From positions 23,302 to 87,301 of the IMG/VR virus record IMGVR_UViG_3300037067_011169: 64,000 nucleotides of DNA, one strand, 5' to 3'. The position numbers and the translations under genes were made by a program. This DNA is from a virus (taxonomy: Duplodnaviria > Caudoviricetes). The stretch's first letter is position 1, and every line of letters starts with the position of its first letter. Under the pieces are notes generated by a model. It worked only from the letters and a program-made list of their open reading frames with translations, made no database searches and had not been told where the DNA came from. Shown one piece after another: positions 1 to 64,000 of this stretch.

Positions 1-409
1 TCCCGGTGCTTGAGAATCCCGCAGCCCCACGTTCTGTCTCCGACAGACTGTAGGATTCAACAAGTTCATCCTGGACCACTTTCTGGATAAGGAATTGGGC
101 AATTCGGTCACCTTGGTAGACGTGATAGGGTTGAGTCGTCGAGTTGAACAGCATGACGAGCCATTCACCCCGATAATCCTCGTCTACGACACCACCAAAG
201 ACGGTGAGACCCTTCTTTCCCATGCCACTTCGGTCCCAGACGAGTCCGACATGACCGGGCGGAAGCTCGATTGCGATCCCAGTGCGAACCGTTGTGACTT
301 CGCCTGGTGGGCACTCTCTGTCCGTCGAAGCGTAGAGGTCATAGCCAGCCGAGTGGTAAGACCGTGTTGGAATGAACGCTTCATCTTTAAGTCGTTTCAC
401 TGCTATCAT
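1..409 (-). CDS. dut: dUTPase (trimeric type), 3' end cut by window edge; not in the ORF track
   Basis: Manual translation from ATG 409 (ATGA overlap with the deaminase stop): MIAVKRLKDEAF..SAGYDLY..DRSGMG..GVVDEDYRGE..GDRIAQ..ERGAAGFSSTG, covering all five dUTPase motifs. Confidence 0.95.
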   Translation of the reverse strand, partial: MIAVKRLKDEAFIPTRSYHSAGYDLYASTDRECPPGEVTTVRTGIAIELPPGHVGLVWDRSGMGKKGLTVFGGVVDEDYRGEWLVMLFNSTTQPYHVYQGDRIAQFLIQKVVQDELVESYSLSETERGAAGFSSTG

Positions 410-927
410 GGTTTCCAGATTTCTCCATTGAAAAGGGCTTGTGTGTCAATCGCTCCGTCATACAAGTAGGTCTTCACGCCGGCATCCTCAAGCATTTCAT
501 TGCCCAACGCGATCGTCTCACTCCAATGGTAATCTCCCACATGATCGAACATCTGCTTGTGACCAATGACCTCCATGATTCCTGACTGAATGATCGCTCG
601 GGCGCAATCGGAACAAGAGAACCATGGACAGTACAGAGTCCCTCCTACGGGACTCTCGCCGTTTCGGCAGGCATGATAGATGGCATTTCTCTCAGCGTGC
701 TCGATGAAGTTGTACTTCTTTGGACGTTCCAATCGATCGGCCGTGATCCGTACATCTCGTGGGAGACTATTCGTTCCGGTTCCGATTACACGTCCTTCGG
801 CGTTGACTAGGACCGCGCCGAGTTTGGTATGTGGATCAGAAGAGAACATCATTGCCAGACGGTACGCTTGGCGAAGATACTCTCTTGTCTGCTCATTCTG
901 ATGGTTCTGATGGTTCTGATGGTTCAT
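406..927 (-). CDS. dCMP (deoxycytidylate) deaminase
   Basis: HAERNA and PWFSCSDC zinc-deaminase motifs, SSDPHTKLGAVL; likely start ATG 927, N-terminus carries an NHQ x3 repeat. Confidence 0.92.
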   Translation of the reverse strand: MNHQNHQNHQNEQTREYLRQAYRLAMMFSSDPHTKLGAVLVNAEGRVIGTGTNSLPRDVRITADRLERPKKYNFIEHAERNAIYHACRNGESPVGGTLYCPWFSCSDCARAIIQSGIMEVIGHKQMFDHVGDYHWSETIALGNEMLEDAGVKTYLYDGAIDTQALFNGEIWKP

Positions 928-2648
928 ACTCCACACACTCCCCCATGCCCTGTGAGCATACACACGTCATGGGTCTCGACTGCTTCCTCAAATTCCTTCC
1001 CCAAGTTCTCAACAGCTTCCTGATACGGCACGGCTGTCAGAGGCTGGCCACCTCTTGCCCCATCTGGATAGCATGTGAAGCCACGCAGACGGGGAGCATA
1101 CTTGGCCAACGTTGCAGCGAATTCATCCACCGTTTCTGGGTTGTTCCGCCGAGTTCCCCATCTTGGCAGGTTGATGGTGCTACTGATGGCTTGATCGACG
1201 TAGTCCTGGATGTCCGCTTGGACTCTCATTCGCCGTTCAAAATCCTCCGCAAGGTCCAGAGCACTCTCGACCTTGTCAGGCTCAAGTGCATAAATCTTGA
1301 TGAGTTCCTGGGCAGCACTATCCACCACATACTGATAGTGCCACTTGGTTCCCTCCCGTAGATACCGCCGCTTGTAGGCGACGGCGAAGATCGGCTCAAT
1401 GCCGGTGCTCGTTCCCGCGAGGATGCCGATCGTGCCAGTCGGCGCGATTGCTCGTCTAGCAATGGGCCTTGACACGTTCAGCTTGTCCGCAAACTCATTC
1501 GATGTCTGGTTTGTGACCCCTCGGTAGAAGCGAAGCCAATTATGAAGTTCTGGCGTCACCTCATATCGGTATCCTCGTTTGAGTAACCATTCGTGGATGC
1601 CCATGAGTCCAACACCAAGTCGTCGGTTCTTTTCACGAACCTGTCCGATCTTAGGATAGGGTAAGTCGGCGCGCAATGTTCCGCAGAGGAGGAATTTGGT
1701 AGCCAATTCAAGGATGGTTTTGAACTCATCGATCGTCTCAATGCGTCCCAGGTTGATGCTTCCAAGGTTGCAGACATCGGAGTCGTCACCAGATACCACT
1801 TCCGTGCAAGCATTTCGTAGTGTATCCCTCTCCTGCTCAAACAAATTGAAACTGAACCCTGGTTCAGCGGTTGAAACGGCTTGCAGCACATTCTTCTTGA
1901 ACAGTTCGCCGCAATCACCACACTGGCACAACTGAAGATACCAAGCAGTATCGTAGTTGATCGAGATATTCGTCATGTCAAGGGGTGCTGGCCAATTCTG
2001 ATCGTATTGCTTGACCTCGGCCAACGTGAGTTTTGTTCCTGGGACAAGAATCTCATGCCAATTTTTGGCCATCAAGAATTTGTCAACGTCACCGTGCTGC
2101 CAGTTGAGTGAAGCGTAGATTGCTGATCGGCGAGACCCACCCTGCATGACGTTGCGGCCAATCTCGTTTATCATCAGCATCTTGGGGATGGGGCCACTCG
2201 ACAGCCCTCCAGTGCCTGAGAGAATGGAGTTGCTCTTTCGATAGGTGCTATAGTCAATCCCAATTCCACCGCCCGTCATCAAACAACTCTCCGCTTTCCA
2301 GGAGAGGTTGGCCCAGTCTTCCCGCGTATCCTCTTCTGCGCGAAGCAAATAACAGTTGTTATAGAACTTCCTTGACCTGCCCGCGTAGTAGAGGTAGCGT
2401 CCGCCCGGAATGAACTTCAACTCACGAATATACTTCTTTAACAGTGTCCTTTCCTCAGTGGTAAGAAGTTGCATCTGATGAGGTTGTTTGGGTTCACAAG
2501 GGTCCCCAACGACACCACACACATCCTCAACGAGAACGTCCGCTAACTTGCTCCATGTTTCGCAGCCGGTGTGCTGATACTTGGCGATGAAGATATCTTC
2601 GCTGAACTTCGAGCGAAACATGGGGTTGACTTCAGAGTGAAACATCAT
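924..2648 (-). CDS. nrdJ: Ribonucleotide reductase, probably class II (adenosylcobalamin-dependent, NrdJ-like)
   Basis: PGGRYLY, NNCY, NACTEV (N-x-C-x-E), VCNLGSIN, APTGT, C-terminal Cys pair; no small-subunit gene in the window; GGAG RBS before ATG 2648/2645. Confidence 0.8.
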   Translation of the reverse strand: MMFHSEVNPMFRSKFSEDIFIAKYQHTGCETWSKLADVLVEDVCGVVGDPCEPKQPHQMQLLTTEERTLLKKYIRELKFIPGGRYLYYAGRSRKFYNNCYLLRAEEDTREDWANLSWKAESCLMTGGGIGIDYSTYRKSNSILSGTGGLSSGPIPKMLMINEIGRNVMQGGSRRSAIYASLNWQHGDVDKFLMAKNWHEILVPGTKLTLAEVKQYDQNWPAPLDMTNISINYDTAWYLQLCQCGDCGELFKKNVLQAVSTAEPGFSFNLFEQERDTLRNACTEVVSGDDSDVCNLGSINLGRIETIDEFKTILELATKFLLCGTLRADLPYPKIGQVREKNRRLGVGLMGIHEWLLKRGYRYEVTPELHNWLRFYRGVTNQTSNEFADKLNVSRPIARRAIAPTGTIGILAGTSTGIEPIFAVAYKRRYLREGTKWHYQYVVDSAAQELIKIYALEPDKVESALDLAEDFERRMRVQADIQDYVDQAISSTINLPRWGTRRNNPETVDEFAATLAKYAPRLRGFTCYPDGARGGQPLTAVPYQEAVENLGKEFEEAVETHDVCMLTGHGGVCGV

Positions 2649-2872
2649 TGCTCCGTATTGGCGGCGACCGGCCGCAGGGACAGGGTGATAACAGGAATGA
2701 GTTGACCGGACTCTACAATGTCGTCTGGATGTTGAAAATCGAGCGTAAACATCGAACAAGGAGTATTGGTTTGCTCCATCCCAAAGGCCATCGCCTCGAA
2801 GATGGTTGCCACCCCTTCCCCTCTCATCGGAGACTCACGCAAGCGCGCAAGTGCAGCAGGCGCTACGTTCAT
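2645..2872 (-). CDS. Hypothetical protein
   Basis: Fills the operon gap with overlapping stop/start junctions. Confidence 0.55.
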   Translation of the reverse strand: MNVAPAALARLRESPMRGEGVATIFEAMAFGMEQTNTPCSMFTLDFQHPDDIVESGQLIPVITLSLRPVAANTEQ

Positions 2873-3155
2873 CGTTCTCTCTCCTTTGGATGATGATATC
2901 TAGTGGCAACCGTTTGTTCGGCGAAACACCCAACGCTTTCTTGATAAGCGATCGTGCCTCGCCCCGGGTGTTCGCGGTTACTTCGCCATTCTTGTCCTCG
3001 TGATACCAATTCCACAAATACTTCGGCGGAGCCTTGCTTGGGTCAACGATCAGCCCATCCGCAATCATCTGGCGCTTCATCTGGCGCTTCAGGTATCCGA
3101 GCACCTCTTCATAGGTAAATTTGTGCTGCCGGGGAAACTGAATGCTACGAACCAT
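2835..3155 (-). CDS. Hypothetical protein
   Basis: GGAG RBS and ATG 3155; contains a KRQM x2 duplication. Confidence 0.6.
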   Translation of the reverse strand: MVRSIQFPRQHKFTYEEVLGYLKRQMKRQMIADGLIVDPSKAPPKYLWNWYHEDKNGEVTANTRGEARSLIKKALGVSPNKRLPLDIIIQRRENDERSACCTCALA

Positions 3156-3618
3156 GTGTACTCCTTGTTGATAAGGTGAATCGCACCCCGTCCTCCACTC
3201 TCCCATACATCTCATAGAAGTCACGGAGCAAGGGGACAGTGGGTATGAATCCCACAGAACTGAGCCATGGGGATATGTCGTCTGGGTCGCCTGGCCGAAG
3301 TAGTGTTTCCGGCACAATCATTTGGACTGCAAGCAGATTGGTATCCTTCGCATATTGGAGGCAACTGGCTATCAGTGCTCTGCCTACTCCCAATCTCCTG
3401 TGCTCGCTTTTGACGCCAATCTTCACGATGTTGAGATCAGTATCATCTGCCCTGAAAAGCACCATTCCTATTGGAACGCTCTTGTCTGTTGCCACCGTAC
3501 CCAGGCACGTTTGGCCAAAGATACGCCATTCCTGGAGTGTCCAAGGAAAGTCAAAGCACTTGAGATCGATGTCAAACAGGTAGTGGGCGTCATTCTTCGT
3601 TGCTGCACGAATCTGCAC
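3145..3618 (-). CDS. GNAT family N-acetyltransferase (RimI-like)
   Basis: IGVKSEHRRLGVGRAL acetyl-CoA motif A, DLKCFDFPW RimI-like N-terminus; AGGAG RBS and GTG 3618. Confidence 0.85.
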   Translation of the reverse strand: MQIRAATKNDAHYLFDIDLKCFDFPWTLQEWRIFGQTCLGTVATDKSVPIGMVLFRADDTDLNIVKIGVKSEHRRLGVGRALIASCLQYAKDTNLLAVQMIVPETLLRPGDPDDISPWLSSVGFIPTVPLLRDFYEMYGRVEDGVRFTLSTRSTHGS

Positions 3619-3622
3619 GATG

Positions 3623-4618
3623 CTATCTCCTGAACTGTGGCCTGGCCATTTTGGCGAACATGTCCTCTTCGAGCGATCCGTCAGATTGAAGTGCCACCAC
3701 TTTCTTTTCCAGATGTTGGCAGAGGACATCACTCTCCTCTCTGGACAGATCGGAGAATATCCAGCCGCTCGTAATTGCCGTCCAGCACTCTTGAGCCTGC
3801 GTCAGCACGAGATTCTGGTGCGCACTACTGATGCGCCCTCGATGTTGAGCAATACGAAGTAGGGGATACCCTTCAGGCATCGCTTTCGATACGATCTCGT
3901 CAATGAAGGCAACGACCTCTTCGTCGCCGATCTGTTCACCGAGCAACCAACCGTACTTGCACAACTGGTCGGCATATTCAGTGTTGCCGGCTTCCAGGTA
4001 GGTTTCGCATATCTCCAGACCGTGATGATCGTAGGGCATGTACTCGGGATGACACTTCATGTGTGTCCGACTTGGTTTGTAGGGCTCTCCGTAGCCGTCC
4101 CTGCACAGGCGAAACAGCTTTGAGGGGCTCGCGCTGTACTTGGAACAGAACCCCTTGACTTTCCAATCGAGGATGACGTGGACGCCACACTCGTGGACGA
4201 AACGACAGTCAGGTTTTCCAAGGAAGGGCACCCCTCCAATCTCGCCTGTGACCTCGAACTCGAAACGGGGAGTCTCTTTGGACTTTTGAAGCATCTCCAG
4301 CAGTTCATCAAAAGCACCCGTGAGCCGATAGCAGTCAAATACATACTGACCGGCCGCGAGCGAGAAGTCACGATTGTGCGGTTCCACCTGCGTCTCGAAG
4401 ATGGTCTGGAACTCGAATGCCGGGTCCGTCCCCTTCCCGAACAGGCGTTCATGCAAGGCCGATTTGGCATAGGCATCAAAGGATGCGCCAATCGACATGT
4501 AGTTTTCTTGAGCAATCTTGGGGGCCCTGGTTTCCGCCAGGTGGCACATGTAGAACTCTTCCTTGTTCTTGCCCCAGAGGGACAGGGAAGAGTGACTAAG
4601 ATACTTGGGAGTTCTCAT
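3623..4618 (-). CDS. PD-(D/E)XK nuclease superfamily protein
   Basis: GKPD...ILDWK motif spacing and a QL..Y-like motif. Confidence 0.6.
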   Translation of the reverse strand: MRTPKYLSHSSLSLWGKNKEEFYMCHLAETRAPKIAQENYMSIGASFDAYAKSALHERLFGKGTDPAFEFQTIFETQVEPHNRDFSLAAGQYVFDCYRLTGAFDELLEMLQKSKETPRFEFEVTGEIGGVPFLGKPDCRFVHECGVHVILDWKVKGFCSKYSASPSKLFRLCRDGYGEPYKPSRTHMKCHPEYMPYDHHGLEICETYLEAGNTEYADQLCKYGWLLGEQIGDEEVVAFIDEIVSKAMPEGYPLLRIAQHRGRISSAHQNLVLTQAQECWTAITSGWIFSDLSREESDVLCQHLEKKVVALQSDGSLEEDMFAKMARPQFRR

Positions 4619-5084
4619 TCAGCGCCTCGTTGGATATGACATAACGGCCTTCGTAGTCTTCCGCAATGGACCACCCCTTGAGCCTGGATCGGCAGAATGG
4701 AATGATGATACGAAGATTGGATATCAGTCTCGGGTCGTTTAGGGCTTGATGGAGATCAGACCAGAAGACGACTTCATCAGTGACCGTGGTTGCGCCCTTC
4801 TTGTTGCGTCTTGGATTGATCGCACAGTCACAGACGTAAACGAGATACTCCTGACCGCCATCAATTGTTCCCAAGAGCATCACGTCTGAATCATTGCACT
4901 TCAGACCAGTTTCCTCAAACAACTCTCTGACAGCAGCTTCATGGACAGTCTCGCCTTCTTCCACAGCCCCTCCAGGCAGATTGTATAGACCTGCTTGCCA
5001 CGCCGGCCGCCGCTTCTCAATCAGCAAGACCTGATTCGGATACCCGTAATCAGGAGTAACATGACATAAGACGTACTCGTTCAT
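4596..5084 (-). CDS. NUDIX hydrolase
   Basis: GGAVEEGETVHEAAVRELFEETG fits the Nudix box. Confidence 0.95.
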   Translation of the reverse strand: MNEYVLCHVTPDYGYPNQVLLIEKRRPAWQAGLYNLPGGAVEEGETVHEAAVRELFEETGLKCNDSDVMLLGTIDGGQEYLVYVCDCAINPRRNKKGATTVTDEVVFWSDLHQALNDPRLISNLRIIIPFCRSRLKGWSIAEDYEGRYVISNEALNENSQVS

Positions 5085-5608
5085 TCAAGCATTTCCTCAA
5101 TTCGCTCTTGCAGGTAGACGACCACGTCGTCCACGTACCCCATCCCTGCATAATCATTCCACTCGCGCGGACACCAGATCGCGGCCCCACCAACACGGTG
5201 GAACCCAGCCACATTGGCTTTGTCATCATCAATCAACAACGTTCTGGCATTCGCACACCAAGCCTTGTCGATCGTCAGTATGTACCGTCGTGCGTACTCC
5301 GGCATTTGTCGCTGAAGCCACGCGATCTTTCCATCCGCTGATCCTTGGACCGGGGCTGGTTTCGTGCAGACGATGACGTTTTCGGAACCAACCATCCTTT
5401 CGCACATGTCAAGGATGCGTTTGCCATCGTGCATCCAAGGCAAGGTCTCCCACCACTGCAAGTTGGTATCCTTCCACAACTCGCTCTCCGGTGATGGGAA
5501 ATACTGCTGCCTTATCGTTGTCAGGTAATCCCATTTCTTGTGCTCTGACACCGCAGCGTGGAGGTTGACCAATACCCCGTCCATGTCGAGAAAGATTTGC
5601 TTACTCAT
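5081..5608 (-). CDS. HAD-family 5'(3')-deoxyribonucleotidase
   Basis: IFLDMDGVL, K..W, LLIDD motifs. Confidence 0.85.
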   Translation of the reverse strand: MSKQIFLDMDGVLVNLHAAVSEHKKWDYLTTIRQQYFPSPESELWKDTNLQWWETLPWMHDGKRILDMCERMVGSENVIVCTKPAPVQGSADGKIAWLQRQMPEYARRYILTIDKAWCANARTLLIDDDKANVAGFHRVGGAAIWCPREWNDYAGMGYVDDVVVYLQERIEEMLE

Positions 5609-6680
5609 TGTCCGTCCCACCTTTTCTCGCTAGGTAATCAGCGCTGACGCTCTTCAGAATCAGACGACCACCAGTGGGAGCATAGAACTGTTCGCGCCAG
5701 GGTGTGATGACACATCCTTCTCGATCCTTGAATGCGGACTTGATTTCATCTGGACTAGCCAACGTCGTGGGACCATACGTGTATTGGTCAATCAGGCCCT
5801 GATGGAAGGGGCCCTCATAGAGTACAGGAACTGTGTCCACGTTGAACTTCCGGCAAAGAAGTTTCACGAATCCCCAGTCGAGATACTGCCCATCGACACT
5901 GATGTCAAAGACGCGATATGCCCGATGGACACCGTAGTCCATATCTTGGACACCATGACCGTAGATTTCGCCGAAGACAATGGCTGACCGTTTGTTGTTC
6001 TCTTCGTTGCAAAGGTGTGTAAGGAGATTGAGGATACGTTCGTCCTCAAGAGGTTCCCAGTAGATCGAGTGGTACCCTTCTGTGGGACGGCGTCTCCGCG
6101 TCCGATGGGAGCCAGCCATGAACTCAAAGGTCTCGTCATCAACCCGGATCAGCCCTACCCGACTGTTTGTTCCGTGAATCTTCTCCGTGATCCGAACTGG
6201 CATCCCACACGGAAAGGCATCGTTGTGCTTCCAGAAGTGCTCGATAGTCGTGTACTTGTGGAACAGACTAACTTCTGGAGCCAATTCCCCATCCGTCAAC
6301 CGAGGTGGGGCAACGTATTGCTCGGCCTGATATGCTTCGGAGACATCAGACCCAATCGGTTGATCGGCCAAGAACTCTGGGACAGGCACGATGAATCCAT
6401 AACTTGGTTCCTGTCGGAGCCGGCACGCCGCGACACGACAGGGACATTTCTGGCCCTGAATTGTCCCGTGTTTCAGATAGTTCTGAACCTCCAACTTCTG
6501 GCTGACTTCGGGTGGGATCAGGATGTCAGGTGGGAAGAAGACAACATGCTGTTTGGCTACGAATTGTCCTTTGGGAACCAACGTAGGAAGACTGTTGACA
6601 ATGGCGATCTCAAGTCGATCCGCATTGGGATGCGGTTTGATCTCTGTGATCTTGGCGATTTCAACGAACACTGTTGACAT
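5601..6680 (-). CDS. RNA ligase, DRB0094/Rnl5-like family with N-terminal OB domain
   Basis: IKPHPNADRLEIA N-terminus, TEKIHGTN (motif I), VFGEIYG, VFDI, EGCV, ILKSVS. Confidence 0.88.
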   Translation of the reverse strand: MSTVFVEIAKITEIKPHPNADRLEIAIVNSLPTLVPKGQFVAKQHVVFFPPDILIPPEVSQKLEVQNYLKHGTIQGQKCPCRVAACRLRQEPSYGFIVPVPEFLADQPIGSDVSEAYQAEQYVAPPRLTDGELAPEVSLFHKYTTIEHFWKHNDAFPCGMPVRITEKIHGTNSRVGLIRVDDETFEFMAGSHRTRRRRPTEGYHSIYWEPLEDERILNLLTHLCNEENNKRSAIVFGEIYGHGVQDMDYGVHRAYRVFDISVDGQYLDWGFVKLLCRKFNVDTVPVLYEGPFHQGLIDQYTYGPTTLASPDEIKSAFKDREGCVITPWREQFYAPTGGRLILKSVSADYLARKGGTDNE

Positions 6681-6702
6681 AGGAATAACCTTCACGTATG
6701 GA

Positions 6703-6900
6703 CTAGGACTGCGTTTGTGCGAAACTGTCAAGGGCCTTCGTCAGTGCCAGACCACAGATCGCCATGTCCTGGTATTGCCCCTCCGGCATCCTGGCAATGA
6801 CCTCAAGAGCCGAGGGCAGTTGCATCAAAGTATCGAAGTTCATCCTATCGATGGTACCCAGCGCGTCTCGCCAAGCGGTGAACTCACTGATGCCTGGCAT
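6703..6900 (-). CDS. Hypothetical protein
   Basis: Short ORF between the two ligases; start uncertain (6900 or 6975). Confidence 0.45.
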   Translation of the reverse strand: MPGISEFTAWRDALGTIDRMNFDTLMQLPSALEVIARMPEGQYQDMAICGLALTKALDSFAQTQS

Positions 6901-6922
6901 CGTGCGCGAGCTAATATGCAGC

Positions 6923-8008
6923 TTATTCTTCGTTCCTTTGCCGCCAGAAGCGGGCTTCTTTTGGGATGTTGTCATCTGTCAGTTCCCTAAATTTGAATGT
7001 GACGATTTGGCCGAGTGTGAAGTGCCTCCCAGCGAAAGACGAGGGCATGTCTTCCCCGGGATGCTTTGCCGCGATATCGCTCATTTCGGGGTTGAGGAAT
7101 TCTCGCTCTTCATCTGTCAGACCGGAAAGTTCAAGTCTCTTACCGTCATAGTCCAGGATGAGAGCACCAATCTTCCCCCTTAAACGGCTGCCCTTGTCCG
7201 TCTCTCTACCCGATGTGAAACCGACTATGGTTCCCTCTGCATCCTGGAATGGTTTGTACTTCAGGATGCCCCGGTGCCGTCTAGGAGTCCACGTACTGAG
7301 TGGGTCCCGCACGATGCACCCCTCGCCACCCTGCGTCAGGACCTTATCAAGAAAGCCCTCCATGAACTGTCGTGCGTCTTCTTCTGTCTCTGGCAATCGC
7401 GTCTGTTGGTGAAGAAATACAAACTCGTTCTGAGCTTCCAATGCGCCACGAAGGAACATCAACTCATCATTGAACGTGGCCGGGGGATTCAAGTGCATGT
7501 ACCCAGGAAGTAACCTGGCTGAAAACCACTTCTGAATCTCCTCCAACGTGAACGTCATGGTCATATTGGCGTTCTTGATTTCGCCAGAGCCGAAGAGGTA
7601 CTCCGGTGCAGGCGCACTGTAGACTGCGTAACTGACCAGATGGAAACGAGGGTCGGGCGTGTCGCCAGCGCAAATGCTTCGGCAGAGTTGGAAGTTACCT
7701 CTGCCGGCCCATAGTTCTCCATCCAGGGGACACGCCGGCAACGCATTCAGAAATTTGTCTGGTGCGATGATCGGATTGCCGTAGCGAGACCACAAACCCG
7801 TGGCGAGAGGTTTCACCTTAGCCTTCGGTGTCCCCGTTTTCGGGTCTGTGATGTTCGCCCAGGGAACCTCCGTCGTCCTCATTCCGCGAGTGACTCCGCC
7901 GTCCCAAAAGCATCGGGTGCCATCCAGTTTTTCGCTGATGAGATAGCCGGCGATCTTGTGTTTTGCTGGGTCATACGTCTCAGCCAGTTGCAGGAATTCA
8001 CGCTTCAT
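6923..8008 (-). CDS. ATP-dependent DNA ligase (minimal phage type)
   Basis: SEKLDGTR, LDGELW, GGEGCIVR, LKYKP, C-terminal OB fold; likely start ATG 8008. Confidence 0.93.
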   Translation of the reverse strand: MKREFLQLAETYDPAKHKIAGYLISEKLDGTRCFWDGGVTRGMRTTEVPWANITDPKTGTPKAKVKPLATGLWSRYGNPIIAPDKFLNALPACPLDGELWAGRGNFQLCRSICAGDTPDPRFHLVSYAVYSAPAPEYLFGSGEIKNANMTMTFTLEEIQKWFSARLLPGYMHLNPPATFNDELMFLRGALEAQNEFVFLHQQTRLPETEEDARQFMEGFLDKVLTQGGEGCIVRDPLSTWTPRRHRGILKYKPFQDAEGTIVGFTSGRETDKGSRLRGKIGALILDYDGKRLELSGLTDEEREFLNPEMSDIAAKHPGEDMPSSFAGRHFTLGQIVTFKFRELTDDNIPKEARFWRQRNEE

Positions 8009-8288
8009 CGATGTATCTTTCGCAGTATTGGTTGATGGTTTCACTAAAATCCGCGACGTAGCTTCCCGCGCATCCGGCTGCCAGAACGATCCATGGGTTG
8101 GTTCCGAAAAGCGCCAAACCCAAAATGACACCACACCAGAAGCCACAACACTGATAGCACTCGAAGATGCCATAGTAGAGTAGTCTTGGAAGATGGGCCT
8201 CAGCGAAGGCATCTACCGTATCCATGATCCTTCCGTTGATGATGATGCGAGTCATTCCGATGACAGCAAGAAGGAAGAGCCAGATCAT
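7998..8288 (-). CDS. Small membrane protein with CxxC (DUF1360-like)
   Basis: Hydrophobic segments and ECYQCCGFW. Confidence 0.55.
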   Translation of the reverse strand: MIWLFLLAVIGMTRIIINGRIMDTVDAFAEAHLPRLLYYGIFECYQCCGFWCGVILGLALFGTNPWIVLAAGCAGSYVADFSETINQYCERYIDEA

Positions 8289-9133
8289 ATTGGTAGCTCC
8301 GTTAAGTTCCTGGTTACGTGTCCGTCAGTCCAATCGAATACACCGACGCTCCCGTCGAGATCGATCCGAACGAAACTATTCACGGCTTCAGCCCAAGTAC
8401 CACAGTTGTAGAGCCGGCCCTCCACCATGCCGGGTCGATGGGTGTGGCCTGTAATGATGATGTTCTTCCCTCCATCCTGAACCAGGTCCTGATTCATCTT
8501 CCTGAATCGGTCTGGCTTTCCGCAGATGCGATGCCACAGGTCAACAAGCCGGTCCATGCGACCTATGGTCTTACTCTCAACAGTTCGATATTTCCCAGCC
8601 ATTGGACTTCCGTTTCTGTCTTCTTTCAGACCAGCGTAGATAGCAGTGATTCGTCCGATGCCGGGGGCGTTGTTCGCACAGTACGGATCAGCCTCATGGC
8701 CATGGCTGATACGGAAGTTCTTCCCGGCCACGAAGAGGTTCGCGGCCATGCACATGCTGTCAAAGAAAGGATGGGGAAGCCATGTCTCGGCCTGGCCGAT
8801 GAAATAGTAAAGGTCCGCATCATGATTTCCTAGAACGTACACTGCACGCATCGCTTCAAAGCGATCGAACAGCCATTCGCTCTCAGTCAGCACCTTGCTG
8901 ACGTTGTTTTGCCATAGCTCCAGTAAGTCGCCGGCAATCACCAGACGACCGTTCTCTCGGTCAACGTGATCGAGAAAACCAAGGAACTGCTGTTCCCGGT
9001 GGCCCACCGCGAAATTGTCCCGAGCGCCGCCGGCACCTTTGTGGATATCACTGACGACAAAAAAGGGGCCGTTTCTATCACGGCCCTGCGGATGATCGAT
9101 GAATCGATTCATCGCTGCGAGTTGGTTAAGCAT
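8285..9133 (-). CDS. Calcineurin-like metallophosphoesterase
   Basis: SDIH, AGD, GNHD, SHGH, GHTH, NCG motifs. Confidence 0.88.
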   Translation of the reverse strand: MLNQLAAMNRFIDHPQGRDRNGPFFVVSDIHKGAGGARDNFAVGHREQQFLGFLDHVDRENGRLVIAGDLLELWQNNVSKVLTESEWLFDRFEAMRAVYVLGNHDADLYYFIGQAETWLPHPFFDSMCMAANLFVAGKNFRISHGHEADPYCANNAPGIGRITAIYAGLKEDRNGSPMAGKYRTVESKTIGRMDRLVDLWHRICGKPDRFRKMNQDLVQDGGKNIIITGHTHRPGMVEGRLYNCGTWAEAVNSFVRIDLDGSVGVFDWTDGHVTRNLTELPI

Positions 9134-9506
9134 GTTCCACTCCGAATGCTGGAAGTTGTTCTTGAACCTGGGCGAGAACCATCGACGCATCCAGATTGCG
9201 TTGGCCGTCAATCGCCATGTTCAATTCGTCGAGACCGATAATGCCCAACTGGCACGCCCGAATCATGGCGATCGTCTTGACTAAGTCTTCTCCACAGACA
9301 TCCTTGTAGAGCATCCAGAGTCGTGATCCATAGATGCCATACTCATCAAGGAAACAGAAGACACCGATCGACCCCAATAGGTTGTCCGGGTCAATAGACT
9401 CTGCTCTTTGAAGAGTCTCCACGAGCACGCGAATCGCGCCCGGGAGACCCTCGGAGAGTGTGTAGATGACATCTTGTACGGTGTCGGAAAGCTGAATGCG
9501 GGTCAT
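9126..9506 (-). CDS. Hypothetical protein
   Basis: GGAG RBS, ATG 9506, operon fit. Confidence 0.65.
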   Translation of the reverse strand: MTRIQLSDTVQDVIYTLSEGLPGAIRVLVETLQRAESIDPDNLLGSIGVFCFLDEYGIYGSRLWMLYKDVCGEDLVKTIAMIRACQLGIIGLDELNMAIDGQRNLDASMVLAQVQEQLPAFGVEHA

Positions 9507-9529
9507 ACTCTTCTCCCTTACGTGTAGGA

Positions 9530-9850
9530 TTATGTGTAGGATGCAATTTCCTCTTCTGTCCAAATGAATTCCACCCCGTCACTCACTTTCAGTCCGATGA
9601 AGAACATCGGTCCCGAACTCCATGGCGCTACCTGGAGGAATTCGTCCGCAGTCCGTCCATCCTTCAACGCATGGCGGTAGAGGTGATATTCCTGATCGAA
9701 CATGCCTGTGTATGATCCGATCTGTTCCAACACTCGTGGGAGACTTTGCTTACACGTTGGGCAGATAGCCCCTCCCACCTCGTTCTCTAGTAGAAACTCG
9801 TGTGCTGAATCAGTCATCCCAATGTGTTGGTCCATCCGAATTCCCATCAC
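9530..9850 (-). CDS. Hypothetical protein with CxxC
   Basis: Strong GGAGG RBS, CPTC. Confidence 0.6.
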   Translation of the reverse strand: MMGIRMDQHIGMTDSAHEFLLENEVGGAICPTCKQSLPRVLEQIGSYTGMFDQEYHLYRHALKDGRTADEFLQVAPWSSGPMFFIGLKVSDGVEFIWTEEEIASYT

Positions 9851-10022
9851 TCCCTCCTACGGTTCCTAAGCCCTCTCTACCGTGACATCCGGGAGGGTGT
9901 GTCCCTAAACACACAACTCCAGAGTCCGTAGCGAGATAAACAGACTCACCGAATTTCACTGAGTCCCCAACACAGACTGGGCACCCTGCCAATTTCGATA
10001 AAAGACCACAGGTCTTGGCCAT
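9810..10022 (-). CDS. Small Cys/Gly-rich hypothetical protein
   Basis: GGAGGAG RBS directly after tRNA-Thr; 3' end overlaps the next gene. Confidence 0.4.
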   Translation of the reverse strand: MAKTCGLLSKLAGCPVCVGDSVKFGESVYLATDSGVVCLGTHPPGCHGREGLGTVGGSDGNSDGPTHWDD

Positions 10023-10037
10023 ATTGTCTCCTCCAAG

Positions 10038-10110
10038 AGCCAGCAGTGGGACTCGAACCCACAACCTGCTGATTACAAATCAGCGGCCCTTCCTGTTGAG
10101 CTACACTGGC
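10038..10110 (-). tRNA. tRNA-Thr(UGU), no encoded CCA
   Basis: GCCAGTG-TA-GCTC/GGGC D arm, GCTGA-TTTGTAA-TCAGC anticodon arm, GTGGG-TTCGAGT-CCCAC T arm, TGCTGGC-T. Confidence 0.93.
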
Positions 10111-10284
10111 TTACAGATGCGCTGCCATGCCTGTGCGATGCGAAATGGCCATGGCCTGTTTGATCGCACGCTTCTTTGCCCGCTTGCGGCTTTCAGGATC
10201 GCCGGCCGTATAGACATACTTCTTCCCGCGTTCACCATATTGGAACGCAGGCTTGCCGTTGACTGTCGTTCGTCTGAGTGGCAT
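10111..10284 (-). CDS. Small basic protein (57 aa); not in the ORF track
   Basis: Manual translation MPLRRTTVNGKPAFQYGERGKKYVY..KKRAIKQAMAI..HL; TAA abuts the tRNA-Thr 5' end. Confidence 0.7.
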   Translation of the reverse strand: MPLRRTTVNGKPAFQYGERGKKYVYTAGDPESRKRAKKRAIKQAMAISHRTGMAAHL

Positions 10285-10287
10285 CTG

Positions 10288-10551
10288 TCACACCTTGTTT
10301 CCGTATATGGGGTCGATCTTTCGATTCTCTTGGATGAGCACCACAACCGTGTCTAACAACTTCGTGATGGGCTCAGCATAGGCCAGCCAGTCGCCTGATA
10401 CGTCTGCATCCTTCAGCAGACGCTCCAATGTTAGCCGGGCTATCGCAATCTCATACCTGAGATGCCGGATAGCGTTGTAGCCGGCGAACCGTTCCAAATC
10501 GGCTTCACTCACTCGCTGTGTTGTCTTCGCCATTGTCATCCTCCTAAACAA
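10288..10551 (-). CDS. Hypothetical protein
   Basis: Operon fit, AGGAGG RBS near 10539. Confidence 0.6.
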   Translation of the reverse strand: MFRRMTMAKTTQRVSEADLERFAGYNAIRHLRYEIAIARLTLERLLKDADVSGDWLAYAEPITKLLDTVVVLIQENRKIDPIYGNKV

Positions 10552-11093
10552 CTGACTAAATGTGTCATGGCATCATAACCATGAAGCGAATTCCACGGCC
10601 TTGGCAACAGGACTGCCTGTCCACCTCGCTGCCGAAACTCCTCTACGTTCTCATCCCGATCGTCAATCAACAGCGACGAAGGTCTCGCACAGACGTGCTT
10701 GGAAGGACCAATCAGAAACTGCCGGCACATTTGAAAGGGTGCATTCCGCTGAATCCATTCGAGCTTTCCTGCGAGGGATTCAGGGCTGATCGTTGGTGAG
10801 GAAAGGAAATGCACATTCGTCAGTCCAACGAGGTTTTCACAGAGTTCTAGCAATTCAGGGAATTCAGTCGTGACTGGTATAGTCGCCCACATCTCCCTGG
10901 TGATTGCACCAAAGAAGGTCGCGGGAGTGAATCGGTTGTAGCCGCTGAGGAGGTTGGCCGCTGCAACGATATCCCATCCACACTCAACCGGATACTCGGA
11001 CTCATCCTTGAACGGCACGCCAAAGGAGGTCAGCAGATGGTACTGCGTCCTCGCGCATACGCCGTCGATATCCAAGAGAATCGTGTCAATCAC
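10536..11093 (-). CDS. Second HAD-family 5'(3')-deoxyribonucleotidase
   Basis: ILLDIDGV, GKLEWI, LLIDD; paralog of 5081-5608; GTG 11093. Confidence 0.82.
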   Translation of the reverse strand: MIDTILLDIDGVCARTQYHLLTSFGVPFKDESEYPVECGWDIVAAANLLSGYNRFTPATFFGAITREMWATIPVTTEFPELLELCENLVGLTNVHFLSSPTISPESLAGKLEWIQRNAPFQMCRQFLIGPSKHVCARPSSLLIDDRDENVEEFRQRGGQAVLLPRPWNSLHGYDAMTHLVSCLGG

Positions 11094-11757
11094 TGAGCGC
11101 CTCCCATCTCGTCTTGAACCTATCAAAAACAGCATTCCGGGCTTTGAGAATGTTCAGCCTGTGCATTCCCAACATGTTCCCGATCTCTGTATCCGTGTAA
11201 CCTTCCAGGTACATGCCGATGATGGAACGATCTAAATCCCCTTCACAGGACGCAAATAGTTCCTCTCGAATCTCGATTGGCCGATGGAAGTCTCGTTCCT
11301 TCAGCCGCGAGAACGCAGTCTTCTGAGTTTTGGGCCCAACGAAGCAGGGCTTGTCGATTGGCTTTTTGGCTTCTCGCGCTTTCTGCTGTGTTCGCTGAGG
11401 TATCTTGATGGTTGATTCCTCGTCCGCATCCTTCGTCATTGCCTGGTCGATGACCGTGTAGATATACCCTGTAGGGTTCACCTTCTCTGCATCCTTGGAG
11501 TCCTGCATACTCGTGACTGCTTCACACAGGCCACCGAGGGCTGCCGAGATGAGGTCCTCTCGGTAGTGAGACATGTTAGGACATTTGCGCAAGTAGGCAT
11601 TGACTCGGATGATGACGAGTCCCATGTTGCCTTCGATCATTCGCTGCCTGGCGCTGCCATCTCCATGGATCAATTGTTGGTATAGTTGGTAGTTTTCCTC
11701 TCTCGTCAATGATTTTGCGCATCCCGCTGCCTTACACCGTTCCAACAGATTCGTCAT
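11086..11757 (-). CDS. Sigma-70 family RNA polymerase sigma factor (alternative, FliA/SigB-like)
   Basis: ARQRMIEGNMGLV and EDLISAALGGLCEAV (region 2); EGYTDTEIGNMLG HTH (region 4). Confidence 0.8.
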   Translation of the reverse strand: MTNLLERCKAAGCAKSLTREENYQLYQQLIHGDGSARQRMIEGNMGLVIIRVNAYLRKCPNMSHYREDLISAALGGLCEAVTSMQDSKDAEKVNPTGYIYTVIDQAMTKDADEESTIKIPQRTQQKAREAKKPIDKPCFVGPKTQKTAFSRLKERDFHRPIEIREELFASCEGDLDRSIIGMYLEGYTDTEIGNMLGMHRLNILKARNAVFDRFKTRWEALSD

Positions 11758-12239
11758 GCTTGCAACTCATCCACTCTCCAAAGCAAGTAAGTCCCTAATC
11801 CCCTTTCCTCGCAGGCTTCTCTTGAGTAAGTGAAGACCTCTCCATCAGGATCGAAGATTGTACCGTGATCGTAGCCGACCATGTGCCCCGTTGTCAGTCC
11901 ACTGCATTCAATGACTCCACGACTCCTTTGAATCTGGTCAATGAAGTGCTTCCAATTTGCCTCCCGTGATCTCATTTCATAGACGTGACCACAGCCCGAG
12001 TCGATCACTGGCCGTAACGGGACTGGCGTCACCGTTATCCCATAATTGAGGCCAAAGTCGATGAAGTCATAGATATTGTGCCCCCGACGATTCCGGGGCT
12101 CGTCCAGTTTAGGGAAAATGATCTCGCTGCCATCATGTCCAACCATAGCAATGAAGTCGAGCACTGGAATATCAAGCACCATGGCGAATGCCGTGGCAGC
12201 GCACATCCAACGTTCAGGTTTCACTTGCAAGATCATCAT
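11754..12239 (-). CDS. Putative papain-fold (C39-like) cysteine peptidase
   Basis: Q...CAATAFAMVL N-terminal Cys helix, GHMVGY His, IFDP Asp. Confidence 0.55.
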   Translation of the reverse strand: MMILQVKPERWMCAATAFAMVLDIPVLDFIAMVGHDGSEIIFPKLDEPRNRRGHNIYDFIDFGLNYGITVTPVPLRPVIDSGCGHVYEMRSREANWKHFIDQIQRSRGVIECSGLTTGHMVGYDHGTIFDPDGEVFTYSREACEERGLGTYLLWRVDELQA

Positions 12240-12627
12240 CGAGTTCCTTTTCCAACTCATCCAATAATGTGTCCATGTCGGGAATGTTGCCCCAGGAAGG
12301 CTTCCAGAACTGCCTCCAATTCGGCGGCTGAAACAGTTTGTCGTATTCCTCTTGGGTCGCCGCCGTCAGAATCCAAATTCCGCAGTGGTAACGCTCCCAG
12401 ATGGGCCATTTACGCTTCTGTTCTTTGGTGAAGTTGTAACGACCGGGATTCTTCACATCTATCCAACGCTCGCCCCAATGAGGATGGTGGCAATACAAGT
12501 CTGGGATGCCATACTGAAAGGCATTGCCAATCATCCGCTCCACCAACCAGCCCCTATCACGCAAAAATCTTCGCAGGTCCTCTTGGATGTACCATTCAGG
12601 TCCGTGCTTTCGTCTGCCTAATTTCAT
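12214..12627 (-). CDS. VRR-NUC domain nuclease
   Basis: E..IQ, GIPDL, WIDVK, EQK motifs. Confidence 0.75.
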   Translation of the reverse strand: MKLGRRKHGPEWYIQEDLRRFLRDRGWLVERMIGNAFQYGIPDLYCHHPHWGERWIDVKNPGRYNFTKEQKRKWPIWERYHCGIWILTAATQEEYDKLFQPPNWRQFWKPSWGNIPDMDTLLDELEKELDDDLASET

Positions 12628-12994
12628 CCACGATCGCCTTCCATATCTCGTAACAGACTCTCTGGTACCATGGTCGGATGAGCGGATCGAGAATGCGACC
12701 ATTCATCCAAATCACGTCTTTGGTTTCCTTGCCATCGAGCACTTTTACCCTCTGGATTCTGGTTGCCGTTTTCATGCGCCGATAGAGAATCCTCGATTGA
12801 ATCAGAGCTTTCTTCAGTGCCTTCTTCTCTGCTGGCCGAAGGTTCTTGATTACTCCCACTTCGATTCGAGGCCATGGAAAATACCAACGCCGCCAAACCT
12901 TAGCCACTGACCACACGTAATCAGGTGTGAACGTGATAGCTGTCTCGTAGCCACTGTAGGCATCCTGATAGGTTTGGACTTTGAAGACGATCAT
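12596..12994 (-). CDS. Hypothetical protein
   Basis: Operon fit with ATGA overlap. Confidence 0.55.
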   Translation of the reverse strand: MIVFKVQTYQDAYSGYETAITFTPDYVWSVAKVWRRWYFPWPRIEVGVIKNLRPAEKKALKKALIQSRILYRRMKTATRIQRVKVLDGKETKDVIWMNGRILDPLIRPWYQRVCYEIWKAIVDEIRQTKART

Positions 12995-13194
12995 AGGACT
13001 ATCCAGATCGGGACCCAGTGTCCATCACTCCAGAGTTCTGTTCTCGTGTACCTCACTACATCAATTGGCGTGCAATCAACCGGCTCATTCGGGCAATAAC
13101 TAATTGGCCGTCTTAGACCTCGAAGACAATCAAACCAAGGACTGTCCGCCACTATGTCTTTGCCGTGGTTTGGCCCGCCGATGCACAACATCAC
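12991..13194 (-). CDS. Hypothetical protein
   Basis: CIGGPNHG N-terminus, ATGA overlaps on both sides. Confidence 0.55.
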   Translation of the reverse strand: MMLCIGGPNHGKDIVADSPWFDCLRGLRRPISYCPNEPVDCTPIDVVRYTRTELWSDGHWVPIWIVL

Positions 13195-15728
13195 ATCATC
13201 TCCGGGGCCCGGACCTTGACCTTATTGGGGCCATTCTTCTTCTCTGCCCAATTGGCCATTCGTTCAAACCAAGTCATCCCGATCAACGGAACATACTTTC
13301 GATACGACTCCACGATGGTTCTCACGACTTGCCTGACCTGATCCACCATGGTTGGATGTGTCGAGCACATCAGTTCATCATGGACGTTCATTGGGCCAAC
13401 CAGGAATTCATGGACTCCCGCCGGCTGCAAGTTCCATATCCCTCGTTGAAGGGCCTTCGTAATCTGACTGCCGGGAGACTGAATTTCGTGATTGGCTGCG
13501 GCTCTCATGTTAGCCGCTTGAATTTGGAATGCCGCCGCATACAAGGCACTGGTTACAGCACCACCAGCCGTTTGAATCCGATCTCGACGGGTAACCTTGA
13601 TCTTCGCGTCCCGCCAGTTCTTCGGCGGCTTCCGCGCCAGGTCAAATAGGGCTCGACAAATCTTGTTCTCTAGGGTGAAATACCGGCGGAACCCCAGGAA
13701 GCTCTCAACGTATTCAGCCGGTTCATGCCAGACGACTTTCGACCCAATGCCAGCAGGCTGAACCATCGAACAGAATTTCCGGTGAATTCGCTCTCGGGCT
13801 TTGCCAATCCCTTTGTATTTTTCAGCCCACTGGGTATCGGCCTTCTTCGCTCGTTCCTCACTGATACTCAAATTGCGCATCAGCGTTCGCCAATTGCCGC
13901 CGTAAATCTCCGCGAAGACTCCGCTCTTGCCCTTGTTGTACTTGGTCTTGTCCGCGATGACTTCCTCATAGGCACAGTCAAAGAGGATCATTGCAAACAG
14001 GGCATGGACTTTCTTCGTTGTGATTCCCGTGCCTTCGCAGTCGTCACAGTCTGGTTTCTTGCCGCCACACTTGCACGGAGCCTTGGTGATTAGGGTTCGC
14101 CGCAATTCTGGGTCGTTGTAGACAGCGTCTGCAATTGTTACCTCAAAACTGTCGAAGTCGCCGCCGCATAGCAAATAGCCGGACCAAGCAAGAGGGAACA
14201 GTGCGCGGACCACGTCCGAGTTTCTAATCCCTTGTGCGTTCAATCCGTCGCCACCTGACATTCGATTGGACAGCGTGCCAACGACGTTGAAGGAGGCATG
14301 GAACTTTCCAGCAAACAACAACTTGTCGAATAACTCTCGCTCCTTCGCAGCGTGCTTGATCGCCAGCAATTCTCTTGCACGGATGGCTGCTGGATGTTCC
14401 TGACCCGCAACCAGACGCCCTTTTCCTCCGCACCGCTGGCATACTCCCTTGGGCAATTGTCCAGTGCCGCCGCATTTCATGCAGTGCTCGGGGTCCTTGA
14501 TCCGTTCCCAGGTCTCGATCGAAATCAGATCGCCGTCTTCATCTTCCTCAAGTTCCTCAAGCAACTGCTGAGATGTCTTGATCTTGAAGTCACGAACAAC
14601 TTCAAGGTTTTGCTTCTTCGTTGATTCCTGGATATTAGTCAGGCTCTCCACATCATCCATGACTTCCAGCATGTACTTACGCACTTCCGCCGGCTTGTTG
14701 ATGTTGACTGGACTCGAATCGACTATCGCCTGAGCCTTGGCTCGGAGTTCCTTCATACCCTCAATGTCGATCGTGAAGCCTCTCCATCGGATGACAGCCA
14801 CCATGCAAGCCAAGATGGAGTCATCATCATTGGGCTCTGGGCAGCCAAAATGCTTATCCAGCGCCCTTGTATAAACAATGTCGTCAGTCGCGTAATCTCT
14901 TGCATCCGGCCTTGTGGACCAGTGGTCGATGAAGTGATGGATAACGGCTGGCCAGGCATAGCCAACCAACTTGTCCTTGCCGTCGGCCGCCTTCCATACC
15001 TGCCAATGGCGGTCTGGGTTGCTCACTGCTAGAGCGGTTGGGGCGTATCCGTACTCAAATGGCCTCCATCTGGGATCAGGTTCCACGTCCTTATAGTGGT
15101 ACTTGGGCTTCAGTCCCAAAGCATGTTCAGCAAGAAACTTCAAGCCGCCGGCCGGATTGAACCGAAGCACGACATCCTTGAAGTCCTCATCTACCAATCC
15201 ATCTCTCGTATGCCTGTCGAATACGTGCCACTTCGGTGCGTCCTTATCCGCACTCCTAGCAAAATAGATCGAATCCAGTTCGATCCGTGATTCCAACTCC
15301 TGAGCCAACGCATACGCCAGGACCGTTGGGACCTTGCGGATGCGAATGTCTTCTCGCGCCATGAGACTCTGGTAGGGTCCCTTTCGAGAATGCAGAAGCA
15401 AATCCAAGGCTCCCGCCGGCTTCACGCACGGGCCCTCTTGTCCCTTGGGCTCTAGTAGGGCAATCTCCTCTATGTGTTCACAGGGAATCCAGCCGGGATC
15501 ACACAGTCTGAATGTGGTATAGCACTTTGCCAGATGGAACCAATCAAACGCCAGATTGAAGCCAACGACGGTGCCCTCGCACAGCCACTCAATTAGCGCC
15601 AATGTCTCTCTGACAGGACGCTTCCAGACTTCATGAAGAACAATGGGACCATCTTCGACTGCATACTGAATCAATACGACTTGCGAATGAAGACCACACG
15701 TCTCCGTATCAATGTAGACTTTCTTCAT
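13191..15728 (-). CDS. polA: DNA polymerase family A with 3'-5' exonuclease domain and Cys-rich insertions
   Basis: IDTET (ExoI), GFNLAFD (ExoII), DFDSFE (motif A), KSGVFAEIYGG (motif B), VHDEL (motif C). Confidence 0.93.
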   Translation of the reverse strand: MKKVYIDTETCGLHSQVVLIQYAVEDGPIVLHEVWKRPVRETLALIEWLCEGTVVGFNLAFDWFHLAKCYTTFRLCDPGWIPCEHIEEIALLEPKGQEGPCVKPAGALDLLLHSRKGPYQSLMAREDIRIRKVPTVLAYALAQELESRIELDSIYFARSADKDAPKWHVFDRHTRDGLVDEDFKDVVLRFNPAGGLKFLAEHALGLKPKYHYKDVEPDPRWRPFEYGYAPTALAVSNPDRHWQVWKAADGKDKLVGYAWPAVIHHFIDHWSTRPDARDYATDDIVYTRALDKHFGCPEPNDDDSILACMVAVIRWRGFTIDIEGMKELRAKAQAIVDSSPVNINKPAEVRKYMLEVMDDVESLTNIQESTKKQNLEVVRDFKIKTSQQLLEELEEDEDGDLISIETWERIKDPEHCMKCGGTGQLPKGVCQRCGGKGRLVAGQEHPAAIRARELLAIKHAAKERELFDKLLFAGKFHASFNVVGTLSNRMSGGDGLNAQGIRNSDVVRALFPLAWSGYLLCGGDFDSFEVTIADAVYNDPELRRTLITKAPCKCGGKKPDCDDCEGTGITTKKVHALFAMILFDCAYEEVIADKTKYNKGKSGVFAEIYGGNWRTLMRNLSISEERAKKADTQWAEKYKGIGKARERIHRKFCSMVQPAGIGSKVVWHEPAEYVESFLGFRRYFTLENKICRALFDLARKPPKNWRDAKIKVTRRDRIQTAGGAVTSALYAAAFQIQAANMRAAANHEIQSPGSQITKALQRGIWNLQPAGVHEFLVGPMNVHDELMCSTHPTMVDQVRQVVRTIVESYRKYVPLIGMTWFERMANWAEKKNGPNKVKVRAPEMM

Positions 15729-16123
15729 TTCACCGAAGGCTTAGGTGTAAAAATCTTGTAGCCGTCCTCGTCGTACCGTAGATCACCATAGTACCGCTCA
15801 TCCAAGGCTGTCATCTTCTCTTCCTCTTCGAGGCTGTACCGTTCGAGTCGCTCCTGGGCATCCCAGGCTCTCAAGGCATCACGCATCGTATCGAACAACC
15901 CAAGATGGGTCCCGAGGAAGTAGCACTCGAACTGATCTGCCACTTGAGTGACGCCCTGCCCAAAGGGAATCAATCGATGACATCTGGGCGCAGGAACCCT
16001 AGTCCCGGCTCGCAAGGCTTCCCGGATATCATCAATCTCCTCTTGCTCTAACCTGTATACGACCCGCCCACCGGGCAATGTGATCGGATACATGAATTCG
16101 TGTTCATAGGTGCCTAACATCAA
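15725..16123 (-). CDS. Hypothetical protein
   Basis: GAGG RBS, ATGA overlap with polymerase. Confidence 0.65.
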   Translation of the reverse strand: MMLGTYEHEFMYPITLPGGRVVYRLEQEEIDDIREALRAGTRVPAPRCHRLIPFGQGVTQVADQFECYFLGTHLGLFDTMRDALRAWDAQERLERYSLEEEEKMTALDERYYGDLRYDEDGYKIFTPKPSVK

Positions 16124-16145
16124 ACAGACCTCACAGGTGAATAGA

Positions 16146-16268
16146 TGACGACCGACAGGACTCGAACCTGCATCACCCGCTTAAATGGCGATAACGCTGT
16201 CCAGTCGGCCCAGAGGGGCAAGAAGCGGACAGCAGTATTAGGTGCTCTGCCGTTAAGCTACGGTCGTC
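16146..16268 (-). tRNA. tRNA-like gene (Lys-like) with a 50-nt insertion in the anticodon arm
   Basis: GACGACCG/CGGTCGTC acceptor plus A, GCTT-AACGGCA-GAGC D arm, GCAGG-TTCGAGT-CCTGT T arm; removing 16191-16240 gives CCCGC-CATTTAA-GCGGG. Confidence 0.75.
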
Positions 16269-16332
16269 GTGTGAACAAGAGATGGGTGATTCAAGGTCAT
16301 CAAAGGTCATCCAGGGACCATCCACTCTTCCT

Positions 16333-16366
16333 CTATACATACAACGCAAAAGATAGTGATTGTGGA
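16333..16366 (-). promoter_or_regulatory. Possible degenerate copy of the 39-bp motif, upstream of the tRNA-like gene and polA
   Basis: CCACAATCACTATCTTTTGCGTTGTATGTATAG resembles GAACAATTT-N7-TTCTGCGCTACTGTATTAG. Confidence 0.35.
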
Positions 16367-17164
16367 CTACAATTTACCCATCTTTGCCAAAGAAATATCC
16401 TTGTCCAATTCCTCATCAGTGATATAACCCGCAAACCACGCCCCGAACCGTGTAGTCAGACCACCCAGGCCCTCTCCCAACAACTGGCTGATTCGTTGGT
16501 TCACTTCCTTCTTGGTTCGTCGGAAGCGAAATTTCCTTCGGAACTTCGGGGTGACAAATCGTTTCTTCCTGGTCTTCCGTGCGCCAATGAGTTCCTTCGC
16601 CGCCACGACCTGTTCTTCTGGAGACAGGGTCACAAGAATCTCGACATCCAACATCGTCAACATTCTCGCTGCTACCTGCTTCTGAATCTGCTCGGGGAGC
16701 TTGAGTAACCTAAGCCGTTGATGGACCCAGCGGGTATTCCGTTTCACCTCTTTACTGATAGTCTTCAGGCTTGCGCCCTCGGGGAAGAGTTTCTGAAGTG
16801 ACTTAGCCTCCTCCAAAGGATTCAAGTCCTTCCGCTCAAGGTTCTCAGTCACGTTGAGAATCTCCGCGCCTCGATCTGTGAGACCTATTCGGATGTTCGC
16901 CCGAATTGTCTTCCACTTCAGGAAATGCTTCACGGCGTCCAATCGACGAAAGCCGGCGACCAATCGATATTTGGTGGGGAAGTCGATCTGACTATCCTCC
17001 CTGCGCTGGAGAACCACTGGGAACTCCAACCCTTCCGCCTCGATGCTCTCCGCAAGATTCCGAATCGACTCTGGTAGAAAGGTATCACGACAATTGAATG
17101 ATGGATCGACCCAGATGTCCTTTATCGGGACCTCGTATACGTCATATTCTGTCAAGCGTTCCAT
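16367..17164 (-). CDS. ParB/RepB/Spo0J family protein
   Basis: LAESIEAEGLEFPVVL, LVAGFRRL, ENLERKDLNPLEEA, followed by HTH. Confidence 0.9.
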   Translation of the reverse strand: MERLTEYDVYEVPIKDIWVDPSFNCRDTFLPESIRNLAESIEAEGLEFPVVLQRREDSQIDFPTKYRLVAGFRRLDAVKHFLKWKTIRANIRIGLTDRGAEILNVTENLERKDLNPLEEAKSLQKLFPEGASLKTISKEVKRNTRWVHQRLRLLKLPEQIQKQVAARMLTMLDVEILVTLSPEEQVVAAKELIGARKTRKKRFVTPKFRRKFRFRRTKKEVNQRISQLLGEGLGGLTTRFGAWFAGYITDEELDKDISLAKMGKL

Positions 17165-17179
17165 TCAGGCTCCCTCAAA

Positions 17180-17252
17180 CTGCGTCACCTGGTCTCGAAC
17201 CAGGAACCACCGCATTAACAGTGCGGCGCTCTACCAATTGAGCTATGACGCA
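17180..17252 (-). tRNA. tRNA-Asn(GUU), no encoded CCA
   Basis: TGCGTCA-TA-GCTC/GAGC, CCGCA-CTGTTAA-TGCGG, CCTGG-TTCGAGA-CCAGG, TGACGCA-G. Confidence 0.95.
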
Positions 17253-17258
17253 CTGTGT

Positions 17259-17540
17259 TCATTTCACTGGAAATGGGATACAGACACACTCCTCTTCATT
17301 GGCCTCTTGCAGGATGGCATCCAAGTCATCCATCACAGCCAGCGCTTCCCTGGTCTCGTCATCAGCCGGATCATAGGTCTCTCTGAAAATGTCGTTCTTG
17401 ATGGGATACTGTTCTCCATGCACGCCGGTAATGACCCAATCACCGCCATTACCCTTCATGTCGCCTTCCAGCGTGTGGATCACGAAAGGGTTGTTCATTC
17501 GCTCTGCGGCAACTGGAATTAGTTTCTTCACGAACTTCAT
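17259..17540 (-). CDS. Hypothetical protein (PGDYG-like)
   Basis: IHTLEGDMKGNGGDWVITGVHGEQYPIK..IF..TY pattern. Confidence 0.65.
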   Translation of the reverse strand: MKFVKKLIPVAAERMNNPFVIHTLEGDMKGNGGDWVITGVHGEQYPIKNDIFRETYDPADDETREALAVMDDLDAILQEANEEECVCIPFPVK

Positions 17541-17543
17541 GCT

Positions 17544-18863
17544 TCATTCTCCTAAGTACAACGGACCTACTTCACGGCCCCCATCGATGATGTATCTTGA
17601 TGGGCCATCTGACTCATTCGGACTCTTCAGCTTCACCTTCATCCGCCATGTTATCCCATGCTTCGGATTCACCCCATGGAGCCACTGGCTTGGTTCCTGA
17701 TAGGCCGACAACTTGTTGTAGACGAACGAATCCGTCCCAATCCATGAGCCGTTGACCACCAATTCACCATCGACATCAGAAAGGGAACTTGCTACGTGGT
17801 GGTGCCCACAGCAGAAGTATCTGCACCGCAATGTATTGGCAGCCGCCCCCAGAGCAATCAAACCCTTCTGACGACGCACCATTCCATACCAGGGAACGCC
17901 ACCATTGGACTGCGCATCATCCCCGTGACTGACGTTGAACCCAACCCCGTTGATATTGAGATTGGCGCTCCAAGCGTTTGGAATTAGGAACGACACGTTA
18001 TCCAGCGCCCGACAGTTGAGGCGGGCAACTTCCGCAACGAGATAGTCCCAGTTATCTTGGGCCCCGAGATAGTCCTTCTTTGGCGTGCGCCTACCGTGAT
18101 TGCCTGGTAGATACAGTACGTTGATCTGGTCAAACTGAGATGCCAGGTCACGATACATGAGCGCATGAAGTTGGCCGATCGCCAGACAGTTCTTGAACTG
18201 ATTACGATAGTAGCTCCGTTCACATGCTCGATGAATCTCCCCGCTGCTGAAGTCGCCATAAGCGAGAATCCACAATACTGGGAAATAGAACTGCGGAGCA
18301 AGCGTGTTCTTCCAATCAATCACCGTGTCAACGTAACGCTCGGCCCGACAGCAGGATGTCAAAAAGGTATGATCCTCCAAGCCACCCACCTCTTCGGGAC
18401 GAACCACCTGGTCATGGTGACCATCCGAAAGGTGCATGACGCAGTGCTCAACGATGCAGGATTTACTCCCCTTCTTGATCTGCTTCGGCAGCGCATGATA
18501 GGGGCGTATCCGTGTATCCATTTCACCCACGATTGCGTGAAACAAACCCTCATTCTTTGCGCTCGCCTTGTTCTTTGCCCGTTCCCTATTGCGCTCCTCA
18601 GTCAGATGGATCACTTCTGCTTCCAACTCACGAATGCGCTTATCAGTAGCATCATAGTTCTCAATGGGCTTCCGCTGTCCGCCTGGTCGTTTTGGAACAG
18701 GCTTCTTATCGGGCCATGGAATTGCCTTATGACTTCGCTCGGTCGCAATGTCGCTTATCGCTGATCGACTCACGCCATATTTCTCTGCAATCGCCCTCTG
18801 GGTCAAGGTCGTCCCAAGGTCCGCTTTGATCTTCGTTACGATATCAACGCTCAGTGTCGCCAT
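17544..18863 (-). CDS. HTH plus coiled coil plus metallophosphoesterase domain protein
   Basis: N-terminal TQRAIAEKYGVSRSAIS HTH; SDGH, GD, GNHG, SHGD, GHHH, NGS motifs. Confidence 0.8.
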   Translation of the reverse strand: MATLSVDIVTKIKADLGTTLTQRAIAEKYGVSRSAISDIATERSHKAIPWPDKKPVPKRPGGQRKPIENYDATDKRIRELEAEVIHLTEERNRERAKNKASAKNEGLFHAIVGEMDTRIRPYHALPKQIKKGSKSCIVEHCVMHLSDGHHDQVVRPEEVGGLEDHTFLTSCCRAERYVDTVIDWKNTLAPQFYFPVLWILAYGDFSSGEIHRACERSYYRNQFKNCLAIGQLHALMYRDLASQFDQINVLYLPGNHGRRTPKKDYLGAQDNWDYLVAEVARLNCRALDNVSFLIPNAWSANLNINGVGFNVSHGDDAQSNGGVPWYGMVRRQKGLIALGAAANTLRCRYFCCGHHHVASSLSDVDGELVVNGSWIGTDSFVYNKLSAYQEPSQWLHGVNPKHGITWRMKVKLKSPNESDGPSRYIIDGGREVGPLYLGE

Positions 18864-18871
18864 GTGTTCTC

Positions 18872-20866
18872 CTACGCCACGTATTCCTCAAGAATCGTAT
18901 TGGTGTCGTCCCCATCTATGTCAAGGGAGTCTTTGAATTCGCCTAGCGTCATCAACTCCAGTCGTCTGTTCTCCTTGATTACTTCCAGCACCCGTTCGTC
19001 GGTAGGCAAATGAATCAGGTCCACAATCTCACAACCGAGATTGACATCCATCCCCTTACGGTGAATGCGGTCTTCTGACTGAGTACGATATTCCGGCTTG
19101 AAACTATTGGACCAATAGACCGCCATTCGAGACTCAGTGAGAGTAAGACTCAGACCGCCAGACTCTGGATGTGAGACGAATGCCACCCTCGCGTTTTCCA
19201 TGTCCGCCCAGAATGCCAACGCATTCTCGCCATCGTTGGTGATCGCATCGCCTTCGTGAGATGTAACCTCAAATCCACGGCCGTCACATCGCACTACAGC
19301 CCAACCTTCTCGATGGCAGATATTCACGATCCGATCAATGCTGCCCGTGAAGCCGGCGAAGATGACGATGCGTCCCGTTTCCTCGCATTCGTCAAGCAAC
19401 TTACGAAGCGCTTGCTCTTTCGGACAAGCAATCTCCCTCGTAGTTCTGACAATGTGGGCAACCTTCCCCTTGCCTTGACACCGTGGGCATTCTGTTCGGC
19501 GCTTCTCCAAACGCGCTACAAACTCCTCATCCAAGAAGTCAATCGCGCTGTAGGTGGCGTCCGGGTCCACGGGATCATACCACTCATCCACCTCGCCACA
19601 ACTATCCTGACAGTGGGGACAAGGCACCTCGCCAGATTCAACGTCCCTGTACTGAAACCCATCACTGAGTTCTCGCAACAGCGTCAGTCCGGTAATCGTA
19701 TTCGGGGCGATGTCCATAATGCTTCCAGCAGCCCGAAGTACACTGGAATGCGGTTTGCAGATAATCTTGCGATATCGTTTGTCGGGTAGTTGTAGACAAT
19801 CCTTCTTGTGCTTGATTACGACCAGACCTTTCAGCCGTTCGTACATGTAAGCAATCTCATTGATGCTGGGCTCAAAAGCATGATTGTCCTCAGAGGCCAA
19901 GCATTCATGACATGGTGCATCCTCAAACGCTCCGCACTGTTTACATCGCCGCTCGTCATCCTTCCAAGCCACTCGCCTCTGAAAACTGCCTGTGCCATAA
20001 TCCTCCATAACCAGAACGCAGCACCTTTGCTCAAGAGCTTTCCTACTTCCCTCTCTAAGGAAGCCAGGCCAAGCGATCTCACATTGACTCCACCAGTCGA
20101 GGGGTGACTTCGGAGACGGGGTACCACTCATCTCGATTACGAAGCCTTGGAAGCCATAACGTTCTCGAATCAAGTCTGCAAGCGCTTGGGCCGCGATCGA
20201 TCGTTGACTCGCATCGTTCTTCAATCGACTGGACTCATCGAAAATGACACCCTGGGGAATCTCGCTTTCCGAGGTCCACTCGGACATGCGACTCTTCAGT
20301 TCCTCATAAGTCATGAACTCAATCTGAATTGGGCCGGAGAAGTCGAATCCCCACTTCTTGAATTCCCGGCGAATGTAGGGCAAGGAAGTCTTTGGCCCTA
20401 CCCACCACCACCGTAGCACCTGGCTGTGCTCAATCACCATTTGGGCAGCGAGGGATTTCCCTGTACCCATCTCGGCTGCCCAAATTTGATAATGGAAAGT
20501 CAGACCGGAATCTGCCATCTCAAACTGATGCGCCATAGCAGCAGTGGGCACACCATTACATCGAATTTCCCCATAGTCGTAGTGCTGTATGTCTCGATCG
20601 AACCACGCATACACGTCCTCTCCCATGAGGAAGCCGAGTTGGAAACGATTGCGTGGACAATCGGAAATGCTCCAAATCTTCCTTCCATCTTCATCATCGA
20701 ATCCATGCCAGTGGGAGCCTGTCATGGCCTTTATCTCATCCTTGAGACTAAACGGCGATTTCAGGAAGTAAATGCGTCCATCTGTATATTCCAGAGTAGC
20801 AGCAGACCGAATGAGTTTGCCAGATGAGGTACGAGTAGTCAGTTTGCAATTCACAATCTTAGACAT
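18872..20866 (-). CDS. SNF2-like SF2 helicase with zinc-finger insertions
   Basis: EMGTGKS, IFDES, SGTP, GGLSLTL, QSEDRIHR. Confidence 0.88.
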   Translation of the reverse strand: MSKIVNCKLTTRTSSGKLIRSAATLEYTDGRIYFLKSPFSLKDEIKAMTGSHWHGFDDEDGRKIWSISDCPRNRFQLGFLMGEDVYAWFDRDIQHYDYGEIRCNGVPTAAMAHQFEMADSGLTFHYQIWAAEMGTGKSLAAQMVIEHSQVLRWWWVGPKTSLPYIRREFKKWGFDFSGPIQIEFMTYEELKSRMSEWTSESEIPQGVIFDESSRLKNDASQRSIAAQALADLIRERYGFQGFVIEMSGTPSPKSPLDWWSQCEIAWPGFLREGSRKALEQRCCVLVMEDYGTGSFQRRVAWKDDERRCKQCGAFEDAPCHECLASEDNHAFEPSINEIAYMYERLKGLVVIKHKKDCLQLPDKRYRKIICKPHSSVLRAAGSIMDIAPNTITGLTLLRELSDGFQYRDVESGEVPCPHCQDSCGEVDEWYDPVDPDATYSAIDFLDEEFVARLEKRRTECPRCQGKGKVAHIVRTTREIACPKEQALRKLLDECEETGRIVIFAGFTGSIDRIVNICHREGWAVVRCDGRGFEVTSHEGDAITNDGENALAFWADMENARVAFVSHPESGGLSLTLTESRMAVYWSNSFKPEYRTQSEDRIHRKGMDVNLGCEIVDLIHLPTDERVLEVIKENRRLELMTLGEFKDSLDIDGDDTNTILEEYVA

Positions 20867-21374
20867 GTGTGTGTTCCAAATAGTAGCCGCCGCGATCAGA
20901 TGAACGGTCAAAATCCTTCCAAACGGTACTCAGTCCCATCTGGTCGAATATCCACAGAATCTTTGAATAGCACGCTCGGACAGTAGGTTGTGTTGCCTTC
21001 GAGGTACCAGAAGCTATTGCGTCGCGCCATTGAGCCAACGTTCCAGTGATAATGATGATGTCGCACCCAGCCATCAACGTGGGTACGGAGACAAATGACA
21101 TCCCAACAGCAACGTTCAGGATGTCAATAAGCTCGTGGGTATCAACCACGACGAGGAAGCCAAAGGATACGTGCGAAAGCAAGCGTGGCGTGATGATGGA
21201 CTGAGAATCCGCCATCGTCGCAAGACACGTCAAATACTTCTCCGATGGACAGAGTTTGCGGTGACTTACGTCGGCTGCCTCCGCCACATTCTGGCCCAGT
21301 GCCTCATGCGTCAGTCCGAGCAGTGTGGCAAAATCAATCGAAGGTTCAGAAATCAATACTGCATTTACTGGCAC
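20859..21374 (-). CDS. Hypothetical protein with ThyX/Thy1-like fragments
   Basis: HVSFGFLV and ITGTLAQWRDAI resemble Thy1 strands, but no RHR-x7-S motif. Confidence 0.4.
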   Translation of the reverse strand: MPVNAVLISEPSIDFATLLGLTHEALGQNVAEAADVSHRKLCPSEKYLTCLATMADSQSIITPRLLSHVSFGFLVVVDTHELIDILNVAVGMSFVSVPTLMAGCDIIIITGTLAQWRDAIASGTSKATQPTVRACYSKILWIFDQMGLSTVWKDFDRSSDRGGYYLEHTHV

Positions 21375-21616
21375 GCTTCACTCTCCCGGATGTAGCCAGA
21401 CGATTCAGCCCACTCATGCAAGGCCCAGTCTGGGCAGACCTCATGCGCCTCTGTTGCGTTCTCCCTGCACCACTCAAACAGATCACTCTCTTCAAAAACC
21501 TCGTCTGGCCGTAGTCTCTCCGCTATCCATTCAAGCGCCTGATCCAACAGATCGCTGGTAATCAGGAACGAAAGAAAATCCGAGTTGTCACGATAGGACG
21601 CCATTGTTGTCTCCAT
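21365..21616 (-). CDS. Acidic hypothetical protein
   Basis: Operon fit; start 21616 or 21604. Confidence 0.6.
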   Translation of the reverse strand: METTMASYRDNSDFLSFLITSDLLDQALEWIAERLRPDEVFEESDLFEWCRENATEAHEVCPDWALHEWAESSGYIRESEACQ

Positions 21617-21617
21617 G

Positions 21618-21845
21618 AAAAGCCGGTTACTGCGTGTTTCACTGATGTCGGTATCATCTCCGCTAGTTCACACGCCCAAAATGAAATGTTCCCACCCGTG
21701 GTTCTCCACCACCGAAACATGGAGAGCCACCCTCACCGGCATAGGTACCCATCCATGATGTGCATCCATAGGAGAGGCACGATGGGTGTGTTCCGATCAC
21801 CATCTCAAGATGATGAACGAATCCCTTCCACGCATGGTGGATGGA
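21618..21845 (-). ncRNA. Candidate structured RNA filling the intergenic gap
   Basis: At least five stems; G-U wobbles favour the minus strand; long-range GCCGGT/ACCGGC stem followed by TTTT. Confidence 0.45.
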
Positions 21846-22589
21846 TCAGCGAGCCCGCGACTTCTTGCTGGGTTCTTCCTTCACAGTTTCCACATCTGGC
21901 GCAGCCGGATGAGTAAACTTGTAAATTTCCGACGAGAGGACCTCTCCAGACGGAAGATTGCCAAAAGGCACCGAACACGGATGTGGCTCAGGGACGTGCC
22001 ACGTCTGATTACGCTTGTTCTTAGCCACGCGGACCTTGAGGGTGCAAGGCTCGGCAAAGTGAGGGTGCATCTTACTGACATCCGCGCCGCCGGCAGTCTT
22101 GCGATCAATGTCCGCTTGCGTCAAGGGACAGAAGACTGCAATGTCTCCCGCGATCGGTCGAGTGCTCTTGGCCCCGCAGAACAGTTCCAGGAAACGCCCA
22201 GAACTGCGCTCGAAGACAAGGAAGCTCGTCCCGTAGGCACAGCCCGAATCACGTTCCTCACTGCGAGCCGCGATGTCCTTGAACTCATCAGAGTGAGAAT
22301 CGTAGTTCGTGATGATGGCTTCGCGGTCGCTCATATCGAGCGCCTTGAGCCGCTTTGCCAGGGGCAACACATCGATCTGTGTGCCGAGAACAGTGATCTT
22401 CCCATCGGCCTCCGGGATGCCATAGGTGCCCGGCGGAACGAGGCCCTGATCGATGGCAGGACCTCGGGTGTACAATTGCACTCGACTAAGAAATCGAGTG
22501 GAACGGGACATGTCGGCAAAGTCCGCGTCGTCGCCAAGTTGGGTGCTGGGAAGTTGGTCAAGATTAACAGGAATCAATTCGTTAGTCAT
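21846..22589 (-). CDS. Hypothetical replication protein, possibly ssDNA-binding
   Basis: Lies among replication genes; FLSRVQLY motif and beta-rich core; function inferred. Confidence 0.5.
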   Translation of the reverse strand: MTNELIPVNLDQLPSTQLGDDADFADMSRSTRFLSRVQLYTRGPAIDQGLVPPGTYGIPEADGKITVLGTQIDVLPLAKRLKALDMSDREAIITNYDSHSDEFKDIAARSEERDSGCAYGTSFLVFERSSGRFLELFCGAKSTRPIAGDIAVFCPLTQADIDRKTAGGADVSKMHPHFAEPCTLKVRVAKNKRNQTWHVPEPHPCSVPFGNLPSGEVLSSEIYKFTHPAAPDVETVKEEPSKKSRAR

Positions 22590-22657
22590 AGAAATGTCCA
22601 GAAATGAAACAAACAAGAAAGGTAAACAGGATGAAATCACAATGAAATCACAACAAC

Positions 22658-23557
22658 CTACTCCTCTAACATCTGCTCATCAGATACCTCCTTCTTCGCT
22701 CTTGTGCGAATGGTTGCCTCTTGCTCTTCAACACTCTTGCGATCAAGGTGAGAACACCAGCGTAAGCCGGCATAGAACCCGTCCAGAGCGCTCGCACAGT
22801 CTTCTCCCGTACACACAAGCGCTCCAACCTCTCTCGCGGCGAGTTCTCCCTCAACCTCTTTGATGCTTCGCAGATGGGCCTGCGGCTTGAATTGAGCCGA
22901 ATAGTAGGCTTCCATCGTGCCCTGTTTGACTGCCTCGGTGAACTGCTTGATGCAGGCCGCCGACAATGCCCGAAACTCTGTCGCAGGCATCAGTTGAGCC
23001 CTCTCCACAAATCCCTCTTGAAGGAAGTTGGGGATTCGAGCCAACCGATAGGCGTTGTCCAGGGGTATCTCTCCTCGATCCACCATCACCTGGAAACGCT
23101 TTTCCAGTTTGGTCAGATTGAGGAGATTGCTGATCCAGGCGGGTGTCTTGCGGATGAGGCAAGCCAACTCACGCTGGGTCATGCCAGGGTTCTGAGCCAG
23201 AATCTTCTTCAGACGCTGGGCATATTCCACTGGCTGCGTCTCGGGAGAGATCGCGTTTGCCTGGAGTTGAAGAACAAGGACTTTGCTATCGTCCATCTCT
23301 CGAATAAGGCAAGGAATGGTCTCCAGACCAACCTCCCTTGCACAGGTAAAGCGGTAGTTGCCTTCAACTACCTCGTATAATCCCGGATTCAGGGGTCGCA
23401 CCAGGATAGGCTGAAGAATGCCTTGTTCCCGGATGCTGTCGCACATCTCCAAGTATTCGACTGAATCCCGATTGACGCGGCGAAGCAGAATCTTGGGCTC
23501 CCTCAGCGCCGTGATAGGCAGGTCTGCCAATCTGTTTATCTTTGGTTGTCCACACAA
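22658..23557 (-). CDS. Second ParB/RepB/Spo0J family protein
   Basis: SIREQGILQPILVRP, VVEGNYRF, followed by HTH. Confidence 0.88.
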   Translation of the reverse strand: MCGQPKINRLADLPITALREPKILLRRVNRDSVEYLEMCDSIREQGILQPILVRPLNPGLYEVVEGNYRFTCAREVGLETIPCLIREMDDSKVLVLQLQANAISPETQPVEYAQRLKKILAQNPGMTQRELACLIRKTPAWISNLLNLTKLEKRFQVMVDRGEIPLDNAYRLARIPNFLQEGFVERAQLMPATEFRALSAACIKQFTEAVKQGTMEAYYSAQFKPQAHLRSIKEVEGELAAREVGALVCTGEDCASALDGFYAGLRWCSHLDRKSVEEQEATIRTRAKKEVSDEQMLEE

Positions 23558-23577
23558 GTGCTCTCTCCTGTCCTCTC

Positions 23578-23616
23578 ACTAATACAGTAGCGCAGAAAAC
23601 GATAAATTGTTCCAAT
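23578..23616 (-). promoter_or_regulatory. Conserved 39-bp motif copy A
   Basis: ATTGGAACAATTTATCGTTTTCTGCGCTACTGTATTAGT upstream of the leftward replication operon. Confidence 0.7.
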
Positions 23617-23708
23617 CCGAAAGGAATTCTTGGAAAATAGTTGTCATTGACGCGGCGATCGCTGACGAGAAACACGTCTCGCAACTTTTTTCTCAGAATT
23701 CCGCGCGG

Positions 23709-23747
23709 ATTGGAACAATTTTCTTCGTTCTGCGCTACTGTATTAGT
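23709..23747 (+). promoter_or_regulatory. Conserved 39-bp motif copy B
   Basis: ATTGGAACAATTTTCTTCGTTCTGCGCTACTGTATTAGT upstream of the primase. Confidence 0.7.
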
Positions 23748-23796
23748 GGGCGACAGAGATGAGGATGTAGTTGGGAGATATTGGGAGACAGTATTG

Positions 23797-26496
23797 ATGA
23801 AAGTAAGCGAGGGATTACGGAACTTCTTGAACGCGAAGAAGACGGCGAACAACGCTGATCTGGTTGATCGATGGTCGATCGACATGGAGCTTCAACTGAA
23901 TGTGGCGGCGGACGGCAACCCAGCAGTAGAAGGAAAGAGGAACACCTACGACGACGGGCAGTTTGAGTATTTCAGTTTCCGCATTCCCAAGGATGCGGCT
24001 CACGAGCCTCATTTCCGGGATTGGACGCTGACCTGGCCGTTCGATCTCCACGCGGAAGGGATCGGGATGACCGGCTGGAACTGGAAACTCCGAAAGTCCA
24101 TGTGGGTGGGGTTTGACTTCGATGCCATTACCGGGCACGCGCCGGGGGTGGGCGTCGAGGAAGACGAATTGGAGCGGGTGAAGCAAGTGGCTATGAGTCT
24201 GCCCTATATTGAGGTCAGGAAGAGCACTGGCGGCGGCGGTATTCACCTATATGTGCATCTGGACGGCATTCCGACAGCCAACCACACCGAGCACGCAGCC
24301 CTGTCCCGCTGTATTCTCGGGATGATGAGTTCCGAAACCGGCTTCGACTTCGCCAGTCAGATTGACGCCTGTGGTGGGAACATGTGGTTTTGGCACCGCA
24401 AAATGACGGCTGAGAACGAAGGGCTCAAGATTCTCAAGAAGGCTGAGAAGACGCTGGCGATCGAGGACCTGCCTCCGAACTGGCGGGATCACGTCGAAGT
24501 GGTCACCCGGCGGCGGTCCAAGATTCGCGTGATGGCCGAGATGGGCGAATCCGAGATTGACCCCTTTGAACAGTTTGCCTCTGCCAGGCGGATGGTTCCG
24601 CTGGACGAGAAGCACAAGTGGCTTGTTGAGGAACTGAAGCACTCGGGGTTTTCCACGATCTGGGTGCCAGACCATCACTTGCTGCAAACCCATACAGTGG
24701 CCCTCCAGGAAACGTGGGAGAAGGGCAACATCGAAGGCATCTTCAAAACCAACAGCAAGGGTGACCATAAGGAGACGCCCAACTGCTTCATGTTCCCGAT
24801 GGACAAAGGAGCATGGCACGTCTACCGCTTCAGCGAAGGGGTGAACGAAGCCGAGACCTGGCGGCAGGACAAGGAAGGGTGGACGAATTGCTTTTACAAC
24901 AGGAAGCCCACGCTATCGATTGCGGCTCGTGCGATGGGCGGTCAGGAGGACCCTGATAAGGGAGGCTTCTCATTCAATACCGTCACAGAGGCCATCAAGG
25001 CTGCGGAGGTCCTGGGACAAACCATCAACGTGGACGAAGTCTACCAACATAGGACAGCAAAGCTGAAGAGCCATAAGGATGGACGGCTCATCATGCAGAT
25101 TGATAAGCATCCCAATGAAAAGGATGCAATCCTGGCCGGATGGATCAGCAAACCACGAGGTTGGATCAAACTCTTTGACACGATCGTTGAAGAAACGATG
25201 GAAGACAGCACGTTCGCCGAGTACGACAATATCATCCGTCAGATGATTACGCCAGCTAACGATGATGCTGGATGGTACATACGCTCGCCTGACAACTCAT
25301 GGCAACGCTTTTCGACGGAGAAAGTCAAACTGCGTCTGTTGGCGTTGGGAAACAGCAAACCCCAGATCGACCTGATTCTCGGCAGTACACTTGGCAAGAC
25401 CTGGAAGTTGGTCAACGTTCCTTTCCAACCAGAATACCCTGGCAATCGACAATGGAATGTAGACGCTGCTCAGTACAGCTACAAGCCAGTCGAGCTTGAC
25501 TATGACCAAGCGCCTCAACACCCCCATTGGGACAAGGTCCTGCGTCACTGCGGAGGCGATCTCGATAAGGCCGTGAGGGAAAACGAATGGTGTAAGGTCC
25601 ACAATATCACATCGGGGGCCGACTTCCTTCTCTATTGGATGGCCTTCATTCTGAGAGAACCTTTTGTGCCACTTCCCTACTTGTTCTTCTATGGAAATCA
25701 GAATTGCGGCAAATCCATCTTCCACCAAGCGTTCAAATTGCTGGTCAGCAGTGGAGTAGCATCCGCCGACCGAGCACTAGGAAGCAACAACGATTTCAAT
25801 GGAGAGTTGGCCAACTGCGTCCTGGCCTATGTTGAAGAGACTGACTTGTCCTCCAATGGCGGCAAGGCATACTCACGAATCAAGGATTGGACAACGAACG
25901 ACGAACTCTGGATTCGGCGAATGCGCACCGATGCGTACAAGCAACGCAATACCCTCCACTTCGTTCATACAGCAAACAAACTGAAGCATCTTTATTTGGA
26001 GCCCAACGATACGAGAATTGTAGTGGCTTACGTTCCTGACTTTGAACCGAACGAAGAGATCGCACACGACGCACTCATCGAGAGACTCAAGAATGAAGCA
26101 CCTCATTTCATGCGCACGATTATGGATTTAACCCTCCCGGCCCCTCATAGTCGGCTTGGGTTGCCGCCTCTCCGCACCAAGAACAAGGATAGGGCGGAAG
26201 AAATCCACGGCAACGCGATGGACTCCTTCATTTCGGAAAACTGTTATCCGACGCCTGGAGGACTCATTGAGTTCAACAAATTCTACAAGCTCTTCACCGA
26301 ATGGCTTCCTCCTGACGGTCGTGCTGCCTGGCGTAAGAATGTAGTGATTGATGAAATCAAACAGCGCTTTCCCTACGGGGCACACACGGCCAATAAGCGG
26401 ATGATCGGCAATCTCTCCTTTGAGCCAGCCGAACAAATCAAGGATCATACGCCATGGATGGTAGACGACACAAGTAGACTCGTGAGGACAACGTAA
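23797..26496 (+). CDS. Primase-helicase (AEP-like N-terminus, SF3/DUF5906-like P-loop C-terminus)
   Basis: GFDFD and KSTGGGGIHLY (AEP motifs); GNQNCGKS Walker A, VEE Walker B, TAN sensor; GGGAG RBS and ATG 23797. Confidence 0.85.
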   Translation: MKVSEGLRNFLNAKKTANNADLVDRWSIDMELQLNVAADGNPAVEGKRNTYDDGQFEYFSFRIPKDAAHEPHFRDWTLTWPFDLHAEGIGMTGWNWKLRKSMWVGFDFDAITGHAPGVGVEEDELERVKQVAMSLPYIEVRKSTGGGGIHLYVHLDGIPTANHTEHAALSRCILGMMSSETGFDFASQIDACGGNMWFWHRKMTAENEGLKILKKAEKTLAIEDLPPNWRDHVEVVTRRRSKIRVMAEMGESEIDPFEQFASARRMVPLDEKHKWLVEELKHSGFSTIWVPDHHLLQTHTVALQETWEKGNIEGIFKTNSKGDHKETPNCFMFPMDKGAWHVYRFSEGVNEAETWRQDKEGWTNCFYNRKPTLSIAARAMGGQEDPDKGGFSFNTVTEAIKAAEVLGQTINVDEVYQHRTAKLKSHKDGRLIMQIDKHPNEKDAILAGWISKPRGWIKLFDTIVEETMEDSTFAEYDNIIRQMITPANDDAGWYIRSPDNSWQRFSTEKVKLRLLALGNSKPQIDLILGSTLGKTWKLVNVPFQPEYPGNRQWNVDAAQYSYKPVELDYDQAPQHPHWDKVLRHCGGDLDKAVRENEWCKVHNITSGADFLLYWMAFILREPFVPLPYLFFYGNQNCGKSIFHQAFKLLVSSGVASADRALGSNNDFNGELANCVLAYVEETDLSSNGGKAYSRIKDWTTNDELWIRRMRTDAYKQRNTLHFVHTANKLKHLYLEPNDTRIVVAYVPDFEPNEEIAHDALIERLKNEAPHFMRTIMDLTLPAPHSRLGLPPLRTKNKDRAEEIHGNAMDSFISENCYPTPGGLIEFNKFYKLFTEWLPPDGRAAWRKNVVIDEIKQRFPYGAHTANKRMIGNLSFEPAEQIKDHTPWMVDDTSRLVRTT

Positions 26497-26507
26497 GAGG
26501 CAAGAGA

Positions 26508-26882
26508 ATGAAGTACGACATGAAGGACGGTGGGACAAGACAAACGTTTGGCAACGGGATGGCTATTCGTGACACGGCGGACGACAAACCACGACCTGAC
26601 CTGATTTCACCGTTCGCGGATGAGCGAGTCGGATATTGGTTGAAAATGGGGGCACAGAAATACTCGGAACGCAACTGGGAGAAAGGAATGCCCTTTTCCC
26701 GTTGTGTAGCCTCACTCCGCAGACACATCATGCGATACCAACAAGGAATGCGAGATGAAGATCACCTGGCAGCCATCATCTTCAATGCCATGGCGTTGAT
26801 TCATTATGAAGAGATGATCGAGAGAGGGGTACTACCTGCTGAGTTAGATGACCTGCCCAAATATCAGAGGATCACTCCATGA
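26508..26882 (+). CDS. dATP/dGTP diphosphohydrolase (DUF5664-like)
   Basis: DKPRPDLI, GAQKYSERNWEKG, SLRRH, EDHLAAIIFNAM. Confidence 0.85.
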   Translation: MKYDMKDGGTRQTFGNGMAIRDTADDKPRPDLISPFADERVGYWLKMGAQKYSERNWEKGMPFSRCVASLRRHIMRYQQGMRDEDHLAAIIFNAMALIHYEEMIERGVLPAELDDLPKYQRITP

Positions 26883-27499
26883 CGACTGTCTATCCAAGCA
26901 TGGTCCATTTGAATGGTAATGTGTTGGCTTCAATCGACTTGGAGACAACCGGGTTGAAGGCTGGTTATCACGAGCCGATTCAGTTGGCGGTGGTGCCGCT
27001 TGATTCCGATCTTTACCCACTCGAAGGGGTCCGGCCTTTTGTGACCTACATCAAGCCGGAGTATCCTGAAAGGCAGGACCCATCAGCGGGGCATATCCAT
27101 AACATCCCGATCGAAGACCTGGTGCTTCATGCGCCAGATGCAGGCAAGGTACAGGACCTGTTCGTGGAATGGTGGGAGAAACTCGATCTGCCATTCGGCA
27201 AGAGATTAGTGCCGTTGGCTCACAATTGGGCCTTTGAAGCCCGTTTCCTGCACGACTGGCTGGGTGTTGATCTGACCGAGAAACTATTCTACGGGCACGC
27301 AAGAGACGCCATGCTTTATGCGCTCAACCTGAATGATAAGGCAGCCTTCATGGGCATACCGGCTCCGTTCCCACAAGTCGGCCTCAATTCCATCTGCAAG
27401 AAGTTCAACATCATCAATGAGAATCCGCACGACGCATACTCGGATGCGATGGCGGAAGCCGAATGCTATCGAGCGATGTTGATGATGGACCTGATCTAA
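26879..27499 (+). CDS. DEDDh 3'-5' exonuclease (DnaQ-like)
   Basis: IDLETTG, AHNWAFE, HDAYSD. Confidence 0.9.
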   Translation: MTTVYPSMVHLNGNVLASIDLETTGLKAGYHEPIQLAVVPLDSDLYPLEGVRPFVTYIKPEYPERQDPSAGHIHNIPIEDLVLHAPDAGKVQDLFVEWWEKLDLPFGKRLVPLAHNWAFEARFLHDWLGVDLTEKLFYGHARDAMLYALNLNDKAAFMGIPAPFPQVGLNSICKKFNIINENPHDAYSDAMAEAECYRAMLMMDLI

Positions 27500-27501
27500 T
27501 T

Positions 27502-27531
27502 TCATCTGACCTCATCTGACCTCATCTGACC
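27502..27531. repeat. Tandem repeat TCATCTGACC x3
   Basis: Exact 10-bp unit after the exonuclease stop. Confidence 0.9.
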
Positions 27532-27549
27532 CTACCTGATTCGACGAAG

Positions 27550-27581
27550 AAGGCCCGCTGGTGTGAACCGGCGGGCCTTTT
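27550..27581. terminator. Probably bidirectional intrinsic terminator between convergent operons
   Basis: AAGGCCCGCTGGT-GTGA-ACCGGCGGGCCTT followed by TT. Confidence 0.85.
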
Positions 27582-27597
27582 GCATTCCGTTGCGGGC

Positions 27598-27792
27598 CTA
27601 TCTGCCTCTACGGGAAAACCCTTTTAGCGTCCTTGCCAAAGAGATTTGCCGTTTCGTGGTAGTCGAGATGTTGGAAGGTGGGTTCGCCATGTAGGCGGAT
27701 ACAGACATCCCAGCCACTTTCGCTTTTCGCGTCAAGGCACCGGGATTCTCGATTGCTTCAGCGATCCACTTCTTTTTCTTCCTCTTTGCCAT
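27598..27792 (-). CDS. Small very basic protein (64 aa)
   Basis: MAKRKKKKWIAEAIENPGAL..LARTLKGF; TAATG overlap. Confidence 0.75.
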   Translation of the reverse strand: MAKRKKKKWIAEAIENPGALTRKAKVAGMSVSAYMANPPSNISTTTKRQISLARTLKGFSRRGR

Positions 27793-28175
27793 TACCATAA
27801 TCCTCTTGGACAATGTTCCGTCGCCATCCTGATCTTGTTCCTAATCGCCCAGCCTGTTTTGGCGACACGGCAACCACAAGCTCTGCAATTGTTCTTTGGA
27901 CCTCGCCATTCACATGACCCACAACATGAGTCATAGATGTGATCCACTTCCCTATCTGGTCTAATAGGACATCCAACGCGGCCCCACCTTATGAGCGCCT
28001 CGGCATAGGTATGACCACGCTCTCCCAAATCCGGCGTTGTCCCCTTGCAGTATTCGCACGCCCTCGGCATAACCCGCTTTTGATAGGCAGGAGTTCCTTG
28101 GAAGAGGCACACTCGATGGATTGTCTTCCCGGTGGTCGTCTTGCTGTCAAAAGCATAGGAGCATGGAGGAAACAT
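27792..28175 (-). CDS. Cys-rich hypothetical protein
   Basis: CCGSC..CRACGC..KIRMATEHCP; TAATG overlaps. Confidence 0.7.
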   Translation of the reverse strand: MFPPCSYAFDSKTTTGKTIHRVCLFQGTPAYQKRVMPRACEYCKGTTPDLGERGHTYAEALIRWGRVGCPIRPDREVDHIYDSCCGSCEWRGPKNNCRACGCRVAKTGWAIRNKIRMATEHCPRGLW

Positions 28176-28918
28176 TAGCAACACGCCGCTGTAGACGACT
28201 CCCATGTTTGCACTCTCGCTTCCGAAACAATCGAGGGAGTCGTGCCGATGTCTGTCGTAATGGAAGTCGTGTAAGTTCCTACCGGGGCTGGGGCCTCGAC
28301 GATTCCATCACAATCAAAAGTTAAGTCTCCCATAGAGGAAGTCTTATCAACCTGATAAGGCAATCCTTCGATCGTATAGGAGAACCTCGCCTGCAACTCA
28401 GAATCAAGGGTGTAGCCCTGAACACCAGCAAAACCGAACTCCTCCCCTTCGCATTCAGCGAAGGACCAATTGGCTGTGTACTTCCAGAAATCATAGCCAG
28501 CAAACGTATGGTCATAAACGAACGTAGAGCTAAACTGATGTGGAGCATACGCAGCCGTTCCATCCAAGTCTATCACGTCCTGTGCCATTGCTTCCGTGCA
28601 TTTACATTCATAGTTGGCGCGAACTAGATTGAACTCATCCATGATGTCCTGCTTCCATTTGACCAGGTCAACAGGAAACTCTAGCGTTGCCCAAAAATGA
28701 TCGACCTCGGCTTTCCACCTGGTAAACAGGGTCTCCAACACAGTCACCTTCTTGGTGATATAGAGGAGATACTCTCTCAGAAACAATACATCCATCTTGG
28801 ACCATTTATGTTTTTCACCTACTGGTTCAGTATCCCCGTACCATGAGCAATCTGTCCTTGCATCATTGAAGAATTGAAGCAGGTCGTTCCAATCTGCGCG
28901 TGTCAAAACATTAGCCAT
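28175..28918 (-). CDS. Hypothetical virion-operon protein
   Basis: 247-aa ORF in the operon. Confidence 0.65.
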   Translation of the reverse strand: MANVLTRADWNDLLQFFNDARTDCSWYGDTEPVGEKHKWSKMDVLFLREYLLYITKKVTVLETLFTRWKAEVDHFWATLEFPVDLVKWKQDIMDEFNLVRANYECKCTEAMAQDVIDLDGTAAYAPHQFSSTFVYDHTFAGYDFWKYTANWSFAECEGEEFGFAGVQGYTLDSELQARFSYTIEGLPYQVDKTSSMGDLTFDCDGIVEAPAPVGTYTTSITTDIGTTPSIVSEARVQTWESSTAACC

Positions 28919-28946
28919 GAAATCACCCAGGGATGCTTAGGGATGC

Positions 28947-29522
28947 CTAGTTGTAGAACTGTGAGGTAGACAACCCCTGACGATCACTCGCAGAAGTCAG
29001 AAGCCGAATCACCTTCGTTGGAGCGAAGTCCACCAGCTTGCACCGGGAGATATAGACGCCATACTGGCGCAACTCCCGACGAACTTCCTTCGTACACATG
29101 TGAGCGAGGCTTCCATTGGCTTGGGCCGCGAGAATCTCTTCGCACGTATGCGTCACGATCACCCGGGCTACGGCTGCCTGAGTCAGATCGTTGATCGTTG
29201 TATCAACGTCCCAATTGTTACGGCCGATGGCTCGCTCGACATCAGGAATACGGTAGACAACGAGCGTTTTGAACCCGACCGTCTTCCAATCCTTGGTAAT
29301 CATGTACTGGTCGGGAATGCTCAGCGTTTGCCGGGCAGTAACGATGACCTCAACATCGGTCGTCAGTGGCCAGTAGACATGGAGGCCCGGTTGAAGAGCC
29401 ACCACCCTTTTTCCACGAACCCATTTGACACCACCGTGAGTAGCACGGACGATGAGAATACGTGGAAAGAACTGATAGATGGCCTGAAAGATTTGATTGA
29501 GCCATGCAAATGCGCTTTCCAC
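28947..29522 (-). CDS. SPFH/band-7 domain protein
   Basis: IVRATHGGVKWVRG, LQPGLHVYWP, RQTLSIPDQYMITKD, VVYRI. Confidence 0.85.
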   Translation of the reverse strand: MESAFAWLNQIFQAIYQFFPRILIVRATHGGVKWVRGKRVVALQPGLHVYWPLTTDVEVIVTARQTLSIPDQYMITKDWKTVGFKTLVVYRIPDVERAIGRNNWDVDTTINDLTQAAVARVIVTHTCEEILAAQANGSLAHMCTKEVRRELRQYGVYISRCKLVDFAPTKVIRLLTSASDRQGLSTSQFYN

Positions 29523-29531
29523 AAATTGCTC

Positions 29532-32135
29532 CTAGACTAAATCCTGAAGGAACGCTGTACCAGCCCCGTATTTCAGTGTCTCGGCGTCATACTCAAAATC
29601 GAAGGCAGCGTCATTCGTGCCATCACTCAAGATCGCATCCGTAGACATCTGGAGCTTCGCATTCTTTATCTGCTTGAAGAATGTTGCCAACGTCGCTTCC
29701 TCACCAGTTGTAGAGTCCTTGATGACCGTGTTCCTGATATCAATGACGCTCATTGCCGGAACTGTAGCTGTCCCAGGCTCATACGGATGTTTCTGGTAGG
29801 CAGGAGTCTGGTTAGTCGGCTTCGTATTATCGAAAGTATTCTTGTCGGCTAACTTGGGCAGGGGCGGAGCCGTGTCCCCAGCATCAGACGGATGAGGATC
29901 ACCGTAGTCCTGGTGGCTACGATATCCGGGAAGGATTTCCGTTATGGTTCCCGAAGCCAAGTCACCATCAGCATCAGAACCAACACCATCGCCACCAGCG
30001 TTTCCTGCCGCTTCCTCTTGGACTGTTGGAAATAGGAGGCTCTGAGACACGTCTGCCGGCCAAGCAAAGTTGTAAGGCACCATTGTGCCAGCTTTGATCG
30101 GAGTCCATATCTCAAACTGAATCTCATGACTCTCCGAATCATAGTTCGCCTGTTCGATAATGCCTGTGCAAGCGGCCGTCGAAACGTAGGTCTCGGTAAA
30201 ATCAAGCGTCACCGGATCAAGAGTTTCCAGTTGGAGCTTGTGGAGGAAGGTCTTGAATCGCATCTTCTTCCAGGTATTCGCCATTCGGATGAGCCAAAAA
30301 GTAGCACTCTTGATGACCAAATCCTGAGAATTATAGATGTAGTATTCCTCGGTTTCTTCCTGTGTGCCATACTTGTTGACGTTGTGTTTCAGGATGACTT
30401 TATTTGGCTCATCAGCCGCATAACTCTCCCTCCACTCGGCCACGAGTTTCGTAACCAGGTCCTCAGTATCCGTGTGGAACACCTCCATGGACTTAGGAAC
30501 GATGTCCGTTTGGCTGATCGTGAGCGTAGGCGTTGGCTCTTCGGGAAGATACCGAAGAAAGAACGTATCCCCGTTGAGCCAAATGGCACAACGAGACTGA
30601 TGGGCGATCTCTTCGAGGACCTCAACGATGTTTCGGCGATCCATGATGGCAAAATTGGCAGGATAGTCCGTCAGATGAGCCTTGACATGGGCAAAACTTG
30701 TGTTGTCAGTGGCCATCTCAGGCAAATAGAGTCCAATGAGATACTCCAGGATATCAACGACATTTGGACCAATCTCGGACTCAAACGTGACGTAAAGATC
30801 ATCATCCCACCCCTCATCCTCATAGCTCGAAAGAGGCTTGTCCAATCTGAGCATGACCGCTTCGATGCTGCCGTATGTCTCAGTCCGAATCGTGTAGTAG
30901 TCCGCCGGCACCGTCATCAGTTGTTTGATGCCCTCAAAAGCACGTTTCGCTTTGACATTCAAGACGGTTCCAGGCACCATTGAAACAACGTGATCCACGG
31001 GCTCATCCTCAGCGAGGCGAACCTGCGTGCCGGCCCCTGCCGTGAAGAAACTAGCGCTATCTCCAGTCACCTCTTCCCTATATCCATACAGTTCCCGTGG
31101 TCCCTCCGTTGGGTATCGAATAGCAATGACCAAGTCGATATGTGGCGTGTTGGTCATGCCATAGTCAGGATGCTGCCGGGAGACAATGTGAAAGCTAGTT
31201 ATCTCTTCGTCTTCTTCATTCTCGCTAGTCTCAAAGTAGCCAGTAAATAGGCCACCATCAATGTTAAGCGTCAGTTCTGTATCTTGCGGGAATTTCTCCC
31301 CACCCACAACAATGACCGTAGGCAACTCCTGAGCAAGTTGATCGTCCAACTCGGCTTGAAGCTCAATGGACTCCAGCATCAACTCGCCTGTCCGCTGCCC
31401 TGCTTCTGCCTCACGCTGATAGTAATCAGTGGCCGCATTGGTATCACCGTTCTCTTCTGCATACTCAGCCAAGTCTCGGAAGATGTTGGAAATGATGAGA
31501 GAGTATAGACGCTGGACCGCAAGAACATCCAGTTGCATCTCGATAGTAAAATCGTGGATGGAGACAGCGCTGGTCGTAATGCCCGTTAAGGGATCAGCGA
31601 AAGAAACAGCCGGCACATCGAGAGCCGTTCCGAAGATCATTGGCCAAGGCGTTCCGACGAGTTTCTCGGGAATCGTATCGAACGCGCCTTCCTCTGCCGA
31701 GAAACCGATTTCTCGGTCTTCCAATTTCGAGACGATCGTGAAGGATACAGTTCGATCGCCCTCATTCCAGGTAATCGGACTGGAGATCAGCCCCTGGAAC
31801 ACGAGGAACTTCTCCGTCAAGGCGAGCCCGTCAAACCACTGGTAAACCCGACAAGGCCGCTTATGGATATCATGAGTGTCCAGAATCGCCTTGATCGACC
31901 CATCAGTGTCATCGAGCACCACATCGAGACTTTGACTCTGGCCGCTCCCAGAGACATTGATAACGTCGTCCAACTCGCCGATACTCTGAATCTTGCCGGC
32001 GATTCCGGTGATGGTCCTATCCGCATAGGGCGCATAACTTCCGCCGGAAACCCACTGAATCTCTATGATGTTGATGGGTTCCGTTGCTAGACGGGTTGCC
32101 AACTTGGCCAATGAAGCGGCTGAAATGGTTCTCAC
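29532..32135 (-). CDS. Tail tip/baseplate hub protein
   Basis: Large protein after the distal-tail-like gene; PWPMIFG and late-control-like segments. Confidence 0.7.
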   Translation of the reverse strand: MRTISAASLAKLATRLATEPINIIEIQWVSGGSYAPYADRTITGIAGKIQSIGELDDVINVSGSGQSQSLDVVLDDTDGSIKAILDTHDIHKRPCRVYQWFDGLALTEKFLVFQGLISSPITWNEGDRTVSFTIVSKLEDREIGFSAEEGAFDTIPEKLVGTPWPMIFGTALDVPAVSFADPLTGITTSAVSIHDFTIEMQLDVLAVQRLYSLIISNIFRDLAEYAEENGDTNAATDYYQREAEAGQRTGELMLESIELQAELDDQLAQELPTVIVVGGEKFPQDTELTLNIDGGLFTGYFETSENEEDEEITSFHIVSRQHPDYGMTNTPHIDLVIAIRYPTEGPRELYGYREEVTGDSASFFTAGAGTQVRLAEDEPVDHVVSMVPGTVLNVKAKRAFEGIKQLMTVPADYYTIRTETYGSIEAVMLRLDKPLSSYEDEGWDDDLYVTFESEIGPNVVDILEYLIGLYLPEMATDNTSFAHVKAHLTDYPANFAIMDRRNIVEVLEEIAHQSRCAIWLNGDTFFLRYLPEEPTPTLTISQTDIVPKSMEVFHTDTEDLVTKLVAEWRESYAADEPNKVILKHNVNKYGTQEETEEYYIYNSQDLVIKSATFWLIRMANTWKKMRFKTFLHKLQLETLDPVTLDFTETYVSTAACTGIIEQANYDSESHEIQFEIWTPIKAGTMVPYNFAWPADVSQSLLFPTVQEEAAGNAGGDGVGSDADGDLASGTITEILPGYRSHQDYGDPHPSDAGDTAPPLPKLADKNTFDNTKPTNQTPAYQKHPYEPGTATVPAMSVIDIRNTVIKDSTTGEEATLATFFKQIKNAKLQMSTDAILSDGTNDAAFDFEYDAETLKYGAGTAFLQDLV

Positions 32136-32560
32136 AGTTGCTCGACTCCCTCAAACTCGATAGTAATCGAATAATCTTCACCCCGAGGCATTGGGTCGAT
32201 GGCTGGTGCCGCTCGACGATCGCCCTTGAATTCAAACGGGTTGCTAACGAAGTGACCGACCCAGATGCGACCCGTGTGATCCGTCACCTGAATCTGTGAA
32301 GCGAAATAGGACTGAATGAAGGCTCTCATTTCAAGCGCCTTGTTCCTGGTCAACGTGAACGTCCAGGAAAGCGCATGACGGCCCTTACGCTTGATGTAAG
32401 TGTAAAGCGTTCCGTCCATTGCCCGTTTGATGGATAGATCAACAGCCAAACTCTCACTATCACCGAAATCAGGATTCGGGAACAGCGAGGTGGTTTGAAG
32501 AGCAGGATAGGGAGCCTGAAACGTGAACATAACTAACCTATTTGAGGTTGCCACCACCAA
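32132..32560 (-). CDS. Distal tail (Dit)-like protein
   Basis: KRAMDGTLYTY..LSWTF pattern, position in the tail module. Confidence 0.6.
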   Translation of the reverse strand: MVVATSNRLVMFTFQAPYPALQTTSLFPNPDFGDSESLAVDLSIKRAMDGTLYTYIKRKGRHALSWTFTLTRNKALEMRAFIQSYFASQIQVTDHTGRIWVGHFVSNPFEFKGDRRAAPAIDPMPRGEDYSITIEFEGVEQL

Positions 32561-32566
32561 GTAGCA

Positions 32567-33946
32567 TTACGGCGTAGAACGAAGAATCTTCCCGGTATCA
32601 GCAGTGCCGACCACTGCTACCCCATTGCTGAGATAAGCCATGGAAAAAATATAGGTTTGACTAGCTTGCTGACCTAAATCAGACCAAGTAAGCCCATAGT
32701 CCACCGAACGAAAAATCTTGCCTGTGGGTCGTGTGCCGGCAAGGACCACACCATTCCCCATATACGTAAGACTATAAATGTGCGTTTCACTGGCTTGCTG
32801 TCCAAGATCAGACCACGTCACCCCGTAGTCAACAGAGCGAAGGATTTTACCACCGCTCGCTGTCCCAGCAAGCGCAATGCCATTACCTAGATACACAAGA
32901 CTCGGGATCGTGCCTTGGCTGAATTGTTGCCCAAGGTCGGACCAATTCGCTCCATAATTGGTGGAACGGAGAATCTTGCCATCGGGATACGTTCCAGCGA
33001 GCGCGACTCCATTGCCTAAGTAAGCCAAACTGAAGATGTATGTCTGACTAAACTGCGTCCCCAGATCGGTCCATGAAGAGCCGCTATTTGTTGATCGAAG
33101 AATCTTGCCGCTTGTTGCAGTGCCTGCAAGAGCAATACCATTCCCAAGATTCGCAAGACTAAGGATATAGGTTTCGCTGGCCTGCTGCCCCAAGTCAGAC
33201 CAGGAAGCCCCGCTGTTCGTTGAGCGGAGGATTTTTCCGCCCGTTGCAGTCCCCGCGATCGCTATTCCACTACCGAGATAGGCCAGGCTGTACATGTGAG
33301 TCTGACTGGCCTGTTGCCCCAGATCGGTCCATGTGGCCCCATAATTCGTCGATCTTAAAATTCTTCCGCCCGTCGCTGTTCCGGCGAGTGCAATTCCACT
33401 GTCAACATAAGCCAAAGAGAGGATGGAAGTCTGTGTTCCTTGCTGGCCCAGATCGGCAAACACCCGCCCGGCATCCTCCATGACTCCCATGCGATAGGCT
33501 GCATAGTCGTGAGTCAGACACTCCGAATCGACGTTGCCGATTAGTGATGAATCTGGTGTCAATTCAAAATTCGTGCCATCAAAAGTGAGACAATCCGTCC
33601 CAGCCAACTCTCCGTCAGAATTGACAAAGACCATGTACGTCGATGTGAGGTCAACCCCCATCGGCATCCATGCTGGATCATCACCACCAAATGGATCATC
33701 CATGATTCGCAAGGCATACCCTGGCAAATCCACACCAGCTTCAATATCAGGCACTGTGCTCACTGGCCCCCAGCTAGGTTCACCGGTTGTGGTGTTCCAT
33801 TTTAGGACGGGAGTGCCCGTACCGGCTGGGATTGGCGGCACATAGTCCAAGTTTGGAAGCGCATACTCTCCCACCAACAGACTATCGTCTGCCTGCAATT
33901 GTTCAATCTTGCCGTTCGCCATGACGAGGGGAAGACGATTCGCCAT
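32567..33946 (-). CDS. Tail-associated beta-propeller protein with BNR/Asp-box repeats (putative receptor binding)
   Basis: Seven ~43-aa repeats with ILRS(T/V)(N/D)(Y/S)GxxWxDLG. Confidence 0.8.
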   Translation of the reverse strand: MANRLPLVMANGKIEQLQADDSLLVGEYALPNLDYVPPIPAGTGTPVLKWNTTTGEPSWGPVSTVPDIEAGVDLPGYALRIMDDPFGGDDPAWMPMGVDLTSTYMVFVNSDGELAGTDCLTFDGTNFELTPDSSLIGNVDSECLTHDYAAYRMGVMEDAGRVFADLGQQGTQTSILSLAYVDSGIALAGTATGGRILRSTNYGATWTDLGQQASQTHMYSLAYLGSGIAIAGTATGGKILRSTNSGASWSDLGQQASETYILSLANLGNGIALAGTATSGKILRSTNSGSSWTDLGTQFSQTYIFSLAYLGNGVALAGTYPDGKILRSTNYGANWSDLGQQFSQGTIPSLVYLGNGIALAGTASGGKILRSVDYGVTWSDLGQQASETHIYSLTYMGNGVVLAGTRPTGKIFRSVDYGLTWSDLGQQASQTYIFSMAYLSNGVAVVGTADTGKILRSTP

Positions 33947-33963
33947 TGTAAGCCCTTAGAACG

Positions 33964-34446
33964 TCAGAGGAGAATGGGGATGGAAACAGTAATATCAAAA
34001 TCCGTCGTACTAAGAGCCAAACCGACTCGAACCACATAGTCAGCGGCAGTAGTCGGGGCCGTGGATGTCAAATGTCCAGCAGCATCAGGATCAAGGTAGT
34101 AAACGCTTCCGGCCGTCAATCCGCCTGTACCGCCAGTAACAGCATCCCACTGGACCGTGGTGGCTGTCAGAATGCCGTCCGTCTGAATCGTGCCAGAAGC
34201 AGCAGCAGCAATAGAGGTAGACTTCACGAGGCCCAGAAGTTCAACGGTGGACGACGCATTTGCTTGCGCCAGATCAACGCTGCCAGCAGCCTCCACATAG
34301 ACGGCTTGACCAATGGTAATGCTACTGGCATTTCCGTTCGTCATACTAATACTGTCAATTTCACTGACAGTCGCATCCAAACTGTCACCAGCCTGCAACT
34401 GTTGAATTTGACCACTAACAATAACAAGAGGTTTGCGCAAAGCCAT
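33964..34446 (-). CDS. Small virion protein (DUF2190/capsid-cement-like fold)
   Basis: IGQAVYV..A.A..GL..G.L pattern; paralog of the C-terminus of 34459-37077. Confidence 0.6.
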   Translation of the reverse strand: MALRKPLVIVSGQIQQLQAGDSLDATVSEIDSISMTNGNASSITIGQAVYVEAAGSVDLAQANASSTVELLGLVKSTSIAAAASGTIQTDGILTATTVQWDAVTGGTGGLTAGSVYYLDPDAAGHLTSTAPTTAADYVVRVGLALSTTDFDITVSIPILL

Positions 34447-34458
34447 TTGTGTTTCTCC

Positions 34459-37077
34459 TTACAAGAGAATTGGTAACTCGATTTCAATGTCCAGCGTGGT
34501 GGACGTAGTTGCCCGGCCCACTCGCACAACGTAATTTCCCACCGCAGTAGGTGAGGTAGAGGTGATCCGTCCAGCCGTGGAAAGATCAAGATAGTAGGTA
34601 GCCCCAATAGTCAAAGTTGCCGTACCAGCAATCAGCGTCCAGTTCGTTTGGGTGATCTCACCCTCCGTGAGATAGTGACAACTGGACCCGGCAGCCACAG
34701 CGTTTTGGGCAATGCCCGCAACCTGAGTAGTCGCTGCTGCATCAGCCTTTGCCAGAGCCACATGACCAGTGACCTTGAGGTAGACTGGTTGGCCCACAAG
34801 GATCGTTTCGTCCGCCTCAGCCGAATAGTAATCCTCGTCTTCCGTTGGCACTTCAGGCTCACCTGGTTCATAGTAATTCTGAGGTGCAGTAGAGCGAATG
34901 GCCGAGACGCGAAGCGTTGGAGGAACCACTTGAGGATTCCACGTCGGATCAAGTTCACCTTCAAAATTGAAACTAGCCGAAAACTGGTCAAATTGATCCT
35001 CGATGATCGGTTCATCAGGAGTGGAAATAATGCCCTTCCAATAGCGTTGCTCCCAGTCGATCATGCCAACCTCCTCACCGAGGTGGTCATCCATGAATTC
35101 CAAAAGCGCAATTGCCTCCACTCTGTAGAGGCCAGAAAAATCCAGGACCAATGTCTGAACCTTGGGCCACATCGGATCGGCATAGGTCGTAAGCGTTCCG
35201 CCACGACTCTCCCGCTGGATGCGATCAAAACTCAATTGATCTCGATTGCCCAAGTTGGGAGCCCGAAGGCTTACCGCATCCGTCACGATCCCAACAGCCG
35301 GGTAGACAAGCTGGAAAGGCACCAGGATGCCATCCATAGGCCCCTGTAACGTCGCAGACGGCGGCGTGGGTGCATCTGGATCATCATTAGCCCCGACCAT
35401 AGGAGCGTACTGACACAGTTGCACGCCCGTCGATTTGATGAGAACGTAACTCGCTGCCTGACTCAAGGCCAACGTGGATTCGCACGTCCGGCCCCGAACA
35501 ACCTCCACCGTGGCAGACTGTGTCAGTGCCAATTCGCTATCTGCCGGCTTACACGCATCGACCGTCACCGATTGCGTCAGGGTTAATGTACTGACAGCAT
35601 CCGCCAACTCAGTAATGTAGGCGTACTGAGTAAGCGATAGCGTGTTCTCGGCGGAAGCGGAAATACCATCCACGGCCACACGGGACCAACCCGTAGACTG
35701 GGACGGCAACAGATTCGACTCCACGCCGATATTCAAAACCGTGTTGACGCCTGCGGAGTCACTGAGTCCAGTGATTACCTCCACCAGATCGACGGTCCCC
35801 GGCAAAAACTCCCACCGTATCTCTTGAAGGTTGTTCTCGGCTTCCAGGCTGAGAACAGTATTGATTCCGGCTGCGTCGGTGAGAACAAGCGTATTCGAGG
35901 CGCTCAGATTATAGACGTGCTGAACCCCAACATCTTGAGACAACGCCAGAGTGCTGTCCCCTGATCGGGAAAAGACAGCGCTCATCTCCGCCGACTGACT
36001 CAACGACAGTGTGCTGCCCTCAGAAACCTCTATCTCTTCTGTCGTCCATCCATCTGCTTCATCCGTCAACGCCAGATCGTTTGAACCGGCCAACGTAAGG
36101 ATGATCGTAGGAGTGGCCGATTGAGTCAGAGACAGGGTACTCTCAGCGCCTCTCCCTAGCGAGTATCCTATTCCTACCGAATCCGTCAACGACAGATCGC
36201 TAGACCCATAGAGATAGGTGGCCGTGTCCGGGAAGAACACTGGCCTGTCTGTTCGTCGCAAGAATGGCTTGTAGATTCCACCAGCGTCTGCACCACCCAG
36301 GCCCAACTCCAAGGATTGAGCTAATCCGATGTCCCTACCATAGATAAGAACAGGTCCGAAATCTGTCTCGGGCCGAGTATCATGGTGATAATAGAGACGA
36401 TAGTAATTGTCGGTATGATAGAAAACAGGCCCGCCATTCGGCAGTGTAGTCGGATACGTTTCGTATCCACGAGGTTCCGAGGGATAGCCACTGACATTTT
36501 CGTTCGGATAGAAGATATCAACGGTCTTCGTATTGATTCCGTCGTACCGACACGCCATCGTGTACCAGCGATTCGACTCAAGGGTCGCTGGGCCACCTAT
36601 GACTCCAGTATCATCGCCGCCGGTCGTAACCAGATAGAAGACTGGTGTCACCGCTGCATAGTAGTTCTTATTCCAGCCAATGCTCCACCCACCTTCTGGT
36701 GAAGTCGAATAATACCGTGCTGAACGGAAATTACGAGTGTTGACCGACCCGCCCTCGTTGAGCGTATGAAAGACGGTGACAACGGACAATGCCGGATACG
36801 GAAGTGGGTGACCAATCGTGGTCATACCCACCGAGCGGACGTACAACTGATTGCTCTGATTGGGGTGAGTGATCCCAATACGAGGATCAAAGCCCCAAGC
36901 AGGCGACCAGGAGTAACAAACAGCCTTGAATCCAAGAGGACCTACATCCTGTAGGACTTGAGCATTGCGCAGCCCAATAGATGGCACCCACGCATTCAGG
37001 AGACCTTCCCAAAGGTGTGGATACGCGCTATCATATTGGCACAAAGCCCAATCGTAACCAGGACCAGGAAAAGCCAT
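34459..37077 (-). CDS. Mosaic tail protein (lectin/LamG-like N-terminus, Ser/Thr repeats, Dit-like domain, DUF2190-like C-terminus)
   Basis: LESNRWYTMACRYDG LamG-like strand; repeated STLxLxQxA units; internal paralogies. Confidence 0.65.
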   Translation of the reverse strand: MAFPGPGYDWALCQYDSAYPHLWEGLLNAWVPSIGLRNAQVLQDVGPLGFKAVCYSWSPAWGFDPRIGITHPNQSNQLYVRSVGMTTIGHPLPYPALSVVTVFHTLNEGGSVNTRNFRSARYYSTSPEGGWSIGWNKNYYAAVTPVFYLVTTGGDDTGVIGGPATLESNRWYTMACRYDGINTKTVDIFYPNENVSGYPSEPRGYETYPTTLPNGGPVFYHTDNYYRLYYHHDTRPETDFGPVLIYGRDIGLAQSLELGLGGADAGGIYKPFLRRTDRPVFFPDTATYLYGSSDLSLTDSVGIGYSLGRGAESTLSLTQSATPTIILTLAGSNDLALTDEADGWTTEEIEVSEGSTLSLSQSAEMSAVFSRSGDSTLALSQDVGVQHVYNLSASNTLVLTDAAGINTVLSLEAENNLQEIRWEFLPGTVDLVEVITGLSDSAGVNTVLNIGVESNLLPSQSTGWSRVAVDGISASAENTLSLTQYAYITELADAVSTLTLTQSVTVDACKPADSELALTQSATVEVVRGRTCESTLALSQAASYVLIKSTGVQLCQYAPMVGANDDPDAPTPPSATLQGPMDGILVPFQLVYPAVGIVTDAVSLRAPNLGNRDQLSFDRIQRESRGGTLTTYADPMWPKVQTLVLDFSGLYRVEAIALLEFMDDHLGEEVGMIDWEQRYWKGIISTPDEPIIEDQFDQFSASFNFEGELDPTWNPQVVPPTLRVSAIRSTAPQNYYEPGEPEVPTEDEDYYSAEADETILVGQPVYLKVTGHVALAKADAAATTQVAGIAQNAVAAGSSCHYLTEGEITQTNWTLIAGTATLTIGATYYLDLSTAGRITSTSPTAVGNYVVRVGRATTSTTLDIEIELPILL

Positions 37078-37589
37078 CAGCTTGCCGCTTGAATATCATC
37101 AGGAATCGGTGTGAACGTACAAACGTGATCTCCGGCGGTGTTCGTCAGAGCCTTGGTCCCAGACCCATTCCAGCAAGCCAATGCCACATAACGTTCCGTG
37201 ATGCAGACAATTCCACTTGCACAATAGGCGTGATCCGCTGCCTCCGCCACAACCCCTCCGATCGCCTTGCAATTCAGAAGCAGGGCATTCTCAGAAGTAA
37301 GGGTTGCATCTCCAAAGGTGAGATTTCCGTCAGTCACAGAAGCATCCGCCGAGGCAGATGAGGTAACTAGATACAACCTGAGCGTGTTGCCGAGGCCCGG
37401 GGTTGCCACCCATCGCGTCTTACAACGCCAAAGATACCTCGCCGGCAGAGAACCAGCCCCACGGTCCCAAACGTCGGACAATCGACCGTTGATGACTGCA
37501 ATGTTCTGGGGAGTCCACACCACGTCGCCACCGCTCGCAGCGAACGTTATCGCTGTTCCTGGTGTGTAATAAACCTTATTTGTTGCCAT
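37077..37589 (-). CDS. Hypothetical virion protein
   Basis: Beta-rich, GGAG RBS, in the tail module. Confidence 0.65.
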   Translation of the reverse strand: MATNKVYYTPGTAITFAASGGDVVWTPQNIAVINGRLSDVWDRGAGSLPARYLWRCKTRWVATPGLGNTLRLYLVTSSASADASVTDGNLTFGDATLTSENALLLNCKAIGGVVAEAADHAYCASGIVCITERYVALACWNGSGTKALTNTAGDHVCTFTPIPDDIQAAS

Positions 37590-37600
37590 CGATTAGCTCC

Positions 37601-37639
37601 AAAAGAAAAGGCCGGACGGAGCCGAAACCCCGTCCAGCC
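37601..37639 (-). terminator. Intrinsic terminator
   Basis: GGCTGGACGG...CCGTCCGGCC then TTTTCTTTT. Confidence 0.8.
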
Positions 37640-37654
37640 TGTGGCGAGGGAGTA

Positions 37655-38257
37655 TTACGCATTCACCGTGTAGGTGAGCTTCAGTTGATCCCCGCTGTTT
37701 ACCGGAACGTCGCCGCTCGTGAACAGGGCGGTCGCCCAAAGATAATTGCCAGACGCCGTATGGTCGCCCTTCGTTGCGGCATTCGTCCCGCCTACGACGA
37801 ACAGACCCTTCACAGTACCCGTGGCGGTAAGATCGAACGTAGCAACAGTCGAGCTAGTGATCGATTGTGTTGCAGCCGCTGCTTCATCCCAGGTCGCCCG
37901 GATGGTAGCATTTCCGCCGACAGTGTAATCAGCGAACTCGTCCCACCCATTGCCAACCTGATCGATGTTGTCATAGGTATCAGTGTCCGCGAGGGCAGTG
38001 TAATCAGCATAGTCGATCATTCCGATGTACCATGTCCCAATGGCAGTCGTGCCATGGAACATGACGTTCAGAAGAAGGTCCTTGCCTTCGTCCACGATCC
38101 CATTCGGAAAGGAATAGGTCGCAAACAGTTTGCCATCTCGCCAGTGCTCAACATTGAAGCGGCCGGAAAGACCAAGTTCGCTGACCGTATCACGACTCCG
38201 AGCAACAGTTGCCTTGGCAGTGCTTCTCAAAGCCAGTTCAGAAATAACATTATCCAT
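37655..38257 (-). CDS. Tail protein following the tape measure
   Basis: NGIVDEG..LLNVMF..WYIG..LKLTYTV pattern. Confidence 0.65.
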   Translation of the reverse strand: MDNVISELALRSTAKATVARSRDTVSELGLSGRFNVEHWRDGKLFATYSFPNGIVDEGKDLLLNVMFHGTTAIGTWYIGMIDYADYTALADTDTYDNIDQVGNGWDEFADYTVGGNATIRATWDEAAAATQSITSSTVATFDLTATGTVKGLFVVGGTNAATKGDHTASGNYLWATALFTSGDVPVNSGDQLKLTYTVNA

Positions 38258-38301
38258 AGTATCTCCTGAAGAAATCTGCTGCCGGTTGACAGCCGAAAGA
38301 T

Positions 38302-41300
38302 TTAGAGCCGCGCAGAACCTCGGCGCTTCTGACGCCGAATCGCGGACATGACTTCTCGGGCAACCAACTTCGGCTCCCCGGCACCGTTGACGATGATGTC
38401 ACCGATGTTTGTGTTGTGCGTTACGTTATTGGGCTCGAATGCCGGTTGAATGCCCGCATTGATAGCTCGCAGTTCCGGCGCAAATCGCCTTGCGTTCTTT
38501 GCCTTGACGACGAACTCCTCAGCGCCCAACATTGCTGGAATACGATCTGTACCACGAGCCATGCCCCCGGCGTCGAAATACTGCATCTTCTTTGCAATGC
38601 CGCCGGCCGAGAAGCCTTGAACGGGTTGCGCCGTAGATGTTCCAACAGTGGACAATTCTCGCTTCAAGGCAGCAACTTTCTGTCTCGCTGCCTCTATGGC
38701 AGGAATGAACTGGACCTTGAACTCCGCAGCCGCTTGTTGAGCCGCCGATTGTCCAGCGGGGCCGAGATCACGGACCACCGTCACCAACTGCCCTTGATCG
38801 TGTATCGCTGCTTTCTGCGCTTCCGTGAATGTAATCAGGGCACGAGAGTTATCCGCCTTGTTGCCAGCTTTAGACACCTTAGAGATGGCTTGGTTGACCG
38901 ATTCCTCGGACTGGGCCACGGCAACGACTCGTTGCTGAGTTTCAAGAAGCGCCGCGAGGGTACTCGACAACTCATTGAACTTGAGACTGGTATCCCTAAG
39001 CTCCTTGACATCCAGAGCCTTTGACGGCTGAAGCCCAAGTTCACTAGCCTTTGCCTCAAACTCATCGGCGAATTTGCGAAATAGACCTATGTACTCAAGA
39101 AGCGCATTCGACTCTCCTCGGAGCGCCAGTTGAGATTCGGCTACTGTCTTGGCGAGGACACTCTTGGCCTCTTCCGAAACCCCGGCGCGCGTACCGCCCA
39201 GGTCCTGTGTCAGCTTGTTGATCTGGAAGAACTGGTTACCAAGATCACCACGCATCTGAGGCAGATTGGAAATCTGTTCGATGGCCTCCACTAGCTGCTT
39301 TTTCTGCTCAATCAAAGCAAGCGTGATCGGCTCCAAACCCTTCTGGAGGCTGAATTGGGCCCCGCTGGAAATTTCCAGTTCCTTAATCGTGGCCTTCAGT
39401 TCAACCGCATGAGATTCCAATTCATTGAAAATACGATCAACGGCATCCTGATAGGCAAAAGTCAGATCAATCGGCTTACCAGTAAAGACATTGTCAAACT
39501 GACCGCTAATCTGCCGTGCAAGTTCCTCAACGCCCAAGAACTCCGCAATACTGAGATCACCTTGCGACAAAACCGACTTCAATTGCTCTGTCAACGGGCC
39601 AATCGCCGCCTTGGCTTGTTCCCGAGTCTCAAAGCTGACATCACCCTTCTTACTGATGACCTCAAACTTCTCTATCTCCTTGATGAGAAGTTTGGCTTCT
39701 CGAAGCTGCTGGCGTCTGGACGCGATTTCTCTTTGAGCCGCTGCCGCCATTTCCTTGGCGACTTGGTTTTCTTGCTCTCTAAGAGATATGCGTTGCTGAA
39801 GAATCGCGTTGACTTCAGTTTCGGCGTTCTGAATAATGGAAAGCGCCGCTGCCTGCTCCTTGGAATTCTTTGCAGCCTTGAGTTGAGATTCACCGATCTC
39901 CAGGGCAGCCACTGCTCTTTGATCGGATGTCTTGAGTAACTCCTCAGCCGTTTTGAAATCGTCGCCGTTTGCGGCCACGCTGGCTCTACTAGACAAGAGT
40001 CTAGCACGGCGCAATTGAAGTTCCGCCTGCTCGACTTCTTTCAGTCTTCCAAGCTGACGATCGACATAGCGTTCCTCGTTTTGTAGACGAAGATTGGCTA
40101 TCTCGTCGTTATTTCGCTGGATTGTCTCATTGGACTTCTCGTAAGCCTGTTCCAGCTTATTGATGAGTTGGCTAATCAGAGAGAGTCGTTCAGTGAGTTG
40201 CCCCTTGAGCCCCGTCAATACATCCTGTTGAGCATCCAACGCATTGTCGCGGTCTTCCTCCCAGAGCTTCTGAAGATCAGCTACCAGACGCAGTTGTTGG
40301 CTGTAAGCCTTGTCAACCATCTTCGTTCGTTCATCGCGGATTTTCTTGGATGCAATGAGTGCTACGCGGACCTCCGCATCGTTCTTTTGCTCCTGAAAAT
40401 CATATTCCTCCTGAAGACCTTCCCGCAGTGACCTGGTAAAGTCATTGACGCCTTTCTCTGCCTCCTTCATCTTGTTCATCAGGGCGACAATGGCCGCCGT
40501 GGCACCAACAAGAAAGATGAAACCAGGAATCGTCATCATGGCCGAGGCTGTGACACGAGTAGCCACCCCCAGCGCGTACATAGCCGTCTTGGTCGTGTTG
40601 AGCGCCCAGGACATTGCTTGCCACGCCAATACTCCAGCCTTGATGATAGCAACCGTCTTGCCCCAGAACAGCAGGCTATCACGAAGCGCCTTGACCATAT
40701 TGACAAGGCCACCAAAGGTCCGAAACAACTCCGCTAGGACCTTGAGAGCTTCCATCCCAAAATCCATAATGAAGAAGTTTCTGAGCTTCGTCAACTCTTT
40801 CTGCACTTGCTGGGCATTGGTCTCCAAAACGAGTTTGGCCTTCGCTTCGGAAGTTGCACCACCGGCCCCACGAATCTTCTCAAGTGTAGAGGCATAATCC
40901 TCTGCGGCTTGACCCGTCAAACCAAACACACCTCGTCCCACACGGATGTTTTCCGTCAACTGAGCAATCTCAGAAGCGGTACCATTGGTCGTTGCCCGCA
41001 GTCTCTCCAGGAATCCCTGGAAACCATACGTGGCCACGCCCACTTCGGCGTTCGCCACGCCAAGCTCATGGTAAGCAGCCTTCATCGCCTTGGTAGGCTT
41101 GAGAAGTCCGCGCATCGAGTTGGACAGGAGCGTCATCGCTTCGTCGGCTTTGATACCGTTGATGGTCAGAATAGAGAGGGAAGCCAGTATCTCATTGAAA
41201 CTGACGCCCATCTCAGACCCGAGCGTGGTGACACGACCGATCGTATTGGCGATTTCCGACAGACGGAAACGACCGAGATTGACCGCCTCAAACAATTTGC

Positions 41301-42135
41301 CACTGATGTCCGCTGCGTCCGCAGCGCTAAGTCCATAGCTGTTGATGACACTGGAAAGTGCATTCGCGGCATCCGCCAGGGACGATACAGCCCCAGTAGC
41401 GAGTCGTGCAGACTCAACCAACACCAGTTGAGATTCCGCCGCATTGCCAATTTGGTTGGACAGAATTTCATAGTAGCCCGCCGCCACGTCCTCGATTGGC
41501 TTATTGAATTCCTCACTGACCGCGCGCATCTTTTGGGCAAGGTCATCGATCGTGCCCACCGCCGGACCACCAATCGTTTGGATTTCCGCCAACTGGGTCT
41601 CAAACCCGATCGCAGACGTTAGCGATTCCTCCATCGCGCTACGAAGCGCCGACATCGCACGAACGATAAGTTGGGTCGTCACAACCCGAACCATCGTCTG
41701 GAAGCTGACGCTCAGTCGATCAGACGCCTTCTTCGTCTTGTTCAACGTGTTCACTGCGAAACTGCTGAACTTGTTCATTGCCTGCTGGGCAGTCGAAGCC
41801 GAGCCAGCAATACCACTCAGGCTCTGCTGAACCGCGTTCAACGTTGAAATCAACGTCTGAATGTTCGCTGGGGTCTCTGGTAATGGCGACTTAGCGACCG
41901 CTGTCGCAGCCACGGCATACTTAGCAACAGCATCGGCGGCGTTACCAGCGCTCTTCGTGATGCTGGAAAACCGATTGGATGTCGTCTTTGCAGCCGAATT
42001 GAAATCTCGCGCAGACCCTGCCGTTTCCTTCAGACCGCGCGCAACATTACCCAGCACTGTGTCAAGCTGGCGCAATACATCCAGTGCATTGCCGGCGTCG
42101 AATCCTAGTGTCTGGGTAATCTCTCCAGGCATCAT
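38302..42135 (-). CDS. Tape measure protein (TP901-like)
   Basis: 1277 aa, helical, FETQLAEIQTI..SVINSYGL..AVNLGRF core, membrane-like segments. Confidence 0.92.
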   Translation of the reverse strand: MMPGEITQTLGFDAGNALDVLRQLDTVLGNVARGLKETAGSARDFNSAAKTTSNRFSSITKSAGNAADAVAKYAVAATAVAKSPLPETPANIQTLISTLNAVQQSLSGIAGSASTAQQAMNKFSSFAVNTLNKTKKASDRLSVSFQTMVRVVTTQLIVRAMSALRSAMEESLTSAIGFETQLAEIQTIGGPAVGTIDDLAQKMRAVSEEFNKPIEDVAAGYYEILSNQIGNAAESQLVLVESARLATGAVSSLADAANALSSVINSYGLSAADAADISGKLFEAVNLGRFRLSEIANTIGRVTTLGSEMGVSFNEILASLSILTINGIKADEAMTLLSNSMRGLLKPTKAMKAAYHELGVANAEVGVATYGFQGFLERLRATTNGTASEIAQLTENIRVGRGVFGLTGQAAEDYASTLEKIRGAGGATSEAKAKLVLETNAQQVQKELTKLRNFFIMDFGMEALKVLAELFRTFGGLVNMVKALRDSLLFWGKTVAIIKAGVLAWQAMSWALNTTKTAMYALGVATRVTASAMMTIPGFIFLVGATAAIVALMNKMKEAEKGVNDFTRSLREGLQEEYDFQEQKNDAEVRVALIASKKIRDERTKMVDKAYSQQLRLVADLQKLWEEDRDNALDAQQDVLTGLKGQLTERLSLISQLINKLEQAYEKSNETIQRNNDEIANLRLQNEERYVDRQLGRLKEVEQAELQLRRARLLSSRASVAANGDDFKTAEELLKTSDQRAVAALEIGESQLKAAKNSKEQAAALSIIQNAETEVNAILQQRISLREQENQVAKEMAAAAQREIASRRQQLREAKLLIKEIEKFEVISKKGDVSFETREQAKAAIGPLTEQLKSVLSQGDLSIAEFLGVEELARQISGQFDNVFTGKPIDLTFAYQDAVDRIFNELESHAVELKATIKELEISSGAQFSLQKGLEPITLALIEQKKQLVEAIEQISNLPQMRGDLGNQFFQINKLTQDLGGTRAGVSEEAKSVLAKTVAESQLALRGESNALLEYIGLFRKFADEFEAKASELGLQPSKALDVKELRDTSLKFNELSSTLAALLETQQRVVAVAQSEESVNQAISKVSKAGNKADNSRALITFTEAQKAAIHDQGQLVTVVRDLGPAGQSAAQQAAAEFKVQFIPAIEAARQKVAALKRELSTVGTSTAQPVQGFSAGGIAKKMQYFDAGGMARGTDRIPAMLGAEEFVVKAKNARRFAPELRAINAGIQPAFEPNNVTHNTNIGDIIVNGAGEPKLVAREVMSAIRRQKRRGSARL

Positions 42136-42653
42136 CTCACCCGATATTCTTTGACAGTCACGTAGTCGAATGGATTAGGCAAAGACACATTCTGAGAGAA
42201 CGTCTCGAATGCCTGACGGCCGAATTCTTGAAAATGATAAGGACCCGGTTCGATAAGTTCGGCAGGTGGTGGCCACTTAGTCGGATCAGGATCAATGTTC
42301 GCGTTGTGATATTCGTTCCAGATGAGATGAGCCAAAGTCGTGTAGTAGGTGAAGGTCGCTTTGCTGCCATCATCTGCCACAAGCACTTCAGCGTCTGAGT
42401 TCTCCAGCCCGAGATTAACGCGACTACCTCTCGAATACAGCAGAGGTTGAATGGTCAACTGATGACCCAATTCTGCCGCAAGAGGCATGAAAGTCGCCGC
42501 TGATGCCCCGCTCCAGACAGGCACATGAGGCATTACTGCGCCAAGCCAATTCCAACCAGCTTCCGCGATTAGACCCGCCAGATAATCATGGAGAACCTTC
42601 TGGTAGGCTCTCGTTCTGATTCTAGGTGCCCGAAGAGTTCCCTTGAATTTCAC
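42132..42653 (-). CDS. Neck/tail-completion-like protein
   Basis: VPVWSGASAA motif; GAGG RBS and GTG 42653. Confidence 0.55.
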   Translation of the reverse strand: MKFKGTLRAPRIRTRAYQKVLHDYLAGLIAEAGWNWLGAVMPHVPVWSGASAATFMPLAAELGHQLTIQPLLYSRGSRVNLGLENSDAEVLVADDGSKATFTYYTTLAHLIWNEYHNANIDPDPTKWPPPAELIEPGPYHFQEFGRQAFETFSQNVSLPNPFDYVTVKEYRVR

Positions 42654-42663
42654 GTCCTCAGCC

Positions 42664-42927
42664 CTATTTACGATGTTTCTTGAGCGACCCAAGGGGCATC
42701 CCTGCCCCAGCTAGATGAGCATCCTGCTCGCTTTCGTCATGGTCGCAAAGTTGATCGAAGGCAATGATAAGCGCCTGGGAATAGGCACCGTTATCATCCC
42801 AGTTGGGCTTGACGCCCGGAGGAAGAATTCCTAGGCGCTGACAGGCTCGCCAGACGGCGTACTCGCCTGTTCGGTGCTCGGGCCATTTGAACCGAGCAAC
42901 TCCAACTGAGGACCACGTAGAAAAACC
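42664..42927 (-). CDS. -1 frame extension of the tail assembly chaperone (gpGT-like)
   Basis: -1 frame open from the G GTT TTT site to TAG 42664: FSTWSS..FKWPEHRTGEYAVWRACQRLGILPP..; no own start. Confidence 0.7.
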   Translation of the reverse strand, partial: GFSTWSSVGVARFKWPEHRTGEYAVWRACQRLGILPPGVKPNWDDNGAYSQALIIAFDQLCDHDESEQDAHLAGAGMPLGSLKKHRK

Positions 42928-43364
42928 TCTCGCGCCTGCTTCAGTTTGGCTTCATCGAGGCAATTTGCCTCCAAGACGAGACCAGTAATTCTGCCGATCT
43001 CAACCTGGTTGAATTGCGCGGCCTTGAAATCCTCTTCCCAATTGGTCCAAGTCCCAGGGTCTTTGGGATCAACCTTATCCCACTCAATCTCAGATGGTTC
43101 AAGAGACTTAACCACCATGTAAGCCAACCGCCTTCGCGCGAAGGCTTCCATGTCTTTCTGATAGTTCGGGTTGTTGATGTCCGCAACCACACCTTCCCTT
43201 GTCATCTTCTTTGGCGGGACCGGTTCCGGGACGAATTTGTTGAAGTCATCGAAATCAACGATACCGCGCGCTTTGAACGCAATAAACGACTCGCCTCGTG
43301 GGAGGACAAGGGTATACTCTGGAGACAACGTCTTGGGATCAATACCAGCAATCTTCATAAACAT
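42831..43364 (-). CDS. Tail assembly chaperone (gpG-like)
   Basis: Follows the tail tube genes; slippery site near the 3' end. Confidence 0.75.
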   Translation of the reverse strand: MFMKIAGIDPKTLSPEYTLVLPRGESFIAFKARGIVDFDDFNKFVPEPVPPKKMTREGVVADINNPNYQKDMEAFARRRLAYMVVKSLEPSEIEWDKVDPKDPGTWTNWEEDFKAAQFNQVEIGRITGLVLEANCLDEAKLKQAREVFLRGPQLELLGSNGPSTEQASTPSGEPVSA

Positions 43365-43373
43365 ACTCCCTCT

Positions 43374-43402
43374 AAAAAAGAAGCCGGGCCGGAAAGCCCG
43401 GC
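43374..43402 (-). terminator. Intrinsic terminator after the tail tube genes
   Basis: GCCGGGC-TTTCCG-GCCCGGC then TTCTTTTTT. Confidence 0.8.
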
Positions 43403-43408
43403 GTTGAA

Positions 43409-44476
43409 TCACGACGTTCTTTGAACGATTGGCTCGATGGCGTTACACCGACCCGAGACAGCAATCGTAGAATCAGAGAAACTCACCTCCCGACTCTCAC
43501 TACGAAAATCAGGGAAGGTCGTTGTCTCTGTCTGAGAAGTTCCACACGGAGGATCATGACTGATCTCAATGTCCACGGCGTAAGGTTCGCACTTGTCTGT
43601 TGCGGCAGAAACCCACTCAACAGCAGAACCTTTCCGTTTCAGGGCATCCATCGGAGAAATCGTTTCTCCTGTGCCCGTAGTGATGTGTTCATAGATGATG
43701 TCAAAATTGACATCCATTGGAACCTGGTCGCCTTCCCGGACGGTATCCAAGTCGCCACGATCGAGATCGTAGTTGTACTCAGAATTCTCCGTGTAGGTCA
43801 CATCACCGTCTCCGACCTTGATCTCCACTTCCTGGGAAGTGAACGTCAACGTCTTGGCATTATCATGCACACCCTTGACGGTCTCAGTCACTATGACGAC
43901 TGTGCTCCCACCTGTCAGATCAGTACCGTCACCGACGAGCATTGCAACATCCTGCTCGGCAAGAGTTCCGATGAATTCGACGACCCATGTCGGAGCGGTG
44001 CCGGTGACGCTGGCCTGGCCGACTCCGATCGAGGCAAGCGCCTCCAGAGCATCCTCCAAGTCCTCAGCAGCCACATTGTACGCTTGATCGGTCGTGGTAT
44101 TCGCGCCGAACGCCAAGGTAAACGTGCCACCGCTCACTGCGGAATCGATCGCCACCGTTTGTTGCTCATTGACGCCAGCACTCGTATAGGTGCCAGCCCC
44201 AAGCGCTGGTGTGAAGGTGATATCCGTTGTTGGGCTCGCAGAAGCGGGAGTCCGAGCGGTGACCACATGAACCGTGGTAGCAGCAGTCTCCCCTGCGATC
44301 GTGAAGCGGGCCCCTACGGGTACCAGATCGGTATCCGTGGAATTAAGTGCCACCGCATCGATCGTGACAGTTGTATCGTCCTCGACAGGCGCAGTGGTGG
44401 GTTGATTGACGAGAGCAGTACCAGCAAGACCATCTTTGATCTTGATGGTACAATCCCTCAGTTCGATTCTAGCCAT
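43409..44476 (-). CDS. Major tail tube protein paralog with inserted beta module
   Basis: Near-identical termini to 44491-45222 plus a ~105-aa insert. Confidence 0.8.
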   Translation of the reverse strand: MARIELRDCTIKIKDGLAGTALVNQPTTAPVEDDTTVTIDAVALNSTDTDLVPVGARFTIAGETAATTVHVVTARTPASASPTTDITFTPALGAGTYTSAGVNEQQTVAIDSAVSGGTFTLAFGANTTTDQAYNVAAEDLEDALEALASIGVGQASVTGTAPTWVVEFIGTLAEQDVAMLVGDGTDLTGGSTVVIVTETVKGVHDNAKTLTFTSQEVEIKVGDGDVTYTENSEYNYDLDRGDLDTVREGDQVPMDVNFDIIYEHITTGTGETISPMDALKRKGSAVEWVSAATDKCEPYAVDIEISHDPPCGTSQTETTTFPDFRSESREVSFSDSTIAVSGRCNAIEPIVQRTS

Positions 44477-44490
44477 TTCTTTCTTCCTTA

Positions 44491-45222
44491 TCAGCTACGG
44501 GTAACAATGGGTTCTGTGGCGTTACACCGACCCGAAATAGAAATGACGGAATCCGAGAAACTCACTTCCCGACTCTCGCTGCGAAAATCGGGGAAGGTCG
44601 TCGTCTCTGTGTCAGAAGTGCCGCAAGGCGGAGTGTGAATCACTTCGATGTCCACAGCGTAAGGCTCGCACTTATCGGTTGCAGCAGAGACCCAATCCGC
44701 AGCCGACCCTTTACGCTTGAGAGCGTCCATCGGAGAGATAGTTTCACTGGTGCCCGTGGTGATGTGCTCGTAAACGAGATCGAAGTTCACATCCATGGGG
44801 ACCTGGTCGCCTTCACGAACCGTGTCCAGATCACCACGATCAAGATCGTAGTTGTACTCGCTGTTTTCCGTATACGTCACATCGCCGTCTCCAACCTTGA
44901 TCTCCACTTCACAGGGAGCAAAGGTAATGACAGCCGTGGTGACCACGCCGGAAGCAATGCCGGGAGTAAACGTAATGTCCGTTGTCGGCGACGTAGACGC
45001 GGGAGTCCTGGCCGTAACAGTGTGAGTTGGCGTCCCACTTTCACCTGCAATGGTGAATCGTGCGCCAAGGGGGACGAGGTCAGTGTCGTCAGTGTTCAGA
45101 ACAGTGGTGTTGATGGTAAGAGTGGTGTCCCCAGTAACAATACTGGAATCATTTACGGCCGCCGTCCCGGCAAGACCATCCTTAATCTTGATGACGGCGT
45201 CACGAAGTTCAATGCGCGCCAT
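44491..45222 (-). CDS. Major tail tube protein
   Basis: Follows the tail terminator; EIKVGDGDVTYTE..YNYDLDRGDLD shared core. Confidence 0.8.
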   Translation of the reverse strand: MARIELRDAVIKIKDGLAGTAAVNDSSIVTGDTTLTINTTVLNTDDTDLVPLGARFTIAGESGTPTHTVTARTPASTSPTTDITFTPGIASGVVTTAVITFAPCEVEIKVGDGDVTYTENSEYNYDLDRGDLDTVREGDQVPMDVNFDLVYEHITTGTSETISPMDALKRKGSAADWVSAATDKCEPYAVDIEVIHTPPCGTSDTETTTFPDFRSESREVSFSDSVISISGRCNATEPIVTRS

Positions 45223-45231
45223 GCGTATCTC

Positions 45232-45747
45232 CTATTCTTCGTTGAGGTAGAGGACATACCGTGCATCCACGGCGGTCTGTTTGATCTTGTCAACCTTGTC
45301 TAGTTGGCCAAAGTGCAAGACTCGAATACTGTTGTTGTTCCCCGGTTTTGGAAGCAAGCAGCCCAGGAATACCTGGGTACTTGGGGTTGAGGAGACGTAA
45401 TCGCCGGGTTCGTTGCCGTAATTCCACACTGGAATTGCGCCAGACATCGCCTCATGAAAAAGACCTACATACGTCAACCATGTCGCGGCATTCTTGCCCG
45501 CTCCGTCATAGCGGCTCGTAAGCAAGACGTTAGCGTCAACATAGATGCGATGGTAGCCTTTCGAGAGTTCCTGATCGAAAGGCCCAGTAATACGGATTTC
45601 CGCATGATCTGACGCACGCTCGAAGGTCGCTGTGCGTTGATCGAATCCCTCGACAATTACGGGAAGGGAAGCGTCCTCAGCCACGTCCTTTAGATAGTAG
45701 GCGACAGAATGAAATATCCACCGTGCCCAGTTGGGATCAGCAGCCAT
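45232..45747 (-). CDS. Tail terminator-like protein
   Basis: Synteny, size and beta-rich pattern. Confidence 0.6.
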   Translation of the reverse strand: MAADPNWARWIFHSVAYYLKDVAEDASLPVIVEGFDQRTATFERASDHAEIRITGPFDQELSKGYHRIYVDANVLLTSRYDGAGKNAATWLTYVGLFHEAMSGAIPVWNYGNEPGDYVSSTPSTQVFLGCLLPKPGNNNSIRVLHFGQLDKVDKIKQTAVDARYVLYLNEE

Positions 45748-45755
45748 GATTGCTC

Positions 45756-46259
45756 CTACGTCAACGTGACGGAGTCAGTGAGCGTCAAGGTCGATTCTGC
45801 CTTTAGCTCGAATATCTGTTCAGGCACTTCACCGACAAGCTCTCTGCCTACAATGATCCAGCCAGCATCCACCTCGAATAGCTCGACGGACTTCACCTGA
45901 TATTTGCGATTGTTGTAAACGATCCAGTCGTCAGCGGTCAGTTCTGGAAGAGAAGGCACGTCACGGCGATCAATGATGAAATCACGTTGATTGGAATCAT
46001 AGGTGCCACCCGTCACAAACTCCTTATTTGCAGAAATGACCGAGATCGTCTGTTGTGCAACACGGTCCACTTTGGAAGGTAGAACCACAGCGCGCCGAAC
46101 ATGCGTCACAGTCTTGACGGCGGTGTGGATTCCAGTACGAGGATCAGTAGTGCTCGACACCAATTTATAGATGTCAATGGGAGCCCCGTAATCCTTCTTC
46201 ATCTGATAGAGTGCTTGTCGGATTCGTTGGTTGAGATTGCGGTTGACCGGTGAACGCAT
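45756..46259 (-). CDS. Head closure/head-tail adaptor
   Basis: DDWIVYNNRKYQVKSV pattern typical of head-closure proteins. Confidence 0.65.
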   Translation of the reverse strand: MRSPVNRNLNQRIRQALYQMKKDYGAPIDIYKLVSSTTDPRTGIHTAVKTVTHVRRAVVLPSKVDRVAQQTISVISANKEFVTGGTYDSNQRDFIIDRRDVPSLPELTADDWIVYNNRKYQVKSVELFEVDAGWIIVGRELVGEVPEQIFELKAESTLTLTDSVTLT

Positions 46260-46268
46260 GACAGAACC

Positions 46269-46526
46269 CTAGCACTCAAGACGCCGTTCCAATCGCTCCA
46301 TAACAGAGGTGTTCTTTGCGATCACGGCTGAACAATCCTTGACGAGAGGCAAAATGACTTCACGTTGTTCGTTTTCCAACTCATCGAGTCGGTCTGACAA
46401 ACGATCTTCACGTCTCCAGTCACGCCACAGAAAAAAGACAACTGCTAGAAAGAAAGGTCCGAATTGTTTGATGAGCGAAATTGCGTCAGCAAACTCTCCA
46501 GAAGCAAAAAGAATAGGCATCCACAC
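46269..46526 (-). CDS. Putative holin (BhlA/UviB-like architecture)
   Basis: One TM segment (GPFFLAVVFFLW) followed by a charged coiled coil. Confidence 0.5.
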   Translation of the reverse strand: MWMPILFASGEFADAISLIKQFGPFFLAVVFFLWRDWRREDRLSDRLDELENEQREVILPLVKDCSAVIAKNTSVMERLERRLEC

Positions 46527-46544
46527 GTCCTTTCACTAAGCTGA

Positions 46545-46583
46545 AGAAAGCCCCACTCGCCCTATGGGAATAGGGCGAGTGGG
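46545..46583 (-). terminator. Intrinsic terminator after the major capsid gene
   Basis: Perfect 14-bp stem CCCACTCGCCCTAT/ATAGGGCGAGTGGG followed by GCTTTCTTC. Confidence 0.85.
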
Positions 46584-46594
46584 ACGAAAGATGC

Positions 46595-48022
46595 TTAGCC
46601 AAGCAGCGGCACACAGAGATTGGAATCCAGCATCGCAACACCGCAGAGCAGGTCAAGGTTGACCACTGTCCCACCCGCGTTGATGTCATACTGCATCGAC
46701 ACTCTCATCGACACGTCGTTGTGAACGCCAACCTTGGTGAGAACGCCGAGCGCGTTGTTCGGCATTGCCAGAGGTCGGCTGACCAAGGCGATAGCCTCAC
46801 GATGGAACGCCCAGTTGAACGAACCATAGGGGCCCGGGAAGGCTAAGGCCGCGCTGGGAGTCCCGTCGATGGCGATCTCCAACGGACGATCAAGGTAGAC
46901 CGTGCATTGGGTGCCAGCGTCGTTCTCTTCGGACTCAATGACCGTATAGGTCCGACGATTGGAGCCTGTCCCAAAGGCCAGCAACTGACCAACCTGAACA
47001 GGAGCGCCAGTCGTGTAGCCACTCAGCACGATTCCCTTCGTGTAATTCGCGGCGTAGTCCGCCGTGACGTTGCACGCCTTGTACACCGTGAGGACCGCAA
47101 GAGCGTCAGTAGCGTACTTGTTGGCTTCGTGCATTGTGACCGCAGTCGTGTTCGTACTGGCGGTAACAGCCGTGAGATACGTCGGTTGGGCATTGCCCAC
47201 AACCGTGGCGAACTCACCAACATTGCACTCATACGACGTAACGGTACAAGCCTGGGACCCACTTGCGCCAGCCGCAGCCGCGTTCGTAATGGTGCCAGTT
47301 ACCGTGTCAGCGCCGCTCGTGATGCAGTTGACGTTCTGATCCAGAACTGTGCCGAAACCAAGAATCCGACCAAGAGTCGCATTCTCCAGTGCGTTTCCGC
47401 CGTCACCACGCTCATTGGCCTTGATGAACATCGTGTTCTGAAGCAGCGAGGTTTCGCTCGCGGGCGACAGAACCAAATTCCGACCTTGCATCGGGGCCTT
47501 GTTCGTGTTGAGAATCTGCCGAGCTTCGAGCACATACTCATGGCTGTTGGAGCTTGTCAGACCACCGAGCTTGCCAGCCCGGTTGGCGCTGCCCGTGAGG
47601 TACTCGTGAATACGGCCGATAATGGCTCGATCCACAGAGCGGGCGATCGTCTGCATACCGGGAACCAGGTAGATATCCACCAGGTCCTGGAAGGACAGAC
47701 TCGCTTCGCCATCCTTGATGGTGAAGCTGTTGTAGAACCACTGATCCAGCGGAACGCGAACATTAGTCGCATTCGCATCTTGCTGAACCAGGGTGTCGCC
47801 ATCAACCTTTCGGCGAATGGCGAAGGTTCCCGGCCGACGTGTGTTGACCACATCGCCGTAATTCCGAACCTCATTCTCGAAATCACGGTAGACCATACGA
47901 GCCATCACCATATTCTCTTCGAGAATGGCAAGACCTTCGTTGGCCCACATTTCCGGGACGTAAGCATCATTGTCGTTGGCGTAGCACGGAAAAACGGCTA
48001 CCGACAGATACACAAGACTCAT
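46595..48022 (-). CDS. Major capsid protein (P22 coat-like) with N-terminal leader and internal insertion
   Basis: VPEMWANEGLAILEENMV..GDVVNTRRP; GGAG RBS and ATG 48022. Confidence 0.9.
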   Translation of the reverse strand: MSLVYLSVAVFPCYANDNDAYVPEMWANEGLAILEENMVMARMVYRDFENEVRNYGDVVNTRRPGTFAIRRKVDGDTLVQQDANATNVRVPLDQWFYNSFTIKDGEASLSFQDLVDIYLVPGMQTIARSVDRAIIGRIHEYLTGSANRAGKLGGLTSSNSHEYVLEARQILNTNKAPMQGRNLVLSPASETSLLQNTMFIKANERGDGGNALENATLGRILGFGTVLDQNVNCITSGADTVTGTITNAAAAGASGSQACTVTSYECNVGEFATVVGNAQPTYLTAVTASTNTTAVTMHEANKYATDALAVLTVYKACNVTADYAANYTKGIVLSGYTTGAPVQVGQLLAFGTGSNRRTYTVIESEENDAGTQCTVYLDRPLEIAIDGTPSAALAFPGPYGSFNWAFHREAIALVSRPLAMPNNALGVLTKVGVHNDVSMRVSMQYDINAGGTVVNLDLLCGVAMLDSNLCVPLLG

Positions 48023-48080
48023 TGGGTTGTCTCCGTTGGACAAATCATTGTTGAACGTGTTTCATACAACCCCTGACCGC

Positions 48081-48941
48081 TTAACGACGACCTTTAGCCC
48101 TAAGACCGAGCAACTCAGGGTGTTCTGCTCGAATCTTTAGATACTGATCCGGCGTGAGATTACGCGGATCAATCTTGCCGTTAGAACCCGGTGTAAGGCC
48201 ACCGATAGCCGAATTGCCACCAACACCCGATACGACATTCTTGCGGAAGAGATTCTGTGACGCTTGGACCTCCGTCATACGCTTGACTGCCTCAACTGGT
48301 GTCTTAGTGGTCATGATGTCTTGTCCCGTGGTCTCGTCCTTATCCGGGAAATCAACCACGACTTTGAACTCACCGCTGCCTTTTCCTGTCTTGTCATCAA
48401 TCTGCTCGACAAGTCTTGTCTTGCCTTTCAACAGAGTGACAACTTGAGAAGCATCCCAGGCTTCGTGCTCGATGGCTGCATCATTCAACGCTCGAACGAT
48501 TGTTGAATCACGCCATCTTGACTCAGCCGCCTCAGCACGCTTTTCCGCAGCAGTAAGTTTTTCTCGGAAAGTCGCTTCGAGTTCTTTCTTTTCCTGGGCC
48601 GATTGAAGCTCCCGGCTCCGAAGCTGACCCTGAATGGCATCTAGGTTCTCTTGAAGAACCTTTCGCTCCTTTTCAGTCAGGCTGTTGCTCGTGGAGAGCA
48701 ATTCCTTGTAGGTCGCCTCAGTCTTTTCCAACTCACGTTGGTACCGCGTTTCCTGCTTGCGCCGTTCCGCAGCGATTGCGTCATTGAATTTCTTCTGCTG
48801 CTCGGGGTTGAACCCGTCTGGAACCCTCACCGGGTCCTCATCCTTTGGAGGATCAGGAACGGCAGGTGCAATAGGTGGATTGTCTGTTTCATTGTCATAA
48901 CAAGGAAAGAGAACACACGGTCTGTACATAGAATCAAACAT
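48081..48941 (-). CDS. Capsid scaffolding protein
   Basis: Pro-rich N-terminus, long coiled coil, C-terminal LTPDQYLKIR helix; immediately before the MCP; ATG 48941. Confidence 0.8.
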   Translation of the reverse strand: MFDSMYRPCVLFPCYDNETDNPPIAPAVPDPPKDEDPVRVPDGFNPEQQKKFNDAIAAERRKQETRYQRELEKTEATYKELLSTSNSLTEKERKVLQENLDAIQGQLRSRELQSAQEKKELEATFREKLTAAEKRAEAAESRWRDSTIVRALNDAAIEHEAWDASQVVTLLKGKTRLVEQIDDKTGKGSGEFKVVVDFPDKDETTGQDIMTTKTPVEAVKRMTEVQASQNLFRKNVVSGVGGNSAIGGLTPGSNGKIDPRNLTPDQYLKIRAEHPELLGLRAKGRR

Positions 48942-49016
48942 GGTTTTCCTTACGGACCCCGATTGTGCCCGGTCTATCTGGCGCGGGTTTCGCCAGCCGG
49001 TAGAAGCATGCAAGGT

Positions 49017-49574
49017 CTAACACACCCTGCTGATGCGAATTGCATCATCATCCCGGAGAAAAGGGATGACAAGTCGCCATGCCAAAGCTGATGGCACGCC
49101 ATTCACGATATGCTCTACAGGAACATGGGTGCGACTAAATGTAGTGCGTACCGAAGAATAGCCCTGACTCACGATCCCGAGATTCTCAAGCTCGATTTCA
49201 GGGTCCTTGCCATCCAAAAGGCAATGGGCTATCTCGTAACACGCACGACGAATGGCTTCAGGAACTTCAGTATCTGCCCCTCTAGGAAATTCCAGTTCCT
49301 GAGATGCTTCGGCAGCCATGATTTCCTCTCGTGTAGGAGAATCATAGCTGCCGTAAGCCGAAGGAATGTCCGTCAAATTGTAGGTCTGCAACAGAGTATA
49401 GACCGGGGCTTTGTAGCCCTTGAAATTCAAGGTGTCTATAATCTGCGTTGCCGCCCAAAGCGCTTTCGGACGATCTTCCACGGCCGCATCAGTCCAAGCG
49501 GTTTCGTGCAGCCGCATAGCAAAATAGGCGTTTGCTTCGCTGAGATCGCCATAGTAAGAGGTACTGATAGCCAT
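49017..49574 (-). CDS. Head-tail connector (DnaT-like)
   Basis: YYGDLSEANAYF, ALWAATQIID, QELEFPR, VPEAIRRACYEIA. Confidence 0.8.
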   Translation of the reverse strand: MAISTSYYGDLSEANAYFAMRLHETAWTDAAVEDRPKALWAATQIIDTLNFKGYKAPVYTLLQTYNLTDIPSAYGSYDSPTREEIMAAEASQELEFPRGADTEVPEAIRRACYEIAHCLLDGKDPEIELENLGIVSQGYSSVRTTFSRTHVPVEHIVNGVPSALAWRLVIPFLRDDDAIRISRVC

Positions 49575-49595
49575 GAAAGAACTCCGACGCTATGG

Positions 49596-50288
49596 TCAGT
49601 TGTCGCCGTGATTGATCCAAGTGAACGTGATGGTTCCGTTGACCGTCAAAGCATCGTCCCCGGTCGAATCAGCATCGGGAACAGCCAAGTTAAGGTAAGC
49701 ATCCTTTGCGGTAGCCGTGCCATCCCAGACCCCAGCAGCCATTTCAGTCGCGGTAGACTGGCCATCCAGAGCGCCCGCGCCAGCCGTCAAAGTCGCAGCA
49801 GTGCTCGGCAAGATGTCAGCTTCGGTGCCAGTCAGAGTGGCATTATCTGTGCCAACAGTGGCAGTTCCAACCGAACCAACAACCGCAGCCGTCGCACCAA
49901 TGGCCGTTCCAACTCGCGCGATGGCCAGGTCCGTGGTACAACCGAGGACCTGAATCAGACCAGCGGGAAAATCGTAGATTTTCTGGCTACCATGAGAACC
50001 AGCCGTTGTGGCATCCGTCATCGTCACCGACAACGCCGACACGGTAAGAACCGTCTGATGAATCGCACCAGCAGCCTCCGCAGCCGTCACTCCAGTGCCA
50101 GCAGCAGCGCCAGCCGGTGGATTACCATAGGCGGCACCGAGAGCCCCTTCGACAGCAATCACTTCGGCCGCAATCTTGTCCCAATCCTGCGAATTCGGGT
50201 CGAGAGTCGAAAGTCGATCCTCCCGCCAAGAATTCTCAGTAGTTCCGTCCCAAACCGTTGTTGGGTACGCAGCATCAACGATAGGCAT
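49596..50288 (-). CDS. Putative head decoration/minor structural protein
   Basis: Ala/Thr/Gly-rich beta protein in the head module. Confidence 0.55.
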   Translation of the reverse strand: MPIVDAAYPTTVWDGTTENSWREDRLSTLDPNSQDWDKIAAEVIAVEGALGAAYGNPPAGAAAGTGVTAAEAAGAIHQTVLTVSALSVTMTDATTAGSHGSQKIYDFPAGLIQVLGCTTDLAIARVGTAIGATAAVVGSVGTATVGTDNATLTGTEADILPSTAATLTAGAGALDGQSTATEMAAGVWDGTATAKDAYLNLAVPDADSTGDDALTVNGTITFTWINHGDN

Positions 50289-50323
50289 TTACATTCTCCT
50301 ATTATCGTTTTCCACACAACCGT

Positions 50324-50914
50324 TTACACAGACATCCACGAGTACAGACTTCCCGCACTTGCATCGGTCTTCACAATGGACACTGTACATCCTGCATCGC
50401 TCCCAACGCCCGTCATGAGCGAAACATCCGTTTTCGCAAAATCACCTGTAAACTCAACCGTGAATGGACCGCCCGGGTCGCCCGTCACGGCAACATTATC
50501 TGTCCCTATGGTACTCAAGGCTTCCAGAGCCGCATCCACCGCCGATGCAGCCGCATCGTAGGCGATCGCAGTAGTAGTCTGGCCATCAAAGGTCAGCGTA
50601 AATGTATCGCCGGCGCTTCCGGCGACCGTCACGACTTGGGAACTATTTCCAGCCGGAGTGGCCACGACGTAAACACCAGAAGGGTCCTCAATTGGAATCT
50701 CCACCTCGTTCGTTTCATACAAAAGGTAGCCGGTACTTGTCGTTACCGTCGATGGTCCCACGTAGATGCCTATCGTATTGCCGTCAGTCGCTCGCACGCG
50801 AATATACTTGTAGGCTTTCCTTGCCATATTGGAGGCAACAATTGGCTTCGCAACGGCATCAGCACCACCGTGGCCGGTGTAGAAGTCGTCAACTGTATCT
50901 TGATGAATATCCAT
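50324..50914 (-). CDS. Putative head decoration protein with a beta module shared with a tail tube paralog
   Basis: TFTLTFDGQTT..YDAAA..ALEALSTIG module. Confidence 0.6.
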   Translation of the reverse strand: MDIHQDTVDDFYTGHGGADAVAKPIVASNMARKAYKYIRVRATDGNTIGIYVGPSTVTTSTGYLLYETNEVEIPIEDPSGVYVVATPAGNSSQVVTVAGSAGDTFTLTFDGQTTTAIAYDAAASAVDAALEALSTIGTDNVAVTGDPGGPFTVEFTGDFAKTDVSLMTGVGSDAGCTVSIVKTDASAGSLYSWMSV

Positions 50915-52725
50915 CAGTTCGTTCCTTGATTTTTGATGCCTTTACCACGAACGCGACGACGTTTACTATCGTGAAGCGTTCGATCCCGGCCTTGTTTCTT
51001 TTCTTCACTTGCAGCGTTCGCTGGGTTCTCTGACAGATCAGGAACACCCCTAGCTGCTGGGTCTCCGCCCATGCTATTCTGCGACCCTTTGACACTAGCC
51101 TGAGCTTGAGCAACACGGGCAGCACGTTCCGCATGATCCTTCCTAGCCTGAATATACTCTTCAGAACTGAACCCAAGAGCCATTGAGCCGGTCTGTTCGC
51201 CACAGAGGCCAGCCTCCACAGCCGCCAGAATAGTCTCTGGATCACTAGTTGTGTAATCAGCCTGGTCAATCTCAAGAAAGATTTTCGAGATCGTTTCCAC
51301 ATTGACCTTGCCGCCCAACAGAGCCTGCGTGATATTCTTGCAAATTTCCCGCTTACTGGTCTGGCCCGGAATGCTGCTCATCAACTTCGAGAGCCGAGTG
51401 GCTTCCTCGATCCTGTCTACATCCGTTTTCAACGAATAGCGGTCAGGATACTTGACGGTTGCAATCTTTCTTTTGCTGATTACTCGGTCTTCATAAGCCG
51501 CCCAGTATTCCGCTAGTTTTCTTTCTGCGCTCTCAAGGACCAATCCAATGTAACTCAAGCCTGCTTCCAGACCTTGAACGTCAATAGACATCCCTTGTCC
51601 GGTCGCCTTCGCGGCAAGACCTTCGACGCCGAGATTGATGAGACGTGTGATCTCTTGAGCAATCTCTTCTCTAAGGTCCATCGACGCCCTAAGCGGATCG
51701 GGAGAAGGGTTGATAAACGCTGGGGCGGCGGCCTTAATGTCGTAGGCTCGTCCACGAGTCGCCCCGATCATGATTTCGTTGTCATGTGCGCCCTGGCCAC
51801 CCGCAGTCGCAGTTCCGTCCGGGTTCGCGGCTTGCTTGAGGTGGCTTGCCACCGCCCGCATGTCGCGCTGCTCGATATAGAACGGAAAATTGGCCTTCAA
51901 CGCAAAATTGACATCGCTCGAAATCAAGTTGAGCAAGGCAATCTGATGATTGCAAATGTCCTTTAGGAGAGAGTCCCCGAGATCAATATAAACAAAGGGG
52001 ATTCGGTTCAACTCAAGAGTAATGGGTCCGCCAGGAACACCATTACGATCAATCGGATCACCCTCCATCGAATAGAACTGAAGGTTGACCAACCCGGTCA
52101 CCTCGTCGATCCACAGAAGACGGAAACGTTGATACGTTTGGAGTGGAAGCGTTGTCGCCTGATCGTATTCCATGCAGGTATCACGAAGGAGCAACGCCTG
52201 AAATTCGCTAGGATCATCCGGTTTGGTGCATGACCAACTCAGGATGTCCTCAACCTGGTAGGGATACAGATACGGCCGTGCATCGCCAACTTCGGCGATT
52301 GTTCCACCTGGAACAACCGAGTTGTCCACGAACACTCCGACACGGCCCATGACCAGGGCTTCCGTTAGGCATTTGATGCCCAGGAAGGCATTCATCGTGC
52401 TTCCCCGGCGATCGACGCCTTGATCCAAACCAGCGATCGCACGTTGATAGGCTTTGCTGCCATCGCGGCGCGTGATGTCGTGCATACGCTGAAAAATGGA
52501 ATTCCGAATTCGATTGATCGCGGCTTTGGCAAAGCTGGGAACCGGGGTCAGTCGTTTGCGAGCTTCAAAATCAATCGCATCCTCACGATTCGTGAAACGC
52601 TCAAGATACTTGTCGCGGAACTCCTCGCCACCGCGATAAGTCAAGCGCCACTTCTCCCAGTCCTGCACGTTGGACATGAAATTAGGATGCCGACTGTCAA
52701 TCACACGATACTGCGGGAGACTCAT
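50914..52725 (-). CDS. Portal protein
   Basis: 603 aa directly after the terminase; W..WRLTYRGG..YL..F..E..DF..R pattern. Confidence 0.85.
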   Translation of the reverse strand: MSLPQYRVIDSRHPNFMSNVQDWEKWRLTYRGGEEFRDKYLERFTNREDAIDFEARKRLTPVPSFAKAAINRIRNSIFQRMHDITRRDGSKAYQRAIAGLDQGVDRRGSTMNAFLGIKCLTEALVMGRVGVFVDNSVVPGGTIAEVGDARPYLYPYQVEDILSWSCTKPDDPSEFQALLLRDTCMEYDQATTLPLQTYQRFRLLWIDEVTGLVNLQFYSMEGDPIDRNGVPGGPITLELNRIPFVYIDLGDSLLKDICNHQIALLNLISSDVNFALKANFPFYIEQRDMRAVASHLKQAANPDGTATAGGQGAHDNEIMIGATRGRAYDIKAAAPAFINPSPDPLRASMDLREEIAQEITRLINLGVEGLAAKATGQGMSIDVQGLEAGLSYIGLVLESAERKLAEYWAAYEDRVISKRKIATVKYPDRYSLKTDVDRIEEATRLSKLMSSIPGQTSKREICKNITQALLGGKVNVETISKIFLEIDQADYTTSDPETILAAVEAGLCGEQTGSMALGFSSEEYIQARKDHAERAARVAQAQASVKGSQNSMGGDPAARGVPDLSENPANAASEEKKQGRDRTLHDSKRRRVRGKGIKNQGTN

Positions 52726-52734
52726 TCCAACCTC

Positions 52735-54414
52735 TCAAAGGAAAGACTTCACGTCTTTGTCCGTCACTTGCATCGCAACTAACGGGAGAGCGATCTCCGC
52801 GTAAGCCCGAGCATGAGCAAAATGGTCTGGACCCAATTCCTTGAAAACATAAATTGGGTTGCCAAACTCATCCCGCTCGTAAGTTCCGACAAGATTCGTC
52901 ATGTGCTCTCGGTACTCAAGAGACACGTCATGAGGAAGTGCTATTCGTGGGGGATTTGTTTTGTAACGTCCTAAAGCAGCGCTCAACCAGTTGGAACGAT
53001 CTACGGTAATCACCGGTGCGTCGTCACCGTCATCAGCGATGGAAATCTCCTTGGCTGTGACACCACGACGATATCTGCAAAGATAAACGTGGCCAGGAAA
53101 TCGTCTGGCAAACCGACGCGCATCGAGAATCCAAGGATCAGCGTCGATCACGCAGGTCAGAACCTGCCACTCCCGCATGAGTTGATTCAAGAAGGAATCG
53201 AAATCGTCACGCCAGAACTTGCCCTCGGCGAGGACCTTTGCAAAGGCATTCACATTGATGTCCGTCGTGAAGCCGTCTAGCTTCCATTGACAGACCTCAT
53301 AATAGCTCCAATCACCAACGTCTACGCCAAGTGTGATAATCTGGTCATTCGCAAACAAAGGGCGAGGATCATTCTTACTGTGCGTCTCGATCGAAGTCTC
53401 CACCATGTCCTGAGTGACCTGTGCGCCGTCACTGACATAGGGGAGACCTAATTGTGAATTGTGAAATTCCTTCGCGGCAAGCTCGTCGCCAAACCCTCGA
53501 AAGTAGCAGACGACCAATTCGCCAGGAGTCATCGTGAACGAGTAGAGTTGCGAGATATGGAAACCACGATGATCGGGGTTTCCATTGGGGTTCATCGCCG
53601 CCCATTCCGCCTCCGCCAGCCAACTCGGTTTATCCTGGTGTTCGAGCCGCTTCCCGCACAGATGACATTTAAGGTAGGACTCGACGCAGCGTGGATCAGT
53701 TACCGTTTCACCAACGATCTCGATGTTGTCCGGCCACGTCAAGAAGATATGCTTGCCGCAACCCGGACACTTGAATACGAAATGCTCTTGCGTGCTGGTT
53801 GTAAAGAGTTTGTGAATTCCGTGGTTATGGACGGTTGGAGTCGAAATGCCCCAGACGTGTTTCTCAATGTGACCCTGAAGACGAGTCATCGCAAGCCAGA
53901 TCGCCTTCTGATCCATCTCATCCACCTCGTCGAGGATGAGTTCTGAAACAGGGGTAGATTTCAGGTTGCTGTCGCCCCGGGACCCGGTGATATACAGACA
54001 ATTGGTTCCGGCTTGCTTCAAGTCAACGGAATTCGTGTCTGTGAACAACGCTTTGAGATAAGGACTCAACGCGAGTGCGGGACCGAAGCGACCCTTGGAA
54101 AACTTGCTGGCGTTCTTCGTTGTAGGAAGAACGTACATCACATCTCGTTTGAGCTTATCAATCGTGTACAAGGCTCGATTGATGCCCACTTCGGTGACGC
54201 CTAGCTGTGCGCCCTTCATGGCCCAGTTGAACGGGGCCCATGAATTGTGCATCTCCTCCACCCACGGATAGTAGGTATCCGAGTAGGGGCCGGAAAAGTC
54301 CCCACCCATGATTCTCCTACAGGTGGCCCAACGATAGCAGGAGGTTAGCGTGCGATTCTTCAGGCCGTCCGCGATCTGCGCGAGCGGATCAAACAGAATG
54401 TCATTGCTAACCAT
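52735..54414 (-). CDS. Terminase large subunit (GpA-like)
   Basis: KGAQLGVTE, ILDEVD, ISTPT, CPGCG/CHLC finger, LGVDVG, DHFAHA. Confidence 0.92.
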   Translation of the reverse strand: MVSNDILFDPLAQIADGLKNRTLTSCYRWATCRRIMGGDFSGPYSDTYYPWVEEMHNSWAPFNWAMKGAQLGVTEVGINRALYTIDKLKRDVMYVLPTTKNASKFSKGRFGPALALSPYLKALFTDTNSVDLKQAGTNCLYITGSRGDSNLKSTPVSELILDEVDEMDQKAIWLAMTRLQGHIEKHVWGISTPTVHNHGIHKLFTTSTQEHFVFKCPGCGKHIFLTWPDNIEIVGETVTDPRCVESYLKCHLCGKRLEHQDKPSWLAEAEWAAMNPNGNPDHRGFHISQLYSFTMTPGELVVCYFRGFGDELAAKEFHNSQLGLPYVSDGAQVTQDMVETSIETHSKNDPRPLFANDQIITLGVDVGDWSYYEVCQWKLDGFTTDINVNAFAKVLAEGKFWRDDFDSFLNQLMREWQVLTCVIDADPWILDARRFARRFPGHVYLCRYRRGVTAKEISIADDGDDAPVITVDRSNWLSAALGRYKTNPPRIALPHDVSLEYREHMTNLVGTYERDEFGNPIYVFKELGPDHFAHARAYAEIALPLVAMQVTDKDVKSFL

Positions 54415-54422
54415 AGAAAAGA

Positions 54423-54884
54423 CTACATTGAGTAACGGTAGCGAGTCTGCTTGGCAGGCTCAGGAGAAGACGGTTCGGATGCCGGAGCAACTGGAGGAAC
54501 CACAAAAGTTGGGATAAACACGGCAGGTGGTTCCACTACAGGTTCAGGAGTGGGTTCAGGAGTGGGTTCAGGAGTGGGTTCAGGAGTGGGTTCAGAATCA
54601 GGCTTACGCGCCTTTTTCTTCTTCGCATTCTCATCCTTCACCTCAATATCAGTCTTCACTGGCTTGGGATTGCCCTTCCGAAGAATAGTCCCTGCCTCGA
54701 TCTGATTTCCCCTGCCATTGCAGAACTGAATTTCCACCGTTACCTCGTCTTCGTCGATTCCCTCGGGAATCGGAAGGACGCACTTCTGATGGGAGTTGTC
54801 CATCAGCATTTGTGTCTTCCACGTCGCTGTTGACGCGATCACTTTCACTAACGGACTGGTGGTTCTCGGCAGATTGATTATCAT
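54423..54884 (-). CDS. Proline-rich protein (PEPT repeats)
   Basis: GAGG RBS and ATG 54884. Confidence 0.65.
   Translation of the reverse strand: MIINLPRTTSPLVKVIASTATWKTQMLMDNSHQKCVLPIPEGIDEDEVTVEIQFCNGRGNQIEAGTILRKGNPKPVKTDIEVKDENAKKKKARKPDSEPTPEPTPEPTPEPTPEPVVEPPAVFIPTFVVPPVAPASEPSSPEPAKQTRYRYSM
54541..54595. repeat. Tandem 12-bp repeat GGTTCAGGAGTG x4.6 encoding (PEPT)n
   Basis: Exact repeat. Confidence 0.95.
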
Positions 54885-55143
54885 TGGATACCTCATTGGT
54901 TTGAACAACGGCTTGCAGTCTCTTGACTAAAGCCTGAATGGACGACACTGGCATTCCCTTCATTTGCAGCAACACATACTGTTCAAGAATGCCAACGTGA
55001 GCATTGAGAGCAAGACAAGTCGCAGACCACAACCGTGTCGCTTCGGTACTCTCAGTGATTTGGAGCACAACCTGGTCTTTTGGTTTCTCGATAGGTGTGC
55101 CGGTTGGACAGTTTCGGCAACGTCGCTTATTGCGGACAGCCAT
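54649..55143 (-). CDS. Hypothetical protein; 3' half overlaps the next gene
   Basis: AAGG RBS, CRNC; low-complexity tail in an alternate frame. Confidence 0.5.
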   Translation of the reverse strand: MAVRNKRRCRNCPTGTPIEKPKDQVVLQITESTEATRLWSATCLALNAHVGILEQYVLLQMKGMPVSSIQALVKRLQAVVQTNEVSNDNQSAENHQSVSESDRVNSDVEDTNADGQLPSEVRPSDSRGNRRRRGNGGNSVLQWQGKSDRGRDYSSEGQSQASED

Positions 55144-55169
55144 TAGAATTCCTTTTCAAATACATGTCC

Positions 55170-55207
55170 AAGAAAGGGATGGAACAATCCTGCGATTGTT
55201 CCATCCC
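55170..55207 (-). terminator. Perfect 14-bp hairpin, probable terminator
   Basis: GGGATGGAACAATC-N4-GATTGTTCCATCCC then TTTCTT on the minus strand. Confidence 0.7.
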
Positions 55208-55295
55208 GGAATGCTGGTTGACGATGGCGAACGCACGAGAACCAAAAGAATGTGACAAGAAGTCACGTCGCCAGGAGAAGAGGAACCAGCTTGTT

Positions 55296-55691
55296 TCAGA
55301 TTGCCGTCACGGCTTCCACCGCCTTGGTAACCTCGGCAAGTCGGGCAGCAACAAAGGCGCGCCCTTCCTCGGTCTTGAGTTTCGCCGTCAGCATATTGAG
55401 GAAGACAGTTTCAACTTCGGCCAACACGGGGTCTTCGCCAGACATGAACAACTCCGCGAGCGTCCGCATCTTATTGGCCATGCCCGAATAATCGCCCACG
55501 CTGTAATCAAGCAGAAAATCAGGCACCTTCTTCAAGCCCGCAACTTGCAGGCTTGCGGCCATCTTCGCAGCAGCCCGACGCCGATTTTCACGATCGGTGT
55601 CGCGTTGGAAGATACGCTTCGTGAGCATATAGCCCAGCAACGGAACACAAATGCACAACAGAATAGTAGGAACAGTCAAAACGAGATTCAT
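55296..55691 (-). CDS. Membrane-anchored hypothetical protein
   Basis: N-terminal TM helix then helical soluble domain. Confidence 0.7.
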   Translation of the reverse strand: MNLVLTVPTILLCICVPLLGYMLTKRIFQRDTDRENRRRAAAKMAASLQVAGLKKVPDFLLDYSVGDYSGMANKMRTLAELFMSGEDPVLAEVETVFLNMLTAKLKTEEGRAFVAARLAEVTKAVEAVTAI

Positions 55692-55720
55692 TGTTCTTCT
55701 CCAAGAATGATTTCCAAACG

Positions 55721-56365
55721 TTATCGCCCGCGATATTCATCACTAAAGTGTTTGACGGCACCGAGCACGCCACCCACTATCGCCAGGATCAACAGGATAA
55801 TCGATCCTGACAGTCTCTTGACGGAAGGCTCTGCTGAGAGGGGTTGTGGCGGAGGATCGACTGCATAGGGAGCCACATCTTCCTCGTCCTCATCGGGAGC
55901 CGACTGTCGCCTGCCTTTGAAACACTGAGAGGCTTTTGCCCTTGTATTGAGACCCTTCGCCAACGCATCAGCGGTCATCGGTACGTTCAATCCAGCGAAC
56001 TCAGCAACAGGCTCTCTGTCGGCAATGCTTTGAAGCGTAACGCACGGCAGGATCGGAACCGCCTCGGCGTATCGATCACGATAGAGCCGAGTATCGCTAT
56101 AGATCACGTTGTAATGTGTCTGATCCCTCAATTCCGTCAGCGTTTTGTTTTTGTCAAACCATTTGACCATCGACTTGAATTTTGGATCATGTCGATCGCC
56201 GAACAGAGTCAGGTATGGCTTGAACTGATCTTGAGGAAGGTTGATAACCCTTTCCTCGGTGTAACGAACACCGTAGGCGGCATCAGCCTTCATCGCGGGC
56301 TCATTGGCCCAAACTGGTGCAAGACATCCCAGCACCAGAATGCTCGCCAAAAGATAGCGAATCAT
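55721..56365 (-). CDS. Secreted protein with signal peptide and C-terminal TM anchor
   Basis: MIRYLLASILVLGCLAPVWA signal; SIILLILAIVGGVLGAV anchor. Confidence 0.7.
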   Translation of the reverse strand: MIRYLLASILVLGCLAPVWANEPAMKADAAYGVRYTEERVINLPQDQFKPYLTLFGDRHDPKFKSMVKWFDKNKTLTELRDQTHYNVIYSDTRLYRDRYAEAVPILPCVTLQSIADREPVAEFAGLNVPMTADALAKGLNTRAKASQCFKGRRQSAPDEDEEDVAPYAVDPPPQPLSAEPSVKRLSGSIILLILAIVGGVLGAVKHFSDEYRGR

Positions 56366-56967
56366 CTTGTGTCCTCATAAGGTAAAGGAGGTGCTGGAGT
56401 GTACACGGGCGTCACAGCCCAGCCATTCGAGTTTTCCCATTCAGCAATGAACATTTGTCGTGGAACCCAGATGATCGTATCGATGTCATTGCTATCCATG
56501 AGCCCCGCCCACTTCTTGTCGAAGTGAACCAAAGCGACCATGTGCTTGCCGCCCATGACCGTCACGCCGCATCCGCGGCGCGTCGAGCAAGCCCAATCCA
56601 AAAAGGATACGTCGCCATCTGTCGTGTAAGCGTATCGTATTCCCTCACGAGTCAACTTATCCGCTAGATTGTCCCGAGCATCCCACGTTGCATCAGCAAC
56701 GTCACCATCTCCGTAGGTGTGCCGCCAATGGTAGGCTGTTGCATAACGGCCTTGCCAGCGAAACAGCGAAACCAACGTCGCGTGAGGGCACGACCCCTCA
56801 TCCATCACTCCGGTCCAATTCCATTCTCTGAGTGACACTGGTAGATTGACGGTAGGGTATTCGATCAAGGCAACCTGGGACCCGCCCATATTCGGTTGGC
56901 CATAGTCAACCCTTACCTCGCAACCAGTTAGAATCAGTGACAGTAGGATGACTGCCAGAATTCTCAT
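56362..56967 (-). CDS. Lipoprotein with papain-fold (C39-like) peptidase domain
   Basis: Lipobox LTGC after a hydrophobic signal; GSCPHA (Cys), KHMVAL (His), MDSN; GGAG RBS. Confidence 0.7.
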   Translation of the reverse strand: MRILAVILLSLILTGCEVRVDYGQPNMGGSQVALIEYPTVNLPVSLREWNWTGVMDEGSCPHATLVSLFRWQGRYATAYHWRHTYGDGDVADATWDARDNLADKLTREGIRYAYTTDGDVSFLDWACSTRRGCGVTVMGGKHMVALVHFDKKWAGLMDSNDIDTIIWVPRQMFIAEWENSNGWAVTPVYTPAPPLPYEDTR

Positions 56968-57554
56968 TTGAGTCTCCGGGGCTTGAGGAGGATATTCTGC
57001 TTTCGTTCCGCCCTCACGAAACGATTGGGGTTCCAACGACTCACATTGTCTGTACGAAAGATGCCGATATTTACGTGAGCCGCACAGCACCACTCTGAGC
57101 AAAAGATCGTACTCAAGTCCTGGTCCCGGAATAGCGACTCGATCCAGGAAAGTCCTGCCCCCGCAGATCGAAATGCGCCCATCTGATCGTAGGGCACACT
57201 GATGGTCTCAAGAAGAAATTCATTCAGCCGTTTCCGCTCATTCTCGTACAACGATCGACAAAGCGGAAAATGCCAAATGCGTCCTTCGTATCTTTGAATC
57301 ACGTCCTCAAGAACGTGAGCTTGAGTTCCGTCAAAAGGTCTTCCGAGAATTTCGCAAGGAAGACTGTCCAACGTTGTGGACTCGAACAGCAGCAACCGGC
57401 CATCAGACGCCTCACCCATGATGCCGACGTGGCTGATTCCCCACCTGGGGATCGCGTAGGTTGCGACGTTGATTAAGTCGCTAATCAGACTGTTGCCACT
57501 GAAAGCAATAATGTCGCCAGGCTCAAAGCCTGCCGTGTCCGTGAGTCCGTTCAC
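56964..57554 (-). CDS. Permuted NlpC/P60 (YiiX/YebB-like) hydrolase
   Basis: PGDIIAF, SHVGI (His), YD, FCSE (Cys) in permuted order. Confidence 0.8.
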   Translation of the reverse strand: MNGLTDTAGFEPGDIIAFSGNSLISDLINVATYAIPRWGISHVGIMGEASDGRLLLFESTTLDSLPCEILGRPFDGTQAHVLEDVIQRYEGRIWHFPLCRSLYENERKRLNEFLLETISVPYDQMGAFRSAGAGLSWIESLFRDQDLSTIFCSEWCCAAHVNIGIFRTDNVSRWNPNRFVRAERKQNILLKPRRLK

Positions 57555-57720
57555 AAGTTGCTCCCTTCCTGTTGTCACCTTGGTGGTCGCCAGGAGCATT
57601 CAAGGAAACGCGCTGGGAACGACCATTGAATCGTTGTTGATCCAAAGAGTAGCAGACCTCGCACCGCGTTTCATCAAGAATCTCAACACGTCTACCACAC
57701 GCACACCATCGCGGGAGCAT
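57523..57720 (-). CDS. Small zinc-finger protein
   Basis: CACG..RCEVC; GAGG RBS. Confidence 0.55.
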   Translation of the reverse strand: MLPRWCACGRRVEILDETRCEVCYSLDQQRFNGRSQRVSLNAPGDHQGDNRKGATCERTHGHGRL

Positions 57721-57726
57721 AGCACC

Positions 57727-58281
57727 TCAATTGAAAGCCAACTTCAGTGGCTCATCAGTATTCTGAGCGGACTGAACCGCAGGGAAGAGACGCTGCACGA
57801 TTCGATCAATGATCTCTTCATGCCCGTCAACGTATTGCAGTTCGTCGATTATGATCTCGCAAATCTGCTGACAGAGATGAGCAACCGATTGCTTGGACAG
57901 CAAATTGCCAAGACTTTGCTCCAGGGAGTGGCAACTTTTTATGAGCCGCTCCAGTGTCAGAAACATGCTGTTCAGCGAAGCACAGGAATTCTGGTAATCA
58001 GCCTCTGTGCGAATCATGTTGAAACGTTTTTCGATGAGCATTCGGAGAAGGCCAATTTCCTCTCTGAGGGATTTGACGCTCTCATGATCGCTCAACTCGG
58101 CCAGTCGGCGTCGGTTGTCCACCTCAGCCAAATGGTAGAGGCGCTTTTTCTCTGCCTCTTCCTTGCCCTTTCCGCCATGGGTGGCGCAATACTCAGAACC
58201 GTATTCCGCCTGGTTCCAACACTGTTCGTGACTGTAGGTATATTTGCACCGCCTGGGGTCGGCTGGGTCTTTCACGCGCAT
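57727..58281 (-). CDS. Putative terminase small subunit-like protein, first gene of the late operon
   Basis: RRC..C...YCATHGG finger, SLREEIGLLRMLI helix, position. Confidence 0.5.
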   Translation of the reverse strand: MRVKDPADPRRCKYTYSHEQCWNQAEYGSEYCATHGGKGKEEAEKKRLYHLAEVDNRRRLAELSDHESVKSLREEIGLLRMLIEKRFNMIRTEADYQNSCASLNSMFLTLERLIKSCHSLEQSLGNLLSKQSVAHLCQQICEIIIDELQYVDGHEEIIDRIVQRLFPAVQSAQNTDEPLKLAFN

Positions 58282-58305
58282 CCTTGTGCTCCTCTCTTTC
58301 CCTCT

Positions 58306-58344
58306 ACTAATACAGTAGCGCAGAAATGGAAAAATTGTTCCAAT
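58306..58344 (-). promoter_or_regulatory. Conserved 39-bp motif copy C
   Basis: ATTGGAACAATTTTTCCATTTCTGCGCTACTGTATTAGT upstream of the virion operon. Confidence 0.7.
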
Positions 58345-58519
58345 TTTGAGGGATTTTTGGAAAAATAGTTGCATTTGCCGCGTCAATGGACGCCAGACGG
58401 AATAACCGGTCCTTCTCCCAGAAATTTCGTTGGAAATCGACGCGACAAAAGGACACTTCCGAGAAGACAGGCATTGTATGAAATAGAGGACAATCACCCA
58501 CCCCTACAGGAGAAAACCG

Positions 58520-58765
58520 ATGCGACAGTATTTCATCTTCTACAAGAGAGGCAAGGGAGAATTCACCCGGCTCAATCCCACGGACTATCGGAAGCTCATC
58601 GACAGGAAGGAAGTGAACCAGGCCGTGGACATCATGCAGAACAACCCGAGCATCGAGGGCGTCTGCGTCCGCCTGGAAGACGAACTCTTCAACATCACGT
58701 CCCTGTCCCGGCCGGCGCTGCTCCCGGACGCCTTTCTCTTTCAAGAGGACGTGCCAAATGGCTGA
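58520..58765 (+). CDS. Hypothetical protein
   Basis: AGGAG RBS. Confidence 0.65.
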   Translation: MRQYFIFYKRGKGEFTRLNPTDYRKLIDRKEVNQAVDIMQNNPSIEGVCVRLEDELFNITSLSRPALLPDAFLFQEDVPNG

Positions 58766-59240
58766 GATCGCCGACAAACCAACGCTCAGAATGGTCCCCA
58801 TTCCGACATTTCGGGTCAAATACCTGGACCTTCAAGAATTCATTTCCCAGGTCTACCACATGGAGTTTGACTTTCTCCATGCCGCCGGACTGACCAATGG
58901 GATGATCCCAGAATACCAGGTCGATGGAACCATCACTCCGCCCCTCGAAGGACTGCGGGCACGACTTCACATGGGACGGCCCATCAACAACATCACCTTG
59001 ATCCTGAACGACCTGGTCAGTTCAGGCCAGATTCCCAAGGGCACCTACATCGTCGATACCCACAAGAAGCGCGATGACACGGAACTCTATCGCGCTCTTC
59101 TGTTGGAAACGAGGAATCCTCAATCTCCTGAGTGTATGGCCTTCAAAGCAGCGCACCATCGAAACAAAACGCTGCAAGAGCGATTCGCCATCCTCGATGA
59201 GGAGATGACGAAGGAACTTCACCGATCACGACGCAAGTAA
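58758..59240 (+). CDS. Hypothetical protein
   Basis: GAGG RBS, operon overlap. Confidence 0.65.
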   Translation: MAEIADKPTLRMVPIPTFRVKYLDLQEFISQVYHMEFDFLHAAGLTNGMIPEYQVDGTITPPLEGLRARLHMGRPINNITLILNDLVSSGQIPKGTYIVDTHKKRDDTELYRALLLETRNPQSPECMAFKAAHHRNKTLQERFAILDEEMTKELHRSRRK

Positions 59241-59249
59241 AGGTGCATC

Positions 59250-60572
59250 ATGAACCAATGGGGTTGGATCATCGCCGGCGCTGCCGCCATGACGGGGACA
59301 TTCAGCATGTGCTGGAGTTACGTCAAGAGTTTCTGGACGTACATGAAGAGTCACGTCATCGTTACATGCCAGGTCCAAGGCGACCTTGAAGAGGCACTCA
59401 GCATGTATTGCTGGACGCACTTCAAGTGTTCGCCATTTGGCATTCGCAACTATGTGGGATGGACGATCTTCGTCCGACCCGTGAAGAGGGTCCAGCTAAT
59501 CACCATGGAATTCATCGGTAAGAAAGGAAAACTATTTTGGCGAGGATGGAGGCCCATCTGGACGAAGCGAAGCGGACCCTATGAAGGCAGCGACATTGTC
59601 ATGAAGGACAGACGCTTTGAAGGCGGGCTGACCATGAGTTTCCTTCGAGGTACGTTCAATCTGGATCAATTGCTGATTCAAGCCACCAATGAATACAACA
59701 GCGTCCAAGCGGCCGGAGAGAATCAAACGAGAAGCCGCTACTTCGTCCGCCACATCTTCGGCACTGATGGAAAGATGGGCCGGAAAGAGGATGACGGCTG
59801 CGTCGTGAGCAATGACTCCAACGGACAACTGACGGCGACGACCTCGCTACAGAACCGTATTCTCCAATGGGAGCCTGATGATCTTGGAGTATGCCGCCTG
59901 AATCATGGGAACGCCGTCGATCAGCTTGCGCTAAGCCCAGAAGGCAACAAGATGGTTGACGAAATCAAGCGATGGAAGACCAGCGAGAACTGGTACAAGG
60001 ATCGAGGCATCCCCTGGCGACGTGGATGGCTGCTCTATGGACCAGGAGGTACAGGGAAGACCTCCCTGGTTCGAGCCGTCGCCGAGGACCTGGACCTGCC
60101 CATATTCGTCTACCACCTTTCCACACTCTATGACGATGAGCTACAGAAAGCCTGGCAGCGAATGCAAATGGCGGTCCCGTGCGTTGCCCTGATCGAGGAC
60201 ATCGACACCAACTTCGACGGCAGGACGAACATCACTGGCGGTCACTTGACCTTCGATTGCCTGCTGAATTGCATTGACGGAGTGGAACGCACGGGAGGCA
60301 TCCTGCTTGCCGTCACAACCAACCAACTCGACAAGGTGGATGCGGCGCTGGGAATCCCCACGGCCGAGAAAACCTCGACCCGACCGGGGCGACTCGATCG
60401 GGTGCTAGAGATGCACCTACTTGATGATGCCGGCCGAGAAAAACTCTGTCGGCGAATACTGGCAGAGTGGCCGGAAACCTGGCCTGAACTGATCGCGGCC
60501 GGCGTCAACGAGACTGGCGCTCAGTTTGAAAGTCGATGCACCCAGAAGGCCATCGAACTCTTCTGGAATTAG
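59250..60572 (+). CDS. BCS1-like AAA+ ATPase with N-terminal membrane anchor
   Basis: GIPWRRGWLLYGPGGTGKT, IEDID, LTFDCLLNCIDG, TTN, RPGRLD; hydrophobic N-terminus. Confidence 0.85.
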   Translation: MNQWGWIIAGAAAMTGTFSMCWSYVKSFWTYMKSHVIVTCQVQGDLEEALSMYCWTHFKCSPFGIRNYVGWTIFVRPVKRVQLITMEFIGKKGKLFWRGWRPIWTKRSGPYEGSDIVMKDRRFEGGLTMSFLRGTFNLDQLLIQATNEYNSVQAAGENQTRSRYFVRHIFGTDGKMGRKEDDGCVVSNDSNGQLTATTSLQNRILQWEPDDLGVCRLNHGNAVDQLALSPEGNKMVDEIKRWKTSENWYKDRGIPWRRGWLLYGPGGTGKTSLVRAVAEDLDLPIFVYHLSTLYDDELQKAWQRMQMAVPCVALIEDIDTNFDGRTNITGGHLTFDCLLNCIDGVERTGGILLAVTTNQLDKVDAALGIPTAEKTSTRPGRLDRVLEMHLLDDAGREKLCRRILAEWPETWPELIAAGVNETGAQFESRCTQKAIELFWN

Positions 60573-60961
60573 CCCGTGGGAATCATCCGAATGTTAGCCC
60601 AATCCCTACTCTGTATCTTCTTAATAGCCTCGGACCCGTAGACACCCAAATCCACCCGTTCCCAGAAGCTGCCACCATTTCGCACCGAAATCAATTTCGC
60701 GGTTTCATCGATGCCACAAATGACTGTTTCAACGCTGAACGGAGCCGACATCTCCGCGCGATACCAGTTCTTATCTATCAAGATTTCCAGGTTATCCCAA
60801 TACGCAAAGCGGAATCGAACTTCCAAGCATCCATCTGGTCGCTTCCACACGCAAGCGATCCAATTCATGTTCGGAACGCCGGTCCTACGTCGATACTCCA
60901 TGGAGGGTTGATCGACGAACCACATGGCTATGTAGAGATTTTCCTGTTTGAATTCGATCAT
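60569..60961 (-). CDS. Hypothetical protein
   Basis: ATGA overlap with the upstream gene. Confidence 0.6.
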   Translation of the reverse strand: MIEFKQENLYIAMWFVDQPSMEYRRRTGVPNMNWIACVWKRPDGCLEVRFRFAYWDNLEILIDKNWYRAEMSAPFSVETVICGIDETAKLISVRNGGSFWERVDLGVYGSEAIKKIQSRDWANIRMIPTG

Positions 60962-61851
60962 CGTACCGCGCACGCTAAAGAACTGATGACTTCCACCATT
61001 TGCTCCACGCCACCAACATGGACAATGATCTTTCGTGGTGGATATGCCGCCTTGACGGTGGCCATCTGTTGACCGCCTATCATTTGTGCCCAAATGATGG
61101 CATGATCGACAGCCGATGGGAAATCATGATTCCTCAGTGCTGCCGCTTCGAGAAATCTTAATTGAACCAAGTCTCCAGCCCCATCACTGATCTTCTTCTG
61201 TTGAGCGCTGGTTCGTGTGCCAACAATCAAGACTCTTCGTTTCTGACACGAACCATTGGATTTCCCCATTGGCTGTCGATTATCAGCAGCCAGGTGGGGT
61301 GCTGCTTTTGCTCCCAGACCTTGTGGTGAAATGACAATGGGTCGTGTCAGGTCTTGGACTAACCGCTTTGCGCACGCTGCCGCCAAGTCAGATGTGGGAA
61401 CCGTTGCCAGAAGGACATCCACAGAGAAGACGTGAAGAAGGTCTTCAGGTGCTACCAACTGAAGCACACGAGGCAGAAAATGAGTCAACACAGCGTCATC
61501 ATCCATGGTCTCAATGAGTTCCTGGCGCTGTTTAGGCAGGTCTTCACAGAAGGACAACTTGGCTCGCAACTGTTCTGCCTCTTGAGCCAACGCGAAGAGT
61601 TCCTTTTCCCTACGGAAAATCCGTTTCAAAAGCGGTTTAAGCGTCGTTGAATTCAGATGCTTACGTCGCCGGTTGGGAGGGAGCCTCTCTTGCGCCCTGA
61701 TAGCCAGGGTAGCAATAGGTTCTATCGAGGATCGCCTCATCTCGACAACCAGGTTGGCGATAATGCCCCATTCGTCTTCGTCCCAATAGATTCGATCCTT
61801 TATGATCCGCAAGGTTGGCTTCTGAGGGAAGCGTTCTCGTACTTTAGTCAT
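60958..61851 (-). CDS. Hypothetical protein
   Basis: GGAGG RBS, 297 aa. Confidence 0.7.
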   Translation of the reverse strand: MTKVRERFPQKPTLRIIKDRIYWDEDEWGIIANLVVEMRRSSIEPIATLAIRAQERLPPNRRRKHLNSTTLKPLLKRIFRREKELFALAQEAEQLRAKLSFCEDLPKQRQELIETMDDDAVLTHFLPRVLQLVAPEDLLHVFSVDVLLATVPTSDLAAACAKRLVQDLTRPIVISPQGLGAKAAPHLAADNRQPMGKSNGSCQKRRVLIVGTRTSAQQKKISDGAGDLVQLRFLEAAALRNHDFPSAVDHAIIWAQMIGGQQMATVKAAYPPRKIIVHVGGVEQMVEVISSLACAVR

Positions 61852-61954
61852 AACCCCTCCAAAGGGTGGGAACCCCTAAATCATCGTCTTGGGTCGATTC
61901 TAAGCCATTATCGTTCGGACAAACAAGCCCCAGGAGAAAATTCCAAAATAGGGC

Positions 61955-61983
61955 TTGCAATCGGATACGACTTCTGCTACGGT
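61955..61983 (+). promoter_or_regulatory. Putative sigma-70 promoter
   Basis: TTGCAA-N17-TACGGT. Confidence 0.4.
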
Positions 61984-61989
61984 GTGACT

Positions 61990-62059
61990 TCTGCGGGGCA
62001 AACCCCCGCACATCTGCCCTCCGTAGGTCCCTGCCCCGCCTGCGGAGGGCTCTTCTTTT
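61990..62059 (+). ncRNA. Candidate ~70-nt small RNA (two hairpins and a U tail)
   Basis: TGCGGGG/CCCCGCA stem; GCCCTCCGTAGG/CCTGCGGAGGGC stem with G-U on the plus strand; then TCTTCTTTT. Confidence 0.4.
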
Positions 62060-62143
62060 GCGCTACCCTGAAAATAGGCTTCAACATGCCTCTAGGACGC
62101 TCCAGAATTGCGCAGGAACGCACGGAGGGGCAGGGTAGGTCTC

Positions 62144-62890
62144 CTAGACCGCATTGTTGAACAAACGCAGCAGGCGATGAATGGTGCTTGCGCGATAGGG
62201 TGTACCCGACTGGGTCGTGTGCCCGAGGTCGTTTAGCTTCGCGGCGATCACTGGGAATGACATTCCCACCCCTCTCATCTCCCGGATGACCTCCACCACG
62301 AAGCTATATGCCTCCAAAGCCCTCTGCCGGCGGGCCTCGGCGCTCGCTTTGCCACCCCTCTGGGCACCCAAAAGCCGGCGATCCTCACGGTTGTCCCAAT
62401 GTCCCGGCCGGGCAGACCCAAGAAGGACCCCTTGTTCCTTGGCGACCTGGAGCCCCCGCTTGGTTCGATCCGAGATTCGGCGAGCCTCTTCCTCATCAAC
62501 GGTCGCTCGAATCTGAATCTCAAAGACACTCTGATCGGGGCGATCGGCGCACACAAATTGGACGCCGGATTCGATGAGACCCGTGATGAAATGCAGATTC
62601 CTAGCCAAACGATCCTGTTTTCCCACCACCAGGACCGCCTTATGGAGCCTGGCGAGCGAAATCGCTGCCCTCAACTGGGCCCTATTGGGCTTTTTCCTGG
62701 TTCCGGTGACTATTTCCTTGAACTCTCCAACGATCGTGGCACCGAGGCGCTCCGCAATCCTCTGGACTTCTCTCCTCTGATCCTCAAGCCCGTAGGCATC
62801 CTCCATGGTCTGCTCGATGTTCTTTCCCTTCTTCGGCCGGCTGAGGCGGTAGTAGGCAACAATCTTCTTTGTGGTCTGCATGGCTCTCAT
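62144..62890 (-). CDS. Serine recombinase (resolvase domain plus short C-terminal DNA-binding domain)
   Basis: AYYRLSR catalytic Ser, EIVTG, DRLAR, EEARRISDRTKRGL; GGGAG RBS and ATG 62890. Confidence 0.92.
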   Translation of the reverse strand: MRAMQTTKKIVAYYRLSRPKKGKNIEQTMEDAYGLEDQRREVQRIAERLGATIVGEFKEIVTGTRKKPNRAQLRAAISLARLHKAVLVVGKQDRLARNLHFITGLIESGVQFVCADRPDQSVFEIQIRATVDEEEARRISDRTKRGLQVAKEQGVLLGSARPGHWDNREDRRLLGAQRGGKASAEARRQRALEAYSFVVEVIREMRGVGMSFPVIAAKLNDLGHTTQSGTPYRASTIHRLLRLFNNAV

Positions 62891-62925
62891 GTTGTTTCTC
62901 CCTGTGTCATCGAGGTCTCTATTTG

Positions 62926-62954
62926 ACGTTACGCAGGAGGAAGCCATTTGTCAA
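62926..62954 (-). promoter_or_regulatory. Sigma-70 promoter of the recombinase
   Basis: TTGACA-N17-TAACGT. Confidence 0.65.
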
Positions 62955-63100
62955 GCAAAACTGACCGATCGTAGGGTTTATGCCGTCCCCATGCCTAGAA
63001 ATAGGAGAGAATCAGGTCAGAAATGACCAGAAAATGGCTTTCAGACCAATCAGAAGCCCGCTAATCTGAAAGCACAAGGAGGGAATTGCCCATGAAGCAC

Positions 63101-63877
63101 TCATTCTGTCGCCGGCGCATCACCTACGTCCGTGGCTGGATTCGCCGATTCTTGCGACGACCCAGAGGCATCGTCACCCGATAAGTTCTCTGGCCGCAGG
63201 GCGTCCATCTCCCGGGTGGACGCCCTGCTTTCTAAGTAATACTCAATTGCTGCCAGAGCCGCTTGTCTTCTGGTCATGCCCAGTTCGCTTGTATCCTCTA
63301 CGCCGTGGCACAAGCATTCACCTTTCTGGTGTCCGACGCTGCCCGCAACCATGCGAAAACCACATTCATGGTGCATTTTCGGACCAATCACAGGGGCCAC
63401 CAGGTCCCCAGGCAGTATCGGCTCGTCACAATGAGGGCAAACCGACTGTTCAACAGCCGGCACCAGGCTGGTAGATCGAATTGGCTTTCTCTTCGGCTTC
63501 CTCTTCGGCTTCTTCGGCAGAACCATCGCCGAGAGATCATCGAGCAGGATACCCGTTGGTACATGCACGTCGCCCGGTATCCTCTTCAGTCGAGCGTCCA
63601 CCTCCTGCATCCGATCCGCGTGCTTCAATGCCCACGCTTGGCCTCTCTTGTGCGCCAACTCCCAGAACTTCTTCAGCCTGACCCAGTCCTTCAACAACGA
63701 CGGGTGCTTCCGCAAGTAGGCCAGATGCTCGTATGCCAAATCAATAAGATACTGGTGGGTCTCCAATGCCTCTTCCATCGTTGAGCTTCGCCACATATCC
63801 TGATCGAGCCAGGTGCCAAAGATTATGGACTCAAAAAGGCAGTTCGTATCCATACCGAGGAAGACTGTCGAAACCAT
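63101..63877 (-). CDS. Hypothetical protein; probable 3' part of a gene interrupted by an 11-bp duplication
   Basis: VSTVFLGMD..LFESIIFG phage-type motif, later CPHC..HHEC finger. Confidence 0.6.
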   Translation of the reverse strand: MVSTVFLGMDTNCLFESIIFGTWLDQDMWRSSTMEEALETHQYLIDLAYEHLAYLRKHPSLLKDWVRLKKFWELAHKRGQAWALKHADRMQEVDARLKRIPGDVHVPTGILLDDLSAMVLPKKPKRKPKRKPIRSTSLVPAVEQSVCPHCDEPILPGDLVAPVIGPKMHHECGFRMVAGSVGHQKGECLCHGVEDTSELGMTRRQAALAAIEYYLESRASTREMDALRPENLSGDDASGSSQESANPATDVGDAPATE

Positions 63878-63895
63878 GACCTCGTGCTTCTTCGA

Positions 63896-63923
63896 GGGAG
63901 GCTTCTGGGAGGCTTCTGGGAGG
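63896..63923. repeat. 11-bp tandem repeat GGGAGGCTTCT x2.5
   Basis: Exact repeat; shifts the reading frame. Confidence 0.9.
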
Positions 63924-64000
63924 AATATCGATAGTGGTGTCCTTGATGCAGAAAGGTTTGACGGATGATCCTGTGTCTAGCCCGCTCCAGGAAAATCGCG

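What the first reader, a model, noticed from the sequence alone, without database searches (positions are those of the whole stretch)
16146..16268. tRNA-Lys-like gene with a 50-nt hairpin inserted into the anticodon stem
Seen: intact 8-bp acceptor (A discriminator), D arm and T arm, but the anticodon arm carries an insert (16191-16240). The insert folds as TAAT/GTTA 4-bp helix, 3-nt ACT bulge, GCTGTCC/GGACAGC 7-bp helix and a nested GCCC/GGGC hairpin. Exact removal restores CCCGC-CAUUUAA-GCGGG (UUU anticodon but A at position 33). An alternative two-cut reading gives TCCGC-UUCUUAA-GCGGG (Lys CUU). Known: a helix-bulge-helix geometry resembles archaeal protein-spliced intron motifs, though the outer helix of a full BHB is missing; the insert is far too small for a group I intron; tRNA-Lys is the target of the anticodon nucleases PrrC and PARIS. 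Inference: it is a spliced tRNA, a nuclease-resistant or decoy tRNA mimic, or a decayed gene.
Basis: partly seen in the sequence, partly recalled or inferred. Interest (0 to 1): 0.8.

Follow-up and report, generated by a model that had tools for sequence, protein, structure and literature searches.

The report
tRNA-shaped Y RNA of phage Ro60
The "tRNA-Lys with a 50-base insert" is most likely not an intron-bearing tRNA but a complete tRNA shape carrying the docking helix of a Y RNA, a partner RNA for the Ro60 ring protein that this phage encodes; I found no description of this layout in the papers I could search.

Summary
On the minus strand, 16268-16146, lies a full cloverleaf with a 50-nt hairpin (16240-16191) splitting the 5' strand of the anticodon stem.

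The insert is a loop-closed Y-RNA module. It has the Ro60-binding helix UUGCCC/GGGC[C]GA with a bulged C, a second stem, and the GUUAUC motif.

The phage encodes a Ro60/Rsr protein (TROVE + Ro60 vWA) 20 kb away. Two more tRNA-form elements and two ordinary small Y RNAs precede that gene.

The positional counterpart in a related phage sits in a Y-RNA array directly before rsr.

A model built only from eight such elements of other phages finds this one at 91 bits; ordinary tRNAs score 47-48. Covariation supports every helix.

Compared with known YrlA the topology is reversed: open acceptor ends, capped Ro helix, and a real anticodon arm (CAUUUAA, with A33).

The class is common. It occurs in at least 18 of 71 viral rsr loci and about 40 of 80 bacterial or MAG rsr loci.

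I found no splicing signals or enzymes, but excision is not excluded. Function is inferred.

This scan has noted the same class on other DNA.

Verdict: a new variant of a known kind.

The parts
16146..16268 (-). Whole tRNA-shaped Y RNA gene (123 nt)
   Evidence: Rfam tRNA model 40.6 bits. Leave-one-out family model R3 91.2 bits, E 3.6e-22.
16261..16268 (-). Acceptor stem, 5' strand (GACGACCG), including an 8th pair G-1:C73
   Evidence: Sequence. All 8 acceptor pairs covary in the family, and the 8th pair forms in 19 of 20 phage elements.
16244..16258 (-). D arm (GCUU-AACGGCA-GAGC)
   Evidence: The D stem is 100% paired in the family alignment.
16241..16242 (-). C27 C28, the outer part of the anticodon stem 5' strand, before the insert
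   Evidence: They pair with G42 G43 (16177-16176). The parser restores a 5/5 stem.
16191..16240 (-). 50-nt inserted Y-RNA module: basal UAAU/GUUA helix, stem 2, internal loop and capped Ro helix
   Evidence: Modules of 48-50 nt sit at positions 27/28 or 28/29 in 7 other type-a elements of other phages (52 nt, after position 26, in an eighth).
16205..16221 (-). Ro60-binding helix UUGCCC-CUCU-GGGC[C]GA with bulged C, closed by a tetraloop
   Evidence: It matches the Y RNA consensus stem (Rfam Y_RNA and sbRNA alignments). The pair next to the bulge is GC in 12 and AU in 8 elements.
16226..16234 (-). Stem 2 of the Y module, 5' strand (UGCUGUCCG)
   Evidence: It pairs with 16195-16203. All 8 modelled pairs of this helix show changes on both sides.
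16195..16203 (-). Stem 2 of the Y module, 3' strand (UGGACAGCG)
16190..16195 (-). GUUAUC motif, shared with animal Y RNAs, nematode sbRNAs and the phage's small Y RNAs
   Evidence: Rfam consensus lines. Nearly invariant in alignments A1 and A3.
16176..16190 (-). Anticodon-like hairpin CGC-CAUUUAA-GCG plus G42 G43 (UUU 'anticodon', A at position 33)
   Evidence: The stem covaries between orthologs (CGC/GCG, CCG/CGG, CAC/GUG). The same CAUUUAA loop occurs in the distant phage locus L019:4277-4399.
16155..16171 (-). T arm (GCAGG-UUCGAGU-CCUGU)
   Evidence: 100% paired in the family.
16147..16154 (-). Acceptor stem, 3' strand (CGGUCGUC); an unpaired A follows at 16146

Best explanation
The gene encodes a tRNA-shaped Y RNA. 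A complete tRNA body (acceptor, D, anticodon and T arms) carries a loop-closed copy of the Y-RNA stem as a fifth arm. That arm emerges from the 5' strand of the anticodon stem and binds the Ro60/Rsr ring protein.

Inferred mechanism:
- The RNA is cut out of the leftward transcript by the tRNA end-processing enzymes.
- The extra arm stays in the mature RNA and docks the phage's own Rsr.
- The tRNA body, including a genuine-looking anticodon loop, then acts as the effector or tether end, as proposed for the tRNA-like domain of YrlA. It would bring Rsr, and perhaps the RNase T-type exonuclease whose gene overlaps rsr, to proteins or machines that recognise tRNA.

Shown here: the sequence and structure identity of the module, its covariation, its co-occurrence with rsr, and the family.

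Inferred, not shown: Rsr binding, retention of the arm, processing, and the partner of the tRNA end.
For: 1. The insert has the Y-RNA signature: UUGCCC/GGGC[C]GA with a bulged C, a second stem, then GUUAUC. The order is that of a Y RNA stem read 3' strand first. The phage's own small RNAs with the same motifs match the Rfam sbRNA model (the nematode homologue of Y RNA, by my knowledge), and a related phage's also match Rfam Y_RNA.

2. The phage record encodes Rsr (TROVE + vWA_Ro60). Its best solved relatives are animal Ro60 at 409-417 bits. Upstream of rsr lie two more tRNA-form elements and two small Y RNAs.

3. Synteny. A related phage has ParB-like | tRNA-form a, b, two small Y RNAs | rsr | 131-aa ORF | PolA. 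The window has ParB-like | this element | 132-aa ORF | PolA.

4. A leave-one-out model, built from elements in rsr loci of other phages, scores this element 91.2 bits. The window's ordinary tRNAs score 47-48.

5. Covariation over 20 distinct elements: 86.9% of cells are paired against 36-47% for slid controls, and 30 of 39 pairs changed on both sides. Against the positional ortholog there are 7 double compensatory changes and 71% identity.

6. Sister elements of types b and c carry the same module but have no anticodon loop left if it is removed. In L066 the same junction occurs in open-ended YrlA topology, where it cannot be an intron.

7. A related phage record without TROVE has no such element.

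8. The class is frequent in rsr loci: at least 18 of 71 viral and about 40 of 80 bacterial or MAG loci.
Against: This copy is 20 kb from rsr, outside the 4-kb neighbourhood used to define YrlA.

Exact removal of the insert restores a perfect 5-bp anticodon stem and 7-nt loop. That is what an intron would also do, and the phage does encode an RNA ligase.

Ro60 binding to a helix capped by a loop, rather than ending in free termini, has not been shown for any Y RNA that I know of.

The related phage record that lacks both rsr and the element is only 77% complete.
Confidence: 0.82

Rival explanations
1. Intron-containing tRNA. The 50-nt module is excised and the halves are ligated, giving a decoding tRNA-Lys(UUU)-like molecule. 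Ro60 might bind the precursor only.
For: Exact removal restores a 5/5 anticodon stem and a 7-nt loop here and in 8 relatives. Across 35 clean type-a elements the loops keep the tRNA pattern: U33 in 32 and a purine at position 37 in 33. The phage has an RNA ligase near phosphoesterase genes.
Against: - There is no bulge-helix-bulge motif; the junctions are flush with the stem.
- Neither a tRNA splicing endonuclease nor RtcB was found in the phage record.
- Types b and c, with the same module, would have no anticodon loop after excision.
- The same junction exists with the RNA termini in the module (L066).
- This copy has A33, which is unfavourable for the anticodon U-turn (established tRNA knowledge).
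- The phage already has a standard tRNA-Lys(UUU).
- The 8th acceptor pair is conserved among the phage elements, which is unusual for elongator tRNAs.
Confidence: 0.1
2. Decayed relic. The element was left behind when the rsr/Y-RNA cluster moved 20 kb away and no longer functions.
For: It is the only tRNA-form element in this genome that is not next to rsr. It has the atypical A33.
Against: All 40 modelled pairs are intact. There are 7 double compensatory changes against the ortholog at 71% identity. Every conserved Y motif is retained. Related phages also keep solitary elements far from rsr. The same CAUUUAA loop recurs in a distant phage.
Confidence: 0.04
3. A chance tRNA-like fold, or an assembly artefact that joins a tRNA gene to unrelated sequence.
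For: It comes from a single metagenomic contig, and no read support could be examined.
Against: The same architecture was assembled independently in dozens of contigs from different samples. The leave-one-out model gives E 3.6e-22.
Confidence: 0.01

Closest known systems
YrlA (Y RNA-like A; Rfam RF02553) of bacteria and actinobacteriophages (Chen et al. 2014, PMC4201824; Wang et al. 2018, bioRxiv 10.1101/312249)
   Same: A Ro60/Rsr partner RNA that joins a Ro-binding stem to a tRNA-like D arm, T arm and acceptor helix. The Ro stem leaves the tRNA body at the anticodon-stem position. It is encoded on the same strand as rsr, and it is found in phages.
   Different: YrlA has its 5' and 3' ends in the Ro stem and a loop-closed 'acceptor'; it is described as a circularly permuted tRNA with no free CCA end and no anticodon loop. 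Here the ends are in an open 8-bp acceptor, the Ro helix is capped by a tetraloop, and a full anticodon arm is present. The Ro helix here keeps both strands in animal-type form. The Rfam YrlA model does not match this element. In a relative it matches only across the junction of two tandem elements.
Animal Y RNAs and nematode sbRNAs (Rfam RF00019, RF01656)
   Same: The same lower stem, UUG(N)CC/GG(N)C[C]GA with a bulged C, followed by a second stem and GUUAUC. The phage Rsr is closest to animal Ro60 among solved structures.
   Different: Those RNAs are simple stem-loop molecules with their termini at the Ro stem and no tRNA body.
Deinococcus radiodurans Yrn1 (Chen et al. 2014)
   Same: A Y RNA with tRNA-like T and D features in tRNA order and an 'anticodon-like' arm between them.
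   Different: In Yrn1 the Ro-binding stem takes the place of the acceptor stem and holds the termini. Here the acceptor is a normal open tRNA acceptor and the Ro stem is an internal, capped arm.
tRNA genes with introns (archaeal/eukaryal BHB introns; bacterial group I introns)
   Same: A tRNA cloverleaf interrupted in the anticodon arm. Exact removal restores the arm.
   Different: There is no BHB geometry. At 50 nt it is too small for a group I intron. No splicing enzymes were found. The insert is a conserved protein-binding module that also occurs outside any tRNA.

Membership tests
tRNA (Rfam RF00005) | Cloverleaf with acceptor, D and T arms and conserved tertiary-contact nucleotides | tested here: met
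   40.6 bits against a gathering score of 29, model positions 1-71. U8, the GG of the D loop and the UUCGA of the T loop are present.
tRNA (Rfam RF00005) | Uninterrupted 5-bp anticodon stem and 7-nt loop with U33 | tested here: not met
   The stem is split by 50 nt after position 28. The loop is CAUUUAA, with A33.
tRNA (Rfam RF00005) | Aminoacylation and use in decoding | not testable with these tools
   No CCA is encoded. The 8-bp acceptor is atypical for elongator tRNAs.
Y RNA (Ro60-binding RNA) | Conserved bulged helix that Ro60 recognises (UUGNCC/GGNC[C]GA with bulged C) | tested here: met
   UUGCCC/GGGC[C]GA at 16205-16221. The helix is 93% paired in the family, and the pair next to the bulge is GC in 12 and AU in 8 elements. 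It aligns to the Rfam Y_RNA and sbRNA consensus seen.
Y RNA (Ro60-binding RNA) | A Ro60/TROVE gene in the same genome | tested here: met
   TROVE + vWA_Ro60 ORF at G000:C1 about 17795-19384(-), 20 kb away on the same strand.
Y RNA (Ro60-binding RNA) | RNA 5' and 3' ends form the Ro-binding stem | tested here: not met
   The Ro helix is closed by a CUCU loop. The only long terminal helix is the tRNA acceptor.
Y RNA (Ro60-binding RNA) | Physical binding to Ro60 | not testable with these tools
   This needs an EMSA or co-immunoprecipitation.
YrlA (Rfam RF02553) | Match to the curated covariance model (T arm, closed acceptor hairpin, D arm, flanked by Ro stem strands) | tested here: not met
   No YrlA hit at E<=1 on 16050-16400. 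No gathering-level YrlA hit in 20 related rsr loci.
YrlA (Rfam RF02553) | Within 4 kb of rsr on the same strand (criterion of Chen et al. 2014) | tested here: not met
   This copy is 20 kb from rsr, on the same strand. Its paralogues, and its ortholog in L002/L012, do meet the criterion.
Archaeal-type BHB tRNA intron | Two 3-nt bulges separated by a 4-bp helix at the splice sites, plus a splicing endonuclease | tested here: not met
   The junctions are flush with the anticodon stem, and the only bulge (ACU) is on one strand. PF01974 is absent from the phage record.
Group I intron in tRNA | Catalytic core of roughly 200 nt or more (P3-P9) | tested here: not met
   The insert is 50 nt, and no intron family was hit in Rfam.

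The most novel reading that the evidence does not exclude
These RNAs are working tRNA look-alikes that carry Ro60 as cargo. They would be processed, given a CCA end and perhaps even charged. Their real, fast-changing anticodon loops would let them act as Ro60-tethered baits or sensors for host enzymes that attack or read specific tRNAs, such as the anticodon nucleases PrrC or PARIS AriB for the Lys-like UUU loop. The bound nuclease or the damaged tRNA would then be handed to Ro60 and the coupled exonuclease or RNA ligase. The A33 in this copy would make the bait uncleavable.

A corollary is that classical YrlA arose from tandem arrays of such elements. That matches the dimeric-tRNA origin proposed by Wang et al. 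2018.
Probability: 0.18. Interest if true: 0.88.

Novelty: new variant of a known kind. Interest (0 to 1): 0.72.

Why it matters
Y RNAs tether Ro60 to effectors. What the tRNA-like end of bacterial Y RNAs is for remains open. This variant shows the tRNA end in its most complete form: open acceptor, anticodon arm, and anticodon-loop signature. That makes the question directly testable by asking whether it is cut by RNase P, given a CCA end, charged, or recognised by anticodon-specific enzymes.

The variant is common in phages and in Myxococcota-type rsr loci. It may explain why Chen et al. found few YrlA RNAs in delta-proteobacteria after discarding hits that overlapped tRNA genes. It also gives a concrete intermediate for the proposed origin of YrlA from dimeric tRNAs.

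There is a practical consequence. tRNA finders either miss these genes or miscall them as suppressor or intron-containing tRNAs.

Tried and rejected
- **Spliced archaeal-type intron.** There is no BHB motif, and neither an endonuclease nor RtcB was found.
It cuts through stem 2 and the internal loop of the conserved module.
- **ARAGORN intron mode.** It gives 'tRNA-Stop(tta) i(33,52)' here and 'tRNA-Leu(aag)' for a paralogue. These are forced canonical-position calls without a sensible stem.
- **Descent from the phage's tRNA-Lys(UUU).** The body shares 52 identical positions with the 74-nt tRNA-Lys, the same as with tRNA-Arg, so this is not informative.
- **Searches that gave nothing:**
  - INPHARED phages matched only the neighbouring tRNA-Asn.
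  - The ParB-like protein and an exact T-arm/acceptor string found nothing in viral contigs.
  - Exact-protein look-ups for the closest PolA and for the 132-aa ORF found nothing.
  - The one metagenome scan, with GGGCCGA-N(8-12)-GCGTTATC, returned only chance matches. No element was found in 80 loci. The pattern was too short for that collection.
- **Consensus promoter/terminator scan.** Nothing beyond chance near the gene.
- **Review papers not held.** PMC10870794 and PMC6047535 could not be read. "Not described" therefore refers only to the papers I could search.

Full report
**What is there.**

Read on the minus strand from 16268 to 16146, the stretch is a 123-nt cloverleaf. Its parts are:
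- an 8-bp acceptor, GACGACCG/CGGUCGUC, followed by A;
- a D arm with GG in the loop;
- a T arm with UUCGAGU;
- an anticodon stem whose 5' strand is interrupted after C27-C28 by 50 nt (16240-16191).

After the insert come CGC-CAUUUAA-GCG-GG. Rfam's tRNA model matches end to end at 40.6 bits with the insert looped out. ARAGORN misses the gene. In intron mode it forces a meaningless 'tRNA-Stop(tta)' call. The fold is more stable than shuffles, z = -2.94.

**What the insert is.**

The insert reads UAAUAC-UGCUGUCCG-CUUC-UUGCCC-CUCU-GGGC[C]GA-C-UGGACAGCG-UUAU, and the next base completes GUUAUC.

This is the lower stem of a Y RNA written 3' strand first, then a capping loop, then the 5' strand. The Y-RNA features are:
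- the Ro60-binding helix UUGNCC/GGNC[C]GA with its bulged C;
- the second stem;
- the GUUAUC motif.

The Rfam consensus lines for Y_RNA and for nematode sbRNAs show exactly these features. The sbRNAs are the nematode Y RNA homologues by my knowledge. The small stem-loop RNAs encoded by this phage and its relatives match those models. In the own genome the sbRNA model scores 27 bits. In L005 it scores 37 bits and Y_RNA 26.6 bits. Two loci reach sbRNA gathering level.

**The protein partner.**

The window is bases 23302-87301 of an 87-kb IMG/VR phage record. About 20 kb from the element, on the same strand, is a 529-aa ORF with TROVE and Ro60-vWA domains. Its closest solved relatives are animal Ro60 (9nen at 417 bits, 1yvp at 409), ahead of Deinococcus Rsr at 382 bits.

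The rsr ORF overlaps by 4 bases the ORF of an RNase T-type DEDD exonuclease that follows it.

Directly upstream of rsr, in order, are:
- a small Y RNA;
- a tRNA-form element of 126 nt;
- a small ORF;
- a tRNA-form element of 100 nt;
- another small Y RNA.

**Synteny.**

In a related phage (PolA 76% identical, L002/L012) the order is ParB-like gene | tRNA-form a | tRNA-form b | two small Y RNAs | rsr | 131-aa ORF | 108-aa ORF | PolA. In the window the order is ParB-like | this element | 132-aa ORF | PolA. The flanking proteins are homologous, at 60% and 48% identity.

So this element is the positional counterpart of the first member of a Y-RNA array. In this phage the rest of the array lies 20 kb away with rsr.

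Two relatives also keep a solitary element far from rsr. A relative without any TROVE gene has none, though that record is only 77% complete.

**Family and subtypes.**

Ten elements from four related phages fall into three forms.
- **Type a** (this one). The module branches from the anticodon stem after position 27 or 28, and a full anticodon hairpin remains.
- **Type b.** A 5-bp anticodon stem is kept, and the loop is replaced by the module.
- **Type c.** The module is the anticodon arm, and GUUAU takes the variable-loop position.

For eight type-a elements from seven phage loci, looping out 48-50 nt after position 27 or 28 restores a 5/5 anticodon stem with a 7-nt loop. A ninth, L064, has 52 nt after position 26. 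The loops are:
- CAUUUAA here, and again in the distant L019 element;
- CUGAUAA in the ortholog;
- CUGUUAA in three;
- AUGUUAA, CUUGGGG and CUAUCCA in one each.

**Tests.**

A model built from the eight type-a elements of other phages, leaving this one out, finds it over its full length at 91.2 bits (E 3.6e-22). The two ordinary tRNAs of the window score 47-48 bits.

On a 21-row alignment (20 distinct sequences):
- 86.9% of pair cells are standard pairs, against 36-47% when partners are slid;
- 30 of 39 pairs show changes on both sides;
- no shuffle out of 500 reaches the observed values.

This alignment is fitted to the model, so it leans towards the structure.

Three details stand out:
- The Ro helix is 93% paired, and the pair beside the bulged C is G:C in 12 and A:U in 8 elements.
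- All 8 modelled pairs of stem 2 covary.
- The extra acceptor pair (-1:73) forms in 19 of 20 phage elements. It forms in only 40 of 63 elements of the wider genome-derived set.

Against its positional ortholog, identity is 86 of 121. Of the 39 pairs, 27 are unchanged, 3 changed on one side, 7 changed on both sides, and 2 are unpaired in one sequence. This argues against decay.

**Relation to known YrlA.**

Published YrlA has its termini in the Ro stem and a loop-closed 'acceptor'. [quoted passage not shown]

The Rfam YrlA model has the order T arm, closed hairpin, D arm. In L005 it matches only across the junction of two tandem tRNA-form elements. It does not match the solitary element here.

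More distant phages (L066, L032, L052, L056) have open-ended YrlA-topology RNAs with the same junction and the same anticodon hairpin. In L066 that hairpin reads GUUAUC-GCCUUUUAAGCGGG, nearly identical to this element.

So the element is the un-permuted form: tRNA ends open, Ro helix capped. Wang et al. suggested that YrlA arose from dimeric tRNAs. Tandem arrays of these elements are a concrete version of that idea.

**How common.**

At least 18 of 71 viral rsr loci hold long tRNA-form elements.

Among the 80 best rsr loci in bacterial genomes and MAGs, about 40 hold 120-150-nt tRNA-form elements with GGGCCGN and GUUAYC. These loci are mostly Myxococcota, Longimicrobium, Armatimonadota and Chloroflexota, and include a complete Sorangium chromosome. 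The elements often sit inside tRNA arrays.

Of 35 clean type-a cases, 32 have U33 and 33 have a purine at position 37. They carry 24 different anticodons.

Chen et al. reported few YrlA RNAs in delta-proteobacteria, and they discarded hits that overlapped tandem tRNA genes. That could be why this form was not described.

My literature searches found no description of it. Two reviews were not available to me.

Earlier notes of this scan report the same class on other DNA and on this genome. I reached the Y-RNA reading before consulting them.

**Intron or permanent arm?**

Against splicing:
- there is no bulge-helix-bulge motif;
- no splicing endonuclease or RtcB is in the record, which is 83% complete;
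- types b and c would have no anticodon loop after excision;
- the open-ended forms cannot be introns;
- this copy has A33;
- the phage has a standard tRNA-Lys(UUU);
- the acceptor has 8 bp.

For splicing:
- exact removal restores a clean anticodon arm;
- the anticodon loops look real;
- an RNA ligase with nearby phosphoesterase-type genes is encoded at 4596-9211.

I put retention at about 0.7 given the Y-RNA reading. No expression data could be obtained.

**Mechanism, most likely.**

The RNA is released from the leftward transcript by tRNA end-processing. It binds phage Rsr through the capped helix and presents a tRNA body as the effector end.

What that end engages is unknown. Candidates are tRNA enzymes, the ribosome, anticodon nucleases, or the coupled RNase T-like exonuclease. 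The variable but well-formed anticodon loops suggest mimicry of particular tRNAs.

**Verdict.**

It is a new variant of the Y RNA/YrlA kind, widespread, and undescribed in the papers I could search.

Noticed in passing
G000:C1 19452-20140 (outside the window; L010:2161-2850, minus strand): Y-RNA array upstream of the phage rsr gene. In order: small Y RNA, 126-nt tRNA-form element (type b), a 96-aa ORF, 100-nt tRNA-form element (type c, no anticodon loop), small Y RNA. One small RNA matches the Rfam sbRNA model at 27 bits.
   Followed up: yes
L011:191-880 (-), directly after rsr (L011:877-2481 -): A 229-aa ORF with an RNase_T (DEDD 3'-5' exonuclease) domain overlaps the end of rsr by 4 bases. 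It could be a phage-encoded counterpart of the PNPase partner in Ro60-Y RNA-PNPase complexes.
   Followed up: partly
window 4596-9211 (-): A cluster of nucleic-acid end-repair genes: NUDIX (4596-5084), NT5C/HAD-type nucleotidase (5081-5620), RNA ligase PF09414 with an OB domain (5601-6731), ATP-dependent DNA ligase (6923-8212), and a calcineurin-like phosphoesterase (8285-9211). No polynucleotide kinase was seen.
   Followed up: partly
window 23582-23613 (-), 23712-23743 (+), 58310-58341 (-); weak copy at 16334-16366 (-): Three near-identical copies of GGAACAATTT-N7-TTCTGCGCTACTGTAT, against 0.37 expected for the core pattern. It is probably a phage-specific promoter; the phage encodes a sigma factor at 11086-11757. 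Only a degenerate copy lies about 66 nt upstream of the tRNA-shaped gene.
   Followed up: partly
L005:1119-1179: The Rfam YrlA model matches (28 bits) across the junction of two tandem tRNA-form elements: T arm and acceptor 3' strand of the first, acceptor 5' strand and D arm of the second. This shows how a YrlA-type RNA could arise from, or be confused with, such arrays.
   Followed up: partly
L057:1746-1952, L071:1746-1952, L055:1749-1956, L061:1564-1770: 207-nt tRNA-form elements that seem to carry two Y-type modules in tandem (GAGCCG... and GGGCCG..., each followed by a UUAUC-like motif) inside one tRNA scaffold.
   Followed up: no
L263:4231-4356 (Sorangium sp. So ce388 chromosome) and about 40 other genome-contig loci (L205-L284): Bacterial or MAG rsr genes are flanked by large tRNA arrays that include 120-150-nt tRNA-form Y elements. 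Whether these loci are prophages or cellular was not examined.
   Followed up: partly
L083:1001-1125 (+) and L084:1001-1124 (-): Related phages each keep one solitary type-b tRNA-form element tens of kilobases from their rsr cluster. Solitary copies are therefore a recurring feature.
   Followed up: partly
alignment A5, columns 1 and 185: An extra acceptor pair (-1:73) forms in 19 of 20 phage elements and is G:C in 12, as in bacterial tRNA-His. With the 5-bp T stem it gives a 13-bp stack, as in bacterial tRNA-Sec. It is less constant in the genome-derived set (40 of 63). Its meaning is unexplained.
   Followed up: partly
G000:C1 694-1975 (outside the window), window 10037-10110 and 17180-17252: The phage has eight ordinary tRNAs: Asp, Arg, Lys(UUU), Met, Gln, Pro, Thr and Asn. 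The Lys-like element therefore duplicates an anticodon the phage already supplies.
   Followed up: yes
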